DNA of 59,691 bases, filler included, from Bipalium vagum (lineage: Eukaryota), in NCBI GenBank assembly GCA_037834085.1. It is 3 parts of 3 records of this genome, joined end to end, with 100 filler letters (N's around TTAATTAATTAA, not from the genome) between each part and the next. Parts side by side here need not be neighbours in the genome. Positions count along the whole stretch, not along the records: positions 41,492 to 59,691 come from JBBMKC010036995.1; 2 more parts are not named here. One strand, 5' to 3'. A program made the translations under genes and the position numbers. This document shows, in pieces, positions 1 through 59,691 of this stretch. Numbering within the stretch: the first letter of the stretch is position 1; each line of letters begins with the position of its first letter. Under the pieces are notes generated by a model. It did not search any database. It was not told where the DNA came from and saw nothing but the letters and a program-made list of their open reading frames with translations.

Positions 1-63
<63 letters not shown>

Positions 64-76
64 AAGAAGAAGAAGA
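1..76. repeat. Compound microsatellite (AAT)11(AAG)n
   Basis: Read directly from the sequence. Confidence 0.95.
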
Positions 77-1916
77 AATAAAATTTAAAAATGACAAATA
101 TATTCTGTACTTTTTTGAAATGTGAATTTTTGAATTTTCGAATTGGAATATTAAGCATTTTTATTGGTCATTACATTTTTGCTGATTTAAAATGCAAAAT
201 TTTAGATATTATTTTAATGTCATAAATATTATTTATATCACTAAATCGGGTTATTTAGTTATTTCAAGTTTCATAAAATATTTCTAATGATCATACTAAA
301 TTCTTCAATGTGTACTTATTTTTCTTAAATCTCAACTCATTGGATGATCTAAATTTTCGCTGATTTTACTTAATTGCAAATATATAATGATAGGTGATAC
401 TGTGTTTCTCCTATGTACAGGTTATAGCCATCCATGAAATTTAATTGGTTCATAATATTAGTTTACACTATCATAGGCATTGGTGTTTTAATTTTAACAT
501 ATTTTTGTTTTTGTGCTATTGATATTACTCATAGATCTAAAATAATATTTATATATGATTTTTAATTCTGATTGGCATTAATAAAGTGATCCTATTATAA
601 TAATTGATAATATTTTAAAAATCCAATTTATAATAGTCAAGGTTACATATGAAAATTTTTAGTAGTTTATTAGAAAATCTAACAATAGTTATTCACCATT
701 TATGATTTTATATCTATTTATACCAAAGAAAATTCATATTATATAAAATTTTCTGTATAGCATTGTCAAATTTATAAAGATCTTGTTTAAAATACTAAAG
801 AATATGTTCATATTAAAAAGAATTGTTATTTAGATGACGCATTAAATTATAACAACAAAATATGATCAGATAAAAATACCTAGATTTTAAAAATTAATTT
901 TAGATATTTTTTAATTTATCAAGGGTTTCAATTTATTTAAATATTTAAAGGCTTATTATTATACATTTTTTATATTAGGCTTTGGTTTTTTAAGATTTAG
1001 TTTATTATTCAAATATCAGAATTTTTGAACAACATTGTTTTTGAAATGATAATTTTCGTTAAATTATTGTTAATCTTTGATATTATTCTCAATATTAATT
1101 TAATAATATTATTATTACATATTCAATATTAATATTTAAACCAATTCTTGTAATCATAATTCAATGTTAAGCCAATTTTTTGAAAATAAGTTCATTAATA
1201 AGTCTTTCATATTATAAAAAATTTCGACAAACCTATTTAAATCAAAATTTCTGTATGAAAACAATAAAAAATAAATAAAAATAATTATTTGTGAATTGAT
1301 TTATTCTAAGAAATAAAATTTTATTTTATGGGATAATAATAGGAACTCAAGTTTCTGAGGCAAAAATAGACTACGATATGTATTCTTCAATATCTATTTT
1401 TAAAGTATATTTTCTCTTACTGCCTTAATTGTTCTAACATATAATTAATAATTGAAACAATTATAATATTGATTACATTTACTACAATAAATAAATATTT
1501 CAATAAATAATCTTTAATATCCATAAAATTGACAAAAAAATATTTTTGTTTGAGATCAATTAAATTAATAATATTTACTATTAATAATGTCTAATACTTA
1601 TGTAATATTTTGTAAATTGAATAAAGTGATTAACATAGTTCAGTGGTTCTGAAATCAATAATTAAATTATTTGTTATTAATTATATTTAATTTTAAACAG
1701 TACTTCAAACATAGTCAGAACTATATGAAAATAAAGATATATAAAAATATTACATTATACAATAATTTTTTTAAATAAAACTTGTTTGTTCAGAAATTAC
1801 ACCAGTCACAAATTTTTATAGATGACCTTGAAATTATAAATAATACATTGTTTAAATTTACTTATAATATATATATCTAATATAAAATTCAAAATCATAA
1901 CATATTATTGATTGTA

Positions 1917-8122
<6,206 letters not shown>

Positions 8123-9720
8123 AAATACTGAAGATTCGATTTATATTTACCTACTTTGTATATGTAAACTTATTCTGGACATTTTTTCCGCACTCAGACG
8201 TCCAAACGTAATCAATTAAGCACTTGTCTGTTAAAATATAATGTGTTCACCATTTATGAATTTTAGAGATTTTATCAGATCATGTCTTTATTTAAATTTT
8301 ATCAAATTATTGATTAGCACTGTTATGTTTCCTTGTTTTGAATTCAATTATACTAATGACACTGGTTACAATGTGTTCAGCAGTCATACTACACGAACAG
8401 GAACCGTTTTGATTGATTTCTTCTCTTGTGCTGTTTTTCATTTCTGGTTTCAATGTGTGCATGTGTAACAATCGACTGTCTATTTTTAGATTTATTATTA
8501 CGATTTTATACTTTCTGCAATTCAGGCGTTTTGATAATCTAGGATTTAATTATTATTTCTACTCAAATCTTTTGATTTTAACTAATAGTTTATGAGAATA
8601 GTTTTAGCCTTTCTATGATTGAAGGAATGCGTGTGTAATTTCTTGTGATGTAGTATTTATTAATTTCAATAAATCATCAATTTGTGGCACGTTTTTTTTA
8701 CATAAATAGCTTTCGTTGCCAGATAAAGTTTTTATGTGAAAAAGCAAGAGGGATTTCTATTAAGTGAATGTTGAGATTCGTTTTGGATCAAATGTCAGTT
8801 GAAATCATGTGGTGAATATTATTCCTAAACCTTTATTTTATTCCCCGGATATTTGGACCGAATTATGAATGGATGATGTCCAAGTATATCTTGTCATAAA
8901 ATATTTCTGATTTTATCAAATGTAAGAATTATATAGACTAATAAATCTGATTTATATATAATATTAAACGATCCTGTCGTGATGAAATCCAGTCATAACA
9001 AAGTCTTAATTCTTGGTATGAAATATCCGATTTCTTTAAATAGATAATTTCTCAATTTTATCTCAATAAATTTATTGAAATGAGACGACTTAAATTTGTT
9101 TCCCAGCAAAATTAAAAGTATTCTCAAATTTTGTTCCAATAATAACAGTAGCAGAAAACAAATTTCAAAAATTAATTATTAAGAGTAAACTTGAGTTAAT
9201 CCGAATCAGCTCAACCCGGAAATCCTTTTAATATAGCTTGAATTTTTGATTTCAAGGAAGTAAACTAAATATAAATTTTCACTAGCAATATTGCTGGGAT
9301 TCAAATAGATATCGTTGTTAACAATTATGATATTGAATAAAGAACCTGTGGTTTTAGAAAAATGGTTTTATGATTTTTGAAAGGTTAATTTCTAAAAAAT
9401 TTTCTAAATAAAATAATTGATTTTTAAAAATTTTTCTGTATAGACGCATTTTCTATAAAATAATTTGTAGAAGCAATAATTCACATTAATTCAAAAGTTG
9501 TAAAAGCTTTTTATTTGGGTAGTTAAAATATGAATAAAAATTTTATTTATCAATTTTATTTTAAACAAACTACTTCAAAAAATTAATTAATAGTTTTTTA
9601 CTTAAAATCGATTAAAATATAAATGAAATAGATATAGATAATAAATTATTTTATAAATATTAAAATGTATGATGATTAATAAATTAAAAAATTCTTAAAA
9701 TATAATTGTAATTAGAATAA

Positions 9721-9823
9721 TTAATAAATAATCAATAATATTTAATAAATAATCAATAATGTTTAATAAATAATCAATAATATTTAATAAATAATCAATA
9801 ATATTTAATAAATAATCAATAAT
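9721..9823. repeat. 21-bp minisatellite (TTAATAAATAATCAATAATAT) x ~5
   Basis: Near-perfect tandem copies. Confidence 0.9.
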
Positions 9824-10689
9824 TCACATGGAAATAATTTTTAAAAATTTTAACACAATTTTATTTTTATTTAGTTATTAACATTATATTATTAAAAAAT
9901 TTCATTTTAAAAGGTCTTGGATTTTGTTAAGAATGAGAATTATATTTTTTCAAATGATTTGTGCATTGATTATTAAAAAAGAGCAATTTTCAGTTACATT
10001 TTAAAAAATTCATTCATCAAAATATCGAACAAAAACCTAAAAACACCAGAAACATTATTTTCCCTATGTGTCAACAATTTTATGTCATTCCTTAAGAAAA
10101 CCCTTTCTTTTCAAAGAATGTGGATAATTTCAGAGTATACCATTTTAAAAAAACTTTCAAAAATTACTTCCTGTCAATTACATATTTCGCTATTGAGCAT
10201 TACTTTCATTACAGGAAGGAAGTAGAATTTCGCTGGATAGTTCCGGTTAAGTATAGAAGAGTGGCAGCATGTAAAAAAATTTTTTTGATGGCAAATAAAT
10301 TAGATCAGTATTTTTCTGTTTAATTTTAACTGGAAAGTTCAAATTTTTCCTGAAGTATTGATTACATATTTTATTTATTTTATTACATAAGAAACAAGTA
10401 ATCCTCCTGCGAAGCCTATAAAATTTCAGATGGATGGCAATATTGATCTAAAACAATCAGAAAATTATTTTGACTTAAATTCTTAAAAATTATTAATTAA
10501 ATCATTATCAACAATAGAGTTGCATCTGACACCCGTCACAGTTTGATGTCGATAGGATTTCACAATTGTCATTTATAAAAATATTATATCAAAAAGATAA
10601 ATATAAATTTTAACATTTCATGTCCTCATTTGAAGTAAGATTTTCTCAATTTGCAAATTATGCTTTTTCACCAACATAACGATGCAAGG

Positions 10690-11023
10690 ACCTTGATTGA
10701 ATAACGGTACCTGCGAAATGGTTTACAACAATATGTTTGCTAGAAAATTATTTTAGTTCTTCGAACAACAAACATGAAACGGAGAATCATTCTTCATCTC
10801 GACAATGTTAGTTTACATACAGCCCTATCAACAACAGACTTTTTATCATCTTTAAATATAGAATTATTGGGTCATCCACCATAGAGTCCCGACCTAAGTC
10901 CAAATGACTTAATGGAAAACTGTATAAATCTTTGTGGAGAATATTTTGAAAAGTAATAAAACATTTTTAGTCTTTTTGCCTTATTTTATGTCTCTATGCA
11001 AAACTTAAAAGCCAACCCTAGTA
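10690..11023 (+). mobile_element. Mariner remnant, internally deleted 3' part
   Basis: Translates RIILHLDN...ELLGHPP*SPDLSPND then CINLCGEYFEK*, followed by a TIR-like end (...AAGCCAACCCTAGTA). Confidence 0.8.
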
Positions 11024-12121
11024 TATTTTTAGTTACCACAATAAGTTCCTATCATCGATCATTTAGATTAATGTACAATTAGTTAAATTGCCTTTGTCAA
11101 TAGATCTTTATTAAAAAACAACAAGAACGTACTATAAAATTCAATAATTCATACCAATTTCAATTTCTTTTCAAATTAAAAAGAATAATGTTATAAGTGA
11201 AAAGTAATTGGGCCATTAAAACAATCAATATCAAATTTATGTCAAATAATAAATCGATAATGAAAATAACAATTATTGGAATTTTATTAATGGTCATTTT
11301 AATAAATTTTAAAATGTAATGAATCTAAAAAATGTGAATTAATGATATATTAATAAGAACTCTATAAAATTTCCTCTCATTGGTAAAGACAATTCTGAAG
11401 CTTTGGTTAACAAGATTAATATTTTTGGTCTGTCATTTTCCGACTGAATTTCACCACCCTTAGGTGAATGTGGAATGGTTATCATTTTTAGATATCATGG
11501 CAAATATAATTAATGATACAATGGACATAGCTGTCAAGAAAGTGAAGGTTTGTAGCGTTTATTCATTAAAAGAAAACCCATTTCTTTCTTCTCATGACCA
11601 ACTGGTTTTCAAGTACTTTTCCAATGTGTTATTGACTAAATGAGCCAGTACCGTTAAATTATATTGAGTATATATTTTTCTTGAACTCCATTGGTATTCA
11701 TTATACTGAATATTTATTAGTCTGGGTTTAATACGGGAAATCAATATAATTAATAGTTATTACCAATATCTTTTTTTCGTTGTTTATAGAAACATTTTCT
11801 CCTTTAACCAAATTGGATTATGTTTTTAAGACAACCAAAAAACGTAAGCTGCAATTTGAAAGGGTTGCTTAATGATTAAGATAGATAAAATCTCTTTTAA
11901 AATAATATGATTTTCTTATCTTTTCGAATATATTTTTTTACTCAGAAATGCTTTGTTTTACATATTTGTTTCTTGTTCTTCCTGTCTTCGAAAACAATCT
12001 TCGACATTTTTAAAGCTTTTTTAAAAATGTCGTATAATTTTTTTCAACATTAAAGTGTTTCTCCGTTCCATGTTTTGTACGGATTTTGTTTTACTTTATC
12101 ACTGTTAGTTGAAAATTAATC

Positions 12122-12196
12122 GGAGATACCGGGATTTGAATTCAGGACCTATCACATGCACATGGACTACTCTGACCGCTGAGCTACTACATCCTC
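12122..12196 (-). pseudogene. tRNA-Ala-derived element (SINE head or tRNA pseudogene), degenerate copy
   Basis: The reverse complement resembles eukaryotic tRNA-Ala (GATGTAG..CTCAGCGGTCAGAG...GGTCCTGAATTCAAATCCCGGTATCTCC). Homologous to 35882-35952. Confidence 0.7.
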
Positions 12197-12807
12197 TGAC
12201 TAACATCCTCTCATAACCACAAAGTTTCTGAAATCAACAGGTCCAATATTATTCTTTAGTCGTTGTGAAACTGTTCATGAGGACAAATTGTTTAATGAAA
12301 ATAAAACGAACAGAAGTCTCGATCACGAAGGTTTTAATTTTTGGATATTTTTTAATGGTTTTTGAGAAAAACAAAAATACAAAATACAAATAGAAAATTT
12401 ACTTTTCATGTGAAATATTGATTAAACCCAAAAAATTAGGAAATTAATTTATTTTTTAACAAAAACATATTGACTTAATATTTGGTTTAGTATTTGATTG
12501 AAAATATTTCGAAGATTGTTTTCAATTATTTCTCAAAAATAAAATTATAAAAATTCTCGATATAAAAATTCCGACTAATTCATGTATAATAAAGGAAAAC
12601 AAATTTTCCTGTAAAATTAAAAATATTATACAAAATAAATAAGAAATCAATAATATCAAACTGAATTTTCTTCTCAAAAAATCAATATTTAAGAAAGAAT
12701 TTTATTAATGTTTTAATAATTCAAGACCAGAACTAAAACGATAATTAATTGTCGTCAGGATATATAAACAAAATCATTACTGTAATTATAAGCTATAATC
12801 TAAAATT

Positions 12808-12870
12808 AATATAATATAATATAATATAATATAATATAATATAATATAATATAATATAATATATAATATA
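12808..12870. repeat. (AATAT)n microsatellite
   Basis: Read directly from the sequence. Confidence 0.9.
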
Positions 12871-13988
12871 TATTTTATATTTTATAATATTTAAAAGAAA
12901 AGATTTCAAAATTTGAAATTGGCAATAAATACCCCCATTAAATTTTCCTAAAATTCACTTGAAATTCTTCATATTCTATTTCTATGATTGATTGGCATTT
13001 ATCTAATAACAATAGTCAATTATCTTCTTTTAACGAATCCAAGTACTATGATATTTTATGGAAATTAAATTCTAAATTAGCTTCTTTTTATGCTCAAATA
13101 TTACGGATCTTCTGAAGCTGGAAAATCAAAATTATACTTTCCGTACAAGTAGCCAGTTGAATTTTAGGCCTTAATCTACATATTTTTATCATTAAATACC
13201 ATACACTCATGGAGGTTTTCGTTTAATGATTATTTATTTATATTTACAGCTGTTTTTAGTGATACAAGTACTTTTCATATTTCATATTAATTAATATTAA
13301 AATAATGATAAAATAATATTATAATATTATAATAATTTATATTAATGAAGTTATTAAAGAAAAACTTCGAATTTCCTTTCAGGAAATAACATTTTGGAAA
13401 TCTTTTCAAATATTTTAAGTAATGTTTAGGAATATTTTGATATTACAAATTGCTTTCTTCTCTTAAGAGTTAAAATTTATAAATTGATTTATTTATTTGA
13501 AGTCATTCTCAAAAAAAGTAAAAAAATTGATTATAAAAAATAGATTTAATAAAGAGTTTTAAATTATTATAATAATTCAACTCACAAAGTACTGAAAATA
13601 AAACTTTTTATTATATATTATATTATATAAAAATTTCTGTACTATGTTCCTGGTATCTCGGTTTCTAGCATTTTAAATATCACAGATGAATTATCAAAAA
13701 TATATTATTTTTTTAAATTTATTAATAAAATTAGTACCTTTTGTGATTTCCAGCTTTTTTAGTTTTAAATATTGTTCAGTACTGACTCCAATTTTTGAAG
13801 TATCTTGTTAGGTTTCAATCAGTTATTAGTATGATAATTAAATCCCATCATTTTGTTATACGATTAATTATTATTATAAATATCGTGTATTTTTCATTGG
13901 AATAAACTTAAAAAGTAATATTGTAATATATACATAAAAACTTAGCATTTGTTTTAACTGATTAAAAAGTTTATTTATTTTAGCGATA

Positions 13989-14250
13989 ATGCAAAATCAT
14001 AGACCAGGAAAACAACATTTGCGGGAATCATCATTTCTTTGCTACAATTTAAAGAAATCAGCAGGAAAGCAATAGATTGATTCAAAGGATCAAGATTTCT
14101 TTTACCGCAGAATCCATTTTCTGGCAGAAAAATGGTCCATGGTAAGTGCCCATGGAAAATATTTTGACTGAAATAAATGTTTTGTTATTTTTAAATAAAC
14201 AATTTAATTTCCATTAAAAATCGATGGGAATTGATTTTCACAGCTAATAT
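13989..14250 (+). mobile_element. Internally deleted mariner (Mos1/mauritiana-like)
   Basis: N-terminus MQNHRPGKQHLRE..CYNLKKSA is joined directly to C-terminus DSKDQDFFYRRIHFLAEKW..GKYFD*, then a TIR-like end. Confidence 0.7.
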
Positions 14251-15169
14251 CATAAAAATGGAAATTCTTTTCGTCTGCTTCAAAAGTTAACTATATAAAA
14301 AGTAGATTTAAATTTCAAACTATTTTTCTTATTATTTATATTTGTATTTTTTGTATATTATTATTAAAATTAAAATTATTAAAATAACTATTATAATAAA
14401 ATTATTATTATCATTAAAATTATATTTTTATTAAAATTATTATTATTAAAATGATTTTGAGATATATATTTTATTATTTTTATTTAAAAAATAATTTTTT
14501 TTTGGAAAATAAGCAAATGTGTTTTGAAAAAAATGTTTATAATATCTGAGGATTTTTAAAAAGTCTGAAAAGTTACTATTGATTTCCTCAAACTTGCAGA
14601 AGGACCTAAATATTCAGATTTGATAATTGTTAACTGTTTCAGTATCATAAGCTGTTAAATAGATTCATAAGACATTTGCTGTCAATAAGGGCCTTTTTGA
14701 GAGAGCAATTTGGCAATTGTATATAAAATATGATTGCATGAATACAATTTTTTTATACATAATCTATAAAATGCTCTTTTCTTCCTGAGTGAGAAAAGAA
14801 AAATATTTAGTACAATATGCAGGTAGGAATTTTGTGAGACCTCAGTGTATATTGTAGCATTAATTGTCAGGTCTGATATTTTAATTAATGACAAAGTAAA
14901 ATGAAAATTATTACAGTAATGTTTTGAAAAAGATTTTTAAGTTTAGATTGAAGTTAACGATTTTTTCATCGATTTTTTAATTTTAAATGAATTTATTAAA
15001 ACTACTCCAATCATATTACAGCTTTTGTTATAATTAAAATATTAATAAAATATTATATTATTTTAATAAAAATATTTCAAGATTGAAAACTATTCAATCC
15101 AAACATGCAAAATTGCAGAATTTTACTGCAGTCTCAGATTTGGTAAATAAAATTGATTTTATTATTATT

Positions 15170-15540
15170 ATTACAATGAATATTTATAGCTTGAAATTGA
15201 TGAAGGCGTACACGGATCACTAAATGAAGATGACTTGATTAATAAACTGACTCCGAAAACAGTGACAATCCAGTTAATTTAGAAGACTTATCTACAGAAA
15301 TTGTTTGGTTATCGACAGCTATAACAGCTTTCAAAATAGTATGCGATTAATTTTTTCAATATTAAAAATTCCGTGAAGAGCACATCAAAGCAATTCATAT
15401 ATTGTCAGATACGTTTTAATGATTATAGAAAATCTCTACAACCCATTGTTGAATATTAACAAACCAATTGTATTTAAGGACATCGATCCTATCAATGTCG
15501 CGATTTTTAAAATTGCCTTAATAAGGGGTTTGGTTGTATA
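15170..15540 (+). mobile_element. Possible pogo/Tigger 3' end remnant
   Basis: Decayed acidic coding-like stretch ending in a Tigger-like terminus (CCTTAATAAGGGGTTTGGTTG-TA). Confidence 0.35.
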
Positions 15541-16219
15541 TTCTACTTCTTAAAATATTACTTATAGACTTAAGTTTTAGTTTTATATGCTTGGTATTCG
15601 TTTCTATCTTTAACTTAATCAAAGTTCTTGGTTTAAAATTTTATTTAGCAGCTGGTAAATAAAATTGATAAAGATGTAACATCATTTCAGATCTTCCTCT
15701 TTTAGTTTCTACATTTGATAAGTAGTAAGTAATATTTTTTTGATATATATAGTAATAAAAGTAAGGTCATTCAAAATTTACCTTTTTGAACATTTTGATT
15801 CTAAGTTTAGTCTTACTTTATCTCTTTAACAGATTTCTCTATTAGAATTGGTATTGTAAACTTCGCTATCACTTCGAATTCACATTAGCTTAAAGGTTTC
15901 AATTTCAGTGATCATGCTTTGATGAGTTATCTAAAATCAAAATCAAAACCCAGTTCAATTAATCATCGATAAGAATTTATTATATTCTGATAACCTAATA
16001 TCACAATCGATGCAAAGGAATTATTTAGGAATTTAATCGATTAATTTTTATTCAAAAATCTTTTTTATTATTTTGGTCATAAATCCTCATTGATTGAAAT
16101 TATTTTGAATAACACTTAACAGTTTTGGTTAAATAATAATAAAAACTTTTCAATTTTAATATTAAGCTTATTTTTGTAAATTACATAAATTAGATATATT
16201 TTTCTTATCATATTTTATA

Positions 16220-16221
<2 letters not shown>

Positions 16222-16290
<69 letters not shown>
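16222..16290. repeat. (ATT)n microsatellite abutting the scaffold gap
   Basis: Read directly from the sequence. Confidence 0.95.
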
Positions 16291-16390
16291 NNNNNNNNNN
16301 NNNNNNNNNNNNNNNNNNNNNNNNNNNNNNNNNNTTAATTAATTAANNNNNNNNNNNNNNNNNNNNNNNNNNNNNNNNNNNNNNNNNNNN
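16291..16390. other. Assembly gap with artificial TTAATTAATTAA linker
   Basis: N-run, 12-mer, N-run. The same construct occurs at 41392-41491. Confidence 0.95.
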
Positions 16391-16686
16391 TTAAACGTAA
16401 CCACCGTTAATTCCGAATCCGATTCTCAACTTGAAAAAGTAAAAGTTAAAAAATCTAAAAAGCAAAGCCTAATTGTTGAAAAACCTGCTCTTACCCGTTC
16501 TCAAACTCGTATTAATCTTAAAAATAATAAGAGTAAATTAATTAAAATGACAGAAAGCGAAAACGAGGATAATAGTAGCACATATACTGGTTATATTAAG
16601 ATGGATACGTACAGTGGAAATCCGGCTGAACTACCTGATTTTCTATCAAACTATTATATAATAATGCGCGCATATGGTTTTAGTGA
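16391..16686 (+). mobile_element. LTR-retrotransposon leader plus Gag N-terminus fragment (same family as 21024-22915)
   Basis: YTGYIKMDTYSGNPAELPDFLSNYYIIMRAY aligns with YTGYVKIDG..YPADLLDFLPNYYIVMRAY at ~21680-21765. Both share upstream GTTCTCAAACTCG. Confidence 0.8.
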
Positions 16687-16875
16687 GTTCTTACAAAGAT
16701 CAGTCGATTCGATTCCCGAGAGACTTAGGAACTTACAGACGAATGCTGGTTCACATTTTGAATTTAAAATAAAACTACATTTTGTGTTTGTTCTTTTCAT
16801 ATTCATTTTTCGTAAAAATAATATTCAGAAAAAAATAAGACTTTTACAATAGGGAGTTATTTATCAATCACCCTG
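16687..16875 (+). mobile_element. 3' end of a Tc1/mariner-superfamily element (maT/rosa-like)
   Basis: FLQRSVDSIPERLRNLQTNAGSHFE resembles the transposase C-terminus. Ends in CACCCTG-TA (reverse complement TA-CAGGGTG). Confidence 0.65.
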
Positions 16876-17097
16876 TAGAATAGGATTTTTTAATTACAAT
16901 AATTATTTAAGTTAAAGAAAATTGCAATATTTGGTACCAATGTTAAATTCCAAATGATTTTTAGCTTGTGAATAAGTTAGAATTTAAAAATTTAAAACTT
17001 CTCTACCCACCATCATCAATATAAAATACACTGAGTATAAATGTACAGCGTAAATAAAAAGATATTTCATTGTTTCATCATCATTACACAAGTGTTG

Positions 17098-18440
17098 TTA
17101 AAAAATAAAATGAGTAAAAAAAGATTCATATATTTCAAAAATCTGTGATACGAAGACATAATCTATCAAATGAGACTGTAAGTTAGAATTCTTTACAAAA
17201 TTCGATAAGATATCATTGGTCACAATAAACAGCTTAGATCCAATTGGTTGTTCTTTTTTCAAGTTCTTTATAAATCGATTCAGATGGAATGAATCAGCAT
17301 AGGTAAGCTGAGGTAGTTGAACATTTCCGTTTATTGGCATCTCTGAAAAAGAATCCACATCGCATACCTGTTGAAATAATTGATAAAATATATCGCTAAT
17401 CATAATGGAAAAAGACCACAAAAAAAATTCGATTTGCTGAAAGACTGTCGGCATGATTAAATTTGTTCAGGATATCAGAGATTTTTGATGTTCGTTGACG
17501 AATCATTTTAAGATATTTTTGAAATTTCCAAATCATTAGAAAATCGATCACATTTAGAATCGTAACCACTGATACCAGATGATGATGATTCATTTTCGGA
17601 ATAGTATGACGAGGTGGATTCTAAGTTGGTACTGAAATTCCAGTTCCCATCAGCATCAACTGACCGTGACAAAGATTCTGTTGTGCACTCAAGAATATCT
17701 TATACATTTTCTTTTTGTTTACAAGTTAAAAAGAGACCGATGTTAAATTGAACACAGTCGGACAACAGTTGATCCTTTTGAGTGAGTGAAAGTCATTTTG
17801 ATTGTAATATTCACCAGATATAAAAAGGCAGTAATCACAAATGATAAAAAAAGATAAAGAATGGTGGATCTATTTAGATTTCAAACAAAGTACTCCAAAT
17901 TCTATACAACTGCATTTACCAATGCTTCTCTACACTCAACAATTTTTCAATCGAACTGCAAACGATCACAAGCTGATTTGGAGAGAAATTCTGCAACAAT
18001 CGGATGATCGACCATGCTGAAAACATTTTTGATTTGAAATGAGACTAGAACTGCAAATTCGTCCTTCGCCCATGCAAGATGTATATAAAAAGGTAATTGA
18101 AAGAACAAAAGATTACTGTATACTAAACTATTGGAAATTTTAAATCGAACTGTTGCTCAGGTACCAGGATTTACATTCACCAAAACAAACAAATCACAAG
18201 TTCGAGCAAAGATGTTTCCATGAAAAGATTGAACAGACAATCCTGAACTAATGCATCAAATCCGATATTTCTGGTAAAATATCTGTTCAAATCACATAGA
18301 AGTCGAATGATTTCCAAAATACCACTATCACTGTTTTCGATGATATTCTCTTTACAGTTAATCGATGAACTAACAGTTAAATCAGGATAATAAAAATGTA
18401 ATCCACCACAATATCTGGAAATTATTGACAAAGAAGCCAG
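17098..18440 (-). pseudogene. SEC24: Decayed, apparently intronless Sec24A/B-like copy (C-terminal half)
   Basis: DLASLSIISRYCGG..YYP, LNRYFTRNIGFDAL, GLSVQSFHGNIFARTCDL..NVNP, CREALVNAV and C-terminal LPQL..DSFHLNRFIKNL match Sec24 in order. Interrupted by stops, frameshifts and deletions. Confidence 0.82.
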
Positions 18441-18863
18441 GTCACAAGGTTTTGGAATTAATATCAATTTTGTTTCCATAATTTTGATATTGATTGGTTA
18501 GCCAAGGATACATCTCTGTTAACCCTTGTAAAAATTATATTTTAGAGACCACAATAGGGTCTAGAATTGTTATAATTTATAAATTAAGACCGCAAAAGAG
18601 TCAGAAATAAAATAATAGTAATAATAATAATTAAATAATAAAAATAATTAATTAAAAAGTACAAACCTAATTAAAACAAAAAAAGGTAAATTTATTATTT
18701 TCTAAAAAGGATCTAATCTTGACAATGATGAACCTAAATTTCCAAAAGTAGATAAAGGTCCGCAAGGAGGAACCGGTTTAGAATTAAAGAGCTATAAAGG
18801 GAATTGACATTCCACATGGATAAAGCTAGTCTATGATTGATTGATAGTCTGACCAGAATAGTA

Positions 18864-19220
18864 CAGTGATAAACATTCCTTTAGACGCACATGGATAATT
18901 GCATATATTTCATGTCCTCTGTTATTGATAAATATAAATTTGATTTATATTAATTTACCATTAATAAATTAACCCAGAAAACTCTTTTTGTAATAAATTA
19001 CTCAATATGGATTTAAATAGATTTAAAAATTTCACAAAAAAGTTGAAACATTCGTTTAGACGCAATGAAGTTTTATTAATAAAAAAATACAATTAAAGCC
19101 TGTTTAATAAGGTATATTTTTTCCTTGTGCTTTAATGAAATTAAAAATTCTTTTCGGCATTGACATAGCTAATTTTTTCAATGTTGAATTGTCAATTTCA
19201 CTCCAGTACTCCTTTATATA
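18864..19220 (-). mobile_element. Tc1-like element end with IR/DR architecture
   Basis: TA-CAGTG terminus at 18862-18868 and 19-bp direct repeats at 18871-18889 and 19046-19064. Minus strand encodes IKEYWSEIDNSTLKKLAMSMPKRIFNFIKAQGKNIPY* (ends 19104). Confidence 0.8.
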
Positions 19221-19520
19221 AGGAGTTTGAATCCGCAGTAGATTGCCATAAAATTCTCCGAGAGAAATTTTCATCAGTGACTACGAAATTTTCGTCATTT
19301 GGCAGTTAGTAATCATTAATTATGTCCTATTTGTGACTGGAGCTCACGATTTATCCTGTGCTATTAGGGGGTTTCTGAACGAACCGGATTCGGCTCAGCA
19401 AATCACCCTTTGGATCTGTCGTCGTCACAACTGGTGAGAGTATAATAATTTTGTTTTCTTTAATTAATTAATATTTGTTTTAATTATTCAATTAATTATT
19501 ATTATTATTTGATTTTAATG

Positions 19521-19690
19521 TGAACATTTGATTGAAGACATTTTTATTGATTATTTGATACATTGCGTTTGCTCTTGTTATTTTATTAATAAAGTGTTGT
19601 TCGTAGTTGTTTTGATTTTTGCGTACACGTATTGGCAAAAATGAAGGGGTCAGAATTCTTTGCGAGCTAAGTGTTACGACGGTGTTCATA
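19521..19690 (+). repeat. Dispersed ~170-bp repeat, copy 1 (probable TE end)
   Basis: Highly similar direct copy at 42362-42537. Confidence 0.9.
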
Positions 19691-21023
19691 ATTTAATAAT
19701 GACGCAACAATTTTTAATCTAAGAAATATTTAAATTGCTTGGTTTTTTCCCCATAATGACAATCATAAATTATATCCATGAAAATAAATCTTTTTTATGA
19801 TTTATTTTAAAAAGATGTTAATGAAAGTCGACCTATTTATCCATCATAAATAAGCATTCAGGATTGCCGCAATGGTAAATTTTATTCATTCCTGTCTGAA
19901 TGATTTATTGAATTCTGAACCGTAATATTATTTGAAATGTCTGAGCACATATTGCATGTTTTTATTTGTTGAGGCTATAACTTTAATTTCATCTATAAAA
20001 CTTTTCATTATTATATTGTAACTAAATTAAAAAAATTAAAGATATTAAAATTTAAGAATTAAGAAAAATCACTAAATATAATTTTATGGAAACTGATTCA
20101 ATATTTATTTTAAATGATAATTTTTATCAAAATTTTTAAAAATTAATTATGTATTTAATGATAAATGATTATATTAAAAAAATTAAAACAAACCTCACTT
20201 TGGAAGTACGAGAACGGTAAATAATCCGATATTTTTAGTAAATTCTATAAGAATTTTCCTTAAATAAGAACAGCCCACAGATCACTCTATTAATGGAAAG
20301 TTTTATTATAGCAAATATAAATATTGCAAATACTCTGCAATACGTTCCTTTTTATTACATCTTCTATTTTCCATTTTTGTTTTCTTTGCTAATCTATTCT
20401 GCTTCGCTCCAGGCGACAGGGTAATTCTTTTTGTCACCAGGGCTTTTTCGGTTATTAGACAACCAAGACTTTAATTAATTAATATTGTCTTATTGTGATC
20501 AGAGATTTTGTATTTGTTTTAAAATATATTTTTCTAAAAAATATTGCGTTATCTTAGTTGATTTTAGTTATTATCTTAGAATATTCATTTGTTATACTTG
20601 CTTCGAAGGAGCTGGTGAGCCAAATCTAACCGATATATATTGAGTAAACAGTTAATATTTTGGACAATAAATCTCACAATAAGAGTCGTAGCCGCCAACA
20701 CATACAGTACCTCCTACAATTTTGATAACATTTTCTTTTGATTAAAAATTTAATTAAATAAAAGGAAAAATGTGAAATTATAGTTACCATTGTCATTTCT
20801 TGTCTTATAATTAAGACAAAGTTTTAATTTAACCTAATTTAATTTGTGATTTTTCGTACCTTCAAATTCTAAGAATTTCCGAATCAATTTTTAATAAAAT
20901 TGTCATTACTTGACTTATAATTAAGACAAAGTTTTTAAATCAATTTTTATTAAAGCTTTAACCCGATTTTTAATCAGACTTGTTTTGTAGACAAAGCAAG
21001 ATTTGATTTTAATAAAATAAATA

Positions 21024-22915
21024 CCCTAAAATCAACTAATCTTCTTTTTCATCACTTCTGAAGTAGCTTTTTTGTGTTAGCAGTTCACATATTAATTAGG
21101 GTAGTGAATTGCATATCTTTGAGACACTGATATTTCTATCAGTGCGAAAAGACATCCTTCCTTTAATTAATCGTAACCTTGCGGAATTGTTCTTAAAGAG
21201 GATTGTTGCAATAGCAATCACTCTTTCTTGTAAACTTATAAAATAAGAGTGTTCTTTAATATAAATAAAATTTTGTACATTGATTTGTTCTCTTAGTCGA
21301 TTAAAAATCAGAGTTTAAACACGCATAACCGTTAAGGTCTTAACTTGCTCCACTTTATTTAAGATATTTAACATTTGATGAGCCCGACGTGATAATACGT
21401 TCAGAGCTTTTAAAATTCTAAAAAATTAAATCTTTAAAAACGGCAACCGAAAATATCGATAATAATTTTCCTATTGTTAAAACAACTGATTCTGAAAAAC
21501 AAACAAATACTCTAAACGTAAAAACTAAATGATTAACTACAGCAAAAGAGCAATTTTCAGAGAAACCTAAAAAGTTAACCTGTTCTCAAACTCGACTTCG
21601 TAATACTGAAATTATACACAATATTCTACCACAGAAAACAAAAATGGCCGACGAAAGTAACGATAATCAAAATAATGTTTATACAGGTTATGTTAAAATA
21701 GATGGGTATCCAGCAGATTTACTCGATTTTCTACCAAATTATTATATAGTTATGAGAGCTTACTGATATAGTGAAAATGTCATGATGAATCGTTTATCGA
21801 TATACTTAAAAGGTGTAGCACGATATGCTTATTTGAATTTAGTTGCAAAGGGAAAGGATGTTGATTGGGCAAGCTCAAAAGAGGCTTTAGAGGAACAAAT
21901 TTTTACTGGTGATACAAATCATCTATTTAGACAGCAGTTCTATAATCTTAAACAAAAAGTAAATGAAACATTGTCAGAGTACACGCATAATTTAAGAACC
22001 CGAGCCCAGAGAGCTTTCAGTCTACAAGATAAGTGGGACAAGAATACAAAAGTGATAGTCAAAAACCAATGGTGATCAGGACTACGCTATGAGATCAAAG
22101 CAGCCATCATGCTGTATAGACATGATGTTTGATCAAGTAATTCAAAAGGCAAAATTGGCTGAAACCGTTGTAGAGGTAAGAGCCGTAAATACAGTTAATA
22201 AAAGTCCGATCCCCTGGATTGAAACCAAAATCACCAAGTAATATAAATAATTAATTAATGCAATATTATTAATGCCACGAAATGGGTCACGGATCCCGAG
22301 ACTGTTCAAATAATAAAAAAGTAAGATTTGATGGTTTTTTTTTACTAAACCCTATGTTGGTTTAGATAGAAATAATCAATCAAATCAACTTACTTATTAC
22401 TTATTTATTTTCAGAGAAAGGCAAACAATAATTCAAGCAATGAATTTAGTAATAAACAATGCACTAAATGTGCAAGAACTAATCATTATACAAATGAGTT
22501 GTATGGCACAGAACCTAAAGTATCATAAATGAGGAAAAACGAGATCACGCTAAAGAAGTTTGCAAAAGTATTAAATTTTAATTTCCTACAACTTCAACAA
22601 TTAAATACAGGCGGAAAAACTAAATGTTTCCTTTGTGGAAAGTTCAGACACTTACAAAGTTGGCATAAAAAATAAATGTAATTAATGATACCGATGATGA
22701 AGAGGTCGGTACAATTGAAAAATATGTCACAAATTGAAAAGATAGATTCTCTCCTCAGAGAAGAATTCGCTAAAGTTGATCGATTCCTGGTCAGGAATCC
22801 ATGGATCAAATCACTATTGTAGGCGACAGAGCAATAGCATTTCATAAAGCAGTAGCTATAGCAGAAAAATGGATTAAAAAATGAAGTACTCATTGATAGT
22901 GAAGTAAGCACTTCT
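21024..22915 (+). mobile_element. Degenerate Ty3/gypsy-like retrotransposon 5' part: LTR (to 21373), PBS, gag with CCHC knuckles, protease motif
   Basis: LTR ends in TTAACA at 21373 and is homologous to 50470-50861. Gag includes RLSIYLKGVA..LKQKVNETLSEY and knuckle relics CTKCARTNHY and CFLCGKFRH. NGLKNEVLIDSEVSTS (22868-22915) is a degenerate L-I-D-S-G-A-S aspartic protease motif. Confidence 0.85.
21376..21393 (+). other. Primer-binding site complementary to the tRNA-Trp 3' end
   Basis: TGATGAGCCCGACGTGAT versus TGGTGACCCCGACGTGAT (2 mismatches), 2 nt after the LTR-terminal CA. Confidence 0.8.
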
Positions 22916-23602
22916 TACAACATAATAAAGAGACTCTAAAATTGAAGCACAATTACTTCAAAAATTAGGCAGAGAACGGCTGTTCAATGAAGAATCAGTA
23001 TAGATATAAATAAATACTCTGTTAAATTAGTTTGCTTCCTATTAATACCATGGTCAAAGAAATTTTAACTGATCTTCAAGATCAATTAGATAGAAAAGTA
23101 AAATTACTATATTATGACAAGAAACTTAATCCGGATAATAGTTTATTGGAAGCAAGATTGTTACCTGGTTGGAGTAATATAATTGAAATCGTATATGAAC
23201 TGATAAGATAATAAATAAACAAATCCTCCTAAATGAAATCACACGAATACCCATACCAGTAAAACTATTTTAAAAAGTTGTGAATAAATTAAGAAATTGG
23301 ACAACATTGACCATTTCATATCGAAAAGAAATCGATATCATTTTGCAAAAGTATGGACAAGCAATCCGGCAGAGTGAAGATAACGCTACTAAAATAAAAA
23401 TACAGCTTCATTTGTCCGATAACTCCAATCATTTATATACAATTTCTACCAAAATTAGCTTCATCACTTCTAACCAATGCCTTTAGTTCTCTTATTGGAA
23501 ATATTTGGAAGATTAAGAGATGATAACGAATATTTAATAGACTGTGGATGTGGTCCAAAGAAAACCACTTCAAGCCAAGTACATTATACTGGTACACATG
23601 TA

Positions 23603-24878
23603 AAGGGTGTATACGAAAAAAACTGGTCGACAAAATACAGCTATCAAATCCGCATTTATTTAGCTAAACTTATGAATATCCAAAAACATAAGAATATATT
23701 TACAAAAAAATACATATTTTATTATTTGGCGGTATTGTATGCAAAAGATCTAAGTTTGGAATTCATACTTCCCATTAGGTGCTGCACATCATTTTGAGTA
23801 ACCTCAGATGATATTTTGACCCATTCCTTTTTAAATTCCTTTTCATTTTTCACATTTTGTTTTAACAATAATTTCATTTTTCATTATAGCCCAATATTTT
23901 TCAATTGGTCGGAGTTCCGGAAAATTGGGAGGATTAGGACTCTTCGGTACAATACGTATTGACCCCATTCTCATTGTACCAGTCCTTGGCCTATTTTCCA
24001 TAGTAACATTTTCCAAATCAGGCCAAAACAAAACTGAAACGTTATGAACAAGTAACATATGAAGAAGTCGTTTCTGCAAGCACTCCTCAACATAACTAGT
24101 TTGGTTCATAGTACCACAGGTTACAAAAACCTGCTTTTCAAACCACATTTACAAATTGCTTGCCAAACCAATTATTTTTTTGCAAACTTCTCCACTTTTT
24201 TTTCTTTGAATTTTGGTGCAGCATCGCCTTTCTTCTTTGAAGTATAGAAAGCTACCAGGAATCTGATTGAAGTCTGTCTTGATATAAGATTCGTCGTTCA
24301 TTCTCATACAGTCAAAGTTGTGCACGATATTGTCATACAGTTTTCGTGATCGATATTTGGCGATTGTCCGCTGTTTATCGTTCCTGTTTGGAACCATTGA
24401 AACTTTGTATAATTTCAGACCTTCCTCTTTGCGGACTTTTTGAACATAACCAGGCGACATTTTAACTTTTTTAGCCGTATCACGAATAGAGATTCCGGGA
24501 ATTTTATGAAATGTACGTACCACTTCCTTGGCCTTTTTCTCTGAGACAAATTCCTTCTTTCGTCCACTTCCAACTTTTCTTTCTGTGCTTAATCATTTTT
24601 AAACACGTGTTACAGTTGATTTGGCAACATTTAGGCTTTTTGCAATATCTCTGTGAGATAAATCCACATTTTCCAGCTTTTTGCGCACAATTAATTCGCA
24701 AATACTTTCTTTTGTTGAGACCATTTTTCTAAATTTTATAGAAACTAAAAAATTATAGATTCTTTATTATTATATTAATGATTCGGCTATAGATCTGTAT
24801 GCTTACCTATATATTTACAATTATATCTGAGGTGTCACATGTGTTTGTATGAGACCATTTTTTATCGTATACACTCTT
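23603..24878 (-). mobile_element. Full-length, non-functional DD37E (ITmD37E/TRT) Tc1-like transposon
   Basis: TIRs AAGGGTGTATACGAAAAAAACTGGTC and reverse complement AAGAGTGTATACGATAAAAAATGGTC, with TA duplication. Transposase starts at 24724 (HTH LSHRDIAKSLNVAKSTV), then NDESY, LFWPDL and NPPNFPELRPIEKYW, with frameshifts and stops. Confidence 0.92.
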
Positions 24879-25608
24879 TAGATCAACAGTTACCAGCTAC
24901 TGAGATTGTAGATCTCTCGGAGGAATTACATGAAACCCAAATTAAATTGCCCATTGAAGTCATTGATTTTATCAATAAAATAAATGAAACAGAATTTACA
25001 TTTAAGGCTTCACCTAAAAGTCGTACAATGCCTTATAATCAGTTCATGTTTTATAATAATAAATTAAGAAAACCATTAATAAATATTTACTCAAATATAA
25101 TAAACAAATCATCTTCCTCAGGAAAATCATCGTAGGCACCACTAGCCTCAAACGCATTTGTGAAGTCTTGCAATTCCAATTCTTTCATAACTTGATAGAA
25201 GCTACCTGTCCATAGAATTCACTGTTGTTTTGTTAGGCGAAAAATAACAGTGCAAACTTTTATTTTTACTATAAACTTTTTATATTTATTTATGCATATT
25301 AAAAATTAATTATTTTGAATTCAAAAAGAAACCGGAGTCAAATTAAAATGAAGCCTAAAAATTTATAGAAAAAAAATTTTTATGTAAGAAGAAATATAAT
25401 TTTATTATAATAGCACGTATAGTAAATTAAACACCACATATTATTAACTTAAATTCAATTTTAGAATTTTTTTTTGTTTTTTATATCATTTTATATATTT
25501 TTATTATATAAAAGTTTTAAATTTTCTATGCAAGAACATATAAGTAATTAATTAAATTATAAGTAATTAAAATAAGCTTAATTGTATTGTATTTATTTTA
25601 TTTCATAG

Positions 25609-26090
25609 AATATTTTCTGAATGTAGAGAAGGAACTGGGAGAAAAAAATAATGAAAATGAAATATTGATAAGAAACAATGAAATAATCAAGGCTAAACGT
25701 GCTAAAATAAATCAGTATATATTCATATTTTTTAATATATAAGAATTATAAAATTTAAATTAGTTAAATAGAAATGCAAAAAGAACACTTCTCCAAAAGT
25801 AATGCTTAAATTATTTTTATTAAAAATATTTTACTATTTTTTATAGGTCACGATCAAGAAGTTATATGTCAAAACCTCCTTGTTGACCATAATTATATAT
25901 TGTGAAAGTGAAATAAAAGATCTAATGATTTTAAAATATTGTTAAAAAATTGTCTAATGATGTGAAGATCGATTCCAAAGATTATGAAAGCGAGGAGGAT
26001 GGTGAAGATTCTTTTGAACAAAGACCAACACATAAAACCTATGGAATAAAACGAAAAATGTTTATTCCCAGCTCAGACGAAAATTGTTAA
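25609..26090 (+). pseudogene. Spliced gene relic of unknown identity
   Basis: Phase-compatible exons 25609-25714, 25772-25798 and 25847 onward, separated by 57- and 48-nt GT-AG introns. An early stop follows, then an acidic open stretch (DSKDYESEEDGEDSFEQRP). Confidence 0.35.
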
Positions 26091-27136
26091 AATCTTTCAT
26101 AACTTAATGAGTGAAAAATCCAATCATTGCGAATTCTAATTCGCAATGACAAGGAGACCCGACATCGAAGGATAAAAAGTCAAATATTGAGTCTGATTAC
26201 TAATTCATCAAACTGTGGATAGCAGAAATAAACAATAAAGAAGAAAGAACTGAAAATTCTATTTTAACAAAAGCAGAAACGGAAATTAATAAATAATTTT
26301 ATTAACTATGTGAATCTAATAATTCACTTTCAATTATAAATATATTTTTTGAATTATAATAAACTCTGCAGATTAATTTTAGAATTTTGGAGTATAAGTT
26401 AAATTTAGTAAGGGTATTGTTATGATTTTTGATCTCGTATTTATACTAATTTTCTGTTTACAGTGATTTTCCTTTTATCGTCGTACCACACTATATATGT
26501 TCTTTGATTTTTGACGTTATCGATGATATTATGTTCTTACATGACGTCAAATCTAATTTTTAAATGATATTCTTTAATTATCTAAGGATTAATTTAATAT
26601 GATTAATATTATTTTTCAATCAACTATAATGTCACTTATTTTTAAATGTTAATTCTAAGTTTCAATTATTATTTTCAAATATTTTCACTTTTATTTATTA
26701 TGTTTTGAGGTTAATTTTTTATCGTTGCAACCAAGGATTTTTAACGATTAATATTAATTTTATGCTGAAACTTATTATATATCTTTAGTTCCTCATCATT
26801 CAGAGAATTCATATGATAAAATGCTTTTAATAACTTATATTTCAACTTACAGTCACACTACCCGGTAACTCAATAGGATCTGATCAAATGCTTATAAATA
26901 TTTTTTCTTAAATTTATTTATTAATTATGTGGAGACTCAAGAAAAATTAACAATTTTGATCTGACAATTTGATTATGATAATTTTTATTGATTCTGATTT
27001 TGATGTGATTACAATTTTATTTTAATAAACATAACAAAAGTATTTTTATTTAATTTGTTATGTAAAAATTAGAAATCCTAAAAGAATAAAATTAAAGAAT
27101 TTAAAGCCCTAACAACTATTAATAATATTATCATTG

Positions 27137-27139
<3 letters not shown>

Positions 27140-27203
<64 letters not shown>
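27140..27203. repeat. (ATT)n microsatellite
   Basis: Read directly from the sequence. Confidence 0.95.
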
Positions 27204-27206
<3 letters not shown>

Positions 27207-27748
27207 ATTGGTATAAAATTATATTAGGTAAATAAAGAAAATATATAAAAAATAGAATTAGAAATAACTAGATTTCTAAAAATAGAAATCTAACAAAAAA
27301 TATGATAAATAATGAAACAATTTATAATAAAAAAATTAAATTAGGAAAAAATTAAAGCATAAAAATAAAAATGGTATTAAAAATTATAATGTATAAGGTC
27401 AACCAAAAAGCATTCAAAGGACAACAAAAATAAATATAACAAAATCATTAGCAAAACACGTACCTTTAGAAAAGATAAAAAAACAAAGCCTTGCATAAAT
27501 AGTAATCCAATTTCAAACGTAGACAGACCAATAAACGAAGACGTGACCATAATCAAAAACAAACGCAATTTCAACAAAGACGCCATTACAGACGCAGGAT
27601 CAACATCTACTCAACCAAGTTATGCTTTTTGTTACAGTAATTTGTTAATTTATTATTATTATTATTTTTATTATTATTATTATTTTAAAATTTTTTTTCA
27701 TTTTACTATTTATTTAAAACTGGTAAACTGCTACAGTTTGCACAGATT

Positions 27749-28137
27749 CCCTAAAATCTCATTTAGATTCACATCTTCTAGTAATCACTATTAGGTAGGA
27801 TTACCTTTGTCTTTGTTTTCAAATTTTCCCTATTTCTCTTTTTGTTCGTAATTTACACAGCAGTTAGGGCTGGTAAATTAACTCAGGGCCTTTCCACAGC
27901 TTACAGGATAACTGCGAAAGAATTTAGGAATTCTCATTTAAAATTTGATTGTCAATCCAAATTTTACAAATAAAAATATTTGTTTTTAATCGATTTGTTC
28001 TATTTTTGTTCTATTTTATTCACAGTTTCAAACTACACTCCATAAATCCTTCTGATAGTAAAATTCGTTTTGTTGAGTGATCTAGAAGCCTGTATCGATA
28101 TTTTGACTTAAAATCAGTCACTTTTAGGAGCCTAACA
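27749..28137 (+). mobile_element. Diverged LTR-like copy of the same family
   Basis: Shares CCCTAAAATC, TTAGGG..GGT.AATT, TGCGAAA and the end CACTTTTA.GAG.CTAACA with 21024-21373 and 50470-50861. Confidence 0.55.
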
Positions 28138-31100
28138 AATACATAGTTTTTCATTTAATTTAGTTAAATTATCATGCAGTAATAGCAAACAGAATAAAGG
28201 AATTTAAGACCCATAAAAGAATCAACGACCTATATTGTAAACAGCAAAGATATAAAAGGACACTGTGAAATACGAAAAATAAGAGAAACCATAAGTGAAC
28301 AGTTACAAACAAAAGCAGCATAAAAAGTAAATATATTATTAGTTAATAAGACTTTTTGATCTATACACATGTATAATATCATTTGCAAACAATTTTCCGC
28401 GATTGAATCATTATTGACCAGATTCTTCAAAAATAATTGCTCTAACTTCTTCGAGAATTAAATAAAGTTGTTGTTATTCCTTTTCTTCTTTTTTATTACT
28501 TCTTTGAAAACTAAATAATTCTTAATACTAGAAATCTTAGTTGGTAATTGTTTATTTATTATCATTTCTACATCTATATTGGTAAACTAGATCAGTAATT
28601 TTTCATCAATGTTTAAATTTCGTTTATTTTCTGTGATTTGGTTTTTATTTCTTTTTGAGGAGGAAGGATTATTTAATAAAGATAGATATTAAGATTATTT
28701 TGATTAGCCTTATAAAATTTACTTGTTAATCCTCGTTTGAAAGATTGATTAGAAAATTACAAAAATAACTAAAATCAATTTCATTATTTTCAACTTGATT
28801 TTTAAAATTTTGATCATTTTCTAAAAAATTAATATTACTTCTATTTTCTGTTTCATTATGTTGTTGATTTATTTTTTATGACCTCCTAAAGCTTGAAGTG
28901 TTTTTAAAAAAAGATTGCATATTTCGCAATACTCGTAATAATTATTTTGCATTTTTTGGTTTTAAAATTCGTTTGTTTATTTTTTATAAATAAAAATATT
29001 TTTAAAAATTTTTTCAAATCTACCATATTTCTTTAAAATATGATTTAATTTCAATTTTAATTTTTCAATAATTGGATAAGGTTTTCATTACCAAAAAATA
29101 TTTCAGTACTTGTATTTCTATGATATGAATATTTAGAATTAAATCATTCAAGCAACCAAAAATAACTAGATAATCTGAATTTTAAAATTTTAATATATGT
29201 AACTTTTCATAAATATTAATTTTTGAATCATTTGTATGAGAAAAGCATATTTTAATTCTAAGCAAAATTATTTTTATGGTCAATAACATCAATTCTGTTT
29301 TTTTTTCATAAAACCACATTCTGATAATATATCTTCATTAATAATTCCCATTCTTGCCATGATACATTTTATTAAAGAAAATATATATTGATAATCAAGT
29401 GGAATAACTTCATTTATTTTTTATTGATTATTTAAATTCCACTTAAATTTAGGATTTATATTTTTATTTATGATTTCTCTTATTACGCTTCGCTTTACCA
29501 TTTTTTATATCTTACTATCTTTTCTCTAAAAATGATATTTTTATTATTATTTCAGAAATTCTCTCAAAAAGAAACTAGAGAAATGTTTCATTATCAAATC
29601 AAAATGATGTATTCTAAGAATTATCAATTCAAAGAAGGTATTCACTTCAGAAGAATTTTAAACAGAATAATAATCTCGAATTTACAATCGCTACGGAACA
29701 ATAATCAAGTCAAAAGAATTTCAAAAATTACTATTCTTTTATATGGAAATGTCGGTGTAGGATTGAAAAATTCCATCAAGTTTTGGAATTTCAATTTACC
29801 TTTTATAATTTTTGAATATGGTTCTTTTTTCAGAATTTGTTGTACGATTTCATGGCTTTTTCAACTTTATTGATTGGTTCACTGATAATATTACTTAATT
29901 TAATAATATTACTTAATACTCGCTAATATTAGACAATAATTTCTAATTATAGTAAAATCTTAATAATTTATTTAATTTTGGCAAAAACTGATTATTTTAA
30001 GTAAATTTTATTTATTTTAGGTATTCCTTAAACTTATTTATCAATACTTAACCTTATAGATATAAATTATATTTTACTTTAATGTTATTATTTTATATAG
30101 GAAATTCTTTGATCAGGAACCAATTTTAAAACTAAATATTGTCTTGTTAGTTTGCAGACCATAATTTATTTTATTTACCCTTTAATTAAAACGTAAATAT
30201 ATTTTTAATATCTTAATTATTTAGCATATTTAATTATACATAGTTTCAGAATAATAACATTTATGTAACAAATAAGATCTTATTTAATGTTTTAAGTATT
30301 GGATACTGGTTTCTGTTGATTTGGGCGCAGGTTTTAGATCTAATTATTTTCCCTCTTTTGAAGATCGAGGAATTGAAGCCAATAGATATCGGCCATATTT
30401 ATTTTAGTAAATTTGATATATCATTCTAAAACCTTCAGGTTATGTACGAGGAATTTGCTCGTCTGATATCGTCATTAGTACAGGAATTGGACTTTAATTT
30501 AAATTGATTTAGTTGTGAGGAAAAATATGATAATGACAGGATAATTCAATAATTTAATATTTTTAATGGTTTTTTAATTTTAATTTTGTCTTAGCATTGT
30601 GTTTTTTGGACCTATGGTCAGGCGTCCTTCAGTATTAGTTGACCATTGACAGTCAATTAATGCTCATAATTTTTATGAAAGTTTTATTCACTTTTTAAAT
30701 TATACTTCTAGTTAATGATTATTAAAAATAATTTATTTTGAAAATAATAAAACTACTACTACTTTTCGTCCCAAGAAACTTTTAAAAGATTGTTTTCATT
30801 TATTAGCTAGCTAATTCTGCATTTCATTAGGCAAATAATTAATTTCCTTCGACAGCATCAGATTCCTCAGTATTTAGCAGCAGTAGCTACTCAGTGATTG
30901 GGTGTGAAACTCATACTATCTATCAAAAAATCTACAAACCTTACATATCAATAAAACTAAAAAAATTATCAAAAATGTAGAATAACAATTATTATTATAT
31001 GATTAGATAATGCAGGATAATAAGAAAAACTCATATATGATGATCAAAAATAAGTTTATCTAAGAATTAGTGTTTATTTCTTCGAGTTTTAAATTTAATG

Positions 31101-33780
31101 ACCTGGACACATGGTCTTTTCTTAATTTGATTGAAAGACAAATATCAGATTACCGATCGATAAAATTTCTGTACCAAAATTCAATTACATATAAAATTCT
31201 ACTTTACAAAAATGAACACTGAGTGAAAAAAGTTAATAACAAGAATTATTAATTATTTATCTTTAATCATTAGAAAATATCAAAAAAGACAATTATGAAA
31301 GGTTTGAAAGGAGTAAAAATGGTAAAGAATGTTTTCAGTCTTTAGATTGAATACACTCCAAGATCTTAAAGTTGTGTTCGCTAATGCCCCTACCCCTCCC
31401 TTTTAAAATCAAAAATACTTAAGTATAAAATTTATATTTAATTGAATCACACGGATTCACGTATTTATAAAGTTTTCAATCGAGACCTCGTTTAATAAAC
31501 TATTAGCAGAATTAAATATTATATAAATAAACCAAATTTAGAGAAATGTCTAAGGTACATTACGCAAGAGTAGAAAATTTTTTATGTTTAAGCAGATTAC
31601 ATTTCATGTCCCTCAACAATATACATTTTTCATGCAATTGATCACGAAACCTGAATATAATTCATGGTAATGCCAAATGCAATAAAACTTAACGATTAAT
31701 TCAGATCAACTATAGTGTTACACGTTACAATTTCCCTAACTACACAGAAGTTTCGAAAGATGATCATTTTATTTTAATGTAATAAGAACAGAGGGAATCC
31801 TGGCGTGCGAAACGCTCGTAAATACATCCTTTAATATCACTTTAAAACAGAAATTTAATTTAAAATTATTCAATTTACATAATACTATGTAAGGCAGTAA
31901 ACATTGATAAATATAAATGAATTCAAAAAGAATAAATATCGACGAACTAGAAACACCTATGGTGTCTGAACATAATCGCGTGAGTAGACGTATGAATGTA
32001 TTCATACACTCATTCACAGATAAAATATATAACCGAATATTATAATATTCACATGATATGAAGAATTATCTAATTCTGGATATTTTCTGGCACACACATA
32101 TATATGTGTGTTATATATATATATAACATTTTGCTGTCGAAGTATTTTAATAGGAAACACTGACCTTTAATCCGAGACTCTTATGGAAAATTATGAAGAC
32201 ATTGTTACCCTAACTACTTCTCTGCTTCAAAATCTGATTGTTTTGCTTTCGAAATGGCTTGGTTGTCTTTAAACTTTCTCTGACCTACTGAGATCACCTG
32301 TTTTGCGAGCTCTTTTTATACTAAATTTGTTCTGACCAATCTGGTCTTAATCTTTCAAAACTTTTACCTATCTCTGGTGATAACTAAATCCTTCCATGGT
32401 GATTTATTATTGACATTGTTGGCCTATTTCCAAGATCAAAATAATAAACCAATCCGAATATTTTTGAACAAGAAGTAAATATTTCTGGAAATTTTTGCCA
32501 TGGAGTATAATTTTTCTTTATTAATTACTTCCAATTAGTAATTATTGAATAATAATTATAAGCAATTGATTTTATTATATATCGAAAATATATTTAACTG
32601 CAATAATGTTTATATTAATTATATTAATAGATTTATTTATATTTTATTCTCAGTATTTATTAAGGGTTTTAAACAACAAAAATATAAAATCTTGTAATTT
32701 ATTAAATTTTTGACAGTCAGGAATAACTTAATTATTTGATTTTTATAATTATTATAAGTTATTTGACAATATTGTTTCTTAGGTTAAAAAATTTATACAT
32801 TATAATCATGATTATTTGTGTCGATTATATTGAAATCCTTGTTATTTACTTATACAAAAATATGTAATGATTACAATATTTTTTATTATTCAAAATCATA
32901 ACAAAAATGGTTTGCTAAATTCAGATGCATTAATTTCGATATAAATGATGCCCCCTCCTGTCAAGGAAACCAATAAAACGATTAAACAGGATTTATAGCA
33001 CTAGGTGAGGAAAATTGCAGGAAAAAATAACCAATGCAACTATAGAAAATCGTGAGTCCACTAAATGTATACCTCACTTCAAATTTTAAATAAAAAAATA
33101 AAACAATAGTAATTTTATGGAGATTAATTCATAAGCATTTAATAAGCAATTCGTAATTGTAAAACCAATAAATATTCTTAGAAAATATTTTAGAGACACT
33201 ATATCTAATACACTAAAACGAACGCTTTAAAAAAGTATGAAATAAATTGAGGTTGAGACGCTTTTTACTTACAACAATCAAACTGTAACAGTAGTAGAGG
33301 AATGCCTAATTTCAACCAACACTCTAACCCCACACTTTTGGTTTTGGTTTTTTCAGTGTCCTCAGCTTTGCAACTGATTTTTTTCGATGTCAAATACCAA
33401 AAAAACCCAATTTGGTTTTGACTATTTTCCATTTTTAAATACCGAATATCGAATACGAATATGTGATTTAGTTTTTGGTCGCAATTATTCATTTCCCCAC
33501 TATTTTTAAACTTTTTCAAATAATAATTTTTTTCATGATTTTGCAATGTGTGAATTTTTTCAGATTTTTAAAATTTTAATTGTAACACATCATACATCAA
33601 TCTAACATTTTATTTTTTTAAAAATGAAGAACATATTTTTTTGAAGTTTGTAATAAAAGTATTTCAAAATATAATAAGAATACACTTTTAAATAAGAAAA
33701 TACATTTTAAAAATAGTACTAATAAAAGTAATAATGAAAAAATAAAATGAAATTGTAAGAGCATTCGGCTAAAGCTGTCA

Positions 33781-34151
33781 ATGCCTTTGGTTGATCCTCA
33801 AAAGTTAAAAGTAAAATCTATAATAGGTGAGAACTTTAAATCACAAATGAAAATCTTTTATTTAGTAGATTTCTTTTTTAATCCGGTCTATTAAATAATA
33901 AGAAACATTTTCATTTATAATTTTTATATTTTAGATATTAAAAATGGAAATGATTACGACAATGTTAATAAAAATGATTTTGTGAAATATGCTTATGAGA
34001 TATATGGTGAATATTATTACTTAATAAATTCTGTTCACAAAAATGTTAAATGGGTAATGTTTGCTTATCAATCTTTTTAATAATTCTAATTTGAAAAGAA
34101 GAAAAGGTTTATGATGAAGACAATATAATATTGGACAAAATAATTAAATGA
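33781..34151 (+). CDS. Candidate small 3-exon ORF (33781-33826, 33935-34053, 34107-34151), ~69 aa, unknown product
   Basis: Phase-compatible GT-AG junctions (108- and 53-nt introns) give the open frame MPLVDPQKLKVKSIIDIKNGNDY...KNVKWVYDEDNIILDKIIK*. Confidence 0.35.
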
Positions 34152-35881
34152 ATTAAGCATACGTTGAAAAATTGTCATTAAAATTACTTAATAATAATTA
34201 ATAAATCTTTGCCATTCCCCCATTACTTTCAACAGACAGTTACTATCAACAAACAGCAAACTTCTCAGGCAGTCTGTCAAGCACACTCTAATTGAAAACC
34301 CTGGTCAGCAAAAATAAAATTATCGAAAACACTTGTATATATATATAAATAATGAATTTTTGTAGGCTTATATAATAATTTGCAGTTTAATTTTAGCGTC
34401 TCTGATTTGCCAGTTAAGCTGTCAAACTCTGTTATCATTAAATATTTTAAATTAAATCTCTGAAGATGTGGCTACAATTTGTTTCCACCCAAAACGAAGG
34501 GAAAGAAAGGTAGCAAATTTAAAGCTATTAAGTTAACATTTTTAAAACTTTATTTTTTTTAATTATATAAATATAAAAATTAAACTTGAAACAATCTTTT
34601 TCATTTTTTATACCAATTTACGTCTGCTTAATATTGTTAGTTTAGTAAGATAAGTATGATTTATTTTAAAAACATAAGTATGATCAATGGTCCAACTATA
34701 ACGAGCGATGTGAAAGCAGGAGATCCTATCACATCAGCAAAAGACACATCTCTCTCAGAATTTCTAATAAATAGTCTAACAAAAGAAAATAAGGACTCAT
34801 AGACCTAAAATTCATAAGTTTAGAATATGACATTCTTGTGTTCACAACTACTTTATAAAATGTGCGGGGTTATATGCCATGAATATCCAGCATTGACCAA
34901 TAGAAAACCAGTAATAATATTGTAAAAAAAATTAATTTCGAATATCCACTACTAGTTATTACGGGTAGGTATTAAGAGCAGTTACGAAATAAATTACAGC
35001 TCATGTGTACCTTGTGTAATTGTGTAGTGGTAAACATTCTTTATTTTATGCACTTTAATATTTATTAACACCACCTTATATTACGTTTTTATTTGGAAAT
35101 GTTTATCTGAAATTATCTATGATTGCTGTGTCTAATTTAGGATTCTCAACTTTTGCTTACGATGGAAATCCTGTATTACTTTTTACTATATATAATGCAT
35201 TTTACGGTATGTGGTACGCTGTTAGAGAGGAGAAAAAACCAGAACATGGAAGGATGGAGCTAACGTCTGAATAACTTAAGGTTCTAACAGAAGCTCTTGA
35301 TATAACATCAAACTCCGCAGTAATGGCCGTTGCAAATCCAGGCATCTGTCTCAAAATTTAATTACATGGAGACTTGAGGATGAAACGTTTTACCAACCCA
35401 TCAAGCATAACAGGCATCGTACAACATAAATGAGCGTGGCCACGCTTGAATTGTACCAGGCGAGTGCGAGATGCATGGGCTTATTGGACTATTGCCATAA
35501 CTGTACCGGTTGCTGGTCCGTTGAAGACGTAACTGTGCATGGTGTTAAGTGGGACATTATCAAGAATAATATTTGACACCTTGGTGAGTAAATAAGAACG
35601 GTAATATTGGAATAGTTCGGAATTTAATCGGCCGGCTAAATTGCCCGTTAGCTGAGATAATTGAAATATTCCACAAAGTGAATGGTCTACGGCCATATCT
35701 AGTAGACCGCTTCAGTTTATACGGGCAGACTGCAAATTATATCAGTATGCCGGATCACAGAACAAATATATTTGTGGTGGAGATAAACGTTTTTAGGACT
35801 GTGATACCCGTTTTTTTATCAGAATGCTACATGGTTCAAGTCAACCCAGCTGCTCTCCTTCAGTGTGGAACAGGCTGTGTT

Positions 35882-35952
35882 GAGATACCGGGATTCGAAC
35901 CCGGGACCTTCACATGCGCATCCACTGCTCTGACCGCTGAGCTACATCTCCC
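35882..35952 (-). pseudogene. tRNA-Ala-like element (SINE head or tRNA pseudogene)
   Basis: Reverse complement GGGAGATGTAGCTCAGCGGTCAGAGCAGTGGATGCGCATGTGAAGGTCCCGGGTTCGAATCCCGGTATCTC. A box, B box, D arm and T arm are intact; the anticodon stem does not pair. Confidence 0.8.
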
Positions 35953-36197
35953 GACTAATTTTCAATTTATCTCACAATCATAATTTACGAGTTGAGTGGG
36001 AGCGGCAAGATCTAGGTGCTAAGATGGTCCGGGGACTCAATTGGATTGAGGTATATCAAATCGCAACGTAAACTGCTTGATAAATGAAATAATTGTTGAA
36101 TGCAACTTTTATTTAATTAAAGTTAAAATTAATTAAAATTGGTAAAGTAATGATATTGTTTATATAATAACAATAAATTTATTATTATATATTTCAA

Positions 36198-36463
36198 ATG
36201 AATAGGTAAAAAAATCAAGAAATCACTTAGTACGGATGAGAAACTTCAGATCATTATAGCAATTAAATAATTAAATATCAGATGGCTACATTGGCCAGAG
36301 ATTACAGTGTTAACAGAAGTACAATTACAAGAATTAACCAAAATAAAGGAAAATATAGAAGATTTTTCAAAGCACGCTAATATTCCATTAGGAAAAATGA
36401 AACGCATAAAGACAGTTACCGTACCAGAAATTGAAAGAGCCTTAAAAGACTCGTTTAATTATG
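36198..36463 (+). mobile_element. pogo/Tigger transposase N-terminal (HTH_psq/CENP-B) fragment
   Basis: RKSLSTDEKLQII..MATLARDYSVNRSTITRI..KMKRIKTVTVPEIERALKD. Truncated by the element starting at 36466. Confidence 0.75.
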
Positions 36464-36465
36464 TA

Positions 36466-38587
36466 CAGTAAATTTAGCTTATAGAGAACTTGCTTAAAGA
36501 GAACAAAATCGGGTAAAGAGAACTTTTTGGTTCAAAAATGGCCTTTTCCCAAAATTTTCAGTGTAACAGTTTTCCTTACCCGATTATCGGTTAAAGAGAA
36601 CATGGTTTATTAAAATAAACATTTTTTATTTTGGTTTTATTTATTTATGTTATTATTTTATTTATATTGGGAAATGTTGGAACGTAATCAGATCATTAAC
36701 TCAGATTTACATTGTCAACAACTGCAACGAGTAGCAGATGCCTTTGCAAAATGTCGGACAGGATTGAATCAAGTAATCTTTCTTCATGATAATGCCCGAC
36801 CACACGTTTCAAACCTCACCCATCAAAAACTTTTGGAGTTGAAATGGGAAGTTTTGCCTCACCCGACCTAGCGCCCAGATTATCATTTATTCCGGAGGCT
36901 GCAGAACTTCCTGAAAGACAAAGATTGTAGGACTGATAACGAATTGGAAACTGCAGTTGGAAATTTCTTTGCTAGCAAACCAATGGAATTTTACAAGAAA
37001 GGCATTCACGATCTACCCCGTCGTTGGAAGGAAGTATTGGAGAACAACGGTGACTACATTATTGACTGATATGGGACTTTTGATGAATTCTTTTATTGTA
37101 TTTTTGTTATATTTTCAATGAAATCATTCATAATAAAAATAGTACGAGAACTTTGTTTCCAATCTAATAGATATTCAGTTAAGGGATTGGTATTTGCTGC
37201 AACGATCTAAGATACCCATTAACAGTGTATTACTTATTGAAAAAGCTGATCAAATTGCCAAATACCTAAAGATTCAGGATTTTACTTGTACAATGAGTTG
37301 GATCCAACGTTTTAAAACTCGCTATTCTCTAGTTTTCGGATCGATTTTTGGAGAAACTGGTGATGTAAATAATGAATTGGTGGCGTCGAGGCTTAAAAAT
37401 GGATGGCCGGAAATTAGGAAAGGTTATGATAACAAAGATATTTTTAATGCAGATGAAACGGGATTATTTTATAGGCTTTTGTCAAATAAAACAATTAAGG
37501 TTAAAGGAGAAAGGTGCGTTGGAGGCCAATTATCCAAGGATAGAATAACTTTTTTATTTATTATAAATTATTATTATTATTATTATTATTTATTATAATT
37601 AAATAAATTATTTATTATAAATTGCCTCATTAATAATTGGAAAATCAAAAAATCCCCGATGTTTTAAAAATGCTCTTATTACTTCCCTAAATTATAAAAA
37701 CAATCAGAATGTATGGATGACATCAACAATTTTTTTAAAATTGGATTATGTCATGGGATTCTAAATTGAGAAAAATTGGAAGAAATATTATTTTATTAGT
37801 GGACAATTGTTCTACCCATTCTCCGTTAGGTCAATCTTTAACAAATATTGACTTTTATGCTTCCAAATACTACAAGTAAGTTACAGCCTTTAGATGCCGA
37901 GGTTATCAATGCTTTTAAACAGTATTATAAAAAAGGAATTGTTACAAAAATGATTCATTTTTATGATTCCTATCCAGAAGAAAAATTAAAAGTATTCTTG
38001 ATGCAATTAGCATGGTTAAAATGGCTTGGTCAAAAGTTAGCTGTAATACCATAAAAATTGTTTTAGGCAAGCTGGTTTCCGCGAATTGTTGAAGAAATGG
38101 CAATAAATGAAAATTTTTCATCTGATATAGAGAAATATTTATAAAAGCAACACTCGTTTACTGATTTTGTTAATACTGAAGAAAATTTAGTAACAGAAAA
38201 TATCAATGAACAGGAAGTAGAATTAAGTTTGTCACTATCTGATACGTTAGATAATAATCAATGTGTTAAGCTTCCCAACATTCATAAAGCATTTGAGTGC
38301 ATGCAACAAGTACAAGGTAGTTCTTTTTATTCAAATCAGGATAACTGACTATCTACAAGAAAGTTTAATAGCAATTGAATCAGATTTGGAGAAGATTTCA
38401 CTCAGGAAAAAAACCAAGCAGCGAAAAATAACTGAGTATTTTAAAAATTAAATGTGTTGATTAGTAAAGTTTTTTTATATTTTTTTAAAAATTATCCTTT
38501 TAAAAAAGTATCTGTTAAAGAGCAATATCGGTTATAGAGAACATTTTTTCTAGTCCCAAAGATATTCTCTTTAAGCGGTATCTACTG
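36466..38587 (+). mobile_element. pogo/Tigger (TIGD4/6-like) DNA transposon, decayed
   Basis: TA-flanked TIRs CAGTAAATTTAGCTTATAGAGAA and reverse complement CAGTAGATACCGCTTAAAGAGAA, with subterminal AGAGAAC repeats. Motifs WIQRFKTR, IFNADETGLFY, LLVDNC and PNTTSKLQPLD, and a terminal PIP-like QRKITEYF. Confidence 0.92.
36655..37167 (+). mobile_element. Mariner 3' half nested in the Tigger element
   Basis: FLHDNARPHV, WEVLPHP, DYHLFR and FYKKGIHDLPRRWKEVLENNGDYIID*, followed by a TIR ending AATCTAA-TA. Confidence 0.9.
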
Positions 38588-39869
38588 TACTATTCTATAA
38601 AATATGTTTAGTTATTTAGTTATCTCGATAAATGTAACCAATTTGATTCAGTGAATGTTGTATTTTATAAGAATTCAATGTATATACTTAATGAATCCAA
38701 GAATAACAATAAATAATTAATAAAAAAACTAATAATATTAATTAAATAAGTAATAAAGTTATTGTTAAATAAATATTTTAATTCAATAAAAATAAAATTA
38801 TTTTAAAATCGATATTAATCAATAATTATATAAAATATTTAAAGTACAATGATATTTACCGGAATAATAATGAAATGGAATATTACTTCTAAATCATTAT
38901 TTCTGTAGTAATCAAACCATTTTCAGTTACATGTGATAAATTTATGAAACCTTTAATCACCTTACAAAGTAAGTGCAAAATACATCTAAAAAATCTTAAT
39001 TAATCTGCATGATCTTAAACTGTATAAATTGTTGAAAACAAAATATTTTCTGTGAATTTGATAATTGATCATGAAAAATAAATTGCAAAAATGTTAAAAT
39101 TTACCTGTATAAATAATCTGGTGGTTTTTGTTCTATTTTGAATATTTCTAGTAAAAGAAGAAAAATTAATAGCACTGTACTTTCAGTTATTGCCAAAAAA
39201 AGTTTTTAAAAATTGCAGATTTTGATTAATGTATAACTTAATTTAAATTAAAGGTCAATTAATCATCTATAATGGATAATTTTTTAGCTTTTTACCAATA
39301 GATGCACATAATGGGATAAATATCTACGGGATCCAATTAAACTTCGGTTTTAGCTTTATTGAGTTTTGAAAATATTTTAAATTAAATTTAAAGATTGTTC
39401 TATCACCAACCAGTTACATTTTTGAAATGTTTTATGCATAAAAAATAAATAACAATAAAAATTTAAGTAAAAATAAAAATAAAAGAACCATTGAATACCT
39501 TTAAAATTAATATTGCGCATATTATTGTCATTTTAAACAAACGTGCTTATGCTTAATATGATTGTAGTTGTTCAGATTTTATTTTTATTAAGAATTTGTA
39601 AGATTTTTATAAAAAGAAAAACAAGCAAATGAAGATTTATTAATATTTTCCAGCTTTTCACTTGTTCATTTCTTATAATTTTTAAAACCTTTCTATTTGC
39701 TTTTTCCTAAACAAGTTACATATTTTTTGAAAATGTTTTATAAATTTAATAAATGTGAGAAACCGACTTTCAGACATAGGGTTACATGGGAGGATGACAC
39801 GGAAGAAACCTTTAATTTCGAAGATGAATCAGAAAGCATGAGTTGCATGGGTAAGAGAACTGTTAAACT

Positions 39870-40250
39870 CTTCAACCGATTGGAATAAAGTTCTTTGGTC
39901 TGACGAGTGTAAATTTAACGTATTTGGGTCAGAAGGAAGGGTTACTGTTTGGCGAAAACCCGGAGAAGAAATGAAATTAGAATGTCTCCAACCGACATTT
40001 AAGCATGGTAATGGGTCGGTTATTGTCTGAGGATGTTTTTCGAGTTTGGGTGATGGAAATTTAGTCTTCATAGATGGAATAATGCATAAGGAAGATTATT
40101 TGAAAATTTTAGAAGAAAATCTGTTGGAATCTGTTGGACTGACTTCAAATTCCAACATGACCGAGACCCAAAACATACGACCAAAATCATTACACATTGG
40201 CTTAATTAATCCGGTGTAATTGTCTTGAAATGGTTTCTGCAAAAAATTGG
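39870..40250 (+). mobile_element. Tc1 (DD34E-type) transposase remnant
   Basis: WNKVLWSDECKFNVFGSEGRVTVWRKPGE..PTFKHGNGSVIV*GCFS..FQHDRDPKHT. Confidence 0.9.
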
Positions 40251-40581
40251 TTACTTTGATGAATATGAAATGTAAAATGATCATCAAGAATAGGAGTGGT
40301 CTAATTAATTATTAAAAACAAAATTTTGATACAATTTTTTTGTATGCTTATAATAAATGTATTAGTATGGTTAATTTTCGTATTACTCATATTCGAATAT
40401 TCAAAAATAATTTATGCTTACAATTCTAAAAATAACTATTTACATATTCTTATTCTTATTTTATATATCCGGGATAGCTATTATGCTTAAAAACAATAGA
40501 CTTTTATAAAGAATGTTTTCTTTTTTGTCAAATTGTTATTTTTTATTTGTATTATTATCGTACGGATAATTATTAGAGTAT

Positions 40582-41190
40582 ATGTATGATAACTTTACAA
40601 ATAAAAACTATTTTAACTTTTCCACACAAGATAATATTAGAAGTGGTGATCCAATTCAAGAAGAATGGACAATAAAATTAAATAATATGGCTCAAGTAGA
40701 AATTAAAGAAACTGGAAAAAATATTGATGATTTAAAACAATTTGAAAATAGTTTAAATGTAAGAATTATAGTTTATAATAATAATAATTATAAATCCATT
40801 ATAAATTTTAAAAAACAAACTTTTATTTATTATGATCACAAAAATCATCATTTTATTTCAATTACAAAAATAGCAGCTATTTTACAATCAAGAAAATATT
40901 GTCATGACTGTTTAATAAGATTTCAAATTCAACATACATGTAAAACAACTAATTGTAAATCTTATAGAAATAAAAAAGTTTTTGATATTTGTAATGAGGA
41001 ATATTTTAAATCCTATAAACATAAATGTGCTTATAAGAATTGTTCAATTTGTAATGAACAATACAAACCTCCATTCAATAATCACAAATGAAATTTAAAA
41101 AATAATGAAGGAAATTTTAAACAAAGTAATAAATATTTATTTTTTGATTTTGAAGCTACTCAAGAAAATACTGGTTATCATGAAATGAAT
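40582..41190 (+). mobile_element. Maverick/Polinton protein-primed DNA polymerase B N-terminal fragment
   Basis: DDLKQFENSLNVRIIV, FIYY..HHFISIT, Cys/His clusters YCHDC..HTC..HKC..CSIC..NHK, then an ExoI-like KYLFFDFEATQENTGYHE. Confidence 0.8.
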
Positions 41191-41391
41191 ATATAATAAA
41201 ATGTATATAAATTCAACTTCCAAAAGATATAAAGTTGATTATTGTGGAGACTCCCACCTTCTGACCAACCAATTCAATCAAATCTTTCAAAAACGTCAAT
41301 CCAGCCAAAACTAGCAAAACCCTCAAAACAATAACATTATTGATTTTAAATATTTTAGTGATTATTTAGTGATTCATTTGATGTATAAAAA

Positions 41392-41491
41392 NNNNNNNNN
41401 NNNNNNNNNNNNNNNNNNNNNNNNNNNNNNNNNNNTTAATTAATTAANNNNNNNNNNNNNNNNNNNNNNNNNNNNNNNNNNNNNNNNNNNN
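41392..41491. other. Assembly gap with artificial TTAATTAATTAA linker
   Basis: Identical construct to 16291-16390. Confidence 0.95.
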
Positions 41492-41619
41492 TTACTAATT
41501 TTTATGTATAGATATGTATTGCATGTTTGTATTCATAATAAATTTTTTTGATTTTAGGGTGCTTTTTATTTTTTTCCGTGAGTATATTTTCATAATCACT
41601 TGCACTGAATCTTATTAGC

Positions 41620-42290
41620 TTACCTGTAACACTAAATGGATTTTTAATCCATGATTTATCTTAGGAAAACGTTGTTAAATAATCTAATAGATGTTGCCTG
41701 TAAGTCTTGTAAATGTTACAAAAGTAATTTGCAGACTTTATCATCTTTTTTAGAATGTATTTCAATTAAAGATTTCTAATGTAGGAAAAAGTCAAAAATT
41801 ATTTTGTTTCACTTGAGCAATCCAGAACTGTATTTTTCTATGACAAAATGAAATTGTATTTCTTATATTAAAATATATATGTGGTATGTAATATATTATG
41901 TATCGTAATGTATTGTAATGATAAATTTATTTCATTGCACTTGGTAAAAATATCTGCTACAGACGCAACACTCATCAACTTCGAAGAATTTGTTAATAAA
42001 TCAATAAAAATTTTTGCCGAGTTTTCCGACGATAGGAAATCTAATAATTCATTACGAAGATCAAAAAATCTTACAAGTGCTTTTCCTCTGGAAACCCATC
42101 TCACTTCTGTATAAAATATCTGTTCCTTATATTCACTACCCATTTAATCACATAAAATTTTAAATAATCTGGAGTGGAGTGGTAATGATTTTACGTAACT
42201 AATTATTTTTACGACTTGATCAAAAATGGATTTTAAATAAGACTAGTTTATTTTGCTATTAATGCTTATCTATGCAAAACGCAGACTTTT
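41620..42290 (-). mobile_element. hAT (Buster/Charlie-like) transposase remnant
   Basis: LHSRLFKILCD*MGSEY..YTEVRWVSRGKALVRFFDLRNEL..ADIFTKCNEINLSLQ. Confidence 0.9.
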
Positions 42291-42361
42291 CTAGTATTTC
42301 TGCTACTTCAGAAATCCAGGTACAACTCATTTCAACTTTGATTTTTAGTGTGATTGACTTT

Positions 42362-42537
42362 TGAACATTTGATTGAAGACATTTCTATTGATTATTTGAT
42401 ACATTGCATTTGTTATTGTTATTTATTAATAAAGTGTTGTTCGTAGTTGTTTTAATTCATTCATTTGCATACACGTATTGACAAAAGTGAAGGGGTCAGT
42501 AAACTTTGCGAGCTAAGTGTTACGACGGTGTTCATAG
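42362..42537 (+). repeat. Dispersed ~170-bp repeat, copy 2
   Basis: Direct copy of 19521-19690. Confidence 0.9.
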
Positions 42538-42919
42538 TAAAATAACAGCGTAACAATGTGATAACTCTCACGAAAAGTGGTTTCTGTTGTATTTTCATTT
42601 ACAGATTAAACAATTTTTCTCATTTCAAATAGAAATTTTTTAGAGTCTAAAGTTTTGTAGCCATATTTTAAGAAACTTTTTAATTTGAAATTTAATAATT
42701 TAATTATTAATTAATTTTTTAATTAATAATATTAATATTAAATTTTGGAAGTTATTTCACATATAATTATGTTGGTTAAATATTCTAGAACTGGTATGCG
42801 AGAAACCAACCAAAAGAAATAAAAACCGTATTTTTGAATAATAACAATTAATATATAATAAAATCAAATGACATGTTGAATATCATAACAAATATTGAAA
42901 TGCACAAAAAACTATCTTA

Positions 42920-43540
42920 ATCTTTTGTTAAATCTATGGTTTCTTTGACCCTTCTTTTCTCAATTCTTCTCTTTGCCTTCTTGTCTTTTCTTCCTACCTT
43001 GGTTGATATCTTTGTGTCCGATGGTAAAAAGTTTCACAATATTTTTTTACATAACGAATAATTATTTTTCCAAAACTAGATAGGTTGTCAAATTATTTGG
43101 GACAGGTACAATTTTGTGAAACATGTGCTTTAAAGCCACACAAAGTTGTCGTATTCATATATTCAGCTATTAAAGTAAGAAATATAATAAAACAAATAAC
43201 CAAAACTATAAAAACAACAAAGAATATAAAAAGTAAGAATTTAAGAATATTTTATCATTTATTTAAACCATTTTTTGTGTATATCAGAACGTCAATACGA
43301 CCTGGTATTCGATCTCTCTGAATCATATCAAATTTATTATACCTAGAAATGAGTTGATCCTTATTTTATCACATCTTATATCCGTTCATATTCGAAGAAT
43401 TTCCTTTCCTTTGCAAAATTTAAAGTTTTTTGTCTGAGAAACTCAGTAATAGATCTTGGTTTATAATATGGAGGTAAAATCATGCATAAAAAAAATGTTT
43501 TTTGATCATCTTTTTGACCCCCATTTTCATTGGAATAGAT
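42920..43540 (-). mobile_element. Possible non-LTR retrotransposon ORF1 relic
   Basis: Frameshifted coding-like blocks ILPPYYKPRSITEFLR and RIPGRIDV, a knuckle-like LCGFKAHVSQNC and a basic tail KVGRKDKKAKRRIEKRR. Confidence 0.35.
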
Positions 43541-43876
43541 ATTATAAATTATTAAATTTTGTTCATCTACTTAAAAATTTCAGATGATTGTTTAATTAAA
43601 AAAATGTTCTTATAAGTTATATTTCATAATGTGCACACAATATCAAATACAATAACAAATTACTGAAGATAAATATTTCAATAATTTTCATAATTACCTT
43701 ATACATAAATAATTCTTTAGATTATTCAGAATTAACAACCAATGTGTTTTTAAATAATCAACATAAATATGATGTAAATTAATCATAAAGTGTGAAATAT
43801 AATTTTTTAAAAAACTTTAAAATAATTTTCCACCTACGTATAGATATTAGTGAGATTTTATAACTTTAAGTATAAA

Positions 43877-46800
43877 ATGGATAAAGTATTAGAACTTACT
43901 CAAATTTTAAGTTTTAATATGAACCATTGTTTAAATATCTTAATTAAGATTTATTAATTTATGTAATTTTAAATATGACAGATACAAATATCAAAGAGTT
44001 TATCAATCTTGTAATATTTGATATATGAAATTGAAATAACTAATCTCATTTTATTTAGAATCAAAATTTATTTTTCTTTAATATTCCAGTTGAGCAGAAA
44101 GAAGTTTTATGAATAATTTAGGTTATATTTCATATCTTTTATTTAGGAAATTTCTTCAAATTGTGTTGAAATAATTTTAAGCAGTAAATCTCAATCTACG
44201 GAAAATTTAGTAGAAGCATTGGAATGCATGAAGATTTTGTCTCGGGATGTCAGTATGCAACCATACCTTTGTAATGAAGATATATGGACAGAGTTATTGA
44301 AGTTATCTAACATTTATCAATATGATGAGCAAAGCAATGAAATTGCTCATTTTGCTAGTCATCCTACAATAGTTGTGGATCATACTATTAAGGTTTTGTG
44401 TAACATGACAAAAAATTTTTACTTTACTATTCCAGTGAATCTGTAAGTGATATTGTTATTTCTCTATTGACAATTTTTCTTTGTTAGGCAAAAGGAAGCT
44501 GTGACAGGCATTCTTAATAGAATCAAATTGTACGAAGAAAACTCATTAGAATCAACTATAAATATTAAAGTTTAACTATATAGCTTTATTACCCATAAAA
44601 TTTAATTATTTATTTCAGATTTTCGAAACAAAATTATTGTTCTTGTTAACAGCTCTTTTTTCTGAAACAAGGTTAATTTTTTTATTTGTTATTTATTATA
44701 ATTTTTGTTTCTAAAACAGTCCAATTTTTTGTCAACTTGTAAGTTTTCGTTCTGCAATGTGGAAAATTTCGTTCATCTTTCTATCGTATAAATCTTTTCG
44801 TAATATAAATAATGATCTAAAATTCAATTTAGAAAATTTAAAAAATATTTTCTTCAGATAAATGTTTTGTTATCCATTACTTTGAAATTTATGTATACTT
44901 CAAATTAGTTTTAATATTGAGTCTTCGTATTGTTCAAAAATATTACAAAATTGAAATGACAAAAATTAATAATATAAAAATTGATAATAAAGTTTTTATT
45001 TTAACACATTAAAGAATCAACCTTTGACAATTATTATACAGTAGTCTTTTTATATTAAACGTGATTTAAATTGATCTTGCTTCTCTCATATGAGCCGGTG
45101 GAGGAGATGTTTTCTTATCTAATCATGATTTAGATATCTGGCAGTTGTGCACAATGATTGTCTTCATCGATTATCTGCAGTAATGGAGTCACACCTAAAA
45201 AATGTCAAAGACCTTTCCGTTGACGAAGTACTTTTGGATTGTGAGATCTTAAAGTGTTTGTTCAACGTTCTTTACCAATCGGCGGACGAAATTATTGAAA
45301 GAGTAAGTTTTGTTAATTTTTAATAATATTATTATGTTATAATCGATTACAATAAAATATCAACCGATTTTAGAGTGTGGAAAAGGAGATGAATTCACTT
45401 CTGAATTGTCTGAAAAATTTGACAGTCGAAGTTAATCATCTGGAATCGATCCCAGAAAATGTCAAGGTAGAATTTATCAGGTGGCCTTTTGATGTTTCCT
45501 TCAATCATTTCCATTTCTATATTCAATCTTCATTTATGGACCTTAATAATTGATTATTTTTATTAATTGATAGCAATACGGCTAATCTCCTGACCTCAAT
45601 TCCGGACTCGAGTTTTCAGTATTTACTGTTCCCATCGAGAATCGAGACCGAAGAGAATCTTTATAAGGATCCACAATCTCTTCGATATATCCAATTGATT
45701 CTTAATCTAATCGAGCTTCGATTGAATGAGGTTTTAATTATTGATCCATAGAAATTTCATTTTTACTAAAGAAAATTTTATGGAATTTTTGATTTTCAAA
45801 TAATATTTTTTACTTTTTTGAATTTGCTATTTTAAATTTTTCTTGACATTTTTCAACTAGAATACTCATTTATTGGAAACTCTTGCTCCTTTGATGCATG
45901 CCATGGGAAAAGGATGCTTGGCCGAGAGAAATATTCGAAAATATTGTCGACTTAAAGTATGTTTGTTAATATATTATTGATTATTTTATAAAAAAGCATG
46001 AATGTCGCAAAATTAAAACAATATAATCTTTGATAATAACTTGAATTGTTAGATAATTTTTTTAATTAATTCAAATATATTATTATATTATTAATCAATA
46101 TATTAATTGATTTAATATCAATCTAATAAATTCAAAATGAAATCAACACGATGTGAACAAAGTGCGGTCTGTGTAATAAATTTTTCAAGCGTTACAATGG
46201 CAATATGAAGATGACAAAAAAATCATTTTAATGCAAGGTTAGGTCAGGATGACAGTTGAACGGATATTTAAACGTTATCAGAAGTTTGGTACAACAAAGT
46301 ATTCCAAAAATTCCGGCCTCAAATCAAGTGTTTTAAGTTAAGTTTTGATTTTGAAGATTATCAGAAAAAAAGTCAAGAAAGAAGACAGTTGTTCCAAAAT
46401 ATCAAAATGATCAACCAAAGAGAGCTCAAAGGCGTGCGAAAAGTTGTACAGGAGTGTTGTGCCAAGCTGTGGAAGGAAAATTATAATAATGGACGATGAA
46501 ACATTGTCCACTCGATCTCAGCCAAGTTCCAAGCAATGAATATTGCAGCGTAGTAAATGGCCATGAGACAAATGCTATTCATAAAATTAAGTCTAAAGGA
46601 AAATTCTGTAAGATTGGAATATGCCAAGCAATTGAACAAAATGGAGATATTTTTAGATCTTACACCTATTATGGTACAACGAACGCAAGTATTTATTTGA
46701 AAGAGTGTATTCGGAAGATTTTCATTCCATTTATCAACAAGTACAAATAAAATCGTGATGTCTTGTTTTGGCCTGATCTCGCAAGATACCACTATGCAAA

Positions 46801-48886
46801 AGATGTTCAGGAAGAATTTTTTGAAGAAAATATTGAATGTCTCAGAGAAAGACAACAGTTCAAATACATCTCAGAATCATTCGATTGAAACATTTTAATC
46901 TTTGTGCAAGCAGAAAAATTCCGTTTCAATACCAAAGTTTAAAAGAAAATGGATTGACATTTCAGAAAGAGTCTCGGAAAAACATGGTTTGAATCTATTC
47001 AGAAACTTTAAGAGAAAACTTTATCAAACTTTGAAGAATGGTGTATGTTAAATAATAAATCTGTCTGTAGATCATAAATATATTTTCTTCTCGTTTAACT
47101 TATATAGCTACAAGTATTAATAACACTACTCTACAATTTTTAACTTTATAATTTAATTTTGTGACATTAAACCCAGTTAATGCATTAATACATTTATTAT
47201 TATTGAGTTATAATATGAATAGTTCAAATATAAATTTTAATCTGGAGATGAATAATAATTATTAATAATAAATGTATTCCTAATTCCTTCAAATGTTAAT
47301 TAACCTGAACATTAAAAATTAGGTCTTGCCTTATATGAAAAAAGAGGTTATGGAACTTCCCGAACATGGGAATTCTATCAGAAACAAGTCTGTATTATTC
47401 ATTGTGAATATTTATGCAATAAAATTCTCTGCGTAGATTGTGCAAATTGTTACAACATCCTTGTGAACAAGTGACAGAATCTGTAGCATTCTTTCTTTTT
47501 ATTCTGTGCAAAGAAGACGGTAAGTCAAGGCAAGTATGAAAATGAATAATTTCACTCCGCATTGATTTTAGTTGAAAGAGCAATCAAATATACGGGGTTC
47601 GGTAATTTTGCTGGATTTCTGGCAAGGCACGCATTATTGTCAAGGTCGAAGAACCAAGATTACACGAGTTACAGCGATTCTGAAGATTCGGACACCGAAG
47701 AATATTTAAATGTAAGAGATAAAGTGAATCCAGTCACGGGGAGAGTTGAAGAGAATCCTACAAATCCATTGGAGGGCATGACGGAAGAGCAGAAAGAATA
47801 TGAAGTTGTTCGACTGATGAATCAAATTGATTTACTTCAAAAGTAATAGAATTTCGTATAACTTATTTAAAGTATTATTATTATTCTTTATCTGATGATT
47901 TTGTCCATCAAATACAAAAGTAAGAAAATTTTTACAGCATATACAAATAAAGCTCACAGAGTTTCGACTAACAAATCATTTATAGCAAAAGCAACTATAA
48001 AAGCACCACTTCTGATATATAACTGAGGTTTCAAAATGTTAAAAGCTCTGGCTGGTTTAAAACTGTTTATAAATCAAAAATTTATTAAACACATTTTTAT
48101 TAATCAAAATGTGACTGTTTTTATTGATTATTATTTATATAGTAACGAGTTGGATTGCAAACTTGATTATACAAATGTTTTTAATTGGAAGCATGACAGA
48201 CAAAAATGAGTTGGAAAAAAACTTGATCCAAAAAATCTTCTGAAACGAGTTCTGAGTTGTGGTTCTGTTGTCATCAATAAAATGATTAGAAGAATGGAAG
48301 GAACACGTTTATATGTGTGTACACAATAAACGATTTTTTTCTCAAATCTGTACAGAAGACTCAATCAATTTCTTTTAATCGTCATCTTTCATTTTCGTGT
48401 TGAATTCACTTTGCAACCAGTCTTAATAGTCGACCACTTTACGACAGTGTTTGACGCCACCGATGACAAGGATATCTGTCCTTTTTTCTCCATAAATATA
48501 TTTCACGATCAAGTTGAAATCCAGCAGATAACCCAAACCCCAGGGTCAATAAAAAAGTGATAGGTCAAATAGTTAATTATGATGAATGGTATTTTAACGA
48601 CAAAGAAGAAAGACGATTTCCTACCAAAAATATACACAAAAGGTTATTTCCTGACTTTCCAAAGATGTGAGACAAACAGGTTGATTTAGATGATTAATAA
48701 TATTTAGTTATTAATTTTTGCTTTCTGTAATTGGAAAATATCATTTTTGTTTTTTAAAAAATTGAATGATTAATAATGGATTTTTTTAGACAAGGAATAA
48801 TAAAACCTGGTGTCATTACCGAAGATGGCGGTGTTCGACCAGTTGAAAGTGTGCTGGAACTTGTTGAAAGAGCGAAATCTGATTAA
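43877..48886 (+). CDS. RIC8: Ric-8/synembryn (G-alpha GEF and chaperone). Exons: start uncertain (43877 or 43975) to 44010, 44059-44103, 44147-44442, 44488-44569, 44619-44671, 45134-45302, 45374-45480, 45574-45730, 45861-45956, 47323-47387, 47437-47519, 47572-47842, 48790-48886
   Basis: Continuous spliced frame. Motifs: [61 protein letters not shown], CK2 segment YSDSEDSDTEEY, VNPVTGRVE and NPLEGMTEEQKEYE. Confidence 0.94.
46137..47050 (+). mobile_element. DD37E/TRT transposase remnant in a ric-8 intron
   Basis: IIMDDE, CQAI, GTTNASIYLKECI and VLFWPDLARYHYAK. Same family as 23603-24878 but more decayed. Confidence 0.85.
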
Positions 48887-50469
48887 GTGGATAGAGAAAG
48901 ACCACGTGGTGATGATCACTAATGTTAAGATTAACATTAATGGTTAGAAAAGAGTTCTCCTGTCATGTCTTGTCATTAAATTGTTTAATTGAACTCATTT
49001 AGTTCATGTTTTGGATCACAATCTTATTTTAATGTTACACAATAAAGTTGTTTATTGATTTGGATGTTTTTATCTAAAAATTATAGGCCTACCAGAATTA
49101 CGTGAGAAAGTAGAATTTTAAGGTAAAGTGGAAATAAGCAACAATGCCTATATCCTATCGACCTCTTATAGAAGTAATATAAATCCGATCACTAAGAAAC
49201 TAATGTAATACAAACTCAAATAATAGGACCACAATTCATTCAATTTAGATAAGACCTTGTTTCTGCGGTTAAATTTCCGATGATAATGTGAATCCTTGAA
49301 GTATCCTGCTTTTTGTAACTGTTGACATGAACTAAATATTTTTTATATTTATTTTCATCTTTAGAGAAATTTTTTTAAAAAAATAACATTTGATGATCAA
49401 AATGTGCCAATAAAAATATATTGTCAATTCTTTTCTTAAATAGATTAATACATGATGTAAACATAATTAATATTTATTTTTGTTTTTAAATACTGATGAA
49501 AAATGGTACAGAAAATATTTGGATGATTTTTCTGAAATGGAAATAGGAAAAATACATTTTTGTATACATGTCACAATTATATGGAACAAGATTAATTTTT
49601 AAAATTGTAAGACTTATTACTGTTAATAAAAAAATTCTACAAAAGAATCTTAGAGAGATTATTTGGAAAAATAATATATGCAACACTTTTTTCATGTATC
49701 ATAAAACTCACTACCAATTAAGATCTTTAATTTTTTTCCAGTTTTTACTTTCCAAATATCAATTTTATGGTTTTATTTAATATTAACTCTGTTGGAATTG
49801 TGACCCAATTTATTATACTTTTTATCATATTTATCTTACAACCAAATCTGTACTAAATAAGAAAACTTATTTATATATGATTAAATCAAAACCAATATGA
49901 GAAAAAGAAAAATTTGACAAGCATTAATTTTTTAATAATAATAATATAACTTAATAATATAATAATAATAGTATAACTTACTAAAAATAAATTGTATACA
50001 AAAAAATTTAATATTAAAAAATATAAATAAAATATATTGATAAAAAATTATAACTAAAAATAAAACAATAATTAAAAAATGTCTATAAAAATCCAAATTA
50101 AAAATAACAAACGGCACTTACATTTACCGCAGACATAGACGAATTTCTGCATAATCAGATCCATCACGGCAAAACATTATATCAAGGCAAATATTCAAAA
50201 TAAATCACCCACGAAGATCAAATTGAATACAAATACGATTAAGTCAACAATTCAAAAACACATTAACAAGTTATTTATGCGAACAAGTAATATTTCTTGA
50301 ATTTTTATAATCTTATTATATTTTCTCTTATAATTTAAATTTTATAATTGGTAATTCTAAAGAATTATACAATTACTTTAAACTAAATAAACTCACTAAA
50401 TTAAACCCTCAAGTTGGTAAATTTTAATATAATTATACAACTGTTCTAATTAAATATCTTATAAATAAG

Positions 50470-50861
50470 TGTTGGGGTTTTGCCCTAAAATCAAGTAACT
50501 GTTTTTGTTTTCTCCTTCACTTCCGTTGCAGATATTTTTATTTTTGTAGTTCACACACTAATTAGGGTGGTGAATTACCTACCTTTGATGGCTTTTGAGA
50601 CACTGATTTCTTTATCAATGCGAAAAGATTTCCTCCCTTTAATTAATCCTAAACTCGGGGAAAGTTTTCTTACAGAGGATTGTTCAAACGGCAATCACTT
50701 TCGTTTTGTAAAATCACTTAACCATTTGTCATTTACTATCAATAAAGATTGAAAAACATTTCGTTATCTTAGTCGATTAAAAATCAAAGTCAGATCACGC
50801 TTAAAATAACCTTCTAACCGTTAAGCTCTTATTTTTAGTTCCACTTTTAAGAGACTTAACA
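50470..50861 (+). mobile_element. LTR (TGTT...AACA) of the Trp-PBS retrotransposon family
   Basis: Colinear similarity with 21024-21373 (TTTGAGACACTGA, TGCGAAAAGA, GAGGATTGTT, GCAATCAC, TCTTAGTCGATTAAAAATCA, AACCGTTAAG). No clear TSD, so the 5' boundary is uncertain. Confidence 0.85.
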
Positions 50862-50914
50862 AACCAATATGCTGTGATATTGCTTATGTTCCAGAAAACA
50901 ATTAACACTGTACA

Positions 50915-51000
50915 GAGGACAGGCGCCTTGGAATGAAAATCCACCCCAAACAATTACTGAACCTCCTTCATGTTTAACAGTTGGAGCTATGTAGTTCAAC
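50915..51000 (-). mobile_element. Tc1 transposase fragment
   Basis: NYIAPTVKHEGGSVIVWGGFSFQGACP. Confidence 0.8.
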
Positions 51001-54000
51001 ATCTTTTTTTTTCGTTATGAGATTTGTTCTTCAAGAACTAGTGAAAGTACTGGGAAATTATATAAAAAAATGTTTATGCCGATCTTACCTAGTAACATCT
51101 ATATTTATATCATTTATTTATTTTAAAAATAATTAGTAACTAAGTAGTACCTACGATGAGTTCGGACAAAAGTTATGATGATGAATAAATGTATAAAAAT
51201 GATTTTGTCATGAGTTTTCCGTTTTTTTAAGAAATCATAATAAATAGGTCTCATATGAGAACTTGAAAAGACGAGATTCTCAACTCATTACGTATAATAA
51301 TGTATTTGACGCAACCATGATGACTAATAGATGGACAGTGTTAAGCCAGTGACTTACAGTGGGGGGTTGAGATCAAGGTTGTATGTAGATTCCAATTTCA
51401 GATCAGATGATCGCCCTAGAATAGCGTGCTCAAGTTCTCAAATTATTTTAGCTGGTACTGATTTAATTCAAACTTGATTTCCAATACTATTCTTAGATTT
51501 ATCATGCATAAAAATAACATCTTTAATAATAAGATCAATCTATTGCTTTGTGAATTTAATTAGAAAAGAGAATAATACTTATTTGTTTATTTCGCCAGTT
51601 TTCTTGTAATTTCTATATTATATAAAAATTATTTTAACATGGTCCAGGTGTTAATATTTTCTTTCGATCATTATTCTATGATAACATTTTAAAGTTTAAT
51701 TATTTTTCTTATAATCCTTATTTTTTATTTTTTTTATTTCATATCTTTTTTTGTAATAATTTTAATAATTATTAATAGTTTTTTTATTAAGAGAAGGAAA
51801 ATATAAAAATAAAGTTCAATTATTTATATAAAAGATTTGAATTTTTATAAAGGGGTTTATTCATATAATAAACTGATGTGTACAAAATAAAATATACCAA
51901 ATGAAATATGTGGCACCAAATAATGAACTATTTATTATCAATAATAAATCAATCAGAAGAAGAATGTTAAATATTTGACTATTTAAGTGGCAGTCTCCAC
52001 AGACATTATGTGACGGATAATGTGACAGATTAAATTAAATGTATTAACATGCAATAATATTTTTGTTAAAATGAAAATTTAAATTTTACCATTATTATTA
52101 TTAATATTATTTATTGAAATACATTGATAAATTTTTTTCTACAATTTCTCGTAATAGACTTTGTCTCTGTTCCGTTATTATCTGTTTGTATTTACTGAAG
52201 CTTCTTTCAAAATCAATTTTTTTATATAATCGTCATTTTTGAATGATCGTTTATCTTTCACAAGTTTAAGATATACTTAAAATTTTAAAATAAATAAGAT
52301 TTTAAAATTTTTTTCAATTATTCCTTTAACTGATTGTCCCATATTAATAAAAATCTACTATGTAATCTGGTTTTACTTACCAAAGACAGTTTTCAAAAGT
52401 GATTAGACTGAAAATTCATTGATTCACGTTAGAGATATTGAACTATCAAATTTTCATGTATTGCCTAATTATTTATTCTCTTTTCAATATAAAACAATTA
52501 ATACAAAAATATGAACAGTCTGCTAATTTAAGTAGTTTAAGAGACATAGTGATTACCTTTGATTTCTCTTGACCAAAGAATTTAATGAAAGATATATAAA
52601 AATGCAAACCTTTTGCAGAGTTCTAAATAAATTAGACAAGTTTTTTGAAAAAGCTTATAAGGTGCATAAAATTTTTTTGTCGCATGTGGTAATAAAACCT
52701 TAAATGATACAATAAGAAATTTTTAATCTTTGTAAAGAGTTTTTTCCATTTCTTCAAAACTTTTTATAGCTTTTTTCTTTTTTTTAATTTAAATTTAATT
52801 TTTAATTCTTTAATTTTCTATTAATAGTGAATGTGAATATCAGATTTTTCATGAATTAAGTTTTAGTAACGTTCTCTTAATGATTAAATATAAAAAATCT
52901 TCACAGTACATATCAAAATGTTCTCTTTTATGAAAAAATCTACTATCTTTCAACTAACTTCATTATTCCACTGGTACAAAACTCAAATCCTAGTGTATTC
53001 GGAAGATCTCATACCTTGGGTGTGTTATATTTAGTAAAACTGCCATTTCCATAGTGTTGAGAAATGAATTGTTTGATGATTATTTAATAAATATTTCACT
53101 TGTTTTTCTATATTTTATTTTTTTTTAATATTTTTATTTTTGTATATATTTTATTTTTTTATTTAAATTGTTCAAATCATTTTTAATTAAACCATTTTTA
53201 GTTCACACTTTTTCTACGAAATCTAATTTATCTACGAATATATTTATTTATAATTTTCTTAGTTTCTTTGCTTGGGTTTCAAAATAATAATATAATCAAT
53301 TTATTTATTTCAAGTGGGATTAAAAATATGCGATATACGGGATGCATATTCATCAATTATTCGGTTAATTAAAATTCACATTTCATTACTAAGGGAAAAA
53401 GTAAATATTGTATATAGAACTAACAAAATCACATTTATTTCCATAAATAATACAGGATAACTATACTGTCCTGATCATTCACAAAATTTGATCAAAGTTA
53501 TCACAATTTCTGCTCAGTAAAATGAAGATATATAAATAAAAATGAGACAAGTACAATCTAAGTTTTTTATTTTAAAATGATCTGTACTGTTCAGTTTTTA
53601 TTTAACTACAAATATAGAAATAAAAGTTTTTTTCGGAATTTATTTAATTAATTTCATTATTTAAATATCAATGGAAATACAATGGTTCATTAAACTAATT
53701 TGTTCTTTATTTGTCACGGAAATAATGTCTTTTGTCTCGTAATCCCCGAAGTTTTTAGTCTTGAAATAATAATTTCTATTTTTAAGTTTAAAAATATAAA
53801 GTTTTCCTTAACAAATTCTTTTTAAACTCTCTTGCTAAATCAAAAATGAAATTAAAAAATCCAAAAGAAGTCTAATTATTTTAAACCGGAACCCTTAAGA
53901 AAAGACAAAATATTTAAATATATTAAATGTTAAAAAAATATCAAATTTAATATATATTTACAATTTTTCTTAAATATTAATAAAAAGGTTTTCAAATTTA

Positions 54001-55891
54001 ATGATCATTAAAATAAAAATTTCATAATTTTTTTAAAAAAATTATTGGCTATATAAATATACTTTTATGTTTTACTTAGTTTTTTTTTTCAGTTAAAAAG
54101 TTTAAAGTTGAAGTTAAAAATCAAAAATTGAGCTTTTAATTGTTTTTATGATTAAAAAATTTAATTAGCAAATTGAGAAACAGAGAATTAATCTTTTGAT
54201 TCAAAATCAAAAATATTAATGAAATTCGAATTTCATTTTCAAAAACACGATAATTTTGTTATTTATTGTTTTTTTTATAGTTAAAATATAAATAAAAATA
54301 TTACTTAGAAAAAAATATCATCAAACTATATCTTGACATAAAACTGATAACTAATTGAAAATAATGAATATTTTTAATTAGCTGGGCCGAAATTTTAATT
54401 TTTCTTACAATAATAATAATTTATCTATTTTATTCACTGACTGATACAGATGAACAAGTAAAATTAAATACGAAAGTAAATCTCATTATTGTTCTAAGAA
54501 AAGTATAAAATACTACTATTAAATAATTTTTTAGTAAATTATTATAAATAATTAATATTTTTAAAATTATTTTAATTAAAATACTCCTGTTTACCTGTCT
54601 TGCATCCAAATATCAAACATATCAAATCCGATGAACGGCTTGAGTGAAGTATTTGTAGGAAAATATAAGTAAAAATAAGTAAATTCATTCTTCTATCATT
54701 CATTTCATCTTTTGTAATTGTTAAAATTTTATAAGATACCAAATCTAACAGAAGATTAAATATTTACAAATCAACCAATTAGAGAATATTTAAGAAATTT
54801 CATTAAAACAAATTAATTATATAACTAAGTTATAATTTAATAATTGAAAATGTAACATGAATTAGATAAAATATATTTTGTTTTTCAAGCATTTAAGTTT
54901 CTGACAAAGAAAATATTTGAATAGCGAAAATATACGAAAAAATTAACTAATGAATTCGACCTTCAGCCTTAGACTGAAATTAAGTTTGTCTCTTTAACTA
55001 ACATATGGCATTGATCAACCTTTGTATTAAACAAAATAAAAATATTTCGATTAATATATTAATCAATATTATTTTCATAACTTTAAGATGCTAATACATC
55101 GATTTATCGACTAATGATTCTGATTAAAAATTGAAATGACTTCATAATTAATTCATTAAAACAAATATTAAATAGAATGATTTAAATGCATTTATGTAAT
55201 AAAATCTTTTTAAAGTCTTAGAAAATGTCAATCTTTAAGTCCAAAGTTTCTGAACAAATAATTGTTTTTTACATCTTATATACTGTACAAAGAAGAATTT
55301 GTTCATAAGTGAATTAGTTATGATATTTGCAATTTGTTTTAATTAGTAAATATGTTTGATTACTGTGTTGTTGTTTTTTAAATGAGTTTTAAACAAGATT
55401 TTACTGATTAATTACATACTTATCAATCTAAGCTTTTTAATTCTAATTTATTAATATTTGTTTTCTAAAATAGATATTACAAAAATAATCTTTAAGATTC
55501 ATTAAAAAAAAAGTCAAATTCATAAAAATTGTGAATTAATTTGAATCAGTAAAAATAAATTTAAAAATGCACGATTTGATCAATTTTTTAAACCTCAATT
55601 ATTTATCTCTACTTTTTTTTCATATACTTTTAATTTAAAATGTTCAATTTTTTGTTTATATTAATACTTTTATCTACAATGATTAATAGATTATTAAAAA
55701 TTAGAAAATAAAGAATTTATGAAATTTATTTTCAATAAAATTCATGGTTTAAAGTAATAAAAAATTATTTTAAGAAGACACAAAGTAAGTGAAAAATAAT
55801 TCATACACTTAATAAAATCAATAGTGTAATAAGTCGATTAAAAGAATTATTTTTAAATGTAAAGAAAGATCAAAACAACAATAAAAGGTTT

Positions 55892-58800
55892 TCAATCAAA
55901 ATGTTCGCTGCTTTTCTTTTCCTCACTTAGAGTGTTACTTATTTTCACTGATTCCTGCCTTGATTTCGGGGGTGTATCGATCAATTGCTCTTGTACAGAT
56001 TCTTGTACGTCAATGACTTCCTCATAATCAGAAAGAATGTTAAACAAATCGTCTCTGCTTTCATTAAATTCTCCTTCTTCCATTCCTTCTCCAACAAACC
56101 AATGGATAAAACTGCGTCTGGCAAATAAAATGTCAAATTTTGAAGACAATTCTTTTATTGGAGATATTATTGCTCTTCCATTCACGAGCATCGTTGCGCT
56201 TTTATTACTGGTTCCAATTTCCAGACCTTGCACATAAGAAGGTGGTTGAGAATTGACACCTAATTTGAAGCCAGTTGGACACCAATCGACAAACATTATT
56301 TCCTTTTGTTTTTTCAATTTTGACAGTGATATATTTACGTCTTGTGGACTTACTAAGCCACGAAATTGTAAAACACAGCTTATGTAAACATTTTTCTTAA
56401 TATCAGATGTTATGAGCTGATGATCTGGACGAAAAAGATTTCGTGTTAAACAATCAGTAGTCAATAGTTCATGGTCTGATCTTGCTTTCGAGTACATTGG
56501 AGAGTGACTTGATGTAACAAAGTGAATCCTTGGATATGGAATAAGATTCGTGCCCAATTGTGATAAATCAGAATTAATGGAACTTTCAAATCTCAGAGAA
56601 ACAGTAATATCACTGAAAAGATGAGATAAGATTCGATTAATATTATTATAAGTTGGATGAATTATGTCTAAGAGATTTGTACAGATATCAAAAGTAGCAC
56701 TGTTATTTAATGCAGTAGTAATATTGGAAATATCTGTGCTTTCTTTGATACTTAATATGCTATTATAAGGTTCCACAATAGCTGTGCTTAATGCCAGACT
56801 AGGAAAAACAGTCATCTGGTATTGGAAATATTTGGTGAAGTCTGTAGACAATGATTCCATCAGTAAAGAAGTGAAACCAGATCCTGTACCACCACCTTGG
56901 CTGTGAATAATGAAAAATCCTTGCAAATAATCACAATTTTCGACTAAATTTCGAATTGGATTCTTAATCTGTAGTAGATATTTTTTACCTATTGTAAAGC
57001 GGCCTCTTGCAAAATTATTACATCCATCTTCAATGCCACTTATCAGATTGTCAGGATTAAAGAGATTTCTGTAATTTCCTTTTCTTATTTCGTCTGTGTA
57101 CAACAATTATCAAATAATTATTTTGTTGGGAAGTTTTGAAAAGAAAAAATTAATTTAAAAATAACCAAAAGAAAATTTTTTTACAGCTGGAAATTAATTA
57201 TTAATATTTCCATTAATATTATTTTCAGCGACGAAACCATTTCTTGGAATTCTCACTTTATCAATGCAATTTCATTAAAGTTAACATTTGAAACATTTTT
57301 TTAATAATCTTATAAATAATTGTATAATAAAATTTGAAAATTATATTGTATTTTTTAATTAAGGATTCAATTTTTTTATCTTTTGACAGAAATAATAATA
57401 TATTAATAATAATCCATATAGAGTTGTTGTGATTTCTGGATTGAAACTTAATAAATATTATTGTTTTTAGATATTATTTGATTTTTTCCATATGGTTATC
57501 GTAAAACCTAACTATTATGTTGGTGCAAAAATAATGCATCTTTTATAACTTCAAACTTAGCATATCATAACTCGGACCAAACAAACATTTATTAATCAAA
57601 GTAACATCCTTGTGATTCCACACATTTCTGCCAACGCAAAATAAGCTTGTTCATACCAGAAACAGAAATCCGTTTTTATGCACCTCACAAATTCCAAGAA
57701 AGCGTTTTCAGCGACGGCTCGGTTGTTGAAGCACTTACCTTGAAGGAAGTTTTGCAGATGTTTGAAAAAATATGGAGAATGGGGCAGAATTTCGTAACCC
57801 AGTTCTTTAAATTTCTGCAAGCTTGTGAGGTCCTTTTCTGTTTACCAAAGCTGGACTCAAAATTTGTAATTTTTAGTGCATATCGTTGATTTGCTGACAG
57901 TAACTGTTGGACGTAATCGTTTTTCCAGAATCCAGGAAATTGAAATGGATCAAACCATGTACACACCACCAAACGGTTATCATTACCGTTTTTGTTGCAA
58001 TTTTTGTTTCGGAAAGGTTTTTGGAGGTTCACTTTTGTCCATGCATTGACCAGAGCGTTGCCTAGTATTGGACAAGATCCATTTCTCATCAATGTTACAA
58101 TTCTATTGAGAAATGGATCGTTCTTGTACGGAAAAGAAGGGAAGACGCAACTTCAAAGCGACGTAATTTTTGGTTTGCATTGAGCTCGTGTGACACCCAT
58201 TTGTCCAGCTTCTTCACTTTTCCAATTTGTCTGAGGTGTCTCACAATTGTTGAATGGTGAATCTGAGGTTCTTTTGCAACTTCTTTTGTGGTTTTCCTTG
58301 AATCAGATTCGATGATAGCATCTAATTGATCCTTTTCTACAACTAATGGACGGCCACGACTTTCTTTATCCTCTAGACTATAAATATTGCTTTCAAACTA
58401 TAAGAACCAACGCTGAACTGTTTTTTTGTTCAAGCTTTCTATGCCCCATACTGCATTAATATTTCGTACTGTTTCCGCAGCGCTTCTGTCTAGCTTGAAC
58501 TCATAAAAATATATTTTACGGAAGTCCTTTTTCGACATCTAAAACACATAGTTTTCATTTCTAAATAAATGAAATATTTAAATTTTACTTTAAATTATTA
58601 TTTAATTAATGCTCTTAAAGAAGTGAATATTACTAAGAATAACTAAGAATAAATTAGATTTTAAAGTGTATTGTTTAGTTTAAAAAAATGCTTTAGTTAA
58701 ACAATGCAAAAAGATGCATTATTTTTGCATCAACCTAAATATAAAAATTATTGAGTCAGAAATGGCTTGGTTAATATTAACACTTGTCTTATGGTTAAAA

Positions 58801-59300
58801 AATTAAGTATCATTTATTTTTCGGATAATTAAAACAAAGAAATTCTATAAGTTCTTCTATTCGTATTTAAATATAAAATTTAAATTTCAAGAATTAGAAT
58901 TAATAAATACCTTTAATTCAAAAATTTTAAATTTCTCATGTTCTTTTAATAAAATTTTACTATTTTATTATTATTATCTTTATTATTAAATTTCTTTAAA
59001 GTTCTAAATCTAAAACTAAAATCTTTCATACCAATAACTGTTGGTTCCAAGTCTATGGATACGCACCTAGGTACAAAATTACCACTTTTGACTTCTGAGA
59101 AAAAGGTTTTAAAAGCTTCACTGTCATCATCCACTAGATTAAGTTTCAACCTCCCAGTTGCTTCTATACCATGTTCTACACAGAATAATTCCCAGGTTGC
59201 GTTAGATATTTGTATTCCAGCTTGACCAACATGAACGCAAATTACTTCTCTCTTAATTTATGACTTAATGTCAAACATAAATTTAAAGGAAATTTACCAT
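55892..59300 (-). CDS. Highly divergent alpha-tubulin, 474 aa. Exons 59300-59298 (ATG only), 59251-59032, 57093-55892
   Basis: [65 protein letters not shown] and [13 protein letters not shown] are alpha-type signatures. The intron directly after ATG is typical of metazoan alpha-tubulins. No stops or frameshifts. Confidence 0.93.
57515..58738 (-). mobile_element. Near full-length cecropia-subfamily (Hsmar1-like) mariner in tubulin intron 2, inactive
   Basis: 30-bp TIRs TTATGTTGGTGCAAAAATAATGCATCTTTT and reverse complement TTAGGTTGATGCAAAAATAATGCATCTTTT. Transposase from 58538: [43 protein letters not shown], frameshifted. Confidence 0.93.
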
Positions 59301-59414
59301 TTAACTAAAGAGATTATAATAATATCAATTAAAATTGAATTATTGATTTATTTAAATTACCAATAATGGATCAATATAAAAAAACAAAATAAAAATAAAT
59401 TAAAAATATGGAAT

Positions 59415-59691
59415 TGTTAAGATATTAAATGGGTTGATAAAAGATGTTAGAAGTTGGAGCTTTAGTTCTGCTTAGGTCGCAACGGTTGAAGGTTGCTTAA
59501 AATTGTGTTCGATTAATTGAATAAACTGAGAAAACGATTTTGGTTTAATAGTTTTATTTGAAATTAATTTAAAAGAAATTATTACAAATGAGTGATAACA
59601 ATTCTGACCGATTTTGATTTTATTAATTAAGGTTATTATTTATAAAAATCCTCTCGCTCTTAGGCTCAGAGGTCCTCAATCAAGAAAAACA
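59415..59691 (-). mobile_element. LTR-like copy in reverse orientation, 3' end at 59415, running off the window
   Basis: The reverse complement ends in TTAACA and shares AACCTTC-AACCGTT, GCTCCA and TCGTT.TCT.AGT with 50470-50861 and 21024-21373. Confidence 0.55.

Follow-up and report, generated by a model that had tools for sequence, protein, structure and literature searches.

A divergent alpha-tubulin gene of the flatworm Bipalium vagum carries glutamine at the catalytic Glu254 position and belongs to a flatworm-wide Q254 family

The window analysed here is the whole stretch of 59,691 nucleotides, filler included, from assembly GCA_037834085.1 of Bipalium vagum, in which three parts of the genome are joined end to end. 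On its minus strand, within the part taken from JBBMKC010036995.1, lies an alpha-tubulin gene of three coding exons, comprising 1425 nt and 474 residues, with clean GT-AG introns. The features of the gene are listed below with the evidence for each.

59300-59298, minus strand: initiator ATG, which makes up the whole coding part of exon 1, with the donor GTAAAT directly after it (sequence)
59252-59297, minus strand: intron 1, 46 nt, GT...AG, acceptor AG at 59253-59252 (sequence)
59032-59251, minus strand: exon 2, 220 nt, residues 2-74 and the first base of a split Asp codon (translation, alignment)
57094-59031, minus strand: intron 2, 1938 nt, phase 1 within the Asp76-equivalent codon (donor GT 59031-59030, acceptor AG 57095-57094)
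57513-58738, minus strand: degenerate mariner/Mos1-like transposon, a high-copy repeat wholly inside intron 2 (contig depth, HMM match)
55892-57093, minus strand: exon 3, 1202 nt, the remainder of the Asp codon, 399 residues and the stop at 55894-55892 (ORF, Pfam, PDB alignment)
56534-56596, minus strand: T7 loop and start of H8, with the clade signature G246S, V250S, E254Q, F255L, Q256G (translation, alignment)
56558-56560, minus strand: CAA, Gln at the catalytic Glu254 position (translation, PDB alignment, profile column)
56366-56368, minus strand: CAA, Gln at the Leu318 position in strand S8 (translation, clade comparison)
55895-56014, minus strand: C-terminal tail past DYEEV, 40 residues (alignment)

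An in-frame TAA stands two codons before exon 2, and the methionine must therefore derive from the ATG|GT at 59300-59298; the resulting spliced N-terminus of 13 residues matches MREVISINVGQAG of P0084, the Dugesia ryukyuensis protein described below. Exon 2, which is overlapped by an ORF with a Pfam Tubulin match, encodes the nucleotide-binding loops GQAG (T1) and DLEPTV (T2). The junctions of intron 2 read ATTG|GTATGA at the donor and TACACAG|AC at the acceptor, and an intron of the same position and phase is present in two relatives, L001, which starts ...tctag|AC GAG, and L002, which reads LEPTVI-G|gt. We take the intron in the Asp76 codon and the one just after the ATG to be the classical animal alpha-tubulin positions. 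Exon 3 lies within a large minus-strand ORF (57106-55892) that bears both tubulin Pfam domains, and it supplies GGGTGSG, T5, H7, T7, H8, the M-loop, the alpha-specific S9-S10 insert, H11-H12 and an atypical tail of 40 residues. Reading the three exons thus bears out the initial annotation of an intact 474-codon ORF with intact splice sites. An open frame of this length is unexpected at 34% GC and the residue at position 254 is the same in all close relatives, so that the gene is more than a product of chance. The same annotation had proposed confirming the codon in sequence data; the sole public run containing this stretch consists of DNA contigs, which cover 55800-57542 with no differences, and as the run may be the source sample itself this agreement is weak independent support.

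Intron 2 also houses a repeat. Contig depth climbs from around 20 to thousands at this element, with loose ends at 57513 and 58738, and a match to the Mos1 helix-turn-helix family PF17906 (E 6e-13) falls at 58538-58398. The transposase frame is split into short ORFs. Nearby transposable elements had been described as full of stops; that description can be upheld for this mariner-like element, whose frame is broken, and is kept here for this element only.

The encoded protein is an alpha-tubulin. Exon 3 (399 residues) and exon 2 (73 residues) were each searched and aligned on their own. Exon 3 matched PF00091 with an E-value of 2.8e-32 (113 bits, against a cut-off of 33) and the C-terminal domain PF03953 (Tubulin_C) with 3.6e-29. 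When compared with PDB chains by phmmer it aligned ungapped over alpha-tubulin residues 75-435 (E 4e-117, around 47% identity); the best 60 of 170 PDB matches were all alpha chains, with 9F3B among the best. In trees with beta-tubulin as the outgroup the protein nests within alpha. Assignment to beta, gamma or another tubulin was rejected on the basis of the PDB alignment to alpha and this nesting. The window itself contains no beta-tubulin of B. vagum. The nucleotide-binding motifs are kept, VGQAG and DLEPTV in exon 2 and CNNFARG (NNxARG), GGGTGSG, LNNSA and PTYNN (Y224) in exon 3; within LNNSA, N206 is retained and D205N and E207S are changed. The H1-S2 loop, which carries K40 in canonical alpha-tubulin, is one residue shorter, and Asn rather than Lys aligns at position 40. 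The C-terminal tail has a net charge of -4 and ends HFD, with no EEY or EEF; tails across the clade described below are highly variable at 40-107 residues, against 14-16 in canonical alpha-tubulins.

Dynamic instability depends on Glu254 of alpha-tubulin, the T7/H8 activator of the beta-tubulin GTPase, and this residue is treated as invariant in alpha-tubulin. In the B. vagum protein it is glutamine. The PDB alignment sets 'dlsqlgtnl' over 'DLTEFQTNL', placing Gln at the E254 equivalent and showing that N249 and D251 are kept; the minus-strand reading at 56560-56558 is CAA, and the codon is therefore as first annotated, including the retention of D251. In the protein's own numbering this Gln is residue 253, because of the shorter H1-S2 loop; alpha numbering is used throughout. 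The residues R2, D251 and K352 are all retained, and residue 253 is Ser. D251 is also kept in most of the protein's relatives, and Asp253 stands beside Q254 in eight members of the clade. As a counterpoint, slow hydrolysis could be supported by D251, which is retained, and by the Asp that many paralogues, though not the B. vagum protein, have at 253.

The glutamine is not confined to this gene. In a first search the matches comprised canonical alpha-tubulins at 45-48% identity together with equally close or closer proteins, all of which had Q254. An exhaustive profile search over 1.84 billion cluster representatives then yielded the best 150 alpha-like representatives; 323 collected proteins were aligned to one profile and the column for position 254 was read off. 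In this census canonical alpha-tubulin has E254 and beta-tubulin has K. A set of 129 alpha-like sequences, 90% non-redundant, was used for trees; among these, position 254 is E in 80, Q in 21, D in 14 and another residue or a gap in the remaining 14. FastTree placed the B. vagum protein as sister to P0005 (support 1.0) inside a clade of 15 tips (support 0.73, SH-like), of which 14 have Q254 and one has H. With IQ-TREE (LG+G4, 1000 ultrafast bootstraps) the pairing with P0005 received a UFBoot value of 100, and successively wider groupings received 87 on adding P0049, 96 on adding P0100, 80 for a 13-tip core clade that is all Q with one H, and 89 for a clade of 26 tips. Support for the Q254 clade is thus moderate (0.73 SH-like, UFBoot 80). 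A further word search with a profile of the clade alignment gave no new members, its matches being dominated by fused or tandem canonical tubulins.

Named planarian proteins fall within the clade, namely Q7Z1L8 of Schmidtea polychroa (P0093) and A7M6D9 / BAF75867.1 of Dugesia ryukyuensis (P0084). In a wider group of 40 tips every named member is a flatworm, the others being Fasciolopsis buskii (Q), Sparganum proliferum (Q), Paragonimus westermani (A) and Calicophoron daubneyi (E). More distant relatives are present in trematodes and a cestode, and 32 of the 40 tips are without Glu254. A subgroup nested among Q-bearing proteins (P0239, P0249) again has E254. Five Q254 paralogues come from a single sequencing run, SRR33002330; their GC3 values split them into two widely separated classes, and the run may therefore contain more than one organism. 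It is clear from the census and trees that Q254 is a family character and not a private mutation. The initial annotation had treated the gene as a single oddity and had named retention of Glu in orthologues as grounds for doubt; Glu is not what the relatives have, since each of the 13-15 clade members carries Q apart from the one H, and the gene is instead one member of a flatworm-wide multigene family.

Selection on the gene was suggested at the outset, and the comparison with relatives agrees with this. The total length of the 15-tip clade is 6.77 substitutions per site, and over all of it Q254 is held bar the single H, with both CAA and CAG in use as codons. As Q254 is kept over so long a tree with both codons, it is the amino acid that is conserved and the site still matters. 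Between the B. vagum protein and its nearest relative, P0005, 64% of core residues are identical and dN is 0.238, with synonymous sites saturated such that dS is not computable; codons for the same residue differ synonymously in 57% of 230 pairs. For dN/dS, synonymous sites are saturated in every pair but one, P0091/P0100, at 0.50. In a leave-one-out comparison none of the 53 columns invariant in canonical alpha-tubulin and the other clade members was changed in the B. vagum protein, and 2 of the 63 columns invariant among the other members were changed, which is within the range of those members themselves. The terminal branch leading to the protein is long, at 0.35 substitutions per site. 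A pseudogene reading was rated low given the retained invariant columns. Taken together, these comparisons indicate that the long-term evolution of the gene is constrained, and the likeliest reading of them is that selection has fixed, and keeps, Gln in place of Glu254 in the family.

Position 254 has not changed in isolation. When 21 canonical alpha-tubulins were compared with the clade, around 40 positions that are near-invariant in the former were found to differ, several of them between residues 279 and 308. The tightest changes are G246S, E254Q, F255L/I, L318Q and M398L, followed by V250S/A, E168Q, A174S and K280R; at the signature positions S246, Q254, L/I255, Q318 and L398 the B. vagum protein has S, Q, L, Q and L. 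In the complex with pironetin, G246, V250, F255 and L318 (beside C316) move or line the pocket, and the position of E254 is disturbed (PMC4931326). Because the changed residues G246, V250, F255 and L318 belong to this T7-loop/H8/S8 pocket, the remodelling took in the entire catalytic module. Furthermore, positions 254 and 318 covary within the flatworm group: the canonical E/L is replaced by Q/Q in 16 tips and by H/H in P0197, and E/L is found again in P0239 and P0249. The coupling holds only in the flatworm group; across all alpha-like proteins it was rejected, since there are Q254 lineages without Q318 and two E254 proteins with Q318. A contact between residues 254 and 318 is suggested by the covariation and by the placing of both in the pocket of the pironetin study. 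With T7/H8/S8 remodelled at several positions, the behaviour of the B. vagum protein may differ from that of a single E254Q substitution in human tubulin.

What the substitution would do to a microtubule can be approached through work on other alpha-tubulins. In QM/MM simulations alpha-E254 deprotonates the lytic water directly, with R2, D251 and K352 as the other alpha residues at the site (PMC10319017). The initial annotation had cited engineered E254 mutants that give GTP-locked microtubules; that biochemistry is real, and the exact E254Q change has now been made in human alpha-tubulin, which polymerises into stable microtubules that show no catastrophes and mild curvature artefacts; by HPLC the whole of the lattice contains GTP, and EB3 binds along the full length (PMC11893814). 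The same E254Q substitution is hydrolysis-dead in human tubulin, the site in the B. vagum protein is otherwise preserved and the Gln appears to be under selection; for these reasons we favour, as the more probable account though with real room for doubt, a functional, divergent flatworm alpha-tubulin isotype in which Gln has been selected in place of Glu254 and which stabilises microtubules rather than activating hydrolysis. Such an alpha-tubulin would behave as any other alpha does in folding, in binding a non-exchangeable GTP of its own and in pairing with beta-tubulin. On landing at a protofilament end, the dimer would dock its T7/H8 on the beta-tubulin below without starting hydrolysis of the GTP there, and the interface beneath the Q254 subunit would then stay in the GTP state. 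Lattices rich in the isotype would be permanently 'capped' and catastrophe-resistant; sparse incorporation would instead give stable GTP islands.

A stronger form of this proposal, in which flatworms maintain several paralogues whose catalytic module selection has re-engineered, Q254 being coupled to Q318 and accompanied by S246 and L/I255, such that the beta-tubulin GTP is never hydrolysed and a permanent GTP lattice results, is put forward tentatively, as something slightly short of an even chance. It is to be expected rather than observed that the B. vagum protein blocks hydrolysis as the human mutant does, enters microtubules and serves in long-lived arrays, for example in flatworm sperm; judged from the conservation of the residue, it is probable that some of the microtubules in flatworms with the Q254 family keep their GTP unhydrolysed throughout. 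The sperm, cilia and rootlet arrays named in the initial annotation are suggestions of the same kind. Simoncelli and colleagues (in 2003) reportedly described the S. polychroa gene as a divergent, testis-expressed alpha-tubulin. In a spatial atlas of Fasciola hepatica, 3 of 5 alpha isoforms are testis-predominant, the atlas itself drawing no link to Q254, and papers on planarian reproductive markers and schistosome gonads contained nothing on Q254 isotypes.

The alternatives to a non-hydrolysing isotype differ in which part of this account they deny. GTP hydrolysis might persist, at a slower rate or by another route that relies on D251, on an acid close by or on beta-E69 together with water wires, the remodelled T7/H8 module making up for the missing carboxylate; the isotype would then tune microtubule dynamics and not do away with hydrolysis. 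The retention of D251 in the B. vagum protein and most of its relatives is consistent with this, as is the Asp253 found next to Q254 in eight clade members; QM/MM calculations on expanded lattices find alternative paths with higher barriers that run via beta-E69 and water (PMC10319017), and the discussion of toxoplasma alpha3 also allows for 'slowed' activity (PMC10056924). Yet the B. vagum protein itself has Ser and not Asp at 253, E254Q alone leaves GTP throughout the human lattice (PMC11893814), and over a long tree the Gln has been conserved and not swapped for Asp or Glu; we consider persisting hydrolysis unlikely, if the foremost of the alternatives. A little less likely again is that the protein is not a bulk lattice subunit at all but a terminal or seed subunit, or part of a non-microtubule or accessory structure, for example the core at the centre of the flatworm 9+'1' axoneme. 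In such a role the long variable tail would offer a platform for docking, and the significance of Q254 would be that there is no further dimer to be hydrolysed. The variable tails of 40-107 residues without an EEY end, the altered K40 loop and the changes at around 40 near-invariant alpha positions, several of them at 279-308, would suit such a role. Nothing specific indicates it, however: the protein aligns to alpha-tubulin ungapped through all the lattice-forming elements, and the canonical invariant columns are kept, including TNLxPYPR and the H11-H12 surface.

It could also be that the family is functional and the B. vagum copy is an unexpressed, silent or recently dead duplicate. A mariner-like element of 1.2 kb sits in its intron 2 and its terminal branch is long (0.35 substitutions per site), both of which speak for such a copy. 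The transposon is nevertheless confined to the intron and touches no exon, 474 codons remain open at 34% GC with all four splice sites canonical, and in the leave-one-out comparison no universal column (0/53) and only 2/63 clade columns have changed, the latter count lying within the range of the other members; this reading is accorded little probability, the least of the three. Our preferred explanation remains an isotype that has been selected to stabilise microtubules and leaves hydrolysis unactivated.

If the stronger form of the proposal is correct, the family would give animals a permanent GTP lattice encoded in their genes and available to long-lived arrays, for example the sperm cortical microtubules or the 9+'1' axoneme, and a natural, evolution-optimised counterpart of the E254Q and E254N mimics. 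GTP-locked lattices have been studied only with analogues or engineered mutants, with artefacts such as curved growth and segmented EB binding. A long-lived natural E254Q family with its accompanying T7/H8/S8 changes may show how a stable GTP lattice free of these artefacts can be made. It may also reveal a case where the choice of isotype, rather than MAPs or modifications, sets microtubule lifetime, and it supplies candidates to account for the highly stable arrays of microtubules in flatworm sperm. The family also bears on tubulin diversity in parasitic flatworms, since it has relatives in trematodes and a cestode and its altered pocket coincides in part with the pironetin site.

The gene family was known before, as was the biochemical principle. 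In the literature searched there was no paper noting loss of E254 in a flatworm or any animal alpha-tubulin, and a conserved, phylum-wide animal E254Q family in which a partner residue covaries seems not to have been described before. The closest biochemical counterpart is human TUBA1B E254Q/TUBB3 (PDB 9F3B, 9F3R; PMC11893814), in which the same residue is changed in the same way at the same position and R2, D251 and K352 are alike. That protein is a canonical isotype with one substitution made in the laboratory, whereas the B. vagum protein is natural, only around 47% identical, and additionally has G246S, V250S, F255L, Q256G and L318Q, a non-canonical tail of 40 residues and no Lys40.

The closest relatives by name are the planarian proteins Q7Z1L8 and A7M6D9, which belong to the same clade and share with the B. 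vagum protein Q254 and Q318, a long non-canonical tail and a shortened H1-S2 loop. They are only 44-48% identical to it, and for that reason are taken as different paralogue lineages; the S. polychroa protein furthermore has D251N where the B. vagum protein keeps D251.

The nearest precedent in nature, a partial one, is a coccidian alpha isotype without E254, the alpha3-tubulin of Toxoplasma and its relatives, which has Q or H at this position in some species and a very long C-terminal tail, and for which polymer stabilisation was proposed on sequence grounds (PMC10056924). The tail is likewise long in the B. vagum protein (40 residues; 40-107 in the clade). The two differ in that coccidian alpha3 loses D251 as well, to T, whereas the B. 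vagum protein keeps it, and in that alpha3 has an N-terminal MPREI insertion where the B. vagum protein reads M-REV with no insertion. As coccidians belong to a different eukaryotic supergroup, the B. vagum protein is most likely a parallel to alpha3 of independent origin.

Beta-tubulin provides a final parallel: the equivalent of position 254 is Lys, which also faces the nucleotide of the subunit below and, like Gln, is non-acidic. It is accepted that GTP at the N-site always escapes hydrolysis because this residue is not an acid. The beta-tubulin case differs in that it concerns the other subunit and the intradimer interface, and in that the residue is Lys and not Gln.

Within the flatworm group of divergent alpha-tubulins, which includes the protein encoded in the window, positions 254 and 318 (canonical alpha-tubulin numbering) do not appear to vary independently of each other. 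In the IQ-TREE tree the pairs of residues found at these positions are Q/Q, H/H (in the collected protein P0197) and the canonical E/L (in P0239 and P0249), a pattern that, judged from the sequences, looks like a coupled change. P0239 and P0249 form a subgroup nested inside the flatworm group; it is possible that their E/L represents a reversion to the canonical pair.

The genomic contigs of a single run, SRR33002330, carry five Q254 alpha-tubulin genes. These split into two classes of codon composition, with GC3 values of 0.37-0.43 and 0.84-0.89; the run therefore represents either two organisms or one genome of very heterogeneous composition.

Three further features lie in the window around the Q254 gene:

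41868-42143, minus strand: 91-residue ORF (MGSEYKEQIFYTEVRWVSRGKAL...)
47562-47846, plus strand: exon-like ORF with a match to Ric8/synembryn (PF10165, E 1.8e-30, profile positions 341-429)
57513-58738, same orientation as the alpha-tubulin gene: mariner/Mos1-like transposon remnant with a PF17906 HTH, inside intron 2

The transposase frame of the remnant is broken. Contig depth over this element is in the thousands, compared to around 20 over the alpha-tubulin exons, and the family must therefore be a very abundant repeat in the genome. The Ric8/synembryn ORF is probably a piece of an adjoining Ric-8 gene on the strand opposite the alpha-tubulin gene. A Pfam search with the 91-residue ORF gave no match; its sequence looks like the C-terminal region of proteins derived from hAT-type transposases.

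Asn251 and Gln254 occur together in P0093 (Schmidtea polychroa) and its close relative P0104, so that amides stand in place of both acidic GAP residues. Seven other alpha-like proteins (P0211, P0216, P0220, P0204, P0215, P0219 and P0282) form a sister group (UFBoot 100) having either a one-residue deletion, Val or Ala at position 254; at the sequence level, this is a second, distinct route to loss of the catalytic glutamate.
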